Below, piece after piece: positions 1-51,123 of a DNA stretch of 51,123 nucleotides. The DNA is from a virus (Duplodnaviria > Caudoviricetes): positions 1-51,123 of the IMG/VR virus record IMGVR_UViG_3300023218_000251, one strand, 5' to 3'. A model generated the notes under the pieces. That model saw only the letters and a list, made by a program, of their open reading frames with translations, did not search any database and was not told the origin of the DNA. Every line of letters starts with the position of its first letter. The first letter of the stretch is position 1. A program made the translations under genes and the position numbers.

Positions 1-15
1 CGCCGGATCCGGATT

Positions 16-141
16 GCCCGCGCCGTCGCAGGGCGCGGCGGATGCAGGGCAGGCCCACAGCGTATCGTCGGCCGTCTGCAGACAGAGCTCGCCGGATGTG
101 CCGCCCGTCTCGGCCGAGCAGTCGGCGGCCTGGCGGTCGAG
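16..141 (+). repeat. Terminal overlap, copy 1 (126 bp, identical to 50998-51123)
   Basis: Direct comparison gcccgcgccgtcgcaggg...ggcggtcgag; typical circular-assembly overlap. Confidence 0.95.
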
Positions 142-366
142 GCCCGCAAGAGTCAGACAAGCCGACGGCACCGTATCGGCCCCCGCACCGCCCACAGCCT
201 GCCCCGCCGTGCAGTCGTCGATCGCATCGAGGAACGTCTCGATGCCGGTAAAGGCACTCTCGAACTTGGCGGCGGTCTGCGGGCCAGCCGTAAACTCCTC
301 GCTGTTGGTGAAGCCGAGGAGCAGAAGCGACAGCAGGGCAATGCCAGCGAGAGTGTGACGAGACAT
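16..366 (-). CDS. N-terminal part of a ~1007-aa virion/receptor-binding or secreted protein that continues at 50997-48325 across the circular junction
   Basis: ATG at 366 preceded by AAAGGAA. Reads MSHTLAGIALLSLLLLGFTNSEEF...APCDGAG, then WLQIAGG... in frame into ORF 48325..50940. Confidence 0.8.
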
Positions 367-392
367 AGAGGGTTCCTTTGCGGTCGAAAGGG

Positions 393-452
393 TCATCGGG
401 TCGAGGCCTTGCCGCCATCGCCGTTCCAGTCCTGGAGAGTGAGCTTGGCCAT
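393..452 (-). CDS. Putative 19-aa peptide MAKLTLQDWNGDGGKASTR
   Basis: AGGAGG Shine-Dalgarno upstream of the ATG; fills the gap between two late genes. Confidence 0.3.
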   Translation of the reverse strand: MAKLTLQDWNGDGGKASTR

Positions 453-461
453 CGGGGCCTC

Positions 462-1553
462 CTACTGCTCGGCGCGGAAGGTGATTCCGTTCAGTCCCAA
501 CTGACCATTATTGTCAGCTGTAACCACTGCGTTCATATCTCCGTTCCAACGCACAGAAGTGCCGATGATGCTGACAAATGCGATTCCGACCGTTGCAAAG
601 TTATCAGGATCGGGATCCGCTGGAGCGAGAAACGTAAGATCTACGCTAGGACGATAGCCCTCAGGAAGTTCGAAAATTGCGTCGGAGGTTCCTTGACTTT
701 CAGAAGGTTCCGGCTGGCCCGCCACTTTTCGAACAACCCCAGCCAAATGCACGATACCACTCGCGTCTTTCCAAAATCGCGGGGCTCCTGAGCCTGGCGC
801 TGCTTCCCAATCAAAAATGAAATCAGGTTCGCCGGAAGCGCCCACGATATGCACATCTTCCCGCCCCAGCACGTCGATCAAGATCCAGACGTTGCCTCGC
901 CGCTGAACCAACGCGTGCATCGTCGTGTTGTTGAGCTCCAGGTCGAGCCCGCCGAAGTTGGTGAGGTCGATATCGCCAGCCAGGCCGCCGTTGGCCAAGT
1001 GCTTCAAGACAATCGTCCGATCATTGTTGACTGGAAAAACAAGAACCAGTCGTCCAATTGGGTGATTGGAGATTTCCATGGACTCCAAGTCATCCGTCGG
1101 CGCAGCGCCTGCGGTATCGATTCGCAACACGGACTGAGTCGGAAAGATGGCTCCGTTCTGGTCTACCGTATGGTCTTCGATTCCGTCGTTCCCCAAGGTG
1201 GGTACATTTTCATAGGCCGTTGCGGTGAGGACTCCGACCGCATCTCGCGTCCCAGCTCCCCAATTCACGCGCGCGCCGCCGTTGCTGCTGCCCTCGACGG
1301 TCGTCGGATCGAGCGTGTCGAGAGTCCCCTCGGTGAGCGTCGCCACCCCCCATTCGGAGTCGGCCCCGCCGCCCGCCACGTCGCTCACGAGATAGCGGAC
1401 CTCCCAGGGCCCGGTAGAGTCGCCCGTGATCTCCTTTGCCGCCGTGACGAACGAACGAAACCCGGCGACGGCACCGTCCAGCTCATAGGGCTGGGTGTCG
1501 CCTTGCGTGACAGTCGTCTCTTTCGCGCGGTCGAGAATCAGTGTGCGAGGCAT
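462..1553 (-). CDS. Tail fibre / tail tip protein
   Basis: 363 aa, downstream of tail-tip genes. C-terminal 'GIVHLAGVV...IFELPEGYRP' motif is typical of phage tail-fibre domains. Confidence 0.7.
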   Translation of the reverse strand: MPRTLILDRAKETTVTQGDTQPYELDGAVAGFRSFVTAAKEITGDSTGPWEVRYLVSDVAGGGADSEWGVATLTEGTLDTLDPTTVEGSSNGGARVNWGAGTRDAVGVLTATAYENVPTLGNDGIEDHTVDQNGAIFPTQSVLRIDTAGAAPTDDLESMEISNHPIGRLVLVFPVNNDRTIVLKHLANGGLAGDIDLTNFGGLDLELNNTTMHALVQRRGNVWILIDVLGREDVHIVGASGEPDFIFDWEAAPGSGAPRFWKDASGIVHLAGVVRKVAGQPEPSESQGTSDAIFELPEGYRPSVDLTFLAPADPDPDNFATVGIAFVSIIGTSVRWNGDMNAVVTADNNGQLGLNGITFRAEQ

Positions 1554-2417
1554 CTAGGGTCTCTCCCATTCTTGGATCTGAAAGCGGCGGACGAAGACGT
1601 TCGCCGGCTCAGGAATCACTACCGGATCGAGCTCGCCGAACACCCCATACACCGATTGCTCCATCAGCAGGGACGGACGGTCGATATCCTTCACGACCAG
1701 TACGTCGCGGGACGTTCCGCGCAAGCGGTCCAGGCGCGCGGTCTCCGTGAATAGCAGGTCCTCGTCGCTGTTCTGGAGGACGAAAACCATTCTCCGCCAC
1801 TGTCCGCGCGTCCCGGTATGCAGCCTGCCGAACGGTGTTCGCCGCACGAGACTTGCGTCGTTGAACCCGATGCTCGCCCCCGGCGTCATGTTGATCGGAG
1901 GCTCCCACGGATCGCCCAGGTAAAGGCGACCGGCGGTGAAGACGCTGTCCTCCTCGCCCGGCGCCACTTGGATTGTCAGCTCCCAGAAGCGAAACGTCTG
2001 GATCGGGTCGATCTTCAGAAACCCATGCACCCGATCCCAGGTCCCAAGCCCGGTGGTGGGCCAGACATCGACGAATCCCGAATTGAAGCCGCCGGCCCAC
2101 GTACTGGCGTCGCCCCACGTACTGCCATCGGCCCAGAAGCTGGTAGCGTCAAACCCATCGACAAGGTCGGACGCGCGAATGCGCCACTGCGTGGTGGCCG
2201 TGGCGTTCGTATAGCCGAGAAATGCGAGGCGTACGGGCGTCGCCGCTCCCAGGTCGAACACCACCCGGGCCTCGCGGTCGGGGCCTGGGACCACCGTCCA
2301 TGTCTCGGTCGGCTGGGGTGTCAAAAGGTTCTGGGCCGGCCCGCCCGGCTTCTCGTCCCGCTCCACGATCTGCGCGCCGTCCGAGGCCAGCGGATCGGCG
2401 ATCCACACCCGGCTCAC
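1554..2417 (-). CDS. Minor tail protein
   Basis: GTG start overlaps the upstream TGA; 'FDLGAATPVRL', 'FRFWELTI', 'GRLYLG' motifs; position after the tape measure gene. Confidence 0.7.
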   Translation of the reverse strand: MSRVWIADPLASDGAQIVERDEKPGGPAQNLLTPQPTETWTVVPGPDREARVVFDLGAATPVRLAFLGYTNATATTQWRIRASDLVDGFDATSFWADGSTWGDASTWAGGFNSGFVDVWPTTGLGTWDRVHGFLKIDPIQTFRFWELTIQVAPGEEDSVFTAGRLYLGDPWEPPINMTPGASIGFNDASLVRRTPFGRLHTGTRGQWRRMVFVLQNSDEDLLFTETARLDRLRGTSRDVLVVKDIDRPSLLMEQSVYGVFGELDPVVIPEPANVFVRRFQIQEWERP

Positions 2418-4135
2418 GCCGTTGTCCCTGGCTTGGGCACGCCCAGAAGCTCGAGCTGCGCGGTCCGCTCGGTGCCGTCCTCGACCACCCGCCGCACCCA
2501 CCACTTCTGGGTGCCGATGCCCGGACGGAGCGACACCGTCCGCACCACATCGCCCGGCTCAATTTGAAAGCGGGCGCGTCCTTGCACCAGCCGCACGATC
2601 ATGCGGCGGCGTTTCTCGCGCTGGAACATCTCGTTGGCCAAAGTCTGCGCGTCGAGCTCCACGTCGAGCGCTGTGGCCACGTCGGCCCGCACCGCATGGA
2701 GATGCTGGGTGCGCACGGACTCCAACGAGCGGATGACGCGCAGGCCGACCGACGAGAACTCGTCGCGCTCATCGGCCGTCAGGCTGCCGGCGAGTGCATC
2801 GGAATCCTGTACCACCTGATTCGGGCGGTACAGAAGCCGCAGCCCCCAGACGGGCGCCGGCCCGGCTCGCACGGCGGGCGCCTCGGCCAGCTCCGTCTCG
2901 ACCAGTGTTTCGCGCGCCGAGCGCGTCTCGGGCCGGAGAAATGGGCCGATCCGCAGCCGCCTCGTGCGGCTGAACGCAATCCATCCATCCGCCTGGCGCA
3001 TCACGCGGCGCAGGGCGTCGAGGACGGAGAGTCGGTCGGCGCCCTGGAAGAAGCCGCTCACGCCGCGCAGGGGAAAGGAGGCGAAGGAACCCGTGTCGAG
3101 GCTCCCCGGATCGGCCACGCCCCCCAGGCGGGTCGCGATCCGGCGGGCAATGTCGCGGGGCTCCGAGACAAACCCGCCCTCGTCATCGCCCTCGATGTCG
3201 CCCGTGATGCGGCCTGAGGGCTGCGCCCCGAGCCGGACAAAGCCGCGGTCGAGCTCGGTGATGAAGGCGCCGAGCGAGGGAGCCGGGGCCGCCTCAATGT
3301 CCGCCACGCCCCCCTCCGGCGTGAGCGCCACGCCCGAGTCGCGCAGCGAGAGCACCGCCTGCATCGATCCATCATGGAACTGGTAGATCTGGTTGGCGCC
3401 GTCGACGAGCACCGGCTCGACGTTTCGAAACTTTCCGAACGCCAGAGGCTTCGGGCGTCCCTTGAGCCGGTCGCCGCCTTGCAGGCCGCCGCTCCCCGCG
3501 TAGGTCGTGGACTGGAGATCGTTTTCCAGCTCCTCCATCGCATCGGCCACCGCCACCCGCACCTCGTCCGTATCGAGCTCGACGGACGCGACGAAGCCCT
3601 CGAAGATCGTCTCGAAGCGGTCCCAGGGGAGCGTTTCCTCGTTGGCCTGCCCGACGTGAAAGGTCCCGCCCACGCGAATCGTGACGGGCCGACGCTCGAC
3701 GGACAGCCCGGCCAGAGTGTCGAATGCCCCGTCGGGATTGGCGATGCGCAAGATGCCCAGACTGCGCCGGCCGACGACGTCGCCCTGCCGCGGCATGGGA
3801 AGCTCGCTATCCAGCTCGTAGGGACGCGTCAAGCGCGGTAAAAACAGAGCATTGGGCGGGTTGTCAGTGGGCTGCGTGCGAAAGCCGCGGTCTGAAACGC
3901 GGATGGCTGTGGACACGGCGCTGTCGCCTTCGCGCAGGGCTGCCACCGGCTCGCTCGCCACCGCATAGGGAAACTCCGAGCCCCCGCTCGCCGTCTGGGG
4001 CTGGATCTCTACCGTGAAAACCAGCTCGGCGTCGCGATCGGACGCGAGCAGGGCCAGCACGCCGAGGACGATCGTCCCGCTGTCGACGTTGGATGCGAGC
4101 GGCGTTGCGGCCACCTGCGAGAGGGCCGGAATCAT
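2414..4135 (-). CDS. Tail tip / hub protein
   Basis: 573 aa, ATGA-coupled to the tape measure gene; 'YAGSGGLQG...KGRPKPLAFGKFRNVEPVLVD' resembles siphophage tail-tip proteins. Confidence 0.75.
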   Translation of the reverse strand: MIPALSQVAATPLASNVDSGTIVLGVLALLASDRDAELVFTVEIQPQTASGGSEFPYAVASEPVAALREGDSAVSTAIRVSDRGFRTQPTDNPPNALFLPRLTRPYELDSELPMPRQGDVVGRRSLGILRIANPDGAFDTLAGLSVERRPVTIRVGGTFHVGQANEETLPWDRFETIFEGFVASVELDTDEVRVAVADAMEELENDLQSTTYAGSGGLQGGDRLKGRPKPLAFGKFRNVEPVLVDGANQIYQFHDGSMQAVLSLRDSGVALTPEGGVADIEAAPAPSLGAFITELDRGFVRLGAQPSGRITGDIEGDDEGGFVSEPRDIARRIATRLGGVADPGSLDTGSFASFPLRGVSGFFQGADRLSVLDALRRVMRQADGWIAFSRTRRLRIGPFLRPETRSARETLVETELAEAPAVRAGPAPVWGLRLLYRPNQVVQDSDALAGSLTADERDEFSSVGLRVIRSLESVRTQHLHAVRADVATALDVELDAQTLANEMFQREKRRRMIVRLVQGRARFQIEPGDVVRTVSLRPGIGTQKWWVRRVVEDGTERTAQLELLGVPKPGTTA

Positions 4136-7100
4136 GCGACGCTCCGCTCGCGCTGCACGAGCCGCTCGACGGTCCGCGCCAGTCGCTCGTTGCTCTCCCG
4201 GAGCTCTCGCAGCTCTCGGCGGAGCTGCCGCAGCTCGTCCTGCTCCGAAGCGCTCGACAGAGCTACCGTCCGGCTGACACCGGCCACCTGATCTTCGAGC
4301 GACCCCGTGCTGATCGTGACCGTCTCGCCGGCGCTCGCCCGGAAGGCCACCGGATTTTCAAATCCTTGGGACGGCGGCAGCGTAAAAGAGCCGCCCGTCT
4401 GAAAGCCTTCCAGGTTCTGGGGGAGCAGAGCTTCCAGATTGCGCAGCGTCTGAAGGATGAACTGGTCTCGCTCGAACCGTTCCGCACTCGACGCGAAGAG
4501 TTGCTCGTTCAGCGAGAGGAGTTGCTGGGCGACGTCCACGAAGTCGCCGATGGCCTGCACGTCGCCACCGAACGCGAGGGGACGAAGTCGCTCAAACTCG
4601 GCCTGGGCCTGCCGGAATTGTTCGGCGAGCGGAAGCGCCTGCTCTTGCCGCTGCTCGCCCTGCTCGATGGTCTGCGAGAGGCCGGTCTGCTGATCGATAA
4701 GCTGGCGGGCCCGAATCGCCTCTAGCTCGTTGATCGAGGCCAAGGAGATGCCCAAGAGGTCGGCGTTCTCCCGGAGCGTCTCGAACTGGCGGCCGAGGTC
4801 GGCCAAGGCCTGGCCCAGCGGATCCTGCGCTTCGTTGAGCAGCGCATCGATCTGTGCCTGGAAATCGCGCGAGGGGTCAAGACCCACGGCCTGCGCCACG
4901 ATCTGCTGGGCGCTCAGCCGCTCCAGCTCGTCGATGGATGCAACCGAAACCCCGAGCTCATCGGCAGTCCGGCGGAGCCCGTCCATTTCCTCGCGCAAGT
5001 CCGACAAGGCCACGGCGAGCGGATCGCGGATGGCGAGAATCTGCTCATCCACCTGGCCCAGAAGGTCTTGCCCCAGTCGATCAATGGCCAAAGCGCGGCC
5101 TTGCTCGATTTTGGCCAGCTCTTCCTCCGCCACGAGGAACTTCTCCGCGTTTTCCGTTAGCTCATCGAATCCCTCGTTGATCTCGTCGAGCGTGTCCAAA
5201 AACTCCGCTTCCGCCTGCGTTTGCATCGGCGGCAAAGGCTCCAGGGCCTGGTTGATTCGCGCCGTGACGTCTCGGCGCGTCGCGAGAAATTCCTGAACCT
5301 CCTCCGAGAATCGAGGAAGCGAGACCTCGGGGTTTTTGAAAAACGACTTCCTGGCCTTGTCGAACGTGATTCCCGCATCCTCAGCAAATTGCTCAACCGC
5401 AGGGAGGAAGGCGTTGACGACGAACGCCTCGGACAATCGGGCTTTGCCGAAGGTCCCTTTGACGCGCAGCAAATCCTCTCTCCCCGCGTCGATCGCAATC
5501 TGCTCGAAGATACGGCTCAAGCGATCCGCGACGAGCGTTGAGGCTTCGTTGTCGAACCTCCGAAAGTCTTCCCTCAGACCGGGCCGAGACGCCAACCGCT
5601 GATTGATGCGTGCGATCTCGTCTGGATCGAGAAACCGGCTAATACCGCGGTCGATCTGTGCTACCGTGTCCGCAAATTCGCTCGGCACATCGCCCAAGCC
5701 GACTGGCGAGCCGAGCGGTCCCCCGAGACGTCCTTCGGCTTTTGACGGATCTCCACCAAAGATGGAGAGCAATGCGCCCGCGATCGCGCCGACGGGGCCC
5801 AGGAACGAAAGCCCGGTGAACGTAGCCGCCGTACTTCCCAGTACGGCCCCTCTTCCGGCTCCGACAATGCCCCGCCGGAACTCGCTATTGCTCTGGACAT
5901 CGAAAGGGTTCTGCCCGGTGGCAACAGCCTGAAACGTGGCACCCGCCGTTTCGCCAATGATTCGGCCCACCGCCGCGCCGATGCCGCCTCCCAGCGGACC
6001 GCCCAAAATCGTTCCGCCGATGGCCCCGGCCACTGCGCCGACGCCACCGCCGATCGATCCACCGAGCGACTGCTGACCGTTGAGATCCCCGAGGCCCAGA
6101 GCATCTGCGATGGCACCGCCCGCACCAAAGCCCAGCACGCTTGCGCCCAAGCTTTGCAGCAGGCCAAGGCCGGCAGCGGCCGTGCTTCCCTGGACGTTGA
6201 GGTTGCCGGGCGGCGCGAGGATGGAAGGCGATCCAGGGCCTGGCTGGGAAATCGTCACGTTGGGCGACGGACCTCCGATCCCGATGGCCTGAGCGATGCT
6301 CCCGATTCCCTGCTGGATGGGGCCGAACACCCCGCCCAGAGCTTGGCCCAGCAGGCCTCCGCCGCCGGCGCCCCCCGCTCCGCCGCCGCTCCCGCCGAGC
6401 ACGGACTGAAGGCCAAGCGTCTGCGCGAGGCTGCTCGCGATCCCGCCTCCGCTCGCACCGCCCCCTCCTCCGCCGGCTCCGATCGCCGCCAGCCCCAGCT
6501 GCTGGGCGATGCCGCTCAGCCCGGTGGCATTGAGGACGCCGCCGACCACGGGGCGGAAGATCAAGAGCGCTGCGATCTCCGCCGCAAGGCTCTTGAAAAT
6601 GTCGAGAACGCGGTCGGCGAACCCGCCAAACCCGTCGATCCCATTGTCGAAGATCTCGAGGAACGTGTCGGCGAAGGCCGTCTGAATGTTTCGCGCGGCT
6701 TGGATCAACGCCTCCTCGAACGCCCGGCCCGCATCGTTGGACTGGCGCAGCCGATCGTTGAGCGTCTCCTGCTCTTGGATCACGTCGGCCACGGCCGCCA
6801 CCAGATCGTCGCCCACAAGCCCTTCCAGCTGTGTGCCCTGGGTAATCGCTTCCTGTTGCTCCTCCGACAGCTGGCCCACCAGCTCGCGGGCCTCCTGCAA
6901 CGCCTCCACCTCGGCGACGGCCGCAGCGCCTCCCTGCGCCTGGGCCGCGACGCGCTCTCGAAGCTGCGCCTCATTCTCGAGAAGCGAGGCCAGCCCCTCC
7001 TGTGCCTCCTGCTCGCGTCGCCGCTCCTCGTTCAGGTCGAAGAGTGCGCCGGCCTGCTCGCCGGCCACGCGGGCGAGCTCGAGGCGCCGGTCGATCTCAA

Positions 7101-9324
7101 CCTCCGCCAGCTCCTTGAACGTGCGAAGGCGCGCCTCGACCACGGCGCGCTCGCGGCCTTCGGTCTGCAGGAGCGCGGCCTGCTCCGTCTGGGACGCGAG
7201 CTGACCCTGGAACGCCTCAAGCTGCTGCTGGCGGGCATCGGTCGTGGCCTCGGTCGCCTGCGCCACGCCCTGCTCCGTCTTCAGCAAGCGCTGGAGGACG
7301 CTCTCCAGCTTTTCCTCCTGCTGGAGCCGGTCGGCGAGCGCCGCGGTGACCTGCTGAGTCGAGGCAGCCCGCTCCAGGTCGAGTCTCTGCCGGACGCGCG
7401 CAAGGTCGGCGTCCGACAAAGAGCCAACGAGGCGCTCCGCCTCCTGCTCGGCCTGCACGCGTCCGATGGCCTGAGGGCCACCGGCGCGCCCTGCGGCCAC
7501 CTGCTCTTCAATCTGAGCGATGCTCTGCAGGGTTTTTTCGATCTCGTCGCGGGCCTTGCGGCTTTCTTCCGTGATCCGAAACTCACCCAGATCGGCATCG
7601 GCCTGCGACAACGACTCCAATGCCGACTCAAAGACCGAGATCGTCTGCGTCGTCAGCTCCAGATTTGTGCGCGCCTGCGTCGCCTGCTCGCCGATCAGAC
7701 CGCCCAGGACCCGCTCGAACCCCTCGCGCCGGGGGTCAATCTGCGCCTGGAGTTCTTCGCGCTCTTCGCGCAGCAACTCCAGGCGTCGCCGAATCTCTTG
7801 TTCGTTGCCCTCCTGGGCCAGACGCCCGGCCGCTGCCACGTCGCTCAGCAGCTGGGCGCGACGCTCCAAGGCCTGAGTCTCCTGCTCAAAGGCCGTTCCG
7901 CCCAGCACCGTTCCAAGCCGACCCTCTTGAAACGCTCGCCTTCTCTCGATTTCGTCGGCCAGATCGCGGATCTCGTTGCGCAACGACCGCAGGCTTTGAT
8001 TTTCGAGATCCGCAAAGATCTGGGCGAAGTCGGCGAAAAAGACGATGGCCTCCTGGAGCTGCACTGTCATCTCTTCAAACGCCGGCGTGAAGTCGGCAAA
8101 CACGGCCAGCGCCGTCGCCGACAGCTGCTCCTTCAGGAGATCCATCTGGTTGGTGGCGCGTTCGGCCTCGGCCACCGTCTGCCGGTCGATGATGAGCCCA
8201 AGCTCTCGAAACCGCTGTCTGCTGTCCTCCAGCTCCGCGTTGGTCTCGCCCAAGACGTTGGCGAGCCGGATGAATCGCCGGCTGAACAGATCGGCTGCGA
8301 TGCCCGCGCGCTCGACACCCGAAACCGTCTCGTCGGTCCTCTCTACGACCTCGCGGAATGCGCTCTCCACGTCGAGCCGCTGAAGGTCCTCCAGCGTAAG
8401 TCCGAGGCGCTCGAACGCATCGCGCGCCTCGCCCGTACCCTGGCGCGCTTCCGAGAGCCGCCGTGCGAAGGCCTCCAAGCCGCGGTCGATGTTCTCCACG
8501 CCGCGCTCGAGGCCGATAAACCGAAGCTCTTGCAAGAACTCGACATCCACCCCCACCGCACGCGCCTGCTTGCCCAGATCATCAAGCGAACGGGCGGCGC
8601 GGGAGACGGCGGTGACGAAGCCTCCGACCGCCAAAAACGCCGCGCCGGCCGCGATCACGCCCTTGGTCAGGCGGCTCATGCCGCCTTGAGTCTCTTCGAC
8701 GAGGCTGTTGACGGCGAGCAGGCGGGCGCCCACCCCAGACAACGGGCCGAAGGCGAGAACGGAGAAGCTGCGGGAGAGCTGGCCGACGTTGGTGCGAAGG
8801 CCCGCCATGTTCAGCCGCAAATCGCGGGCATTCACCGCTTGAGTGGAGAAGGTCTCGTTGATCCGTCCGCCCGCGTTGCGCACCCGCTCCTGAACCCGCA
8901 CGAGCCTTTCCTGGACGTTGACCGTCTGTCCGAGAGCTTCCCGCTGCCGGATCAACGCGCGCTCCCGTTGGGCGAACGCACGATTCTCGTCGCCTAGCGT
9001 CGAGAGCAGGGTGAGGGCGGTGCGAAGCTGTCTTTGCTGGACTCGGGTCGAGTCCTGGCGCGCGGCCGTCGCGCGGCGCGTGGAATCCGCGACCTGGCTG
9101 GTCGCGCGCGCCTGATTCTGGAGGGCCTGGTTTTGGCGGGAGAGATCCGCGGTCTGCGCGCCGACGCCGGGGCCGCCGCGGATCGCGGCCATTGCCCGGG
9201 CCACCTGCTGCATCGCCTGGGCGAGCTGCGTGGCCTCGCGGCGGCTGCGCTCTGAGCCGCGGACGAATTGACGAAAGCCCTGCTCGGCCGGTCGAGCGTC
9301 GACATCGAGGCGGACCGACGGCAT
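4132..9324 (-). CDS. Tail tape measure protein
   Basis: 1730 aa, Ala/Glu/Gln/Arg-rich helical sequence with Gly-rich hydrophobic segments; follows the chaperone pair. Confidence 0.92.
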   Translation of the reverse strand: MPSVRLDVDARPAEQGFRQFVRGSERSRREATQLAQAMQQVARAMAAIRGGPGVGAQTADLSRQNQALQNQARATSQVADSTRRATAARQDSTRVQQRQLRTALTLLSTLGDENRAFAQRERALIRQREALGQTVNVQERLVRVQERVRNAGGRINETFSTQAVNARDLRLNMAGLRTNVGQLSRSFSVLAFGPLSGVGARLLAVNSLVEETQGGMSRLTKGVIAAGAAFLAVGGFVTAVSRAARSLDDLGKQARAVGVDVEFLQELRFIGLERGVENIDRGLEAFARRLSEARQGTGEARDAFERLGLTLEDLQRLDVESAFREVVERTDETVSGVERAGIAADLFSRRFIRLANVLGETNAELEDSRQRFRELGLIIDRQTVAEAERATNQMDLLKEQLSATALAVFADFTPAFEEMTVQLQEAIVFFADFAQIFADLENQSLRSLRNEIRDLADEIERRRAFQEGRLGTVLGGTAFEQETQALERRAQLLSDVAAAGRLAQEGNEQEIRRRLELLREEREELQAQIDPRREGFERVLGGLIGEQATQARTNLELTTQTISVFESALESLSQADADLGEFRITEESRKARDEIEKTLQSIAQIEEQVAAGRAGGPQAIGRVQAEQEAERLVGSLSDADLARVRQRLDLERAASTQQVTAALADRLQQEEKLESVLQRLLKTEQGVAQATEATTDARQQQLEAFQGQLASQTEQAALLQTEGRERAVVEARLRTFKELAEVEIDRRLELARVAGEQAGALFDLNEERRREQEAQEGLASLLENEAQLRERVAAQAQGGAAAVAEVEALQEARELVGQLSEEQQEAITQGTQLEGLVGDDLVAAVADVIQEQETLNDRLRQSNDAGRAFEEALIQAARNIQTAFADTFLEIFDNGIDGFGGFADRVLDIFKSLAAEIAALLIFRPVVGGVLNATGLSGIAQQLGLAAIGAGGGGGGASGGGIASSLAQTLGLQSVLGGSGGGAGGAGGGGLLGQALGGVFGPIQQGIGSIAQAIGIGGPSPNVTISQPGPGSPSILAPPGNLNVQGSTAAAGLGLLQSLGASVLGFGAGGAIADALGLGDLNGQQSLGGSIGGGVGAVAGAIGGTILGGPLGGGIGAAVGRIIGETAGATFQAVATGQNPFDVQSNSEFRRGIVGAGRGAVLGSTAATFTGLSFLGPVGAIAGALLSIFGGDPSKAEGRLGGPLGSPVGLGDVPSEFADTVAQIDRGISRFLDPDEIARINQRLASRPGLREDFRRFDNEASTLVADRLSRIFEQIAIDAGREDLLRVKGTFGKARLSEAFVVNAFLPAVEQFAEDAGITFDKARKSFFKNPEVSLPRFSEEVQEFLATRRDVTARINQALEPLPPMQTQAEAEFLDTLDEINEGFDELTENAEKFLVAEEELAKIEQGRALAIDRLGQDLLGQVDEQILAIRDPLAVALSDLREEMDGLRRTADELGVSVASIDELERLSAQQIVAQAVGLDPSRDFQAQIDALLNEAQDPLGQALADLGRQFETLRENADLLGISLASINELEAIRARQLIDQQTGLSQTIEQGEQRQEQALPLAEQFRQAQAEFERLRPLAFGGDVQAIGDFVDVAQQLLSLNEQLFASSAERFERDQFILQTLRNLEALLPQNLEGFQTGGSFTLPPSQGFENPVAFRASAGETVTISTGSLEDQVAGVSRTVALSSASEQDELRQLRRELRELRESNERLARTVERLVQRERSVA

Positions 9325-9702
9325 CTACCGCCGCTTTCTCCGGCCGCCTTCGGCCTTGCGCCGGGCCGACTCGATCTCCTCGCTCCGCTGCTCGTGGATG
9401 CGGGAGGAGAACGCGGCGTCCATGGAGGCGAGCGCCGCAAAGAGACGGCGGGGGTCACACGTCGGGTGAAGCTCTCGCCACAGATCGAGAGCCACCTTGC
9501 GATCGACCGGCCGATCGGAGGGCGTCCCGGCCCGCAGAATGCTCCAGTAGAAGTCGAGCGCCTCAGTCTCCGGGCCATCGAGATCCGGAAACAGACCAAG
9601 CACGTCCTCCACATCCCCCCCGTGCTTCTCGGCCGCCTTGACCGTCGCCTCCGTCATCCGACTGCGCCGGGCTAGCCAGTCGACGGCGGCTCGGAGTTTC
9701 CC
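9325..9702 (-). CDS. Tail assembly chaperone C-terminal extension (gpGT-like -1 frameshift product)
   Basis: The -1 frame is open from the GGGAAAC slippery site (GKLRAAVDWLARR...) to the TAG just before the tape measure gene. Confidence 0.75.
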   Translation of the reverse strand, partial: GKLRAAVDWLARRSRMTEATVKAAEKHGGDVEDVLGLFPDLDGPETEALDFYWSILRAGTPSDRPVDRKVALDLWRELHPTCDPRRLFAALASMDAAFSSRIHEQRSEEIESARRKAEGGRRKRR

Positions 9703-10097
9703 AGGCTCTCGTCCTCGCCCTCTCGATCGGCCTCCGCCATCTCGGTGGCCGCCTGGTAGACGGCCTGGAAGAACGGGAGGAAGGCGCCGTCGGGATCGTC
9801 GGCCCACTCCTCGGCCATCGTCCGGTCGAAGGCGATGGCGGTGCCGGCATCCTCCACACCCTTCCAGTCCTCGAGGCAGGCGGTGACCGAGCGGACGTTG
9901 GCCAGCGCCGCTTCGGTCCCGCTCCACCCCTTGCGAAGCTGCTTGGGCTTGAGCCGGGAAAGCTGCTCCTGGCGTCGGCGATAGGCCTTGCACTCAGTCG
10001 ACTTGAGCTTGACGTTGATCCCGCGGAACCGCTCGTCGTAGTCCCCGAGCACCTTCCACTCGGTTCGCTCCACGTCAATCGCGATGTTGAGTCCCAT
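9672..10097 (-). CDS. Tail assembly chaperone (gpG-like)
   Basis: GGAGG SD plus ATG (MGLNIAID...); lies between the tube and tape measure genes; 'LEDWKGVED' motif. Confidence 0.8.
   Translation of the reverse strand: MGLNIAIDVERTEWKVLGDYDERFRGINVKLKSTECKAYRRRQEQLSRLKPKQLRKGWSGTEAALANVRSVTACLEDWKGVEDAGTAIAFDRTMAEEWADDPDGAFLPFFQAVYQAATEMAEADREGEDESLGNSEPPSTG
9696..9702 (-). promoter_or_regulatory. Programmed -1 ribosomal frameshift heptamer G GGA AAC
   Basis: XXXYYYZ heptamer in the correct phase near the 3' end of the chaperone gene (CTG GGA AAC). Confidence 0.8.
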
Positions 10098-10216
10098 CCT
10101 CCAGAGTCCTGCCCCGGTCCGCCCAAGGGTCGGCCTTGCGACGGGGAGCGTTGGTCGACAAACGCCAGCGGATGACGGGCACTGGCCAACCCGAAGAAGC
10201 TCAGACGGGAACCGGA

Positions 10217-11434
10217 TCAAAATCTATCGATTTGACCACTAATTCCCGCACTGTCGGCCTCCGCCGACCAGCTCGCCTGCGCCTGGACCGTCTGGTCGTT
10301 GCCCTGGGCCGGGTCGGTCGCATCGGTGATCCGCACCCGCTTGAAGCTCACGAGCTGGCGGCGCGTGCCGTCGTCCAGCAGGTAGGCGAGCTTTGTCAGG
10401 TTCTGGTCCTCGTACAGCCGGATCAGGTCCGCGTTCTGCATGAAGACGTTGAACGAGCCGTCGAGGGTCGGCGTCCCGATGCCAATGTCGGGCGGCCCCT
10501 GCTCGCCAATCGCGAAGTCTCGCCGCGTCTGGTTGTTCAGGGTGTGGGCGATCTCCGCCACGCGATCCGAGGTGATGCCGGTGAACGCACCTTCCATAAT
10601 CCAGTTGATGTGATCGACGGCATTGAGCCGGGGGGTCGCCCACTTAACGGTTTCGGAGCCGCCCGTCGACGTCGCCTGCGTCGTGTCCTGGAGCTTGCCG
10701 TCGAACTGGAACACCTCGCTGATGATGCCCTGGGGGTTCGTCGTGCGCTGCCAGCTCTGGACGCGCATCCCGGTGTAGAGCGAGAACTCGACAGGCGAGA
10801 GATCCGTCCGCTGCTTTTCGATGGCCACCGAGCGCTTGACGTTGCCAATGCGCAGCATGGATCCCTTGACCGTGACCGCCTGGTTGGCCTCGGCCGTCAC
10901 CGCATCGCCATTGGACCGGACGCCCTCGCAGGAGAGGTCCGCATCGCTGTTCTTGGCCAGCACGTGCGCGTAGATCGTGCTGTTCGTCCCGAATCCCGAG
11001 ACCTCGATCCACTGGCCCGCCACGACGTCGGCAAACGCATCGGCCGACACGTCGTTGTCGATTAGGTCGAACGTGCCGCCCACGACGCTGGTGATGGAGA
11101 CGTCGGGCTCCGCGTTGTTGATGATCGTCGTCCAGTCGTTCATGTAGGCGCTGGCATAGAGCAGGTCGAAGCCACGTGTGGCTCCGCCGGGAGACGCGAT
11201 GTCGACGGGCGTGACGAGCGACGACTCGACGTTGATCGGACCCTCCGCCGCCTTGTTGATCGGCACCTGGCCGGCGGGCTGGCGGTTGGCGTCGATCTCG
11301 CCGCTCTGAACGAATCCACGGGCGAGCTTCAGCGCCTCGCTGTTGAACCGGAGAAAGTCGAATCCCGCTCCCGGATTCACCCCGAACGTCGCCTCGGGGG
11401 CAATGGCGATCCGAACAGAGCTTGCGTCGCCCAT
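10217..11434 (-). CDS. Major tail tube protein
   Basis: 405 aa, 'IAIAPEATFGVNP...LRFNSEAL...SGEI' N-terminus typical of tube proteins. Confidence 0.85.
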   Translation of the reverse strand: MGDASSVRIAIAPEATFGVNPGAGFDFLRFNSEALKLARGFVQSGEIDANRQPAGQVPINKAAEGPINVESSLVTPVDIASPGGATRGFDLLYASAYMNDWTTIINNAEPDVSITSVVGGTFDLIDNDVSADAFADVVAGQWIEVSGFGTNSTIYAHVLAKNSDADLSCEGVRSNGDAVTAEANQAVTVKGSMLRIGNVKRSVAIEKQRTDLSPVEFSLYTGMRVQSWQRTTNPQGIISEVFQFDGKLQDTTQATSTGGSETVKWATPRLNAVDHINWIMEGAFTGITSDRVAEIAHTLNNQTRRDFAIGEQGPPDIGIGTPTLDGSFNVFMQNADLIRLYEDQNLTKLAYLLDDGTRRQLVSFKRVRITDATDPAQGNDQTVQAQASWSAEADSAGISGQIDRF

Positions 11435-11443
11435 GATTTCACC

Positions 11444-11899
11444 TCATGCGGGTAGATGGTCGAATACGAACGGCACGCTCAGCGTGACGCCGAACCAGCG
11501 GTTGTCAGGGGTCGCACCGCGCCCCAGCACCTCGAGCTCCCGAAAGTGCGCCTCTCCGATTCGCTGCCGCTGGAGCACCTGGCCCAGCGCATTCGCAATG
11601 TCCTGGAGGCGGCTGGTTCCCGATCCGATCGGAACGAACACCTGCACCTGGAGACGGCCGGTCTGCTCCGAAGGCGTGCCCGGACCGCCGATCTCCTGGA
11701 GGCTTGCGTCGCCCAAGGCCAGCGAGAACCGCACCCACTCGCTGTTCGCGGCCCCCGGCTTGTTGACGGGCGTTGCCGTCCCCAGCTTTTGGCCGAGCGC
11801 CAGATCGTTCTCCCACAGGATCTGAGACCCGACCTCCGTGAACTGGGCCGTTACGTGGGCGCGCACCGCGCTCTCGAACGCGGGCCAGGTCGTCGGCAT
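11444..11899 (-). CDS. Tail terminator protein
   Basis: 'ILWEN...WVRFSL...GRLQVQVFVPIGSG' DUF4128-like; synteny. Confidence 0.75.
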   Translation of the reverse strand: MPTTWPAFESAVRAHVTAQFTEVGSQILWENDLALGQKLGTATPVNKPGAANSEWVRFSLALGDASLQEIGGPGTPSEQTGRLQVQVFVPIGSGTSRLQDIANALGQVLQRQRIGEAHFRELEVLGRGATPDNRWFGVTLSVPFVFDHLPA

Positions 11900-12361
11900 C
11901 TACCGCAGCCTGGGGTCGTCGCGTACCGAGAGCCGGCGGATCGACTGTTCGTAGGTGTCCTGGGCCGCGGCGAGCCAGGGCCGGGGCGCCGCCTGGTCGG
12001 TCCCATCGTGCACGAAGCTCGCGTAGAAGCGTTGGTTCAAGATCGTGTCGAGCTGGAAGGGCTCGACGGTCTGGAGGGCCGCCCGCGCCTGGCTGACATT
12101 GGGCTCGGCGATCGACGGGCCGCCCGGCGTGCTCGGGATACGACGATCGGGACCCACGCGCCCGGCCGGCTCGAAGATCAGGGCGCCGGCCGAGAGCAGG
12201 ACGTTTTCCGCCCGCAGCGCCCCGGTATCGACGGGCGTCCGGCGGACCGCCGTCTCGTAGGCGTCGCCCAGCGCCCCGGCGTGGAGGTCGCGGACGACGA
12301 GCGGCACGTCGCGCTCGATGCGCTGGAGGTCGGCGACGAAGCCCTGAACGTCGGTCGTCAT
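11900..12361 (-). CDS. HK97 gp10-like tail completion/neck protein
   Basis: 'TPVDTGALR...YASFVHDGT..AAPRPWL' motif. Confidence 0.85.
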   Translation of the reverse strand: MTTDVQGFVADLQRIERDVPLVVRDLHAGALGDAYETAVRRTPVDTGALRAENVLLSAGALIFEPAGRVGPDRRIPSTPGGPSIAEPNVSQARAALQTVEPFQLDTILNQRFYASFVHDGTDQAAPRPWLAAAQDTYEQSIRRLSVRDDPRLR

Positions 12362-12735
12362 GCGCTCTGTACCACCAGCTCATAGAGCACGTCGCCCCCC
12401 TCCGCGCGGTGGCTTCGCACCCGGGCAATCTGCTGGGGGACGTTCGCCTCCACCAGCCACCACCGGCCGGCCTCCGGCCGCTCGGGATCGGCGGCCCACC
12501 GGCTGAAGTCGGACCAGAAGCTCCCGTCGTCCCAATCGCTGCCCGCCGCCAGGTCGAACGCCGCGATCCACGCGGTGCGGTCGGTCGCCCGAATCGTGAT
12601 GCCGTCCACCAGCCGCTGGTCGACGGGTACGAGCACGCCGGCCACCGGGTGGTCTTCGTCCTGCGGGTCGCGCAGGGCCAACGTCTCGCCCTCCGCCTCC
12701 AGCAGCTCCGCCACCATCCGCCCCAGCTCCCCCAC
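12358..12735 (-). CDS. Head closure / head-tail adaptor
   Basis: Synteny; 'LVDGITIRATDR' motif. Confidence 0.65.
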   Translation of the reverse strand: MGELGRMVAELLEAEGETLALRDPQDEDHPVAGVLVPVDQRLVDGITIRATDRTAWIAAFDLAAGSDWDDGSFWSDFSRWAADPERPEAGRWWLVEANVPQQIARVRSHRAEGGDVLYELVVQSA

Positions 12736-12738
12736 CGT

Positions 12739-13113
12739 CTAGGCCAGCGGCCTCAGCACGCGGAGCACCGCTCGGGCGGGCGCCGAGAGCCGGGCGAGCG
12801 TCCCGCTCGTATCGAGCGCGATCGCCATGCGTCCCCACTCGGTCTCGCGCAGTCCATCGCGCGCCTGGGCCGATCGGATCTGGACGCGCACGGGGGGCGC
12901 CTCGCGGACCGATGCGCGCAGCGTCCGGTCGCGCAGGGCCACAACGTGCGCCGCGAGCCACTTCTCGATCTCGTCGAGGCGCGAGGCGGACAGACCGGCC
13001 CCCGCCAGGTCGCCGGAGCGGATCTCGGCCGCCACCGGGAGCAGCGCGTTGATGGCGTCCTGAGAGAGCCTCGTGCCCGTCAGCGCCTGCACCTGGGCGG
13101 CCGTCACGGACAT
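12739..13113 (-). CDS. Head-tail connector protein
   Basis: 'IEKWLAAH...GLRETEWGRMAIALDTSGTL' connector-like motif; synteny. Confidence 0.7.
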   Translation of the reverse strand: MSVTAAQVQALTGTRLSQDAINALLPVAAEIRSGDLAGAGLSASRLDEIEKWLAAHVVALRDRTLRASVREAPPVRVQIRSAQARDGLRETEWGRMAIALDTSGTLARLSAPARAVLRVLRPLA

Positions 13114-13119
13114 CCGGCG

Positions 13120-13329
13120 CTACTCCTCCGTGCCCGCGATCCGCTGAGGTCGGGGCGGGGCAGGAGCGGAGGAGCCGCCGCTCGCCTTCTCGAACCGATC
13201 GGCGAACGCCGCGGCCTGCTGCTCCGTGAGCTCCACGACGTCGCCCGTCTGCAGGACCACGGCGCGCTTCTTGCTCTCATCGAATTGCCGGTGGCGTCCC
13301 TCGGGACCCACGTACTTGTACTTGGCCAT
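13120..13329 (-). CDS. Small hypothetical virion-associated protein
   Basis: GGAGG SD; 69 aa; directly after the capsid gene. Confidence 0.65.
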   Translation of the reverse strand: MAKYKYVGPEGRHRQFDESKKRAVVLQTGDVVELTEQQAAAFADRFEKASGGSSAPAPPRPQRIAGTEE

Positions 13330-13372
13330 GCGACCTCCGGGCGAGCCTCAAAAACTCGCCTTCCGATGGGCG

Positions 13373-14365
13373 TTAGGACAGATGGAAGATCCCGCTGCGG
13401 CCCGAGTGCGTGCTCTTCACGAGCGGCACCTGCAGCGCCCAGACCTTCATCTTGGTCTGGAATCCGCCGGTAAGGTCCCAGGTGACGGGCGTGATGCCCT
13501 CGCCGTCGGCGATCGTCACGACGTCCGACGTCGCCTGGACCAGCACCACCTCGCTCGCCGCGAGCTGGTCGGCGATCCGCACGGCGGCCAGCGACTCCAG
13601 CCGCTCGAGCCGCTGGCGGACCGTGAGGTCCGAGTTGCTCTTGAAGTCCTCGTCCAGCGTGCGCTCGAAGTTCGACGGGACGTAGAGCCAGTAGGGGCCG
13701 AAGAACCGATCGGCGCGGAGCCCGTCCATCATGAACAGCACGTCCTCCAGCACGTCTTCGCCCGTCTTCGCCGCCTGGTCCCACGCCCCGTTGGTCTGGA
13801 AGGTCCCGGTGTTGCGGTTGGGATGGGTGCGGTAGCCGGGCGAGGCGTTGCCGCCGAAGGTCGGGCCGCCATTGAGCAGCGCGTCCTCCAGCGACTCCGC
13901 GACCCGCCGCGCTGCCTGCTCGGCGTTCGTCGTGTCGAGCGGCTCGCCGCGGCTGCGCGAAGCCTCCAGGTGGCGAAGGTCGATGTCGAAGTCGACGTGG
14001 GTGATGAAGTTGGGGAACGTCACCCGCTGGAAGTCGGGCGTGTCGCTCGACGTGCGGGCCACCCCGCTCATCGACCGCTCGGCGGCGAACGCATCGGAGA
14101 CCTGCTCCACCTGGATCTCGGTCACGCCCAGCGGGTTGTCGACGGGCAGCACCAGCCCGGCTTCCAGCACGTCGGCGAACGCCACAAGCCGCTGGAGTCC
14201 TTCGCGGACCAGCGTCTCGTCGAGCCTCTGCCACTCGTCCTTGCGAAGGACGTCGTTGGTCCGCAGGGCGGCGCTCGAAAGCCCGGCCTGGCGGAACCGC
14301 TGGCCCGCCCACAGGCCGGGAGAGGCGCTGTGGATCATCTGCGGGGGAGTCTGGATCGGCGTCAT
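13373..14365 (-). CDS. Major capsid protein (HK97 fold, encapsulin/linocin-like family)
   Basis: 'LRKDEWQRLDE...DFDIDLRHLEASR...PLDTT...GYRTHPNR...FGPYWLYVP'; AGGAG SD before MTPIQ. Confidence 0.9.
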   Translation of the reverse strand: MTPIQTPPQMIHSASPGLWAGQRFRQAGLSSAALRTNDVLRKDEWQRLDETLVREGLQRLVAFADVLEAGLVLPVDNPLGVTEIQVEQVSDAFAAERSMSGVARTSSDTPDFQRVTFPNFITHVDFDIDLRHLEASRSRGEPLDTTNAEQAARRVAESLEDALLNGGPTFGGNASPGYRTHPNRNTGTFQTNGAWDQAAKTGEDVLEDVLFMMDGLRADRFFGPYWLYVPSNFERTLDEDFKSNSDLTVRQRLERLESLAAVRIADQLAASEVVLVQATSDVVTIADGEGITPVTWDLTGGFQTKMKVWALQVPLVKSTHSGRSGIFHLS

Positions 14366-14440
14366 GATCGTGGCTCCTACGAAAACGGCCCCCCCGCGCA
14401 AGCGAGAAGGCCGAGAGGAAAGAACGCGCAGCGACGGTCG

Positions 14441-14896
14441 CTACGCGATGTCGATGGCGATGCGCGCCTCCGCGCCACCCCCCGAGTTGTCGACGGCCTC
14501 GGCGGCATAGCCGACCACCGAATCCCGCTGGGCTTCGCTCGTCGCCGCGCTCGAGGCCAGCGCTCGGACCGTACCGTCGCCCGCCGACTCGACGGGCGCC
14601 CCCTTGGCGATGGCGGCGGCGGCCGCGGCGACCAGGGCGTGGATGCGAACCCCGCCGTGGGCGCGGACGAGCCGGACGCGATCGTTCGTGGAGAACGCGT
14701 CGCCGATCGCCTGGTTGCGCTCCGGCAGGTTGGCCGCGAACAGCTTCTGGGCGTTGCCCGCCGCCACCGAGTGCTTGACGATGTTGCCCGAGCCGTCGAA
14801 GGCCACGAGGTGGCCGGGCGTGATGGTCTCGGCGGCCGTCTGGGTGTCGTCGAGGGTCGGGTCGCCCCGGAGGACGATGACGTTCTGGCTTCCCAC
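14441..14896 (-). CDS. Capsid decoration/cement protein
   Basis: 151 aa, Ala-rich, 'AETITPGHLV...VESAGDGT...AAEAVDNS'; between protease and capsid genes. Confidence 0.75.
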   Translation of the reverse strand: MGSQNVIVLRGDPTLDDTQTAAETITPGHLVAFDGSGNIVKHSVAAGNAQKLFAANLPERNQAIGDAFSTNDRVRLVRAHGGVRIHALVAAAAAAIAKGAPVESAGDGTVRALASSAATSEAQRDSVVGYAAEAVDNSGGGAEARIAIDIA

Positions 14897-14923
14897 AGGA
14901 CTTCCTCCTTCGCGCGCCCCGGG

Positions 14924-17026
14924 CTAGGCCCGGGCCTCGCGCCGGTTGCGGATCTGATCGCGCAGGCTGAGCGTGGCGGGCACAGCCTCCTCGTCGGGCG
15001 GCACGGCGTTCGCCGCGAAATCGGCCGGCGGCTCGTCGAGCTTCATGGCGGCCACGAGCTTCTGGAGCTGCGCGATCTCCATGGCCTCGAGCTCCTCGCG
15101 CGACCAGGGCGATCCCTCGGCCGCCTCGACCTTTTGGACGAGCGCCGCGTGGCGCGCCTGCCGCTCGGCCTTTGCCTCGTCCAGGATCCGACGATCGTCG
15201 GCCGAGAGCGTCTGGACCGTGGCGTCGTAAACCCGCAAGCCCAGCCGCTCGGCTGCCGCCTCGAGGTCGTTTCGGCTCATGAGAACCTCCTTGTCGGGAC
15301 GCACCGCCTGGCTCTTGCATCGACAGTTGGGCAGCAGCGCTGCGCGTCGTTCGGTCGGAATCTTCGAGAGCCACATTCGATCGGCGTCTTCCAGCTCGAG
15401 CAGCGGATGGGCGATCAGCGCCTCCACGTTCTGCGACGCGTCGGCAACGGCACACCCGTCGGCTTCGGCCGCCCCAAAGATCCGCTCCTGTGTGAGATCC
15501 AGGACGCGAGCGAAGCCCTCGAGACGCGGAACCGGAGGGCAGTCGATCTCGCCGCGCAGAATCTGGTTGACGGTGCTGACCGAGATGGTTCCAACGCCAC
15601 GCGCCTCCCCCGAGTTGTCGGCCATTTCCTGGATCAACTCGCCACGACGGTCGTCGTCCCCGTCGGCCAGTTCGTCGAGCCGCTCGTTCAGCAGTCGCGC
15701 GAGGTTCTCCCCGCACGCGCGCAAACGCTTTTTTCTTTCCACGCTCATTTCCTTTCTCCGTTGGGTTTGGCTCTCGGGCTCGTCCCCGAACTCGCTCTCC
15801 AGCAGCCGCCGGGCCATCGCCTGCGCCGAGTCGCGGGCGGCTTGGGGAATGTCCGCTTGGGACCCACGGCCGCCGAGCACCGCCTGGAGCGCGTTGCGAT
15901 TGAGGCGGCCGGTGCTTGGGCGCACGACGGGGAAGAACGAGAGATTTCGGAAGTCGTCGGCCTCGGCCTCGCCCAACAGCGTGTGGCTCGCGATCCGACG
16001 CTTGAGATCCGAAGAGAGCGCGTCGACCGAGGTCGGCGGGTCGTCGCCCTCGAAGAGCGCCTCGACGTAGTCCGCGAGCGAGGGCGCCGTCCACTCGGTG
16101 GTCTCGGTCCCGTCGAACGTCGGCCTCCGCGCCTCGCTCCGGACTGCCGCCTGGAGCGCGGCGCGCGGCGTTCCGCACCCGTCCTCCCACGAGCAGGCGC
16201 CCATCTCGTCCGGGCCCAGAATCGCGATGTGGTCGGGCTTGACGCCGCGCTCGATCGCCTCGTAGGGCTCGCCCCCGAACGTGCCGTGGGCCTCCGCCCG
16301 CTGCGTCCAGGCGCCGACCGACACCTCGGTCCGCTCGCCGCGCTCGACGGCCTCGATCGTCGCCCGCGCCTCGGCCTCTTCCGCCTTCCGCAGATTGATG
16401 AAGAGATCGGCCAGCAGCTTTCCGTTCTCGCCCCGGGCGTGGAAGACGCGGCCGATCTCCACCCGATCGGCAATCGCCCGGTCGTTCGCCGAGACCTTGA
16501 TCCCATCGATCTCGGGATGGCGGAACGTCACGGGCCGCCCGTTCCACGCCTCGGGCGGCGCCAAAAACTCCTCGGCCAGCCAGAGCGTGGGCACCGGGCT
16601 ATTGCTCGCGTGGTGGACGCCCTCGACCATCGCCACCACAGGCAGCACCACGTGCTCCTCGCCCCCGAACGTCTCGCGGCGGATGCGGTCGGTCGCCACC
16701 TCGCCCCGAAGCGTGGCGAGGCCGTCGGGCGCCGCATTCCAAGCGCCGATCGGCTCGTAGGCGACCTCTTCGGACTCATCGCGGTGCACCCGATAGACGC
16801 CGATCGTCGTTCCAGGCGCCTCCCGGGCTCTTTGCCGAGCGGTCTCGCAGGCCACGCCGCGCTTGGTGGGACGCTCGATGATCTTTGGTCCGTCCGTCCC
16901 CATGCGGACGACGGCAAAGCCCGAAGTCTCGATGGAGCGGCCGCTCTCCCACGGACGCATTTCTACTGCCTTTTCAACGTCCGCCACGAGCCAGGGAGCG
17001 GGCGTCGCAAGTCGTCGCACGCTCAT
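14924..17026 (-). CDS. Prohead protease (DUF2213-like) fused to an XRE-type HTH and a scaffold region
   Basis: 'WNGRPVTFRHP...EVSVG...PDHIAIL...GACSWEDGCG' protease motifs; ATGA overlap with the portal gene; internal SD+ATG at 15748 and 15280. Confidence 0.85.
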   Translation of the reverse strand: MSVRRLATPAPWLVADVEKAVEMRPWESGRSIETSGFAVVRMGTDGPKIIERPTKRGVACETARQRAREAPGTTIGVYRVHRDESEEVAYEPIGAWNAAPDGLATLRGEVATDRIRRETFGGEEHVVLPVVAMVEGVHHASNSPVPTLWLAEEFLAPPEAWNGRPVTFRHPEIDGIKVSANDRAIADRVEIGRVFHARGENGKLLADLFINLRKAEEAEARATIEAVERGERTEVSVGAWTQRAEAHGTFGGEPYEAIERGVKPDHIAILGPDEMGACSWEDGCGTPRAALQAAVRSEARRPTFDGTETTEWTAPSLADYVEALFEGDDPPTSVDALSSDLKRRIASHTLLGEAEADDFRNLSFFPVVRPSTGRLNRNALQAVLGGRGSQADIPQAARDSAQAMARRLLESEFGDEPESQTQRRKEMSVERKKRLRACGENLARLLNERLDELADGDDDRRGELIQEMADNSGEARGVGTISVSTVNQILRGEIDCPPVPRLEGFARVLDLTQERIFGAAEADGCAVADASQNVEALIAHPLLELEDADRMWLSKIPTERRAALLPNCRCKSQAVRPDKEVLMSRNDLEAAAERLGLRVYDATVQTLSADDRRILDEAKAERQARHAALVQKVEAAEGSPWSREELEAMEIAQLQKLVAAMKLDEPPADFAANAVPPDEEAVPATLSLRDQIRNRREARA

Positions 17027-18336
17027 GCGTCCGGCTTCTCCTCCGGCAGACGGAACATGCGCCGCCATTCGCTCTGGGCGAGCGGCGCCCGGCCCGTGGC
17101 CTGTGCAAACCCCGCGGCGGCCCGCGAGATGCGCTGCATGATGCCCGAGAGCTCGGAGAGCCCGAGCGTGTCGAGCCCGCCCCAGGCCACCTCGAACTCG
17201 TCGGACTGCGGCGGAGGGAGCACCCCGAGGTCCACGGCCCGCGCCACGAACGGACGCAGCACACAGGGCTCGGCAAATCCCACCTGCCGCTCGGCGATCC
17301 GATCGGCGAAGTTGGCCCGGTCCTGGCTCGACGCGAGCTGGCCGCGCTCCGAGCCCAGAAGAATCCTCTGCGGGATCCCGGTCGCCCCAGCGATCAGGCT
17401 GAGGATCACTTCAAAGGAGCCCCTCGGGTCGATCGCCTCGGACCCGAGCACATTGGCCCGCCCTCCGGCCAGCCGCAGATATCGCTGGAGGTTGTGGACG
17501 TAGCGCTTCACCTCGTCGTCGAGCGCCTCGAGGTTGTCCTTGTCGAGGTCCGCGTCCTTGTCGAGCTCGATGGCAATGCCGCGATCGTGGGTCAGCCACG
17601 CGCTCTCGCCGGCCGAGATCACCACCTTGTCCAGATCGTCGAGCAAATTCCACACGGGCTGAAGGCGCGGCGTGCCCCGCACGTCGTCCTCCAGCGCGTC
17701 CTCCGCCACATGGATTACCCGGCTGTGGTGGACGGGGACGGTGCGCGTGCGAACGGCGCGCTCTCCCACGTCCGCGAGATCAAGGTGGTAGGTCTCGGGT
17801 AGGCCGAAGCGCGGATCGCGCCGGTCCCGGACCCGGCGGTGGATGCGGACACAGTCCTCGCCGAACGCCCGGACGAACAGCAGATTCCGGGCTTCGCGCA
17901 GGCGGCCGGGGAGCGGCTCGGCCAGCGACCGGCCGTCGCGCACGCCGAGCAGGAGCACCGCGAACTCGCCGAGCCCCGCAAGGCGATCCGCCTGCTCGAA
18001 GCGCTTGCCGAGATCCAGCCGTCGGGCCAGGTCGCGCCAGGCCCGGACAAAGGCGGTCTCGGCTCCGGTCTCCGGCGCATCGACCAGCTCCGGAAACTTC
18101 CGCCACGTGGCGCGGGCCGGAGCATCGACGATCCGCTTGGCCAAACCGTTGCGGCAGTAGCGGGACCGAAAGTCCTCGAAGCGCAGCGTGCGCTTGTAGC
18201 CGCCTGTGCGAAAGAGATCGCGCTCGCCGCCAAACGTTTTGCCCGCAATGGCCGCAAAGTTCTTGCGATCGATCAAGACGTCGGCCGCCTGGCTCAGTGC
18301 GCGGAGCTCTCCGAGGCCGACGTGGCCGTTGCTCAC
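17023..18336 (-). CDS. Portal protein (DUF1073-like)
   Basis: 'RNGLAKRIVDAPA..TW', 'VHHSRVIH', 'ATGIPQRILLGSERG' motifs; follows terL. Confidence 0.88.
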   Translation of the reverse strand: MSNGHVGLGELRALSQAADVLIDRKNFAAIAGKTFGGERDLFRTGGYKRTLRFEDFRSRYCRNGLAKRIVDAPARATWRKFPELVDAPETGAETAFVRAWRDLARRLDLGKRFEQADRLAGLGEFAVLLLGVRDGRSLAEPLPGRLREARNLLFVRAFGEDCVRIHRRVRDRRDPRFGLPETYHLDLADVGERAVRTRTVPVHHSRVIHVAEDALEDDVRGTPRLQPVWNLLDDLDKVVISAGESAWLTHDRGIAIELDKDADLDKDNLEALDDEVKRYVHNLQRYLRLAGGRANVLGSEAIDPRGSFEVILSLIAGATGIPQRILLGSERGQLASSQDRANFADRIAERQVGFAEPCVLRPFVARAVDLGVLPPPQSDEFEVAWGGLDTLGLSELSGIMQRISRAAAGFAQATGRAPLAQSEWRRMFRLPEEKPDA

Positions 18337-19716
18337 CTACCGGCCCCACGTGAGGCGGCCGAGGCCGCGGCGGGCAAACACCAGCTCGTGGACCGCCCAG
18401 ATCCAGGCTTCGGCCCGGTCGGGCGAGCCGCTGCGGCCGTAGCCGGCGAAGGAGAATCCCAGCATCTGGTCCTCGAGCTCCGGATACTCGCCCACATGGT
18501 GGGCGCGGTTCTGGGCATAGAGGGCGGCCACGGGCTCGGCGCGCACCGTCTTGCCCCGGGTGGCCGTCACGAGCTTGACGGGGAGCGCCTCGTTCTGCGT
18601 CTGAAGCGTCTGCCGCACCATGTCGCCGCCCATGTTCTTCTCGGCCACCACCCGATCGGCGTCGTACTCGGCGAAAAGCTGGCAGACCCGCTCGGCCCAC
18701 GCGCTCGGCGCGAGCTTGGCGCTGGCATCCCGCAGCAGGTAGACATGGCCATCGAAGCCCAGGCCGGCGACGGCGATCCCCGTCTCGTCGGCCCGCTGCC
18801 CCGTGCTGGCCGCCGGATCGACCCCCACCACCACCCGCTGGAGCTTGGAGGGGACCTCGACCCGTGTCCGCGCGATCTCCTCGTACTGGACAAGCGCCCC
18901 TTCCACGCCCTCCAGAAACTCGCCCAGCAGCTCCTGCTTCTCGAGCCGCGTTCCCTTGTAGCGTGCGACCACCTCCTGGTAGCCAGCTCCCAGGTTGTGG
19001 AGGTTGTCGTAGGTCGTGGCCTTGGTGATGACCACGCCCTCGCGGCTCCGAAACTCGCGCAGCCAGCCGACCGGCCGGGGGGTGGATGTGGCGACGGCCC
19101 GCGCGTCGCGCCCCCCGGAAAGCCCCATCAGCAGGTTGTCGACGGCCTCCGGCCCGGGAAACGCCGCTACCTCGTCGATCCACGCCGTGTCGTGCTGGTG
19201 GCCGCGCGGCTCCTCGGGCTGCTGTGCGGAGAAGCCGCGGGCCGTCGCGGCCTCGCCGCCCACCACGATCCGCGCGGAGCCCGCCCGCGCCCGGGGCCGC
19301 GGCCACGTCACGCGCCGGCGCGTCGGCTCGTAGTAGGGCTTGAACCAGGGCTTGGCGGTGGCGAGCAGCCCGGACTCGCCTTCGATCATCACATCCCGCA
19401 CGTCGGCCGGCGTCCGTCCGAGAAGCCCGATGCGCTGCGCCTCGCGCCGCTCGACCCGCCGGTGGATCCACTCGCTGGCCGCGCGCGTCTTGCCCGCCCG
19501 CCTTCCGGCCTCCATGTACCAGACACGCCACCCGCCGGCCGGCGGAAGCTGGTCGTCGCGCGCATAGAGCTCCCAGGCGTAGAGCAACCGGAGCTTGTCA
19601 GTGAACGGGAGGCTTCGGAGCGCCGCGTGTCTCTTGCGCCGGGGGAGCGTCGCCAGCTCGCCCAGCCAGGCTTTCCAGAACCCGGTCGAGGCGCTCGATG
19701 AGCTCGGCATCGACAT
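18337..19716 (-). CDS. terL: Terminase large subunit
   Basis: Walker A 'AGRRAGKT', Walker B 'AWIDE', nuclease 'VVGVDPA...DETGI', C-terminal 'SPDRAEA'. Confidence 0.95.
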   Translation of the reverse strand: MSMPSSSSASTGFWKAWLGELATLPRRKRHAALRSLPFTDKLRLLYAWELYARDDQLPPAGGWRVWYMEAGRRAGKTRAASEWIHRRVERREAQRIGLLGRTPADVRDVMIEGESGLLATAKPWFKPYYEPTRRRVTWPRPRARAGSARIVVGGEAATARGFSAQQPEEPRGHQHDTAWIDEVAAFPGPEAVDNLLMGLSGGRDARAVATSTPRPVGWLREFRSREGVVITKATTYDNLHNLGAGYQEVVARYKGTRLEKQELLGEFLEGVEGALVQYEEIARTRVEVPSKLQRVVVGVDPAASTGQRADETGIAVAGLGFDGHVYLLRDASAKLAPSAWAERVCQLFAEYDADRVVAEKNMGGDMVRQTLQTQNEALPVKLVTATRGKTVRAEPVAALYAQNRAHHVGEYPELEDQMLGFSFAGYGRSGSPDRAEAWIWAVHELVFARRGLGRLTWGR

Positions 19717-20230
19717 CGAACGGAAGCTCCAGGGCCGTCTCGGCTCCCTTCTGCGCGTTCAGCCAGAAGTCCTTGGCCGCAAAGCGCTGCGCCTGCCAGT
19801 GAACCGACTCGCGGTACTCGCGGAAGGCTTGCGCCCGGGCCTGGATGAGGCGCGCGTCCTCGTTGATCTGCCGCTTCTGGGCCTTGAGGTCGCCCTTCGG
19901 CACGCGCCGCGTCTTGCCCTTGGCCAGCGCCATGAGCGCGCGGCCCTCTTCGTGCACGCTGTCGATCCGCGCGTGCTGCTGCTGGACCCGCGCCTCGGCC
20001 AGCTCGTCGGCAAACCCCTCGAAGTCCTTGACCGCCCACCAGCGGATCTCGGCGTCGGTCAGCTTGCGTTCGGGCGTCGAGGCGCGGCGGGCCGCTCCGA
20101 CCAGCGTCAACCCCCGGGCGATCAGGAGCAGCACCCGGTTGGCAAGGACCGGATCCCACTTCCACTTGCGGTTGCGGCGAGTCGCTCCCGGGGCTTCCTT
20201 CGGAGCGCTCCCCACGCGCACTTCGTCCAC
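19598..20230 (-). CDS. terS: Terminase small subunit
   Basis: Directly upstream of terL; 'VLLLIARGLTL...IRWW...FADELAEAR' HTH-like region. Start uncertain (GTG 20230 or ATG 20272). Confidence 0.75.
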   Translation of the reverse strand: MDEVRVGSAPKEAPGATRRNRKWKWDPVLANRVLLLIARGLTLVGAARRASTPERKLTDAEIRWWAVKDFEGFADELAEARVQQQHARIDSVHEEGRALMALAKGKTRRVPKGDLKAQKRQINEDARLIQARAQAFREYRESVHWQAQRFAAKDFWLNAQKGAETALELPFDVDAELIERLDRVLESLAGRAGDAPPAQETRGAPKPPVH

Positions 20231-20237
20231 GGTATGC

Positions 20238-20313
20238 CGAATACGCCGCGGCCCAGCCCACGTCAAGGGCATGGTGGGGCGTCTGTGGGCGTGGCGGGGC
20301 GTCGTGGGGCAAC
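20238..20313 (-). promoter_or_regulatory. Putative late promoter (TTGACG-17-TATTCG) with five 10-bp-phased GCCC repeats upstream
   Basis: Plus-strand GGGC at 20267, 20277, 20287, 20297 and 20307; -35 at 20266-20261. Confidence 0.6.
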
Positions 20314-20314
20314 A

Positions 20315-20596
20315 TTACGCGTCGGAGTCGACGTTGAACTGGGCCCGCCACCACCGCACCAGGTCGGTGAGCGGAATACGCCAGCGGTGGCCGGATCCGT
20401 TGTTGCCGATCTTCGCCGCCCGGATCTGGCCGCAGGACACCTCTTCGTACAGACGGTCCATGTGGATCGGCAGGACCTGGGACGCGCTCCGCGGGCTGAC
20501 GTATTGCGGGAGCGCCCCGGCCGCCACCCGCGTTTCGATCTGGTCCAGCGACAGCTTTTCGATCTCCACCCACGCCGCGCGATCGAGGCGGGTCAC
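20315..20596 (-). CDS. HTH_17 (excisionase/BldC-like) DNA-binding protein, candidate late activator
   Basis: 'YVSPRSASQVLPIHMDRLYEEVSCGQIRAAKIG...WRIPLTDLVRW'; GTGA-coupled start. Confidence 0.8.
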   Translation of the reverse strand: MTRLDRAAWVEIEKLSLDQIETRVAAGALPQYVSPRSASQVLPIHMDRLYEEVSCGQIRAAKIGNNGSGHRWRIPLTDLVRWWRAQFNVDSDA

Positions 20597-21327
20597 GCCA
20601 CGGCCTCCACGAGCATCCCCCGCTCCTCCAGGATCTCGGTCAACGCCCGGAGCCCCAGCCGCCGGTAGCCGGCCAGGGCGCGGACGCTCCAGGAGCCGTG
20701 GGGGGCCAAGCGCTGCGCCACCTGCACCTGGCTCCGGTCGTCGCCCGTCCCCAGCCAGGTCTCCACCGCCCCCCGCCAGTCCCGCGGCTCGAGCGCGTCG
20801 AGCCACGAGCGGAGCCCCGGGCTCCACTGCGACCGCGGATGGCGGCGAATCCCCAGGTTCCGCACGAGGGCATCGAGCTCCAGCACGTGGCGGGGCTCGG
20901 CGCCCAACGGCCGCAGGCAGCCGCGCGGCCGGCAGCCCTCGAGCTGGGCGACGGCCGTCTCGAGATCCGCCCACAGGTCCCAGGCCGAGGGACTCCCGCG
21001 GCGCGGCCGATCGCCGCGCGCCACCCGCCAGTCGCGGCCCCAGCCGCCCGCCGTCCTCGCGTCGGGTCCCGCACGCACCCGGTGGCCCCGGGCGAGCGTG
21101 CCGAGCGGCAAGGCCTCTTCCACCATCGGCCAGACCCGCTCGCAGCGGTCGCAGACGAGGACCGACGCCCCGGGCCGGCGGCCATCGCGCGAACGGGCCG
21201 GCTGCTGCCAGCGAGCCCGGCGGTGGGTGGGGCTTGCCGAGCAGTGGGCGGCCCGACGCTTGCCGCGGACGGCAAGGTCGACACTCCGACCTTCGCGCAG
21301 GCTGCGGAGCTCGACCAGCGTGTCCAT
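20593..21327 (-). CDS. Hypothetical protein (CxxC motif)
   Basis: MDTLVELRSL... 244 aa, coupled to the HTH gene. Confidence 0.6.
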   Translation of the reverse strand: MDTLVELRSLREGRSVDLAVRGKRRAAHCSASPTHRRARWQQPARSRDGRRPGASVLVCDRCERVWPMVEEALPLGTLARGHRVRAGPDARTAGGWGRDWRVARGDRPRRGSPSAWDLWADLETAVAQLEGCRPRGCLRPLGAEPRHVLELDALVRNLGIRRHPRSQWSPGLRSWLDALEPRDWRGAVETWLGTGDDRSQVQVAQRLAPHGSWSVRALAGYRRLGLRALTEILEERGMLVEAVA

Positions 21328-21353
21328 CGCGTGCTCGGCGGAGCGCAGCACCG

Positions 21354-21629
21354 CTACCCGTCCCTTCGGCGGACGGCTCGCGAGCGAAACCGCCGGTGGG
21401 CCGCTTGCTCCTCCGACAGGACACGAGCGGCGCGAGCCATGCGAAAATGGCCCGAAGAGGTCTGCCGGCGAGCTGCCAGATCCTCGCCTTGCGCCCGAGC
21501 CCCCGTAAAGCCCAGGACGTAGCCGGCGAAGAACACAAGGAGCCCCGCGAGGCCCAGCCACCAGACCGCCCCGACCAACGCTGCTAGCTGGAGGACACCC
21601 AACGCCCACGGGCTCGTCGACTCTCTCAA
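21354..21629 (-). CDS. Small membrane protein
   Basis: GGAGGGAG SD, TTG start, long hydrophobic N-terminal segment. Confidence 0.6.
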   Translation of the reverse strand: MRESTSPWALGVLQLAALVGAVWWLGLAGLLVFFAGYVLGFTGARAQGEDLAARRQTSSGHFRMARAARVLSEEQAAHRRFRSRAVRRRDG

Positions 21630-21656
21630 GAGACTCCCTCCGAGGGGGACGGAACG

Positions 21657-21686
21657 AATTTACCCAAAAACGGCAATTTTTGTCAA
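21657..21686 (-). promoter_or_regulatory. Sigma70-type promoter TTGACA-18-TAAATT
   Basis: Consensus -35 in an AT-rich island upstream of the 21629 gene. Confidence 0.7.
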
Positions 21687-21816
21687 CCTCCCGGCAAAAC
21701 GTCGCCTGCGAGCGGCTTGCTCGTCGGCCCCTGGCATGGTGTTCGGATCGGCACGGAGACAGCCGCCCCTCTCGTGGGGCGTCGGGACAGGCCACCTGCC
21801 GCCCGTGTGCGATGCC

Positions 21817-21846
21817 TTGTCCACTCGCAGCGCGAGGTGCTATAGA
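21817..21846 (+). promoter_or_regulatory. Putative promoter TTGTCC-18-TATAGA with extended -10 TG
   Basis: Motif match; points into an ORF-poor structured region. Confidence 0.4.
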
Positions 21847-21954
21847 AGGCTCCGTGTCGCCTGAGCGAGTCGAAGCTCTCTCGCGATTCGGCCGCGCTGG
21901 CCCGTCCAGCGCCTGCCGGGCCGCAGGGGTCCAAGGAGCCGAGCATGGGGCGCC

Positions 21955-22352
21955 GGCACATCTGCCCGCCCACCCCTCCAACCCCTCCGGTGCGCTGCAG
22001 AGCAATCTGCAGCCCGAGGCCGCTACCACGGCAAGCCGGCAATTCGGAGACGATCTGCGCCCAGGGTCCGCTCGGCATACAGACGGCGTAGCGTAGTCCC
22101 CGACTGGCAGGCGACCCCATATAGCGAGAGCCGTAAGACCGCGATCTACACGGACGTGAGGGGGGTGTTGCATCCAGCAGCTCATTGTCGGAGCGCAACG
22201 GGTTCTCTGCGGTCCGGATACCCACCCAGCCCGGCCTGGTGCCAACGACGTCGCCACTCGACACGTCGGGGCAGGCTTGCCCGGCGTGAACCGGCACGAA
22301 GGCGGAGGCGGCCTGTAGGGTTGGTGGGTGTGGAGTGAGAGCAGGTCGCCGC
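21955..22352 (+). ncRNA. Candidate large structured ncRNA
   Basis: No credible CDS. Long-range complementarity of 21955-21984 with 22318-22352, a perfect GCTGCAGA-GCAA-TCTGCAGC hairpin (21994-22013) and further hairpins. Confidence 0.4.
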
Positions 22353-22453
22353 TCGATCGGAGCCGCCTGCGTCCGCCCAGGGGGTCCCCCAGGGACCACG
22401 GGGGGCACCGGGGGGGGATAGCTGTCGCAAATCATGGTTTGCGCAGGCCTCGA

Positions 22454-22520
22454 TGCAGCCTGATGTTGCAGGGGTTTCACCCTGCAGCCGAATGTTGCAG
22501 GTGCAGCCTGAGGCTGCGGG
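22454..22520. repeat. Three 19-bp quasi-palindromic repeats TGCAGCC-NN-AKGYTGCRGG
   Basis: Copies at 22454-22472, 22483-22501 and 22502-22520. Confidence 0.75.
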
Positions 22521-22927
22521 CGCGGGCTGCCCTCGCGGAGAGCACGAGGCGAGAGCCCTCCCAGCCCTCTATTCCCCACCTCCCCTACCGAACGCTTCCC
22601 TCTTTGCCGTTCGGCTCTCTGCCCGACCTTGAGTTCCTTTCCGCGGCCGATCGACGATCCTGAGGCATTCTGGGGGCTTGCCAGGCCTCGGGCTCCCGAC
22701 GGACCTCCTGAGGACCGTGGGTAGTTTCCTTCCACCTGGGGCGGTTTTCCCGCGCCCAAAACTCCAGGATTCTCGGCCAGTTGCAGAGCGTGTGGAGTAC
22801 GCTTCCACTCCTGGGCACTTTCGTTCCACGTGACACGTCCCAACGGCCCTCTCGGCCATCCTCCGGCCTCTACAGGATGGCATGGCGTCTGCATACATAT
22901 GTGGGCATAAACCTAGGAGGCAAGACG

Positions 22928-23194
22928 ATGACGGAAACCGAGACCAAGATCCTTGAGATCCTGAAGGCCGACGAGTCCTTCGCGGTCCGCGAAGACATCA
23001 ACCACTACGGGACCTCGGCGCGCACCGTCGCACAGCGAAGTGGACTGCGCCAAGCCGAGGTCGCTCGGGTGCTGCGGCGTCTAACACGGACCGGTCGGGT
23101 CCACTCGGTGACCCTGGAGTCCGAGAGCAAGGGGCGGAAGGGCGGTCGCATGCGGCGGCGGATTTCCAACTACTCGATTCCTCCGCAGGGCTAG
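22928..23194 (+). CDS. Winged-helix DNA-binding protein
   Basis: AGGAGG SD; 'TETKILEIL...SARTVAQRSGLRQAEVARVLRRLTRTGRV'. Confidence 0.8.
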   Translation: MTETETKILEILKADESFAVREDINHYGTSARTVAQRSGLRQAEVARVLRRLTRTGRVHSVTLESESKGRKGGRMRRRISNYSIPPQG

Positions 23195-23269
23195 CCGAAA
23201 CGTCCACCGGGGCGTCTCCCGGGGTTGCCCTTCCTGGGACGGACGAGGCAGGGCGAGAGGAGACACATC

Positions 23270-23356
23270 ATGGGTTCCATGGTGGCGATCATCGAGGGGC
23301 TGGCTTCCTTGGCGTTCGTGTTCCTCGTGCTCGCCGTCGCACTGACGTTCGCCTAG
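23270..23356 (+). CDS. 28-aa hydrophobic membrane peptide
   Basis: GAGGAG SD; MGSMVAIIEGLASLAFVFLVLAVALTFA; too short for the ORF track. Confidence 0.6.
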   Translation: MGSMVAIIEGLASLAFVFLVLAVALTFA

Positions 23357-23367
23357 GGAGGCACGGC

Positions 23368-23820
23368 ATGGACCGCCGCTACGATCGCTCGCTGTCCGTC
23401 CGCGTCTCCCCCGCCCTCGAGGCCGAGCTCGGCTGCCGGGCCCGCGGCGGCCTGACCCTCCACCAGGTGATGCGCCGCGACCTCGAGCGTTGGTACGCCG
23501 GCCTCGTGCGAGGCGCTCAGGAGCTGGCGGAGCTCGGCTGGGGCGAGGCCGAGGCCGGCGCGCTCTGCCGGGCGGTCCGGGCGGGGGCCGTGCGGGTGGT
23601 GGAGGGGCTGGCTCCGGAGCTCCCGCCGCGCGTGTTGTTGGCCGACCCGGAGGGGCTCGCGGCGGCCTGCGGCGTGTACGAGGTGGATACTGGGCGCCTG
23701 CGCCGGGACCTGGAGTCGGTGTCGGTCACGGCCGAGTGGGCGTTGCTGGACATTCTGGAGCGAGCGGGGGCGAGCCCGCAGGCGGTGCTCCAGTCCATGC
23801 ACCGTACAGCCGATCAGTAG
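23368..23820 (+). CDS. Hypothetical protein (possible ribbon-helix-helix N-terminus)
   Basis: GGAGG SD; 'SLSVRVSPALEAEL...LHQVMRRDLERW'. Confidence 0.7.
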   Translation: MDRRYDRSLSVRVSPALEAELGCRARGGLTLHQVMRRDLERWYAGLVRGAQELAELGWGEAEAGALCRAVRAGAVRVVEGLAPELPPRVLLADPEGLAAACGVYEVDTGRLRRDLESVSVTAEWALLDILERAGASPQAVLQSMHRTADQ

Positions 23821-23857
23821 GCCAGCCCGCGATTCTGGCCACAGGAGGAGACAGACG

Positions 23858-24868
23858 ATGGTATCCGATTCCGACCTGCAGCCCGGAACTGAGATCTACT
23901 ACACAGGCGACATGGCCAACGCCCCGGGCGTCGGACGGGTCGTCGAGATCCTGCCGCCGGAGCGGACCGAGCCGCAGGTGGATCCGGTGGCCCTCTACCT
24001 GGCCCGGCTGGCCCCCCGCAGCCGCCGGACCATGCTCGGTTGCCTCAATCGCCTGGCGTGCATGGGAGGCGAGGAGAGCGCGCTGGCCCTGCCCTGGCAT
24101 CGCCTGCGTCGCCCCCACACGCTGGCCTTGCGCGCCCGACTTGTGGAGCGCTACGCGCCGGCCACCGCCCGCCTCCATCTGGCCGCCCTGCGCGGGGTGC
24201 TGCGCGAGTGCTGGCGGGCCGAGCTCATGGACCGGGAGGACTACGAGCGGGCCGTGGACCTCCCGCCGGTCCGCGGCGAGCGCATGGCCCGGGGCCGGGC
24301 GCTGGAGCCCGACGAGTTGGCGCGGCTCGGCCAGGCCTGCCGGCAGGCGGGGGGGGTGGCGGGAGTTCGCGACCGGGCGTTGTTCCTCGTGCTCGCGGCC
24401 AGCGGGATGCGCCGGGCCGAGGTGGTGGGATTGGACCTGGCGGACCTGGACGCGGAGGCCGGGACGTGCCGGGTTCGGGGCAAGGGCGGCCGGGAGAGGC
24501 GGGCCTACCTGCCGGAGGCGGCCATGCGGGCGCTGGAGGCCTGGTGGGCGGTCCGCGGCCGGGGCGAGGGGCCAGTGTTTGTGGCCCTCGACCGGGGGGG
24601 CCGCGCCACCCGCCGCAGGCTCTCGACGAGCGCGGTCCGCGAGATCGTGGCGCGCCGCGCCCGGCAGGCGGGGCTCGATCCGTTGGCCCCCCACGACCTG
24701 CGCCGGACGTTCGTCACGTCTCTCCTCGAGGCGGGCGCTGACCTCGCGGTGGTCTCGCGGCTCGCCGGCCACGCCCAGCTCCAGACCACCCGCGGCTACG
24801 ACCGACGCGGCGCGCAGGCCGAGGCCCAGGCGGCCGGGGCGCTGGGCTCGCTGCTCGGTCGGATGTAG
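23858..24868 (+). CDS. Tyrosine recombinase (XerC/D-like integrase/resolvase)
   Basis: Catalytic residues present: R (GMRRAE), K (RGKGG), HxxR (HDLRR), H (LAGH), Y (TTRGYD). Confidence 0.95.
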   Translation: MVSDSDLQPGTEIYYTGDMANAPGVGRVVEILPPERTEPQVDPVALYLARLAPRSRRTMLGCLNRLACMGGEESALALPWHRLRRPHTLALRARLVERYAPATARLHLAALRGVLRECWRAELMDREDYERAVDLPPVRGERMARGRALEPDELARLGQACRQAGGVAGVRDRALFLVLAASGMRRAEVVGLDLADLDAEAGTCRVRGKGGRERRAYLPEAAMRALEAWWAVRGRGEGPVFVALDRGGRATRRRLSTSAVREIVARRARQAGLDPLAPHDLRRTFVTSLLEAGADLAVVSRLAGHAQLQTTRGYDRRGAQAEAQAAGALGSLLGRM

Positions 24869-24877
24869 GGAGGTGTC

Positions 24878-25120
24878 ATGGTACGGATCGTCCCGCTGGT
24901 CGTCTTGCTTGTGCTGTCGGGCTGCGCCACCCACGCCTGGATCCACGAGCTGCGCGAGGACCAGGTGCGGGTCCGAGTCCGGGGAAACAATGCAAACGTC
25001 GTGAGGGCCGAGGCCCAGCGGGGCTGTCGGATGCACGGGCGGACGGCCGAGCCCGTGCAGGTGCTGTGCGTGGACTCCTACTGCGTGACGCAAGAGGTGA
25101 TCTTCGCCTGCGTGGAGTAG
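24878..25120 (+). CDS. Small lipoprotein (possible superinfection exclusion)
   Basis: GGAGG SD; signal peptide with lipobox LSG-C; several Cys. Confidence 0.75.
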   Translation: MVRIVPLVVLLVLSGCATHAWIHELREDQVRVRVRGNNANVVRAEAQRGCRMHGRTAEPVQVLCVDSYCVTQEVIFACVE

Positions 25121-25249
25121 GCGGAGGGCCGGGCGGTGGCCCCGAGCCAGGCGGAGACCGACCTGGCCCGGGGCAGGGGAGAGCAGGGGTCGGTGCGCCA
25201 ACACCCCGCTCGGAAAGGCCCCCAGGATCTCTCTCCCGGCCGCTCGGCG

Positions 25250-25471
25250 TCAAGAGGGCCTTGTGGTTTCGCCGGTGCGGCCCGTGGAACGCTGGGCGAT
25301 CAGGGCGTCGACGTCGGCCCGCGGTATCCGCCACCAGCCGCGGCGGCCGCGCCGCCAGGCATTCGGCAGGCGGCCTTGGCGAAGGAATTGGCGGATCCGC
25401 TCCTCAGAGACCCCGAGCTGGCGGGCGACCTGAAAAACCGACATGGGATTCATCCTGGGTTCGTTGCTCAT
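25250..25471 (-). CDS. HTH_17 excisionase-like DNA-binding protein
   Basis: 'MSVFQVARQLGVSEERIRQFLRQGRL...WRIPRADVDAL'. Confidence 0.85.
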   Translation of the reverse strand: MSNEPRMNPMSVFQVARQLGVSEERIRQFLRQGRLPNAWRRGRRGWWRIPRADVDALIAQRSTGRTGETTRPS

Positions 25472-26019
25472 TTGGCTGGCTCTCGCGGAAGCCACTTGAA
25501 CGTGTGCAGAACCCGGTGATCCTCGAGCGCCGTCCTCTGCGTCCGCGCGATGTTCGGCACGCCGAACAGGCCGAACAGCTCTTTGTCATGCGACTCCCAG
25601 GAGGGTCGATCCCATCGTTCATCGGTCGCCACCGTCTCGATCTCGACGCACTTGATCGGCACGGACAGTTTTAGCCGGTAGACGTCCAGCGTCGCGTTCA
25701 ATGTGACCCTCGAATCTCCGCGCACGACGATCTCCGAGCCGTAATTGATGTTGCTCGTTTCCACTTCCACCTCGTCATCGCCAAAGCGACGCCCTTGCGG
25801 ATAGGATTCTCCAGCATCGAGGCTCAGCATGTGGCCCACGGTCCTAGAGACGATCGCGGGCACGGCCTCCAACTCCCAGCACACGATCCGCAGCCATGCG
25901 ACGTGCCGATCCCGTCGAAGCCAGATCACACATTTCGTCACGACGATTTTCTCGGGCCAGGCAGTGCCGTCCAGCAAGAGGTCGATGTCGGCCCCATTGA
26001 GCTTCTTGGGTAGGTCCAT
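25468..26019 (-). CDS. Hypothetical protein
   Basis: GGAGGAAGG SD before MDLPKKLNG; 183 aa; ATGA coupling to the next gene. Confidence 0.75.
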   Translation of the reverse strand: MDLPKKLNGADIDLLLDGTAWPEKIVVTKCVIWLRRDRHVAWLRIVCWELEAVPAIVSRTVGHMLSLDAGESYPQGRRFGDDEVEVETSNINYGSEIVVRGDSRVTLNATLDVYRLKLSVPIKCVEIETVATDERWDRPSWESHDKELFGLFGVPNIARTQRTALEDHRVLHTFKWLPREPAK

Positions 26020-26047
26020 GGTTGTCCTTCCTCCGGGTTGAAGGGAG

Positions 26048-26153
26048 GGCGGCCCCGGCGACGCATGCGGGTTGGGCAACATGCCCGATCTGGTCGCCGG
26101 GGCCGCCGAGGCGGACACCGCCCGCCTGGGTCACACTGCTACATTGGTCCGCC
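26048..26153 (-). ncRNA. Two TIGR-like stem-loop guide units (stem-CCA-N9-TG-N3-CCCA-N9-YG-stem)
   Basis: Unit 1, 26153-26110: GGCGGA CCA atgtagcag TG tga CCCA ggcgggcgg TG TCCGCC. Unit 2, 26107-26048: perfect 14-bp stem enclosing CCA gatcgggca TG ttg CCCA acccgcatg CG. Both cores are exactly 32 nt. Confidence 0.75.
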
Positions 26154-26454
26154 GCCAAGCCTGCCAGAGGTCCTTCAACATTCGCTTCTCGACCTTCCTC
26201 TGCGCCCGCCGGTGGATCTGGCCCTTGGCCATGTAGGCTTCGGGATTCGTCCGCGGGATCTTGCTGCTTGGCCGGATCTCTCGCCCCGCCGCCCGCGCCT
26301 TCTCCTGCTCGTGAGCCTTGAACGCGTCGTACAGGCTGCGGTAGGGCCCCTTCCCCCGCACCGCCGCAGCCTCTCCGATCGTAAACATCACCGTGCGTCG
26401 CGCGGACGAGTAGCCCAGCTCTAACAGCTCGGGCTGGGTGATGCGCTTGCGCAT
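26131..26454 (-). pseudogene. C-terminal fragment of an IS110/Nop-domain (Tas-like) RNA-guided protein
   Basis: 'GYSSARRTVMFTIGE...GPYRSLYD..K...KGQIHRRAQRKVEKRMLKDLWQAW' matches the C-terminus of phage IS110-like/Tas proteins as I recall them. The 5' part is replaced by the CRISPR array. Confidence 0.7.
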
Positions 26455-26461
26455 CGACTCC

Positions 26462-27198
26462 CTTTGCGCCAAGTAGAGGAGATACACCGATGCGATTCAA
26501 GGTTCTGTTGCAAGTACGAAGCCCCTGCACTGGCTTTGCGCCGTACGTGCGCAGCCCCCCTTCCTCGACTCGGCTGTATGTTGCAAGTACGAAGCCCCTG
26601 CACTGGCTTTGCGCCCTTGACGCCGCGCTCGATCGCCTCGTAGGACTCGCGTTGCAAGTACGAAGCCCCTGCACTGGCTTTGCGCCGGTCGCTGCGCGCG
26701 TCGAGGCGGCGCTGGCCGGGGAGTTGCAAGTACGAAGCCCTTGCACTGGCTTTGCGCCGCCGACCGTCTCCCCGAAGAGCGCCCTCCCTACGTCCTGTTG
26801 CAAGTACGAAGCCCCTGCACTGGCTTTGCGCCGGGCGTCTCCCAGCGCACGCTCGAGCGCGCCCGCCGGTTGCAAGTACGAAGCCCCTGCACTGGCTTTG
26901 CGCCGTCTTCAGCCGCGTCTTGTCGCCGGTCGTGCGATGGAGGTTGCAAGTACGAAGCCCCTGCACTGGCTTTGCGCCTCCCCGCCTTCCGCGAACAGCT
27001 CCGCCGGCGCCGGCGCACGTTGCAAGTACGAAGCCCCTGCACTGGCTTTGCGCCCTCTCCGAGCTCGAGGGTTGCCTCGCCCCGCTCGCGTTGCAAGTAC
27101 GAAGCCCCTGCACTGGCTTTGCGCCCCCTCGAGCGGCGCATCCACGAGGCGACTCTCGAGCAGTTGCAAGTACGAAGCCCCTGCACTGGCTTTGCGCC
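26462..27198 (-). CRISPR. CRISPR array: 10 full 36-bp repeats (GGCGCAAAGCCAGTGCAGGGGCTTCGTACTTGCAAC), a 9-bp truncated trailer repeat and 10 spacers of 35-40 bp
   Basis: Repeats start (plus strand) at 26507, 26580, 26651, 26723 (1 SNP), 26797, 26869, 26943, 27019, 27090 and 27163. The remnant ctttgcgcc is at 26462-26470. Orientation inferred from the 3' TTGCAAC end, the cas gene and the degenerate end. Confidence 0.98.
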
Positions 27199-27311
27199 CC
27201 GGGCGGTGTAACTCCCCGGCTCCAGACACGTTTTGAGACCACTCGCGAGTGGTGCCGTCGATCTCCCACGCCGCACCATTCCTTCTCCATCCTGCGCTCG
27301 CACCTTATCGG
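27199..27311 (-). promoter_or_regulatory. CRISPR leader region
   Basis: 113-bp non-coding gap between the effector stop codon and the first repeat. Confidence 0.6.
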
Positions 27312-29024
27312 CTATCCTCGCTCCAGACCAGTTTTTTTCGACGTGCGAGCGGTCGCCGCCTCGTCCTGACAGACCCCACCGCTCGCCCCGAGCATGGACT
27401 CCAGAGATTGGCCCGCCTGGGCCGGCTCCGCGGTACCCCCTCGCGCTCGGAACGCCCACACGATCGCCTCCCGGAGCTCGCCCGGAGCAGCCACGGTTCG
27501 TTGACTCTGACTCACATCTGATCTCTCTTCATAGCGGTCGCTCTCGGGAGCCGGCCGTTTCGCCATCTGGCGCAAGTCCAAGTCGTCCATGATCACGGTC
27601 CCATAGCGACGCGCCAGTGTCGCCGCCACATTGCGAAACACATGCTCGCGACGTTCGATTGCCTTGCGCCGCGCGTTGGCCTCCCACTCCCAGAGGTGAT
27701 AGTCCCGCCTCACGTAGGAGGCAAGATAGGCGGCGATCGCATCGTCGTCTCCGAGAAGATTCTGGCTCCACCATCGCGACAGTCCGACCAGCCTCCGGGG
27801 CGACCTCCATCGCCCCATGTGTGCCACCCGCTTCCTATGCTCCTCCGACAGCTTCGCGTGGCGGAGCATCGCCGCAAGCGCGTCCAGCGCCGCGTTGAAG
27901 TGGTCATCCCGCAATGAGCGCAGCTCTGCGGCCTTCGCAAGCTGCCCAACCACCCCGGGTGGGACGACCACTGTCCCGGACCCGCCATCATCTCCCTGCC
28001 ATCGTGCGACTTCGACGGTCACTGCATCGTCGGCTACGGCCCGGCGCCACCCGAGATCGACGGCCACACGACCACGGCCACACGTCTCCGCGCACCACGT
28101 CGCGGGCATCTCCACCTCGAAACACACATGCCACCGCACATGACCGGCCACTCGGCACGATACCACGCGCACCCACTTCACCCGCGCTTCGAGAGGAATG
28201 TCCCGGTGCCAGACAAGCGGCCAGATTGCGAATACAGGATCTCGCCCCTCCGATCCGACTCGCAGACGGAGGGTGCCATACCTCCGACCCTGACGACGCG
28301 GAGCGGAATCGAGGTCGAGCTGCACGAGTCTCCGAGCCGCGCGCGCATCCTCCCCGTCGCCCAAGATGTCCGACATGCTGTAGCCGTTTCGCTCGCCCCG
28401 AGACTGCAACTGCACAGACAGGCTACCCGACCCATCGAATCTTCTGTATCGCGGCGGCGGGCCCTTGCGAAACTGATCCTTTGCCACCCGCATCCATGCA
28501 CAGCGCGTGCCCCAGTAGAGCCCCTGCGTGCCGTAGTCGCCGTAAACGTCCTTCGCCGCCTTCCGTGCGATCTCCTCCACCTCGCGGAGCCGATCCTTCG
28601 CGGAATCCGTCTTGCGCGCCGACTTCTCCCGATCTCGGAGGTGCTCCCACGCCCGCGCGAGCTCAGCCCGGATCCGGTCGGTATCGTCCTTTCCATCGGG
28701 ACGTTGCTTGCGACGCCGAATGCCCGAACGCTCAGACTGAATCGCATCGCGTACCAGCTCGAGCTGTTCCTCCAACTCCCGGACTTCTTTCCATGCAAGG
28801 GCAACGTCCGAGTCGCAGTCGGCGAGCGCGTCATGATAGGCCTGGCGACGGGCACGTTCGATCTCTACGAGTTTGTTGCGATACGTGTGGCCCAGCCTGA
28901 GCTGGTGACGCGCCTTCTCGATCGTGTCGGCCTTGTCCTGCCACTTGGTCTCTGAGAGCGCGGGCAGTCCGTATTTGTAGACGCGCGTTGTCAGTCCCTC
29001 TCTCCCATCGGGTCGCCGTGTCAT
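27312..29024 (-). CDS. cas12m: Type V CRISPR effector, Cas12m-like (V-U1/C2c4), predicted nuclease-inactive and C-terminally truncated
   Basis: 570 aa next to the array. N-terminal 'RVYKYGL...QLRLGHTYRNKLVEIERARR', 'GLYWGT', 'RFDGSGSLSVQLQ', RuvC-I 'VAVDLGWR', RuvC-II 'VIMDDLDL' (E to D), 'AAPGELR'. No zinc finger or RuvC-III Asp after that. Confidence 0.85.
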   Translation of the reverse strand: MTRRPDGREGLTTRVYKYGLPALSETKWQDKADTIEKARHQLRLGHTYRNKLVEIERARRQAYHDALADCDSDVALAWKEVRELEEQLELVRDAIQSERSGIRRRKQRPDGKDDTDRIRAELARAWEHLRDREKSARKTDSAKDRLREVEEIARKAAKDVYGDYGTQGLYWGTRCAWMRVAKDQFRKGPPPRYRRFDGSGSLSVQLQSRGERNGYSMSDILGDGEDARAARRLVQLDLDSAPRRQGRRYGTLRLRVGSEGRDPVFAIWPLVWHRDIPLEARVKWVRVVSCRVAGHVRWHVCFEVEMPATWCAETCGRGRVAVDLGWRRAVADDAVTVEVARWQGDDGGSGTVVVPPGVVGQLAKAAELRSLRDDHFNAALDALAAMLRHAKLSEEHRKRVAHMGRWRSPRRLVGLSRWWSQNLLGDDDAIAAYLASYVRRDYHLWEWEANARRKAIERREHVFRNVAATLARRYGTVIMDDLDLRQMAKRPAPESDRYEERSDVSQSQRTVAAPGELREAIVWAFRARGGTAEPAQAGQSLESMLGASGGVCQDEAATARTSKKTGLERG

Positions 29025-29554
29025 GCTGCCTCCTCGCCGTAGACCTCACGATAGATCGCATCGAAGTCTTCCTCGCACAGCGTCTTGGAGCACGGATCGC
29101 TCGGCCGCGAACGCCTTTTCTTGCGTTCTTCAAGAATGCGCTCGTGAAACTCTGCGGCCAGTCGATTGCCCGTCTCGTTCTTTCGGTGGAGATCAATCTG
29201 CGCGCGCAGCTCTTGTTCGGTCGCGTCGTGGAGCGGACGACCGCTCCGGAGCGGCCACGCGCCGACCCGCCAGCGAACGACCACATCCAGATCGTCCGCC
29301 AACGCATCCTCTGACGTCGGGATGTCACTCGTCGTGTCGGTCCCCCGCCGGGATCGTGCTCGGAGTCCGCGGCTGTGGCGCATCTGCTCGTGAATCAACA
29401 CCCATGCGGCAAAATGCACAGCAATGTCAGCACGCCGTGTTTGGCGAATCGCGGTCGCAAGCTCACTGACAGCGGTTGTGTCCACGGTTTCGAGCTTCTC
29501 CCAGATCTGTCTTGCGAGCTTTCTAAGCGTCGAATACGAGCTATGTATCTCCAT
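29021..29554 (-). CDS. Hypothetical phage protein translationally coupled to the Cas12 gene
   Basis: AAGGAG SD; ATGA overlap with the effector; 'WPLRSGRPLHDATEQEL...GNRLAAEF' motif. Confidence 0.8.
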   Translation of the reverse strand: MEIHSSYSTLRKLARQIWEKLETVDTTAVSELATAIRQTRRADIAVHFAAWVLIHEQMRHSRGLRARSRRGTDTTSDIPTSEDALADDLDVVVRWRVGAWPLRSGRPLHDATEQELRAQIDLHRKNETGNRLAAEFHERILEERKKRRSRPSDPCSKTLCEEDFDAIYREVYGEEAA

Positions 29555-29630
29555 GTGCGTCTCCTTCGTTCCCGCTCTCGTTGCTCACCGCGGCCCATCC
29601 GCGGCGAATGTTTGTCTTCTCCGTGCGCCG

Positions 29631-29975
29631 CTAGGCGCGTTGACTGTCCATCCAGTCCTCGACCTCACCGCGCTCCACCGTCCAGTGGCCGGCTTCGTCC
29701 CGGCGAGCCGTCGCAAACGAACCCCGGCGGCACCGCAGGCGGATGGCCTCGCTCGACACGTGTGCGAGCCGCGCGGCCTCGACCGAGGTGATGCGGCGCG
29801 ACCGGGCGGGCTGGGCCGGGGGCGGAGGGTCGACGATCGGACCGAACTGGAGCGCCGTGCACCGGGCGCAACGGGCCGGGCGGCGCCGACGGCCTCGAGC
29901 CTGCGCCCAGCGGCGGATCGGGCAGCCGCAGTCGTCGCATTCGCCGGCAATCGTCATCACAATCGTCTGCTCCAT
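29631..29975 (-). CDS. Zn-finger + HTH_17 DNA-binding protein
   Basis: CxxC...CxxC followed by 'ITSVEAARLAHVSSEAIRLRCRRG...GHWTVER'. Confidence 0.75.
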   Translation of the reverse strand: MEQTIVMTIAGECDDCGCPIRRWAQARGRRRRPARCARCTALQFGPIVDPPPPAQPARSRRITSVEAARLAHVSSEAIRLRCRRGSFATARRDEAGHWTVERGEVEDWMDSQRA

Positions 29976-30187
29976 CACCCCCTCCTCCGGTCGGTCGTCT
30001 CGTGATTCGGTCGGCGCGTGTCGAGTCGACGTCGTGGTCGCCAACGCATCCGAAAGGCATCGCAGCGGCATCCCTCCAGCTCACAGGCGAACGCATATCC
30101 GATGTGGCGATAGCGCGGATGGTCGCAGTGGGTGCACGGCTCGTGGCGGAGATCATCGGGCGGGTGGACGGCGCCCTGCAGCTTCAT
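29975..30187 (-). CDS. Small Cys/His-rich protein (paralog A)
   Basis: 'DLRHEPCTHCDHPRYRHIGYAFACELEGCRCDAFR'. Confidence 0.65.
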   Translation of the reverse strand: MKLQGAVHPPDDLRHEPCTHCDHPRYRHIGYAFACELEGCRCDAFRMRWRPRRRLDTRRPNHETTDRRRG

Positions 30188-30282
30188 GTCCGCACCCGGC
30201 GCCAGGGACGATCGCGCCACGGCGATCGGGCCCAGCGTTGCATCAACGAGTCGCAGTCGACGCAGCGGCCGGCCAGGATCAT
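30184..30282 (-). pseudogene. Truncated duplicate of the Zn-finger N-terminus of 29631-29975
   Basis: MILAGRCVDCDSLMQRWA vs MTIAGECDDCGCPIRRWA; ATGA-coupled on both sides. Confidence 0.5.
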
Positions 30283-30479
30283 GGGCATCCAGGACTGGCG
30301 CGCGGCGCCCGGGCCGGCTTCGCGCGGGGGCTTCGCCGCTGTCTCCACGTCGTTCGGAAGCTCTCGCATCGACATTCCTTCTCTTCGCAGGCGAACGCGT
30401 AGCCCACGTGGCGATCCCGGGCGTGGCCGCAGCGCTTGCAGGGCTCCTGCCGCAGATCGGCCGGCAGCCGAGGCGTCAC
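30279..30479 (-). CDS. Small Cys/His-rich protein (paralog B)
   Basis: 'DLRQEPCKRCGHARDRHVGYAFACEEKECRCESFR'. Confidence 0.65.
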   Translation of the reverse strand: MTPRLPADLRQEPCKRCGHARDRHVGYAFACEEKECRCESFRTTWRQRRSPRAKPARAPRASPGCP

Positions 30480-31237
30480 AGCGAGCAAACACGGCAACGA
30501 TGCTCGGGACCGCCGAACAGCTCGCCCTGCCCTGCTGCTTTCGGCCGGGCGCCCGCCTCGAACCGCGCTCGCAGCTCATGGAGACTCGCCGGCCAGGAAT
30601 CGCGTTGCTCCGAGCGAAACGTGTGCACTCTGCCTCGTTGCTCGGTCACATATCGCTCCAGAGCGGCCATCTTTTCGTATTCTTCCGGCGCGTCCTTCCA
30701 AAGCTCCCACCATTGTCCCAGCCGTTGCCAGAAGCAGCCCAGGCAATCGGTGCGCTTGGGGATGGTCACGTTGCGTTCGCGCAAGTAGTCCGTCACCGCG
30801 CGGATTCCCCATCCCCACTCGCGCATTGGAAACCGCATCGTCACGTTGGGAAGATGGTCGTAGATGCCACCGGGTCGCTCGGGCTCATCGGCCCGCAGCC
30901 CGACATAAGAGACCACCGGACCCTCGTGCGCATACTTGGCGAGGAATTGCTGATAGGGCTCGATCTTGAGCATGCGCGTACACCAACGAGCGCGGTGATT
31001 GGGGAGCATCTGTTGGCGACGAATCTCCCCTTGCAAACTGCGACCCGCCGTCAAAGGAAGTATCGGCTGACCCAATCGGTCGCTGAGACTCTTCCAGTGC
31101 TCGATCATGTCGTCGTGTTCGTTGCCGGTCGGCGTGCAGACGTAGATGTATTCGCGCGGCTCGACTTCAGCGAGGCGCAGGGCCATCGCAGACGAGTCTT
31201 TGCCGCCGGAAAGCGCCACGATGTGAGTCGTCGTCAT
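30476..31237 (-). CDS. PAPS reductase-family (PP-loop) protein
   Basis: 'HIVALSGGKDSSAM', 'RWCTRMLKIEP', 'VGLRADEPER', 'RTDCLGCF'. Confidence 0.9.
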   Translation of the reverse strand: MTTTHIVALSGGKDSSAMALRLAEVEPREYIYVCTPTGNEHDDMIEHWKSLSDRLGQPILPLTAGRSLQGEIRRQQMLPNHRARWCTRMLKIEPYQQFLAKYAHEGPVVSYVGLRADEPERPGGIYDHLPNVTMRFPMREWGWGIRAVTDYLRERNVTIPKRTDCLGCFWQRLGQWWELWKDAPEEYEKMAALERYVTEQRGRVHTFRSEQRDSWPASLHELRARFEAGARPKAAGQGELFGGPEHRCRVCSL

Positions 31238-31446
31238 GCGGATCTTCTCCTTTTCCCCTTCGGCGTGGTCAGCCGCGGGCTCTCAATCACCTCTTCCCCC
31301 GGCCCGAGCCGCGCGCACTCCTGCCACCGGCCTCCACGCCGGCGCTCACGACGGTCGATGCGCTCCAGCGTGTCCTGGACGGTCGGTAGCTGGCGGTAGA
31401 TCTCCCCCATGGCGATCTCCTGCTCCCAGAGGGTGAGCTGCGTCAT
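31234..31446 (-). CDS. Hypothetical protein
   Basis: GAGGAGG SD; ATGA coupling at both ends. Confidence 0.6.
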   Translation of the reverse strand: MTQLTLWEQEIAMGEIYRQLPTVQDTLERIDRRERRRGGRWQECARLGPGEEVIESPRLTTPKGKRRRSA

Positions 31447-31817
31447 TTGAGCGCCTCCTCGATCCAAGCCAATGCCTGGCCGTTCCGAATGTGGGGGGCC
31501 GCCACCCGCAGCACGCGCCAGCCGGCGAGCTGGGCCAGGTTGCTCTTCTCCATGTCGCGAAGGATCTTCGTTGTGCTCGTGTGGCCGGCTCCCCGGCGCC
31601 CCGTACGACGCGACCGGAACAGTCCGCCTTCGACCTCGACGAGCAAACGGCGGTCGCAGAATGCGAAGTCGGCGCGGAAGCGGCGACCCGAGAGAAACCG
31701 ATACTCGCGTTGCGGACTCGGAAGCCGAGCCAACCGAATCTGCATGGCCAACTCACGCTCCAGTGCGGACTCGCGGAGGCCATCGCTGGAAAGAGTCGTC
31801 CGGCGAGACCTCTTCAC
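31443..31817 (-). CDS. PD-(D/E)xK endonuclease (DUF559/Vsr-like)
   Basis: 'EYRFLSGRRFRADFAF...LLVEVEGG...DMEKSNLAQLAGWRVLR'. Confidence 0.85.
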   Translation of the reverse strand: MKRSRRTTLSSDGLRESALERELAMQIRLARLPSPQREYRFLSGRRFRADFAFCDRRLLVEVEGGLFRSRRTGRRGAGHTSTTKILRDMEKSNLAQLAGWRVLRVAAPHIRNGQALAWIEEALK

Positions 31818-32230
31818 CGACACGCCCTCTCGCACGCCGCCGCTCCCGACATCTCCGCCTCCGACCCCCATCGATAGACGAGGCACCCGCAGTCGAGGGC
31901 CAGCGCCCAGAGGCCGGGTCGAACGCGGGTGACGCGCTTGACGCGCTGCGGCTTGGGCGACGGGCCATCGGGCGAGAAAAGCGCTTTCTCCGCCTGAGAC
32001 CCCGAAAACGGCTCAGCCCGGGCCTGGGGTCGGGCCGGACCCCGAAGTCGCGCCTCCGGCGATCCTGCGGCGTCTCGGAGCACGCTCTGTGCTCGACGGG
32101 CGCAGATCTGGGTCGACGAGAACGCTGCCTGGCGCTCGACTGCGGCCCGGTCGCCCCCAGGGGGCCGCTCGAGCCACGCGGCCAGGGCGTCCACGAGCCG
32201 CGCGGTACGGCGGAGGGTTGCGGCGATCAT
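31814..32230 (-). CDS. Hypothetical protein
   Basis: In-operon ORF with GGAGG upstream of MIAATL. Confidence 0.5.
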   Translation of the reverse strand: MIAATLRRTARLVDALAAWLERPPGGDRAAVERQAAFSSTQICARRAQSVLRDAAGSPEARLRGPARPQARAEPFSGSQAEKALFSPDGPSPKPQRVKRVTRVRPGLWALALDCGCLVYRWGSEAEMSGAAACERACR

Positions 32231-32273
32231 GCCTTCAGCCCTCCCGCCCGCAGCGCCGCGTCGTGCCACGACC

Positions 32274-34115
32274 TCACGACCACCACTCCGCAGCTTCCTT
32301 GTCGCTCCGCTCGGTCTCTGGCTCGTCATGCGCCGAGCGAAGCGACTGCGTGCTCAGTGGCTCCAGTCGATGGCGACGCCAGTTGGCCCAAAACGGCCCG
32401 AGCTTCTTGGTCTTCGCGCTGTATCGGCCCTTGTCCACGCGCGCCCAAATGAGATCGGGCTGATCCTTGTCGCTCTCCAGTGCAATCTGCACGCTGGCTG
32501 AGTAGGTACCGCTCCGTCCGAACATCTCACGCGCCGCATTGAGCTCACTGGTCGCAATCACGGTCGTGCGACGGCGGCCAAACCGCACCAGGCTCTCACA
32601 CATACGCTCCAACTTGGCGAGTGCCACAAACGAGCCACGCGGATCTTCGGGGCTCGCCGCATAGCGAGCGACTTTTGTCATGGAGTCGACCGCGATCAGC
32701 AGATGCGTTGTGTCGTCCCTTGGAACAGTGAGCAGCACGTCGATCAATGACTCGAAGTCGAGCCCGTCGCTCACCACGAAAAGCTGAGGCATCCGATCGC
32801 GTGCCTCGTCAATGCGACAATTTAGAAATCGTGCCGCGCGCTGCTCGTAGTCTTGGGGGTCCATTTCTGCCGCGAGATAGACAGAAGTCCAGCCCGCTTG
32901 GGCCGCAATCATCGCGGTGTTCCACGCAATCGTGCTCTTTCCGACACCGCTCGATCCTGCGATCGCCGCAAAGCCGTAGAGTCCTCCACCCAGCGTTTCG
33001 TCGAGATCCAGCAGCGACGTCGAGATTCGGGGCAGTGTCGTATGGACCGCGTGTTCGACCCGCTCGGGCTTGGCTCGGGGCAACAGCGAGCGGCGCACGA
33101 CCCACTGATACCATCGGGCCGCGGAAATCTCGGGATCGGGTTCCACGTCGTCTCGAAACGCCGAACGCTTCGCCTTCTCCACGGTCGCCGCGTAGTAGCC
33201 ATCGGTCTTGTGAGACCCGCGCACCAGGTGAGCGAGCGCCACCCGCCGATAGCGGATTGCGCTTGCGATATCTCTGCTGCAAAGCCACGGAGCATGACGC
33301 CAGAGCCCTGCGGCAATCGCATAATCTTCGTCCGAAGGCGTCTTGTCCCGCAGCCGCTCCTCGCAGAAAAACACCCGCTTCATGCGCGGCACGCGGTCGA
33401 GAATGACCTCGACGTTGGCCGGCAATCGTTCGTTGGTGCCGACCACCGGCTGGGGGCGGTCTTGATCCAAAGCTCGCCCACGATGCTCCAGGTCTTCGAA
33501 GTCCTCGATGGTCGCCAGGTAGCCGTGCGACTGGAGGATCTGCGACTTCCGAACCGTCGCACCTGCCGTGCGCTTGCGGCCGTTGGGGTAATTCGTCGTT
33601 CCCGCAACGCGAAAGATGCGCGCCGGCTCGCAGACGCTCGGATCGCCTCCGGCTGCGTCCTGGAGGCCTCGCAAGATCCACCGCATTCGTTGCGGCCAGG
33701 GCGAGGCCGAGACGCATGCGATGGGCTGCTCCAGCTGCCAGATGGCGTGCGTGCCGTTTCCGGAATCAATGACCAACGTGGGCTGCACGGGGAGCTGCCG
33801 GAGGCGTTGCTGGTGTTCATCCACCGTGCCCTCGTCCAAGTCGATCCACAGCACCTGGCAGGCCGCCAGGTTGGTTTCACCACGCACGATTCGTCCCGCT
33901 GCGTCGCGCTGCGAACCGCGGCGGGCAAGGCCGGCATACAGATTCCAGCCGTCGCCTTCCGTTCGTGCACACCATGCGACCGCCTCTTCGATCGTCTCGA
34001 CCAACGCAGTCTGGGGGGGACGTTCCTGGTCCGGGTCGATCCCCCGCAGGTCGATGTATCCCGTGAGGCCGCCGTGAACGGTCGCGAGCCAATGACGGAC
34101 ATCTTCGATGTTCAT
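32274..34115 (-). CDS. Primase-helicase fusion (RepB-type primase + DnaB/RecA-like ATPase)
   Basis: 'LWIDLD', 'DSGNGTHAIW', 'RIFRVAGTTN' primase motifs; Walker A 'GSSGVGKS', Walker B 'IAVDS'. Confidence 0.9.
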   Translation of the reverse strand: MNIEDVRHWLATVHGGLTGYIDLRGIDPDQERPPQTALVETIEEAVAWCARTEGDGWNLYAGLARRGSQRDAAGRIVRGETNLAACQVLWIDLDEGTVDEHQQRLRQLPVQPTLVIDSGNGTHAIWQLEQPIACVSASPWPQRMRWILRGLQDAAGGDPSVCEPARIFRVAGTTNYPNGRKRTAGATVRKSQILQSHGYLATIEDFEDLEHRGRALDQDRPQPVVGTNERLPANVEVILDRVPRMKRVFFCEERLRDKTPSDEDYAIAAGLWRHAPWLCSRDIASAIRYRRVALAHLVRGSHKTDGYYAATVEKAKRSAFRDDVEPDPEISAARWYQWVVRRSLLPRAKPERVEHAVHTTLPRISTSLLDLDETLGGGLYGFAAIAGSSGVGKSTIAWNTAMIAAQAGWTSVYLAAEMDPQDYEQRAARFLNCRIDEARDRMPQLFVVSDGLDFESLIDVLLTVPRDDTTHLLIAVDSMTKVARYAASPEDPRGSFVALAKLERMCESLVRFGRRRTTVIATSELNAAREMFGRSGTYSASVQIALESDKDQPDLIWARVDKGRYSAKTKKLGPFWANWRRHRLEPLSTQSLRSAHDEPETERSDKEAAEWWS

Positions 34116-34117
34116 GG

Positions 34118-34933
34118 CTACGGATTCTCCCACCGATCGGTGTGCGTTTCCACCTCGCGGCGCTTTCGTTCGAGAGCTTTTCGCAGCTTCCGGGCTTCGA
34201 CACGACTCCGGAGTTTCGGCTCGCCCTGGCGCTCGCGACGCCGGTTCTCGTTGGCGCGGAGGTTGTTGATGACCGCATCGCTCCAACGCACATACTTGTC
34301 GCCACGCGCACGATAGAACCCGAGGGCTTCTTCGATCCGTGCATCGAGCTCTTCGAGCCCTGCCGGCCAGACGTCCGCACACCATGCCCGGACGGCCGCA
34401 TAGTCGGCCTCCGACAGACCCCCCGGTGCCGTGGTCTTCCGCTCGGCGCCTGCGCGGCTGGCTCTGCTAGCACGCTGCTGGGGCTCTGCTAGCAGCGTGC
34501 TAGCGGCGTCGGCGTTGGCCCGGCTAGGCGTAGGCAAGGCTAGGCTAGGCTGGCTAGCATCCCGCTCGTCAGGTGCTAGCACGCTGCTAGCATCGCTGTA
34601 ACACCCCAAAAAGCCTAGCCTTTTGACTTCCTCCGATCGCGAGACCGTCTGGTCGGCATGGTCGGGCCAATCGTGGAGCCGAAGCCCGTGGCAACGGCAT
34701 CGATCCAGCCACCCAGCCTCCCACAGGCAGTGGACCAGCGTGTCGCTTTCACCACGCCAGTCGATCTTTCGAGCGATGACCTCGGGTGCGAACTTCCCGA
34801 TGTCGCCGCGCTTCGCGTATTGCTGAGCCAGGTGCCAGACACTCTCCACGATGCCGACCGCTGCGTAACGCGGGATTTCGAGGAGTGCGGAAAGGTGGTC
34901 CATCTTCGGATGGTCGGGAGTCCCACGCTTCAT
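34118..34933 (-). CDS. Phage replication initiator protein
   Basis: 'DHPKM..L...L...AVGIVESVW...GWLD...HDWPDH' initiator N-terminus; internal repeats; upstream of the helicase. Confidence 0.8.
   Translation of the reverse strand: MKRGTPDHPKMDHLSALLEIPRYAAVGIVESVWHLAQQYAKRGDIGKFAPEVIARKIDWRGESDTLVHCLWEAGWLDRCRCHGLRLHDWPDHADQTVSRSEEVKRLGFLGCYSDASSVLAPDERDASQPSLALPTPSRANADAASTLLAEPQQRASRASRAGAERKTTAPGGLSEADYAAVRAWCADVWPAGLEELDARIEEALGFYRARGDKYVRWSDAVINNLRANENRRRERQGEPKLRSRVEARKLRKALERKRREVETHTDRWENP
34460..34620. repeat. Putative replication origin: GCTAGC(A) iteron cluster inside the initiator gene
   Basis: Ten CTAG cores in ~155 bp (TGCTAGCA at 34465, 34487, 34574, 34585), although CTAG is rare elsewhere in the genome. 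Confidence 0.7.
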
Positions 34934-35523
34934 CTCCGTTCGCGCCCCGCCCCCACGACTCGCCGCACAACCGCCTCGCTCCCCCCTACCCGCTCGGCGA
35001 TCTCTGCCTGCGTCCACCCGTCGGCCGCCAGACGCCGGATCTCCTCGTCTCGAAGCCGCCGGTCCTCGGCGCTGCGCTGCCGCGCCACGAGGCTGCCGAC
35101 CTGCTGCGGCGAAAGCCCGAGCCGGCGTGCAATCTCGCGAGGCCGTATCCCGTCTTGCGACAGGCGCAGGATCGTGTCGCGCTGCGCGTCTTTCTCGCCG
35201 CCACTCACCGGACCCCCGTTGCCGCGCGCGACCAGCGCGTTTCGCTCCGTGGGCGGATCAAGCGGCCGAGGAGGGCTCGCGAGTCTCCCTGCCCGCGGGT
35301 CCACGGCACGCGTCGGATCGAGCTCCAGGACCAGGGTCAGCCGGTTCGTCCCCGACTCGCGCTCGACGGCCACGATGCGCAGGTCCGGCGCCCACCAGCA
35401 CTTGGCGCCCTGTTGGTCTCGCATCTCGACGTCGAGCCGGCCGTTGGTGGCCCGGGAGAGCGCGCTGGCCACGCCGTGCGAGACGGCGCCCTGAGCACGG
35501 ATCTGGCGGATGCGGTCGGTCAC
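34930..35523 (-). CDS. Tandem-HTH DNA-binding protein
   Basis: Two sigma-r4/Hin-like HTHs: 'IRPREIARRLGLSPQQV' and 'WTQAEIAERVGGSEAVVRRVV'. Confidence 0.75.
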   Translation of the reverse strand: MTDRIRQIRAQGAVSHGVASALSRATNGRLDVEMRDQQGAKCWWAPDLRIVAVERESGTNRLTLVLELDPTRAVDPRAGRLASPPRPLDPPTERNALVARGNGGPVSGGEKDAQRDTILRLSQDGIRPREIARRLGLSPQQVGSLVARQRSAEDRRLRDEEIRRLAADGWTQAEIAERVGGSEAVVRRVVGAGRERR

Positions 35524-35701
35524 TCTCAGTCTCCGAAAGAGCTATGTAGCGTCACTCCTCGTCCCTCTTCTGCTCCAGCCACCGGAAGAACGCCGTCAGC
35601 ATCGGTGCCCGCACGCACACATGGCACTCCACCCCCCTGCGGCAGCACGACCTTCTGGTCACACTCCAGACAGTGCGTGACCCGTTGGCGCTCCGGTGCG
35701 A

Positions 35702-35875
35702 TCACGGGGTGAAGAGCGGATCCATCTGCTCGACGACCTCGAGCTGCTTTCGGACCTTCTGCACCGCGTTGGAACCATCCGTCTTTCCTTGCGCCGCGTT
35801 CTTGGCCGTCATCTGGATGATGCGCCATGCGTTCTTCTCCGCCATCCGCCGAATCCGTTCGTCTTCCTTGCTCAC
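35702..35875 (-). CDS. Hypothetical 57-aa protein
   Basis: AAGGAG SD + GTG; MSKEDERIRRMAEKNAWRII...; not in the ORF track. Confidence 0.55.
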   Translation of the reverse strand: MSKEDERIRRMAEKNAWRIIQMTAKNAAQGKTDGSNAVQKVRKQLEVVEQMDPLFTP

Positions 35876-35905
35876 GCCTTACTCCTTCGGCCATGCAAGC
35901 CTCTG

Positions 35906-36196
35906 TCACCCTTCACGCCGCAACGGCCTCATCTGCCGCAGCAGCCTCCGCGTCGCCCGGCTCACCGGTACGTCCTCCGCCCGTACGCCACCCCCCGTCG
36001 CCCGTTCGATGGCCAACGCCAGCTCGGGACTCGCGGTGCGCAGGGCTCTACGTGGACCCGTGCGGGTCGAACCACGCAGGAGCCGGTGGATCGTCGCGGG
36101 ATTGGTCCGCGCGCCGCGCGGCAGGTGATGGCGGGCCTCGCGGGCGAGATCCGCGGCGGTCCAGCCCTCGCGGGCGAGGTAGGTCTCAATGCGCAC
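35906..36196 (-). CDS. Cro/YdaS-like HTH regulator
   Basis: 'IETYLAREGWTAADLAR...ATIHRLLRG...SPELALAIERATGGGVRAEDV'. Confidence 0.8.
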   Translation of the reverse strand: MRIETYLAREGWTAADLAREARHHLPRGARTNPATIHRLLRGSTRTGPRRALRTASPELALAIERATGGGVRAEDVPVSRATRRLLRQMRPLRREG

Positions 36197-36203
36197 GCCG
36201 GGC

Positions 36204-36232
36204 AGTATGCCTGGAGGCACGGCGGGAGGCAA
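36204..36232 (-). promoter_or_regulatory. Leftward early promoter TTGCCT-17-CATACT (likely leaderless)
   Basis: -10 ends 7 nt before the GTG of the Cro-like gene; no SD. Confidence 0.6.
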
Positions 36233-36295
36233 GAGGCCGGCCGGGAGACGCCAAAGGTGCCAGATTGCAAGGCTTTCGCGGTCGCCGGATTCCGC

Positions 36296-36324
36296 TTGCG
36301 TCGTGGCCTGCCGTATGGCACGAT
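36296..36324 (+). promoter_or_regulatory. Rightward early promoter TTGCGT-17-CACGAT
   Basis: Motif match in the divergent intergenic region. Confidence 0.45.
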
Positions 36325-36480
36325 CAGTCGCGTCGGTCGGAGGGACCGGCTGACATCGAAAACTGGAGAAATTGGGAAGGACAAAGGGGGGACGCCCGGG
36401 GCCGGGTCCAGAGAACCTCTCCAGCCCACGCGACCGACGGCCCCGGGCGACTTCGCCACTTCCACTCTGAAAGGACTCCG

Positions 36481-36834
36481 ATGCTCCAAGTCCACCGCAT
36501 AGGCCACGCCGACGGCTACCGTGCTGCCATCGAGGAGCTGCGGAGCATGGCTCGAGCCGCCGCCAACTGCGCGTTGGTCGAAGACGACCCGCACCAGCGT
36601 CGTCTCTACGTCGACTCCGGCGAGCACTACCGGCGCTCCGCCGACTGGCTGCAGACAAAGCTCGAGCAGGCGCTGCGCATCTCGCGCGAGGTGCACGAGG
36701 AGGACGCCGGCGCGTCAACGGCCGACCCGCTCCCCCCAGAGTTCGGGTCCGACGAGCTGCGAGAGGCTGGCCGCTGGGAGTGGCTGCACGACGAGCGGGT
36801 GCGGCTGGGGATGACGGAGGGCGAGGACGTATGA
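36481..36834 (+). CDS. Hypothetical protein
   Basis: AAAGGA SD; first gene of the rightward operon. Confidence 0.7.
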   Translation: MLQVHRIGHADGYRAAIEELRSMARAAANCALVEDDPHQRRLYVDSGEHYRRSADWLQTKLEQALRISREVHEEDAGASTADPLPPEFGSDELREAGRWEWLHDERVRLGMTEGEDV

Positions 36835-37193
36835 GCGACCGAGCGCGATCGACGGCTATTTCCTACCTCGGAGAGACGCCGCAGGGTTACAGGGTTTTCC
36901 GCGTAGAGTCCGACACGCCCGTCTGGATCGCCGGCTGCCGCGGTCCGTGGACGCGCGCACGCTGTGAGGCCCATTGGGGGTCGGCTGTCTATTCGGATCG
37001 GATCCGAGGCGCGAAGATTCTTGCAATGCTCGACACTGCCGGATCAGACGCGCGGACCGACGCCGATGCCGGCGTGCGCCAGAAGGCCGTGCGGGCCGAC
37101 GGGCAGGCCGGTCGAGACCTCGCGTGGGCGAGGACCGACGCCGATGCCGGCGTGCGCCAGGAGGCCGCGCTTGTGGACTGGCAGGCCGGTTGA
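36831..37193 (+). CDS. Hypothetical protein with a duplicated HEAT-like C-terminal repeat
   Basis: ATGA coupling; RTDADAGVRQ(K/E)A occurs twice. Confidence 0.6.
   Translation: MSDRARSTAISYLGETPQGYRVFRVESDTPVWIAGCRGPWTRARCEAHWGSAVYSDRIRGAKILAMLDTAGSDARTDADAGVRQKAVRADGQAGRDLAWARTDADAGVRQEAALVDWQAG
37054..37193 (+). repeat. Imperfect 62-bp direct repeat, 78-bp period
   Basis: ggaccgacgccgatgccggcgtgcgccag at 37054 and 37132. Confidence 0.85.
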
Positions 37194-37426
37194 TGCCGCT
37201 GGTCGAGGCGCGCTGTGCGTGGTGTGGCCGGCGGTATGGGCACGTGCTCGTCGAGGGGTCAACAGGAATGTGTCCTGCCTGTCTCCACCGCCTCTATCCG
37301 GACGAGGCGGACGACGAGCCCGAGGCCTGGCCGCGCGCCGTTGGCTGGAGCGTCGCCTTGATTCTCGGCGCGTGTGGCTGGTATTTCATGGCGCACATCG
37401 CGCTCTGGGCGTGGAGGGCGTGGTGA
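37193..37426 (+). CDS. Zn-finger membrane protein
   Basis: CAWC...CPAC plus a C-terminal hydrophobic helix; TGATG coupling. Confidence 0.65.
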   Translation: MPLVEARCAWCGRRYGHVLVEGSTGMCPACLHRLYPDEADDEPEAWPRAVGWSVALILGACGWYFMAHIALWAWRAW

Positions 37427-37595
37427 TCGACGTCTCAGACGAGGCCGTGGCCAGATTGGAAGACCCGCTCGCCCCCCGACCCGCTGGACGACGGCTGCCC
37501 GTGGTGTGGCGAGCCGTTGACCTCGACCATTCCCGCCCGCTGCCCGAGGCCGGACGCGCACCGGGCGCGGATGGTGGAGCTGGGGTTGATCGACG

Positions 37596-38255
37596 ATGAG
37601 TACCCCCGCCGTGCAGACCATGCGCAGAATCCTGCGCGAGGCGCGTCTGCGCGAGAGTCGGGTATCGCTCCAAACCGCGCGGCCCTGCGCCGACGGCTGG
37701 ATCATGGCGACCGACGGCGTCATGGCCGTTTGGTCGCGAGAGTTCCCGGATCCTGGCGAGCCTTGGACCGGCCCAGATCTTTTCGCACGAGCACAGCCGC
37801 TCACCTGGACCCACCAGATTGAGACGTGCGCCTTGAAGCGCTGGGCGGGACCTCCGTTCTGGAGTTTCAAAGTGACCTGCGATTGCGCCGACGAGAAGCG
37901 CCGATGCACCACGTGTGACGGGCGTGGTGCTTGCCCTACTTGTGACCAGCTATGCCCGGACTGCGACGGCCCTTGCCCTCGATGCCACGGCGAAAGAAAG
38001 TACGTGGTGAAACGGCCGATTCGAGAGGCGCGCTTGGGTGACAACTTTGTCGACCGAAACCTCATATCGCGTGCCGTGTCCGCATTCTCACACCGGCTCG
38101 TGAAGCTGAGATTCGCCGGAGACGGTAGCTGCATGATTTGGCTGACCGATGGCACTGCAATCGCGTGCGTTATGGGTCTGTCGCATGTGACACACCCAGT
38201 CGTTGGTCCGCCAAGAAATCTGGTGGAGCTCGACCGGGTGGAGGATTCACCATGA
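37596..38255 (+). CDS. Cys-rich (DnaJ-type CxxCxGxG) Zn-finger protein
   Basis: CTTCDGRG, CPTC, CPDCDG, CPRCHGE; 'IMATDG' motif. Confidence 0.75.
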   Translation: MSTPAVQTMRRILREARLRESRVSLQTARPCADGWIMATDGVMAVWSREFPDPGEPWTGPDLFARAQPLTWTHQIETCALKRWAGPPFWSFKVTCDCADEKRRCTTCDGRGACPTCDQLCPDCDGPCPRCHGERKYVVKRPIREARLGDNFVDRNLISRAVSAFSHRLVKLRFAGDGSCMIWLTDGTAIACVMGLSHVTHPVVGPPRNLVELDRVEDSP

Positions 38256-38599
38256 AGGTCGAGGACGGCTATTGCGAGACGCCGGTGCTCTCGCTTTACC
38301 CGGCGCCGTCGTGGTGGCACGAGGCTGAATTCGGGCCGTATGTCTGGTCGTCAGGAAGGAAAAGCGACGACGGCTGCGTCATTCCGTGGATCTGCACCAA
38401 GGGGGTCGACACATACTACAACGTGCCACCTACCGCGAAGATCGTGCTCTGCGTCAGCAAAAAGCCCGTGGCGAATGCAACTCGCAGTGTTTGTCCAAAG
38501 ATACTGTCTCCTGCTTTGACCGATCTCTATGATGCCGTCGGCATCTTGCCGATCGATTCCGTCTGGTGGTGGGTCGAGATCGTGGAGGACACCGAATGA
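38252..38599 (+). CDS. Hypothetical protein
   Basis: GGAGG SD; ATGA coupling. Confidence 0.7.
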   Translation: MKVEDGYCETPVLSLYPAPSWWHEAEFGPYVWSSGRKSDDGCVIPWICTKGVDTYYNVPPTAKIVLCVSKKPVANATRSVCPKILSPALTDLYDAVGILPIDSVWWWVEIVEDTE

Positions 38600-38763
38600 C
38601 GCTCCGCACCGAGCGCCAGACCTGGGACGACCGCGAGGTTCTGAGGGCCGAGAACGCGGCGCTCCGCGAGCGGGTGGCGGAGCTCGAAGCGTTGCTCGAC
38701 CGATACCGGGTGGCGCGGCGGGACGAGGTGCCGCTGCGCCGGGTGGACGACGACGCAAGCTAG
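38596..38763 (+). CDS. Small coiled-coil protein
   Basis: GGAGG SD; 'LRAENAALRERVAELEALL'. Confidence 0.65.
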   Translation: MTLRTERQTWDDREVLRAENAALRERVAELEALLDRYRVARRDEVPLRRVDDDAS

Positions 38764-38811
38764 CGCGGCGAAAGGTCCGTCGCGGCCTTCCTCGGCGCTC
38801 TCCGGGGTGCC

Positions 38812-38847
38812 GTCGCAAAGCCAGTGCGGGGGCTTCGTACTCGCAAC
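38812..38847 (+). CRISPR. Solitary CRISPR repeat (33/36 identical to the array repeat) followed by a short spacer-like segment and hairpin
   Basis: GTCGCAAAGCCAGTGCGGGGGCTTCGTACTCGCAAC; AAGCC/GGCTT stem intact; intergenic. Confidence 0.9.
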
Positions 38848-38894
38848 GGAAGAGAGCTTGCCGGGGCGGCCCGGCAACGAAACGGAGGTCCGTG

Positions 38895-39764
38895 GTGATT
38901 ATTGACGAGCCTGGTGTCTATCGGATGCCGGCGACCGAATATCACGCAGACCCGGCTCCTACGCCGAGTCTCTCGGCGGGCATTGCGAATCGCTTTGTGA
39001 ACGAGTCGCCGCTCCATGCCTGGTGGAGCCACCGGAGGCTCAATCCGGACTTTCACGAACAGGAGAGCAACCGGCTGTCACTCGGCACCCTATGCCACAC
39101 CCTGCTCTTGGGCGAGGGGCGCGACGTGGCGGTGTTCGACGGGAGCAACTGGCAGAAGAAGGAAGCCCGCGAGTTCCGGGCGGCGGCTCTGGCCGAGGGC
39201 AAGACTCCGGTCACGACGCCGCAGTACGAACGCTGCATGTCGGTGGTCGAGGCCGCGCGCAGCCAGCTCGCCGGCCTTTGCGACGGATGCGAGCCCGAGC
39301 AGGTATGGCTGGCCCATGAAGGGCCGGCTCTATGGGTGAGGTGCATGACCGACTGGTACGATGCCCAACAGAAGATTGTCTACGACTACAAGACGACCGC
39401 GGTCAGCGCTGAGCCTTTCGGGGCTGTCCCACGCCAAGTGGCGAATCTCGACTACGACTTCAAGCAGGCATTCTACGAGCGGGTGATGACCCGCGTCCAT
39501 CCCAGCCTCGACGGCCGGCTTCGTTTTCGTTTTATCTTCCAGGAGATTGATGCGCCCTACGCTCTGTCGATTGTCGAACTGGACGAGGCGAGCATCGAGG
39601 TTTCTCGCCGCCGCGTCGCCCAGGCTGTCAGGGACTGGGGACAGTGTATCCGTCGCGATCAGTGGCCCGGCTATCCGCTTGGCCCTCACCGCGTGCAGCT
39701 TCCCGAGTGGAGGCTTCGCACGCTGCTCAACGACGAGCTGGGAGGAGACGACGATGCCCTCTGA
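38895..39764 (+). CDS. RecE/exonuclease VIII-like PD-(D/E)xK nuclease (DUF3799)
   Basis: 'EYHADP...SLSAG', 'LGTLCHTLLL', 'RCMTDW...YDYKTT', 'YDFKQAFY', 'WPGYP'. Confidence 0.88.
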   Translation: MIIDEPGVYRMPATEYHADPAPTPSLSAGIANRFVNESPLHAWWSHRRLNPDFHEQESNRLSLGTLCHTLLLGEGRDVAVFDGSNWQKKEAREFRAAALAEGKTPVTTPQYERCMSVVEAARSQLAGLCDGCEPEQVWLAHEGPALWVRCMTDWYDAQQKIVYDYKTTAVSAEPFGAVPRQVANLDYDFKQAFYERVMTRVHPSLDGRLRFRFIFQEIDAPYALSIVELDEASIEVSRRRVAQAVRDWGQCIRRDQWPGYPLGPHRVQLPEWRLRTLLNDELGGDDDAL

Positions 39765-40752
39765 TAAGCCTCGGCGATTCGAGATGGTGCCGGGCAAGCG
39801 CGAGCAGGTCCCGGTCCTGGTCGGCCTGTGCGGCCCCAGCGGCTCGGGCAAGACGTTCTCGGCGCTCCGCGTGGCTGAAGGCATCCGCCAGGTGACGGGG
39901 GGCGACATCGCCGTGATCGACACGGAAGCCCGGCGCGCCCTCCACTACGCCGAGATGTTTACGTTCCACTACATCGGGTTTGAGCCGCCGCATGGGTCGC
40001 TCGACTACCTAGCGGCGATTCGGTCTGCCGCCGAGCAAGGAGCGCGGGTAATCGTCGTCGACTCTATGAGCCACGAGCACGAGGGCGAAGGCGGGCTTCT
40101 GGAGCTTCACGAGAGCGAAGTCACGCGGCTTGCGGGCAACGACTTCCGCAAGCGGGAAGCCGTCAAGATGCTTGCGTGGTCGTTGCCCAAGCAGAATCGG
40201 CGCCGCCTCATCAACGGCATTCTCCAGGTAAAGGCCCACTTCGTCTTCTGCTTCCGTGCCAAGAGCACGTCGAGGCCCGTAAAACGCGAGGGCAAGACGG
40301 TGGTCGAACAGATGGGCTTCGTTCCGATCACGGGCGAGGAGTTACCCTTCGAGATGACGCTGAACGCCATCCTCCCGCCGGGCTCCGGCGGCGTCCCCGA
40401 CTGGAGCCCGCAGTATCCGGGCGAGCGGATGATGGTCAAGCTACCCGCGCAGTTTCGCGACCTTCTCAGGAAACGCGATGCGCCACTGGACGAAGAGGTC
40501 GGCCGCCAACTGGCGGAATGGGCGAAGGGAAGCGACGCGGGCGCGGACGCCGGTCCAGCCCCAACCCGTTCGCGCAGCGGGTACGACGAGCCGCTTGGCT
40601 TCGGACCGTTCGCGGAGACCACGTGGCGTCAGCTCGTCGAAGGCGCGGAAGGCGAAGCCGGCCATCACTATCTGCGTTCGCTGGCCGAAGGTGCCGATGG
40701 AGACGAAGCGACACGTTTGCGCGCTGCCAAGTGCGTCGAGAAGCTAGGCTAG
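39754..40752 (+). CDS. Sak4-like AAA ATPase / recombinase
   Basis: Walker A 'GPSGSGKT', 'VIDTE', 'IVVDSMSHEHEGEGG'; paired with the exonuclease. Confidence 0.88.
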   Translation: MPSDKPRRFEMVPGKREQVPVLVGLCGPSGSGKTFSALRVAEGIRQVTGGDIAVIDTEARRALHYAEMFTFHYIGFEPPHGSLDYLAAIRSAAEQGARVIVVDSMSHEHEGEGGLLELHESEVTRLAGNDFRKREAVKMLAWSLPKQNRRRLINGILQVKAHFVFCFRAKSTSRPVKREGKTVVEQMGFVPITGEELPFEMTLNAILPPGSGGVPDWSPQYPGERMMVKLPAQFRDLLRKRDAPLDEEVGRQLAEWAKGSDAGADAGPAPTRSRSGYDEPLGFGPFAETTWRQLVEGAEGEAGHHYLRSLAEGADGDEATRLRAAKCVEKLG

Positions 40753-40787
40753 CGGCGGCTCATCCATCGTTCCCCAAGGAGACCACC

Positions 40788-41084
40788 ATGCCCGAGATCC
40801 CCGAGCAATGGCGCGACCACTTTCCCGTTCCGACCTGGCAGGGGGGCAGCGCAGAGGCGATTCGGTCCTGGCGCCCCTACGTCCGCAGTCATCCGCTTGC
40901 CCCGCGCGTGCTTGCCGTCGCCAACACCCGGATCGAGGGCGCGTGGTGTGCCTACATCGCGGCGGTGCCCGGCAACGATTACCGGGCGGAGGTGGTCGAG
41001 GTGCTCAACCACGGCACGAAGCTCCTGCCCGAGATTGCCCGGGCCATGTTTCCGGAGCTGGCCGAGGTGCCGTATGCGCTCTAG
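40788..41084 (+). CDS. Hypothetical protein
   Basis: AAGGAG SD; 98 aa. Confidence 0.7.
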   Translation: MPEIPEQWRDHFPVPTWQGGSAEAIRSWRPYVRSHPLAPRVLAVANTRIEGAWCAYIAAVPGNDYRAEVVEVLNHGTKLLPEIARAMFPELAEVPYAL

Positions 41085-41120
41085 ATCGTTGTCCTCAATC
41101 ACACCAAAAAGGAGCCACCA

Positions 41121-41462
41121 ATGACGACTAGAATTTCGACCGGCCTCAAGCTCTCCGAAGCCATCTGAAAAGGCTGCGAGATGGTGCCGGAGTGCAGGGG
41201 GCGATATGTCTTGTTCGATTGCGATTCGCAAGGTCGCGAGGTTCCGACGCATAGTTGTGCGATCGGAGCTGCCATCATGGCAGTTACAGGCACAGACGCG
41301 GCGGCCGTAAGGACCGGCCTGCATAAAGCCACTCCGAGAGAATGGTTCGACGCCATCGAAGCAATGCAGGATTATTTTGGCTTCGGACCCATCATGGCCA
41401 CTGACGACTTCGGCTGGAGCCGCGAGCGGATCGCCGACGCGCTCGACGAGCTTGGCTACTAG
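41121..41462 (+). pseudogene. Phage 'KLSEAIR'-type protein with an in-frame TGA at codon 16
   Basis: AAGGAG SD + ATG 41121: MTTRISTGLKLSEAI*KGCEMVPE..., TGA at 41166-41168, and the frame continues to 41462. Confidence 0.65.
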
Positions 41463-41471
41463 GAGGCCGCA

Positions 41472-41750
41472 ATGCCCATCTTCACCGACCACGACCTCGA
41501 GACCATCAAGCCCAGCGAGCTGCTCCGGAAGGCGCACGAGGCCTACCCGGAGATCCGTTGCGATTGGGTTGTTGGGTACAAATCGCGCTGGCACAACTAC
41601 GGCTCTTGCTGTCCGGCTATGCTGATCGCCCATGCAGCAGGTCGGGTGATGTATTCACACATCCCCTACGGCGGAAATATCTCGCGGGCCACCCATGGCT
41701 GTGAGACCTTCCCCGAGGCCATCGAAGTCCTCAGGCGAGAGGGCCTCTAG
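41472..41750 (+). CDS. Hypothetical protein (distant paralog of the preceding gene)
   Basis: AGGAGG SD; 'KPSELLRKA...SCC...AIEVLRREGL'. Confidence 0.7.
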   Translation: MPIFTDHDLETIKPSELLRKAHEAYPEIRCDWVVGYKSRWHNYGSCCPAMLIAHAAGRVMYSHIPYGGNISRATHGCETFPEAIEVLRREGL

Positions 41751-41751
41751 C

Positions 41752-41946
41752 ATGAGCAAGTCCAGCTATCGCCGAAGACAGGAGCGGCGTGCCTTGGACT
41801 CCGAGGTCCGCCGGCGTAGACGTGAGCGTGAATGGGAGCGCGCAGAGCGCGAGCGGCAAGAACGGGAGCGCCGCCAGCGTGAGTACCGCGAGTTCTGGGA
41901 GGCGGCGCAGCGGGGAGGGGGACGCGTGCGGAGGTTTTGGCGATGA
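41752..41946 (+). CDS. Arg/Glu-rich small protein
   Basis: In-operon ORF; ATGA coupling to the next gene. Confidence 0.55.
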   Translation: MSKSSYRRRQERRALDSEVRRRRREREWERAERERQERERRQREYREFWEAAQRGGGRVRRFWR

Positions 41947-42368
41947 GCAAGATCGACTTGGCAGAGCTGCGGCGGCTCGAGGCGAAGATCGGCAGTGGAC
42001 GATGGGTCTACCGGGAAGGGAGCTATGACTGCGAGGAACACGCGGTTGGCGAATGCCCGGACGATTGCCCTTACGTCTATCCCGTGGACTGTCCTGGGGT
42101 TGATAGCCCTTCGGGCGAGCCATTTTCGCAAGAAGTGGATGACGGCTACGCGCTGAGTGAAGAGAGCGCCGCCTTCATCGCCGCCGCCCGCAATGCCCTT
42201 CCCGCATTGGTGGAGATCGCGGAGGCGGCCTATGAGGTATGCCGCTCGATCCCCGCCGACTTCGAGGGCCCGGGAGCAGATCGGCACGCCGACGCACTCA
42301 ACCGCCTCCGGGCCATTCTCCGCGAGGCCGACCTGGACCCGGACGAGCGGTCAACTACCCCGCACTAA
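41943..42368 (+). CDS. Ead/Ea22-like protein
   Basis: 'IDLAELRRL...GRW...AAFIAAARNALPALVE'. Confidence 0.75.
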   Translation: MSKIDLAELRRLEAKIGSGRWVYREGSYDCEEHAVGECPDDCPYVYPVDCPGVDSPSGEPFSQEVDDGYALSEESAAFIAAARNALPALVEIAEAAYEVCRSIPADFEGPGADRHADALNRLRAILREADLDPDERSTTPH

Positions 42369-42415
42369 AGTGTGGGGTAAGGGGCTGGAAGCAGCGAGGA
42401 AGGAACAAGGCTGCG

Positions 42416-42895
42416 ATGGCCGATGATCGGAAGCTCGACGGGGAGCAGGGCCTGGAGGCCGTGACGCTGGAAGAGCGGGTGCTCGACGAGCCGGAGTGGG
42501 CGGCGCGGGAGATCGTGTGGCTGAGAGCGGAGCGCGATGCAATCCAGCGAGAGATGCACGACCTACAAGCAGCCTGCATCGCCAAGAACGACCAGATCGG
42601 CAGCCTGACAGAGGATCTGGCTGGCTCACGCGAAGAGCTCGCCGACCTTAAGCGCTGGGACGAGAGCTTCCACGAGCGCAAGCGGCAGCTTCTGTGGGCG
42701 GAGGCGAGAGGGTTCCGTCGAGCTTTGCGCCACTGCTCCCAACGAGCAAAAGACGCCCGAGCGTCGCAGCGCCTGTGGACAGGGCTTAGTGTGGTGACCG
42801 AGAAGGCCGGGCTCATTGCCGATACATACGAGGAAGTGCAGTGGTGGTGCGAGGCGGAGGCAGACCGCCTGGAGCGAGGTGAAGATCCAGCATGA
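42416..42895 (+). CDS. Coiled-coil hypothetical protein
   Basis: 159 aa with a heptad pattern. Confidence 0.65.
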   Translation: MADDRKLDGEQGLEAVTLEERVLDEPEWAAREIVWLRAERDAIQREMHDLQAACIAKNDQIGSLTEDLAGSREELADLKRWDESFHERKRQLLWAEARGFRRALRHCSQRAKDARASQRLWTGLSVVTEKAGLIADTYEEVQWWCEAEADRLERGEDPA

Positions 42896-43092
42896 TCCAC
42901 CGCTGCACAGGTTGTCGCCGATGTTTTTGGGGACGGCAAGTCGTCACCCTTCTTGGCGGTCGTCCACGTCACTGGCACGCGTGGTGCTTTGTCGCGGCGG
43001 GTCCCCACCTCGTCGAAGAAGCGCTCGGCCACCTCGGATCAGCCGCTGCTCCGCCGTTGCCACAAGCCGCGCGAGATCGGCGTCGCCGGTAG
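42892..43092 (+). CDS. Small Cys/His hypothetical protein
   Basis: ATGA coupling; CTGC...HAWC. Confidence 0.5.
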   Translation: MIHRCTGCRRCFWGRQVVTLLGGRPRHWHAWCFVAAGPHLVEEALGHLGSAAAPPLPQAARDRRRR

Positions 43093-43137
43093 CCCACATG
43101 GGCCCCACGTCTGCCGGGAGGTCCATGGCGAGCCTCG

Positions 43138-43641
43138 TCAGGCCAGCTCCGGGCTCCCCTGCCACGCTCGCCGCCCAAACAGCCGCAGTGCCCGATGCCC
43201 GGCCGCAATCTGGGCGCTCCGTCGGTTGCGGTCGACGCGCCGCTTGACCCCCTCCCACATGGACGCCGGCGGATACTCCCGCCATCGCATCTCCTGCTCC
43301 GCCCAGGCGCCTTGCCGCCAGAGATCGTCCGCCTGCTCGCGCGACACCTCGAGCCACGCGAAGCTCTGGCCGCCGTCGGTCGAGACCTGGAGGCGGCCGG
43401 TGCGGTAGGCCGCGTCGTGGACCGCGCCAGCACCGAGCACCAGGTCCCACCGCGGCATGACACCGCGGGCGAGACCGGGGATCGACGAGCCGTCGGTGCG
43501 CGAGCCGGGCTCCACGCGCCAGGTGCGGCCGTCGCGGGCAAGCAGGTGGAGGGGCGAACGGAGTTGCAGCTCGCCATCGAGGAGCTGGCGGGCGTCGATC
43601 CGGGAGAGCCAGCGGGGCCCATGGAGGTCAGTCTCGGACAT
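43138..43641 (-). CDS. DUF1353-family protein
   Basis: 'VEPGSRTDGSSIP...AGAVHDAAY...SREQADDLW'; GAGGAG SD. Confidence 0.85.
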   Translation of the reverse strand: MSETDLHGPRWLSRIDARQLLDGELQLRSPLHLLARDGRTWRVEPGSRTDGSSIPGLARGVMPRWDLVLGAGAVHDAAYRTGRLQVSTDGGQSFAWLEVSREQADDLWRQGAWAEQEMRWREYPPASMWEGVKRRVDRNRRSAQIAAGHRALRLFGRRAWQGSPELA

Positions 43642-44327
43642 GGTAGAGTCTCCTCGGGTGGAGCTGCGCTGGTCGGCGACGGCCAGCGGGCGCCAGGGGT
43701 CCCGGGACGCCGCTAGGGGTACCTACTACGACAGCTCCACTCGCCGGCCCCGGTCGCCCAGGCGGTGGCCGGGGCCTTCGCTATCGTAGTCTCCCGCCGA
43801 TTCGGGCCTCGCGGCCACCCACTCGCAGGCGGCCATCCCGCAGCCGGCGGCGGCGGCGGCGTGGTAGGGAGGAGCCGCTGCTGTAGGCGGCACGGGACCC
43901 GGCCTGGCCCACCGGGATCCCGCAACGGGCCACTCCCCCGAGGGGTCTCCACCCGCCGACCTCCTAGAATCGCCTCAGGCGGGCGTTCTCGCCCAGGCCG
44001 GGCCCTAGCGCCGGGGCGGCCCCGAAGTCGGGCGAGAGCCCAGCGGAGGGGGCGTCCTGGGGGCACGAGAGGGGTGAGGGGCTCAAGATCGGCGGGGTTT
44101 GTGGCGGTTGCGCCGGCGTCTCGCGCCCATCTCGGCGTGCGACCGACGGCAGTAGACGGGGCGGCCCTGAGACGACGGCCGCTCTAGGCGGGAGGCGTCC
44201 TCCAGCTCGACGCACACCACGATCGGGACTCCGCACCAGCCACATGGACGCCGGGAGACGCGAACACGCTCGTAAGTCTCCGTTTTCTCAGCAGAAACCG
44301 AATCTCGAAAAAAGTTGTTCCCAGGGG

Positions 44328-44355
44328 TTGACTCGCGTTGCATGGTAGGTACAAT
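44328..44355 (+). promoter_or_regulatory. Strong sigma70-type promoter TTGACT-16-TACAAT
   Basis: Near-consensus hexamers with an A/T-rich upstream tract; precedes a small-gene operon. Confidence 0.7.
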
Positions 44356-44382
44356 ATCACCATGGACAAAGGAGGCGAGAGG

Positions 44383-44535
44383 ATGGCCTGTCACTGCATC
44401 ATCGCCCACCCCGAGAGCCCCGAGGAGCGCGAGCACGTCGTGGAGGCCCTGCATCGGGCCCGAGAGCTGGGCGACGAGCCCGCAGTCGTCCTGGCGATGG
44501 CCCAGCTCACGGGGAGCTGCCCTCCCCGGGACTGA
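44383..44535 (+). CDS. Small hypothetical protein
   Basis: AAGGAGG SD; MACHCIIAHPES... Confidence 0.65.
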   Translation: MACHCIIAHPESPEEREHVVEALHRARELGDEPAVVLAMAQLTGSCPPRD

Positions 44536-44582
44536 CGAGGCAGGGCAGCCGGCGCGAGCCGGACCACAAAACGAGGCAGACT

Positions 44583-44948
44583 ATGCCCTATTACCTTGAT
44601 CCAGCCCGGGAACCGCGCGATTGTCCTAGGGACATCAATCACCCTTGCAGCCGTGCAGGCAAGCCATCTGCGTGCGAGGAGTGTGACCTACATTCGATAG
44701 GAGCACCCCCCGAGATCACGGTCTATGTCGCGTCCGTCGCATATTGCCACGAGAACGGATGTGCGCCTGCACCGGGTCACGGGACCCCGGGAGACTGTCC
44801 GGAGTGCGGGTGTCGGAGGAGCTGGCGCGGCTGGCCGCCGGAAAAGGCCTACTGGTACAGCATCCGCATCGACGACGAAAGCCTTACGGATGCCCGCGGC
44901 CCTTACCGTACCGAAGCTGCCGCCTTGACTGCTGCACGCGGACTCTAG
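44583..44948 (+). CDS. Cys-rich hypothetical protein
   Basis: 121 aa; C-terminal 'GPYRTEAAALTAAR' motif. Confidence 0.7.
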   Translation: MPYYLDPAREPRDCPRDINHPCSRAGKPSACEECDLHSIGAPPEITVYVASVAYCHENGCAPAPGHGTPGDCPECGCRRSWRGWPPEKAYWYSIRIDDESLTDARGPYRTEAAALTAARGL

Positions 44949-44989
44949 TGGTAGTGTGCTGGCGCGAGCCGGCCAGGGAGGAGACGGCG

Positions 44990-45292
44990 ATGGGGGTGCC
45001 GCTGACCGATGGCGAGCGGAGACTGCTCACCCACATCACGCTCTGGGGCAGCGACGGATATCCTGTCGCTCGACGAGATAGACGGTGGTTTCTGGAGACG
45101 GAGGGCTACGGCATCAAACATTCCGGCTCGTGGCCTACCAAGCGCGAGGCGGTGGCTGCCTTCGAGGCACTTCTGGATGCCTTGCGAGATCGGCACGCGG
45201 AGGAGTCGATGCGCCGCGCCGGAGCGAGTGAAGAACACATCGAGCGAGCCATCGCCGGGCGGGCAGCGGAGCACTTTCGTGACCGATCCTGA
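44990..45292 (+). CDS. Hypothetical protein
   Basis: GGAGGAG SD; 'WGSDGYPV...WPTKREAVAAFE'. Confidence 0.7.
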   Translation: MGVPLTDGERRLLTHITLWGSDGYPVARRDRRWFLETEGYGIKHSGSWPTKREAVAAFEALLDALRDRHAEESMRRAGASEEHIERAIAGRAAEHFRDRS

Positions 45293-45497
45293 ATGCCTCA
45301 GCCAAGCCCTCGATGTGGTCGAAGGCTTCATCCGCCGTGATTGTGCCGACAGCTCACCGGATGCGGAGCCCGACGTCTATGATTCCTGCGCCAGCCCGAC
45401 CTATCTCGCCGCGTTCGAGCTGCTCGTGGCCTGCGGCCGGGCCGAATGGGTAGGAGAGCCTGTCGGCCGGCGGGCGTTCATCCGTCTCTGTAGCTAG
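45279..45497 (+). CDS. Hypothetical protein
   Basis: GGAG + GTG; overlaps the upstream stop. Confidence 0.55.
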   Translation: MTDPECLSQALDVVEGFIRRDCADSSPDAEPDVYDSCASPTYLAAFELLVACGRAEWVGEPVGRRAFIRLCS

Positions 45498-45550
45498 GCG
45501 GGCTGGCAATCAGCAGCTTACACGGCCCAACACCGGCCAGGGAGTAGACA

Positions 45551-45877
45551 ATGGCCAAGCTCACGTTCCGCCGAGGCTCGCGGACGATCCGCCCGCTGGC
45601 GTGGGCGGAAGGGAACCTGTGGGACGGGCGGCGCGTCGTCGAGGTGCTGCGCTCCGATGGCGCGACGCTGCGACGTCGTGACGACGGCAGCTACAAGCGT
45701 GCGGGGCGGGACAGGGAGCGCCTGGACCCCCGCACCTGGATCGAGACCATGCGCCGCCTCGGCCACGCCGCGGGCATGATGTCGTCGTCCGGGCGCGTCC
45801 CGCCGCCGCGCGAGCGCGCGCTGCCCCACTACCGCCGGCCGGGCGTCGATCCGGCGACGAGCTTGACCGACGGCTAG
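45551..45877 (+). CDS. Hypothetical protein
   Basis: AGGGAG SD; 108 aa. Confidence 0.65.
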   Translation: MAKLTFRRGSRTIRPLAWAEGNLWDGRRVVEVLRSDGATLRRRDDGSYKRAGRDRERLDPRTWIETMRRLGHAAGMMSSSGRVPPPRERALPHYRRPGVDPATSLTDG

Positions 45878-46233
45878 AGCCCCGGCACCACAACCGACAC
45901 GGCCGCCCGCAGCAGCCCGAGCACCCCGCCCGTCGCCTGCGCCCCGCGCTCCGTGAGCGGCCCGCCGTGGACGCCGGCCACCTCGCGGGCCTCGCGGACC
46001 GCCGTCGGCGCCGGGCTCCCGTCCGGGCCGGGCCCCGCCGGGTCCACCCCCAGGCTCTCGGCACACCCGGCGACCGTCCCGAGGCCCAGCGCCCAGGCGC
46101 CCACCGCACGGCAGGAGCGCAGGACGATCACCGTCTGGTCGCCCCGGGCCGTCTCGACCGACTGGCTCACGTAGAGAGCACCCGCGCAGCCGGGCGCCAG
46201 GGTGAGAGCGAGACCGACGAGAGCGAGCTTCAT
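45874..46233 (-). CDS. Lysis-module lipoprotein (spanin-like candidate)
   Basis: MKLALVGLALTLAPG-C lipobox; hydrophobic C-terminus; last gene of the lysis cluster. Confidence 0.6.
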   Translation of the reverse strand: MKLALVGLALTLAPGCAGALYVSQSVETARGDQTVIVLRSCRAVGAWALGLGTVAGCAESLGVDPAGPGPDGSPAPTAVREAREVAGVHGGPLTERGAQATGGVLGLLRAAVSVVVPGL

Positions 46234-46466
46234 CCGCACCGGCTCAGCACGTAGGCCGCCACCCGCGCGAGGCCCTCCGCATCTCGCTCCAGGGCATCCC
46301 GCGCCCACGAGCCGAGGCCCTGGGCCAGGACGAGGGTGCTGGCTACGACCGCCCCCGTGGCCTCCGGGCTCAGGTCGAGCCATGCGGCGACCGCGTTGCC
46401 GAGGCCGGCGACCACCGCTCCCTTGCCGACCGTCGCCCGCGTGCTCTGCGCTCCTCGTTCTCCCAT
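46230..46466 (-). CDS. Holin-like membrane protein
   Basis: 78 aa, two hydrophobic segments, GGAGGAGG SD, next to the endolysin. Confidence 0.6.
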   Translation of the reverse strand: MGERGAQSTRATVGKGAVVAGLGNAVAAWLDLSPEATGAVVASTLVLAQGLGSWARDALERDAEGLARVAAYVLSRCG

Positions 46467-46496
46467 CGTGGCCTCCTCCGCCGCTCCTGCCAGCGC

Positions 46497-46988
46497 TCAG
46501 GCGCCGGCAACCTCGCCCGGCGCACGGGACAGCAGATCGAAGAATTCGGCTTCGGGCTCGCCTTCCTGGCGCGGATAAACGTAGCGGTTGCCCGTCCGCG
46601 CCCACCAGACGCTCCCCTCCCGCAGATCCAGATGGAGCATGGGCCAGCGCACGCCGCGGAACGACGTGTCGAAGTAGACGCCGACGCCCCCGAAGAGGCG
46701 CGACTGCACGGCGACCCGCCAGGCCGTCCGGATGTCCGACGCGGGGAAGACGTCGCCTGCGTCGGCCAGGCGGCCGACCGCGTAGTGGCGGGAGCCGGGC
46801 GAGTCGCTCGTGCGCGCCCAGGCGCCGGCCGCCGGCGAGGGGTGCACCGGGAACTCCAGCCGCTCGCGGTAGTCGTCCAGTGCGCGGATGAGTTTGGCAT
46901 CGACCCGGTCGAGGTCGGCCGGGTCCGCCCACTCCGCAGCGTCGAAGTGGCGGAGCTTGTGGTGGGCGAAGAGGTCGGCGGCGGTCAT
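46497..46988 (-). CDS. Endolysin, peptidase M15 family
   Basis: 'SRHYAVGRLADAGD' (SxH...D) and 'GVGVY...MLHLDLR' Zn-peptidase motifs. Confidence 0.85.
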   Translation of the reverse strand: MTAADLFAHHKLRHFDAAEWADPADLDRVDAKLIRALDDYRERLEFPVHPSPAAGAWARTSDSPGSRHYAVGRLADAGDVFPASDIRTAWRVAVQSRLFGGVGVYFDTSFRGVRWPMLHLDLREGSVWWARTGNRYVYPRQEGEPEAEFFDLLSRAPGEVAGA

Positions 46989-47341
46989 CCGCGCCGTCCT
47001 CCGAGCAGCGTCTCGACGCCCGCCTCGATCCGCGAGAGTCGCTCCAGGATCTGCGGATAGAGCGTGTCGAGACGATCGACGCGATTGCGCAGACTCAGGA
47101 CCTCCGTCTGTACCGCCCGCATGTCGCCCGCATCCCGGCCCGCGTCGTTTTTCATGTCGCTCATCCGCCCGTGGAGCTTCTCCTCCATCTCCCTCTGATC
47201 TTTCTTCACGCCCTGGACCGCCTTGGCCAGCGCGGCTGTGGCCGAGCCGAAGAGCGAGACGACACCCCCCAGGATCCACCGCCATTCGGCCTTCGCCGCC
47301 TCCACCAGCTCCTGCATCGGGCCGAGGTCGCCATTCGCCAT
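46985..47341 (-). CDS. Membrane-anchored coiled-coil protein (holin/spanin candidate)
   Basis: One TM segment followed by a coiled coil; ATGA-coupled to the endolysin. Confidence 0.65.
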   Translation of the reverse strand: MANGDLGPMQELVEAAKAEWRWILGGVVSLFGSATAALAKAVQGVKKDQREMEEKLHGRMSDMKNDAGRDAGDMRAVQTEVLSLRNRVDRLDTLYPQILERLSRIEAGVETLLGGRRG

Positions 47342-47354
47342 GTCCGCTCCACCT

Positions 47355-47813
47355 CTATTCCTCCTCAGGCACCATCGCCAGAGCATCCTCGATCCAGATC
47401 AACGCTCGCCCCACGGCCACCGGCAGGTCGGGCGCCACCACCTCCTCCGCCACCCGCGCCTCGATCTCCGTCCGGATCGAGACGAGCAGGTGCTCCACGA
47501 GCAAGCGCTCCGCGGGCTCGAGGTCGGGCGGAATCCGCTCGCGCACCCGCCTCTCCAGCCGGCCCAGATCAACCCGCTCCGCGCCCTCCACGTAGGCCTG
47601 CACGCCGTCCACGACACGCGCAAGCCGGCGGGCCTTGTCGGCGTCGTCGCCCACGTAGGAGAGCACCGCCACCTGGACCACGAGCTTCGCCCGGGCCTCC
47701 GAGGGCACGGGGCTCAGGCACCCGCCCGCCGCGAGCACGAGCGCCGCAAGCGCCGCGACCAGGGCGAGGATCGTCCCGCTCTCATGGAGCCGCCGTCGCA
47801 CGTCGTCGGGCAT
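47355..47813 (-). CDS. Lipoprotein
   Basis: AAGGAGGAGG SD; hydrophobic signal ending AGG-C. Confidence 0.7.
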   Translation of the reverse strand: MPDDVRRRLHESGTILALVAALAALVLAAGGCLSPVPSEARAKLVVQVAVLSYVGDDADKARRLARVVDGVQAYVEGAERVDLGRLERRVRERIPPDLEPAERLLVEHLLVSIRTEIEARVAEEVVAPDLPVAVGRALIWIEDALAMVPEEE

Positions 47814-47827
47814 CGCCAGCCTCCTCC

Positions 47828-48220
47828 TTAAAGCTGGAGCCGGGGGGCCGGCGGCGGCAACAGCTCGAAGGTCAGCGTCACCTCCTCGCCCGTCGACTGC
47901 GAGACCGCCGGCTCGGACTGGCTGCCCTGGCACTCCGGCTCGCTGTAGGCGTGGACGGTGGCCGTCCGGTCGATCTGCGCCCGCTCGACCTGCCAGCTCA
48001 GGGTCACGACCGAATCGGGCGCCGCCTCGGTGCAGCCCAGCAGCGTGCCGTCGTCCAGCACGACGCCGATCGACCCCACCGTATGACGGCCTTCCTCGTC
48101 CGCTGCGATCGCCGCCTCGACGGAGAAGACGCCGGCGTCCGGGGCCAGGGTCTTGGTCTCCTGGGCCGCGGCCGGCGCGGCGAGGAGAAGCAGAACGCTC
48201 CAGAGAATCGCGATTCGCAT
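47828..48220 (-). CDS. Secreted protein (Sec signal peptide)
   Basis: AAGGAG SD; MRIAILWSVLLLLAAPAAA-Q. Confidence 0.75.
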   Translation of the reverse strand: MRIAILWSVLLLLAAPAAAQETKTLAPDAGVFSVEAAIAADEEGRHTVGSIGVVLDDGTLLGCTEAAPDSVVTLSWQVERAQIDRTATVHAYSEPECQGSQSEPAVSQSTGEEVTLTFELLPPPAPRLQL

Positions 48221-48324
48221 GGCAGTCTCCTTCCGGCGGGCCTCAGGGGCCGCCCAGGCAATCTCCCGTCACGCTGCTCCGGTTGTCGATAACGGTACCA
48301 GTAGACGTGTCCGAATTACACTCG

Positions 48325-50997
48325 TCACCCGAGATCGGCCTCTATGTCTACGCTGCACATGATTTCGCCCCCGAGATCATCGTTTTGATCTTGATCGACC
48401 ACCAGACGCAGTTGAAAGAGTTGTGCCGTGTCGATGGTCCCAGTCACCAGCTCCGTCGAGGACCGAATGACGCTGCCACTGCCATCGGCCGCCGTCCACG
48501 ACGGGCCCGTGACTATAGTGGCAACCCCTCCGTTCGGCTCCTCTCCGTCATAAATGTCGACCTCTACGTGCCACCCGTCGCCAGGATCAACCCCGCCGAT
48601 GTTGCCTGCGACACACTGAACACTTTTAACGCGGACAGGACCAGTGACCATATGTAGGGATTGCTCGTAATTAGATCGACTCGCACAGGACAATATGCTC
48701 TGCGCATTGCTACCACCATCGCCGGCTAGACAGAAACCGTTGGCAATGAAACCGTCTGCTGAGAACCTTAGACTCTGAGGCGCGCCTGGTCGGAAGACGC
48801 CAGGACTTCCCGCATCGAGCACACCGTCTCCATCCGCATCCAGTCCTACTCCCCAGTCGACGTGATCGGTGAACCCATCTCCATCGGTATCGGTTGGACA
48901 CGCCATGAGGTTCGCAGCGTTGTTCCAGTCGACGTCGGTGAGGTCCGGACCGTTGGCAATCTCCGCGACGGGATGACACTTCGGATTCGTGTCGATATCC
49001 GAAGTGTCCCACTCGATGCGCAAAGTAGTTGCCTTGTTTGCGTGACCCTGCCGCAGCCGGTGGTGAAGGCAATTCTGCGTATCTCCGCAGCCGAACACAC
49101 GCAGAAACGAGCCAACGCCGTTGCTATGGGCGTTGGTGGAGCCAAGATCGTCGGGTTCGTCCCCAAGCCCTGCAAGCCAGACTCCGTTGGACGGGATCGC
49201 CTCCTCGCTCGATCCGACGGTAACCACTTCGGACGCATATTCACGTTGGTACCCGCGCGACGACTGCAAAAACGTTGTGGTTGCGGTCATTCTATGAGAG
49301 CCATACGGCACAATCTCGATGTCGCAGTTGTCCGAGGCGGGGTCACAAGATCCGACTGGAGATTCAGCGGTCTGCCGATCGCCATCACGATCCGACATGA
49401 GAGTCAGCTCGACTAGACAACTCCCACTAGTGCAGTCTGTAGCAGGATCGTAATTGACGGTCTCGACAATTTCGCAGGGAACGATCTTGGCGTCGATCGG
49501 CCCCCCATTGGCCGCCCACGTACCGGAAGTTGAGTCACAGGAAACACTTCCTGACCGCCCATCGAGATGAAAGCGGTTGCAGTCGTCTCCTACGATGTTC
49601 GGAGGGAGCGGGTATCGGAGAGGCGAGGTTTCTACGCCGCCGTTGTTTATCCATTGGGTGTCGAATTCCGTGTGTGCCGTGCAGTTCGTACATTCGGCCC
49701 AGCCATTTGCGCCGCCGCCGTTTGCGGTCGCGGCACTTGCGATGTAGTAGGCACCAAGAGACCCGAACGAGTCGGGATCCAGCGTGTCGTCATTGAGCTC
49801 GTCGAAGCCATATGCCAGGCATCGTCCGACCACAGTCTCTGCGGAGGTCCCAAGCAACGAAGTCTCGACCTCCCATTCTCGGTTGCCTGCAACGTTCAGC
49901 CGTACAATGTCGCTATCTACGGCCTCCGACTGGGATGGAAAGAGGACGACCATTCCTGTTCCGATCCCTTCCAGATCATCCCAGGCAAAACGAGACGTGA
50001 TGGTGTTATCGGCCCCGCCGTAGAAATGGTCAGCACCTGTCGAGCTCTCGGAGGCAGTCGTTTTGCCGCCGGGCATGCGATTGGTCACCGTCTGGCGAGA
50101 CAGGGAAGGTCCCTCGTCGCTCGAGGCCAACGTATGGCCTGGCGCGAACAGATCGGTCTTCGTACACATTGTATCGCCAGCGCCGGGAGACACGCAACGA
50201 AGATCCAACAAGCGGGACTCGCCGATTGTATGATTGATGGCAGATAGCTGTCCAAAAAACGGTTTCGTTTTGCTGTTGCCGTCGTACTCTCCGCCATCAA
50301 TGCTCAGATGGCTTCCGATCCAGGGTCCATAATTTGCAGGGGCGATCTGGGGGGCATCACTGTGATAGAGCGTTTGAAAGAAAGACTCCCGCAGGTTGGG
50401 GTTGGGAAACGGGGCCGTCGAAGGCTTCGGATTGCTCGTGCTGCTATGCCACCCGACGGCCTGATCCAGAATGCTTGCCAGAATTCGCTGCCCCCCCACA
50501 TCGAGCGCCCCGGTCATCGCCACGCTCCCGTCGGGCTTCAGCACCTCGCTGCCGAGCACGTCGGCCACCTGAACGGGGGTCAGGTCCTGGGGCGAACCGA
50601 TGCCTGCGCCCGCCGGGCGGCCTTTGATCCGGGACTGGCTCATGACGTCTAGGGCGTCGTTGGACACTTTGCTCCACAACCATGCGGAGCCTCCCAGGAA
50701 GGACACGGGGATTTGATTGTCGCCACTCGGGACTTGATAAACCGGAGTGCCTCCGGAACCGGAGGGACCCGACAGAATTCCGCCCGCAGGCGCGTCTGCC
50801 ATGTCGGCCAGTGCCACGCTCGCCGGCTGATGCCGCAGCAGCACATCGCCGGCGGCCACGCACGCCGGATCCGGATTGCCCGCGCCCACGCACAGCACCG
50901 CCTGCTGGTCGCCATCGGAGCGCAAGTCAGGGTCGGCCACGAGGGTGCCGTCGACCTGGAAGGTCGAGCCGCCCGCACCGCCCGCGATCTGCAGCCA
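48325..50997 (-). CDS. Main body of the ~1007-aa acidic, Cys/Gly-rich tail-fibre/receptor-binding-like protein (starts at 366)
   Basis: 'IKGRPAGAGIGSPQDLT', 'LKPDGSVAMTGALDVGG' fibre-type motifs; visibly lower-GC C-terminal two-thirds. Confidence 0.75.
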   Translation of the reverse strand, partial: WLQIAGGAGGSTFQVDGTLVADPDLRSDGDQQAVLCVGAGNPDPACVAAGDVLLRHQPASVALADMADAPAGGILSGPSGSGGTPVYQVPSGDNQIPVSFLGGSAWLWSKVSNDALDVMSQSRIKGRPAGAGIGSPQDLTPVQVADVLGSEVLKPDGSVAMTGALDVGGQRILASILDQAVGWHSSTSNPKPSTAPFPNPNLRESFFQTLYHSDAPQIAPANYGPWIGSHLSIDGGEYDGNSKTKPFFGQLSAINHTIGESRLLDLRCVSPGAGDTMCTKTDLFAPGHTLASSDEGPSLSRQTVTNRMPGGKTTASESSTGADHFYGGADNTITSRFAWDDLEGIGTGMVVLFPSQSEAVDSDIVRLNVAGNREWEVETSLLGTSAETVVGRCLAYGFDELNDDTLDPDSFGSLGAYYIASAATANGGGANGWAECTNCTAHTEFDTQWINNGGVETSPLRYPLPPNIVGDDCNRFHLDGRSGSVSCDSTSGTWAANGGPIDAKIVPCEIVETVNYDPATDCTSGSCLVELTLMSDRDGDRQTAESPVGSCDPASDNCDIEIVPYGSHRMTATTTFLQSSRGYQREYASEVVTVGSSEEAIPSNGVWLAGLGDEPDDLGSTNAHSNGVGSFLRVFGCGDTQNCLHHRLRQGHANKATTLRIEWDTSDIDTNPKCHPVAEIANGPDLTDVDWNNAANLMACPTDTDGDGFTDHVDWGVGLDADGDGVLDAGSPGVFRPGAPQSLRFSADGFIANGFCLAGDGGSNAQSILSCASRSNYEQSLHMVTGPVRVKSVQCVAGNIGGVDPGDGWHVEVDIYDGEEPNGGVATIVTGPSWTAADGSGSVIRSSTELVTGTIDTAQLFQLRLVVDQDQNDDLGGEIMCSVDIEADLG

Positions 50998-51123
50998 GCC
51001 CGCGCCGTCGCAGGGCGCGGCGGATGCAGGGCAGGCCCACAGCGTATCGTCGGCCGTCTGCAGACAGAGCTCGCCGGATGTGCCGCCCGTCTCGGCCGAG
51101 CAGTCGGCGGCCTGGCGGTCGAG
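50998..51123 (+). repeat. Terminal overlap, copy 2
   Basis: Identical to 16-141. Confidence 0.95.

Follow-up and report, generated by a model that had tools for sequence, protein, structure and literature searches.

Organization of the locus

The window analysed here, by which we mean the whole 51,123-nt record of a tailed phage in IMG/VR (IMGVR_UViG_3300023218_000251; 51 kb), carries on its minus strand a composite of a Cas12m-CRISPR system and a TIGR-Tas system. Read along that strand, a 177-aa gene is followed by cas12m and a CRISPR array; a repeat stump of 9 nt comes next, and then what is left of a tas gene, its 3′ third, with two tigRNA units (Table 1), all where the first-pass annotation of this DNA had placed them. 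The stop codon of the 177-aa gene, hereafter the partner gene, overlaps the start of cas12m by ATGA, as it does in locus L060. The stump, GGCGCAAAG, consists of the first 9 nt of the CRISPR repeat and stands at the normal spacing after the last spacer; 7 nt past it lies the ATG of the 107-aa ORF (26131–26454) that represents tas. The locus is bordered by a 114-aa HTH gene on one side and a 183-aa gene on the other; the latter has no match in domain and family searches, and its only viral relative is found on IMG/VR contig L001. No promoter-like site was found in 25200–30200.

Table 1. Features of the composite locus and related sequences elsewhere in the window
Feature	Position	Strand	Remarks
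Partner gene, 177 aa	29021..29554	−	Unnamed family found before tas and some phage cas12m genes; all-helical model
cas12m, short form, 570-aa ORF	27312..29024	−	Best PDB sequence matches are Cas12m
Putative array leader	27199..27311	−	Placed by position; aligns with L001
CRISPR array, 10 repeats of 36 nt and 10 spacers	26471..27198	−	Of its spacers, only the last is wholly common with L001
9-nt repeat stump, left side of junction	26462..26470	−	Identical in L001
tas 3′ third, nuclease-less type, break at wedge motif	26131..26461	−	107-aa ORF from internal Met
Stem-loop tigRNA unit 1	26110..26153 (boxes 26116–26147)	−	Overlaps tas stop codon
Stem-loop tigRNA unit 2	26048..26107 (boxes 26062–26093)	−	14-bp perfect stem; z −5.2
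183-aa gene behind tigRNA units	25468..26019	−	Flank; by present evidence a candidate member of neither system
Solitary CRISPR repeat copy, 33/36	38812..38847	+	Before exonuclease VIII gene
Spacer 8 self-match, 34/35	16238..16272	−	In the phage's own head-maturation protease gene; no TTN flank

A shortened Cas12m and its array

In a PDB sequence search, the 570-aa protein matches Cas12m over most of its length (23vw, E 2e-47, residues 40–524; 8hhl, E 3e-25), while NCBIfam yields only a weak C2c8 match (E 0.09). The protein is similar in size to characterized type V-M effectors (MmCas12m/Cas12m2, PDB 8hhl and 8hio; 23vw; GoCas12m, PMC11013384), and it shares with them an incomplete RuvC site and an adjacent array whose 36-nt repeat ends in a 3′ hairpin. 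The RuvC-I Asp is retained and RuvC-II has Asp instead of Glu, but, unlike in those effectors, the zinc finger and the RuvC-III Asp are both absent, as they are in the 14 closest homologues. The protein thus lacks the three-residue RuvC-like site plus zinc finger of the GoCas12m type and, judged by its sequence, is a member of a shortened subfamily rather than a canonical Cas12m. The locus also differs from known type V-M systems in being phage-borne, in its coupling to an unnamed partner gene, and in an array that runs out into a tas remnant; no cas1 was found in the phage record.

The ten repeats span 27198–26507, with spacers of 35–40 nt; the last spacer, of 36 nt (26471–26506), is the only one wholly common to the arrays of the window and L001. 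In favour of a live array, spacer 3 matches an 8.8-kb contig with 2 mismatches and spacer 4 a 4.8-kb contig with 0 mismatches, both contigs co-occurring with the phage; in IMG/VR, spacer 4 is matched exactly by no sequence. The traceable spacers point to phage and other mobile DNA. Several Cas12m members have a 5′-TTN PAM; here the protospacer of spacer 3 has the 5′ flank TTC, and the self-match of spacer 8 is flanked by GGG.

The tas remnant and the tigRNA units

The first-pass annotation had assigned the 107-aa ORF to the Nop/Tas proteins, and family and profile searches bear this out. The ORF matches positions 129–215 of 215 of NCBIfam TIGR_Tas_endo (NF052498) with E 9.5e-17, a match that falls below the model's whole-protein cut-off, and has 738 homologues at E≤0.001. 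What it retains of the Nop domain is the C-terminal part. Homologues have a median length of 333 aa (n = 149), and in the 123 of 250–450 aa a median of 209 residues lies before the position of our Met, a position within the wedge motif. Positions 1–186 of the 314 in the Tas profile are missing from the whole record, where no further tas pieces were found. The gene is therefore truncated as first described, but about two thirds of it are gone rather than the 5′ half. Tas dimerization needs its coiled coil (PMC12045711), and since the roughly 200 missing N-terminal residues include this domain, the ORF is a relic rather than a complete family member and is most likely dead. Its frame is nonetheless open, with GGAG 3 nt before the Met, and the tigRNA boxes are intact. 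One synonymous and two non-synonymous changes separate the remnants of the window and L001, too few to show decay.

Both tigRNA units have the form CCA-N9-TG, 4-nt loop, CCA-N9-(T/C)G, with stems of 10 bp and 14 bp (one mismatch allowed), and thus bear the twin 9-nt variable segments noted previously. They are the two best of 7 candidates over both strands, and when the window was resampled 200 times under a first-order Markov model, a tandem pair with the same loop never arose. The TIGRFinder rule asks for box C, 9 nt and box D twice, a loop of ≤15 nt and a stem of ≥5 bp; a CCA-only version of it recovers both units. They are stem-loops of about 50–65 nt, not dual-repeat tigRNAs of 36 nt, the length that the first-pass annotation had expected. 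The same stem-loop units occur in 39 of 52 related loci, and 113 of the 157 units there have a 4-nt loop like ours. Across 0.8 Mb of fetched loci, no target of either unit turned up at ≤2 mismatches; the window has a single site with 3 mismatches. An Rfam search gave no match. Relative to stem-loop TIGR-TasA as described in PMC12045711 and bioRxiv 10.64898/2026.09.09.750476, our locus has in common the C-terminal part of Nop, the CCA/TG(CG) boxes, the twin 9-nt spacers, the 4-nt loop and a unit overlapping the 3′ end of tas, and differs in having lost most of the gene itself.

A partner family found with both effectors

A profile built from ORFs upstream of tas, using four jackhmmer seeds chosen from the 177-aa protein's own weak matches, finds the partner gene with E 2.6e-11, the only above-threshold match among 553 ORFs of the window. 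Family members occur in 35 of 52 viral tas loci, three pairs of which are near-copies, and lie directly upstream of an intact tas in 34. All three named phages with tas have one (E 1e-18, 3.5e-4 and 1.7e-3, the last being Omega gp22); the cultured phages with the family are Omega, Morrissey and RHph_X2_25. A tblastn search of cultured phages with one member, allowing any neighbour, found none. Members also stand immediately before cas12m in 3 of 60 cas12m loci (L058–L060, one lineage), 48 of the 60 having at least 700 nt of upstream sequence; tas was found in none of the 60. The cas12m of this second lineage is 39% identical to ours. L065 belongs to the same Cas12m clade but has no partner in its 5 kb of upstream sequence.

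Our partner scores 122–124 against the L058–L060 copies and at most 77 against members that go with tas. In the tree, one side of a branch consists of the four cas-linked copies (SH-aLRT 87–88); this branch carries no star and is marked as joining long branches. Because partner–cas12m–CRISPR exists elsewhere without tas, and the partners found there are the closest to ours, our copy probably arrived with cas12m. The idea that both systems stood behind the same upstream partner gene thus holds for the family, which normally precedes tas, but probably not for this particular copy.

Pfam, PHROG and PDB sequence searches assigned the partner to no family, the ESM Atlas gave no usable match, and Foldseek against the PDB gave nothing at E≤0.001. 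A wide structural search with the partner model returned generic three-helix matches, homeodomains among them (best Z 7.8), and the best BFVD matches are phage proteins without a name and one of 166 aa from Omega (E 0.59). Stathmin was rejected as an identity, its matches reflecting generic helix similarity. The partner is not TasParB, which accompanies dual-repeat arrays: no ParB family is among the Pfam matches of 26 members (E≤0.01), and the model is all-helical. The gene before cas12m in phage Rctr197k does not belong to the family either. Prediction of a partner-Cas12m complex scored 0.00, a value that speaks neither for nor against an interaction.

Present in roughly two thirds of the tas loci sampled, and in cultured phages as well, the partner is a candidate missing component of TIGR-Tas. 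It is possible, if rather speculative, that this 170–200-aa protein is an effector-agnostic component common to non-cutting RNA-guided silencers of phages, working with Nop-fold TasA and RuvC-fold Cas12m alike, and that the junction is a snapshot of plug-in exchange. Equally tentatively, such a protein might act as a co-repressor, a loader or a mobility factor.

Origin of the composite locus

We consider it likely that the locus combines a partner–cas12m–CRISPR segment with the tail of a partner–tas–tigRNA segment, the breakpoints lying within a CRISPR repeat and within tas. The event was probably a single illegitimate crossover between phages that used one and the same operon slot; in its product, Cas12m is likely to be a live silencer and the Tas remnant is likely to be dead. 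The existence of partner–cas12m–CRISPR without tas, with partners closest to our own, suggests that a ready-made module of this kind underwent recombination with one of the partner–tas–tigRNA type. The earlier proposal that one non-cleaving system replaced another therefore stands in part: the junction is real and the family precedes tas, but the exchange is module for module, and which side was the recipient is left undecided. No relative carrying full-length tas at this very position was retrieved. Viral scans with four queries (the Tas fragment, the partner, Cas12m and the 183-aa gene) brought up L001 alone, and a longer-protein search for a close full-length relative gave 2 matches (49% and 41%). 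An 825-nt contig of run X4 is joined at 26062 to the leader of the 183-aa gene and differs from the window upstream of that point.

Assemblies tend to break at CRISPR arrays, and in none of the four runs does one contig cover the full 4.3 kb. A chimera at the CRISPR repeat is nevertheless so improbable as to be negligible, because the identical junction recurs in L001 (96–98% identical) with substitutions and with three of four spacers different, a sign of spacer turnover between strains, and because it is bridged by contigs in three of four runs, all from one study (X1, 25400–26536, 0 differences; X2, 25791–26535, 0 differences; X4, 26006–26500, 3 differences). As far as contigs allow, misassembly is refuted. 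Hardly more credible is an IS110 transposase remnant inserted in the array, with the hairpins being bridge RNA parts or chance. IS110 does have a Nop domain and box motifs in common with Tas (PMC12045711), and the ORF matches PHROG 4285, 'transposase' (E 5e-13). However, the TIGR-Tas model is its only NCBIfam match, Pfam gives no transposase or IS110 match, Tas is the best family, and the stem-loop units recur in most related loci. The N-terminus, where IS110 would have DEDD/RuvC fused to Nop, is missing.

It is also improbable, if less so, that the locus is a working hybrid in which one transcript yields crRNAs and tigRNAs, the latter used beside Cas12m by the 107-aa piece or by a Tas that another element supplies. 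The open frame, possible ribosome site and perfect box C/D units would fit, as would the same junction in two strains and the lack of any terminator-like site found between array and units; a contig from run X3 even has a different spacer A at the unit-2 position (loose end at 26082). Yet that variant may come from a phage whose tas is whole, the start Met aligns to an internal position, the fetched loci gave no target within 2 mismatches, and the ORF has lost the coiled coil together with the first half of the Nop domain. Joint action of the two guide types, the alternative raised in the first-pass annotation, is not supported, because the remnant lacks its dimerization domain. Somewhat more weight, though still a minor share, goes to an ancestor with both systems whole and in tandem, in which one deletion, with its ends in the last repeat and within tas, took out the second partner gene along with the 5′ portion of tas. 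Such co-residence followed by loss gives the same junction, with both ends truncated as a deletion would leave them. Against it, tas or partner occurs in 0 of 12 other cas12m-bearing records and a full cas12m in 0 of 49 tas records (one 40-residue match, E 7.6e-6), many records in both sets being fragments.

Under the favoured crossover between modules, Cas12m would remain live. By analogy with characterized members, which bind dsDNA without cutting it and process their own pre-crRNA (PMC11013384), it would process its crRNAs, bind dsDNA at a 5′-TTN PAM, and, with no cleavage, keep related phages and other mobile elements from being transcribed or replicated. Spacers would be supplied by host Cas1-Cas2, and the partner may be a DNA-binding helper or regulator for either effector. 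Silencing by dsDNA binding without cutting is the role shown for nuclease-less TasA (bioRxiv 10.64898/2026.09.09.750476), and PMC12045711 (Discussion) has already pointed out that TasA and type V-M are functionally alike. Both of these sources call the natural role of nuclease-less TIGR-TasA an open question, and the 9-nt length of tigRNA spacers makes their natural targets difficult to trace. A locus in which a CRISPR silencer with readable spacers of about 35 nt has the same slot and is preceded by a gene of the same partner family offers an indirect read-out of that role. Parts and likeness are published; as the first-pass annotation supposed, we found no description in the literature of such a swap scar, nor of the common partner family.

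A repeat near tas in L020 proved to be a coding repeat, not a CRISPR. The 2.2-kb 'IS110-like insertion' of mycobacteriophage Omega, called a transposon in 2013 (PMC3706429), holds stem-loop tigRNA units, gp22 (the weak partner-family match) and gp21 (tas profile, E 2e-23). Unlike our locus, it has a whole tas and no CRISPR. The insertion is absent from Courthouse, which argues that the tas module moves as a block.

The junction and the Tas remnant

The whole virus record is linear, 51,123 nt long and ~79% complete. It encodes terminase, portal, head protease, capsid and tape measure proteins, and family searches find a tyrosine integrase and an excisionase-like gene; the phage is tailed and likely temperate. 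The Cas12m/tas locus, all elements of which were found on the minus strand as the first-pass annotation had described (sequence and ORF check; see table), ends a minus-strand run of replication-region genes. A PAPS-reductase/DndC-like gene lies two genes upstream of the partner gene.

Features of the locus and related sites in the window
Feature	Position	Strand	Remark
Partner gene	29021-29554	-	177 aa
cas12m	27312-29024	-	570 aa
CRISPR array	26471-27198	-	
Spacer 1, part in common with L001	27126-27148	-	
Spacer 10	26471-26506	-	
Stump	26462-26470	-	9-nt partial repeat
tas remnant	26131-26454	-	107 aa
tigRNA unit 1	26116-26147	-	boxes
tigRNA unit 2	26062-26093	-	boxes
183-aa gene	25468-26019		
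Spacer 8 match	16238-16272	-	head-maturation protease gene
PAPS-reductase/DndC-like gene	30476-31237	-	
Solitary repeat	38812-38847	+	
14-nt motif	38852-38865	+	

The tenth spacer is followed by a repeat cut off after its first 9 nt, and then by tas sequence. This junction is real, not a misassembly: it recurs in L001, an IMG/VR contig 96-98% identical to the window, and it is bridged by contigs in sequencing runs X1, X2 and X4 (X3 has no coverage at this point). L001 carries four repeats and, apart from three spacers of its own, shares with the window the last spacer, the stump and the tas piece. The four runs belong to one study, and one may be the source sample. The suspected Tas identity of the 107-aa ORF is upheld by its match to positions 129-215 of 215 of NCBIfam TIGR_Tas_endo. 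Among the best 149 homologues the median length is 333 aa, 11 being shorter than 200 aa; in 123 aligned homologues of 250-450 aa, a median of 209 residues precede the remnant's Met, which aligns inside a conserved stretch after the KRMGL motif. The missing portion includes the coiled coil, which according to PMC12045711 mediates Tas dimerisation on a single tigRNA. A record-wide search found no other portion of tas.

The two units 3′ of the remnant conform to the stem-loop rule of TIGRFinder, applied here in a CCA-only version, and such a tandem pair occurred in 0 of 200 resampled windows. Stem-loop units are present in 39 of 52 related viral tas loci, with the 4-nt loop seen here in 113 of 157 units. 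X3 and X4 hold sister alleles that have the same substitution at 26036 and differ upstream: the X3 contig has another spacer A in the unit 2 position, and the X4 contig runs on for 768 nt that do not resemble the window. These sequences hint at other alleles in sister phages, located before the 183-aa gene.

The Cas12m-CRISPR module

By sequence, the 570-aa ORF is Cas12m. It retains the RuvC-I Asp; because the zinc finger and third Asp are missing, likewise in its 14 closest homologues, it is predicted not to cut. The array that follows has ten 36-nt repeats and a tenth spacer of normal length, and its content turns over between strains (window versus L001). Spacer 3 matches an 8.8-kb co-occurring contig with a TTC flank, and spacer 4 exactly matches a 4.8-kb one. 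Spacer 8 is a 34-of-35 match, with no TTN flank, to the head-maturation protease gene of the phage itself, as expected for a guide aimed at kin.

The last 22-23 nt are common to window spacer 1 and L001 spacer 3 (5891-5913) and the 5′ ends differ, reflecting either overlapping protospacers or recombination between spacers. An X4 contig matching spacer 10 runs into other sequence, not the stump, and is likely a protospacer, or else another array end. The 20-repeat array of L060, a related locus, has one spacer twice, nearly identical (7272-7312, 7851-7891), and spacers at 10051-10250 that copy nearby sequence; either duplication or assembly artefact would account for this.

A partner family common to both systems

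The upstream gene belongs to a family that normally precedes tas, in keeping with the first-pass annotation. Among 4,519 ORFs of the 52 tas loci, the six best matches of the 177-aa protein are in every case the ORF immediately preceding tas (best E 7e-4). Iterated searches seeded by four of its matches converged on 34-35 ORFs; 35 of the 52 loci have a member, directly upstream of tas in 34. Of the 52, 45 have 900 nt or more of upstream sequence, and three pairs among them are near-copies. Searched with a family profile built without the 177-aa protein, the 553 window ORFs yield that protein alone, at E 2.6e-11. The same order occurs in three cultured phages. In phage Omega, one 2.2-kb insertion relative to Courthouse contains the stem-loop units together with gp22 and gp21. 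PMC3706429 described this segment as an IS110-like insertion accompanied by a 5-bp duplication; the insertion (L121 785-2956) is a TIGR cassette of the stem-loop type, in which gp22 is the partner gene and gp21 is tas.

ParB was rejected as the family's identity, there being no ParB family match, and structure searches gave no named fold. The partner, a small helical protein, would most likely act as a DNA-binding regulator or helper. In the partner homologue P0005, from a 104-kb contig, the first 100 residues match the 177-aa protein, and the sequence then resembles an alternative frame of the window's upstream HTH gene, another rearrangement at the partner slot.

Nature of the probable exchange

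In L058-L060, which have no tas and a related CRISPR repeat (25/36), a family member likewise directly precedes a 39%-identical cas12m. Their partners and the window's have in common an ATGA overlap with cas12m and a C-terminal EEAA. This arrangement was found in 3 of 60 cas12m loci, 48 of which have 700 nt or more of upstream sequence; the three are one lineage. L065, of the same Cas12m clade, has no partner. The window partner scores 122-124 against those of L058-L060 and at most 77 against any tas-linked member, and the tree branch joining it to them has support of 87-88, unstarred, with long branches. Since the window partner is closest to these cas12m-linked members, the partner-cas12m-CRISPR module most likely predates the junction, the partner having come with cas12m.

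The most plausible reading of the event is thus that two modules with a common partner family underwent an exchange. Of the earlier proposal that a Cas12m-CRISPR cassette overwrote the 5′ half of a TIGR-Tas system, module-for-module replacement is probably right; retention of the partner from the tas system is disfavoured by its closeness to cas12m-linked members. A single crossover between two phages, one with cas12m and one with tas, would give the window sequence, whichever is called the recipient. That both modules once stood in tandem, with a later deletion, is rather unlikely, and a working hybrid, its two guide types co-transcribed and acting together, more unlikely still. The Tas piece is most likely a relic; counter to that reading, it is still an open frame, and over the 107 codons the window and L001 differ by 1 synonymous and 2 non-synonymous changes, not enough to demonstrate decay.

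The component parts are already known; the locus is real, and the physical scar is its addition to them. No Cas12m-TIGR junction or non-ParB partner was found in the accessible parts of the literature; the partner family may be listed in fig. S14 or Table S1 of PMC12045711, or in the preprint supplements with TIGRSafari.

Proposed function

Characterised Cas12m provides a basis for crRNA self-processing and PAM-dependent silencing (PMC11013384). By analogy, the window Cas12m would process its own crRNA and silence as a PAM-dependent roadblock. Spacers would be acquired in trans, as cas1 is absent from the whole record. Nuclease-less TasA represses transcription likewise, according to bioRxiv 10.64898/2026.09.09.750476, and type V-M has already been named its likely functional parallel (PMC12045711).

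Stray repeats near recombination genes

The exonuclease VIII (RecE-like) gene is preceded, at ~50 nt, by a solitary CRISPR repeat, 33/36 identical, in which a two-sided A-U to G-C change preserves the hairpin. This repeat may serve as a Cas12m handle on the mRNA of the recombination operon. L060 has stray repeats directly 5′ of an apparently RecT-like gene. Beside a stray repeat in both window and L060 (11496-11509) is a common 14-nt motif, exact in only 1 of 120 loci.
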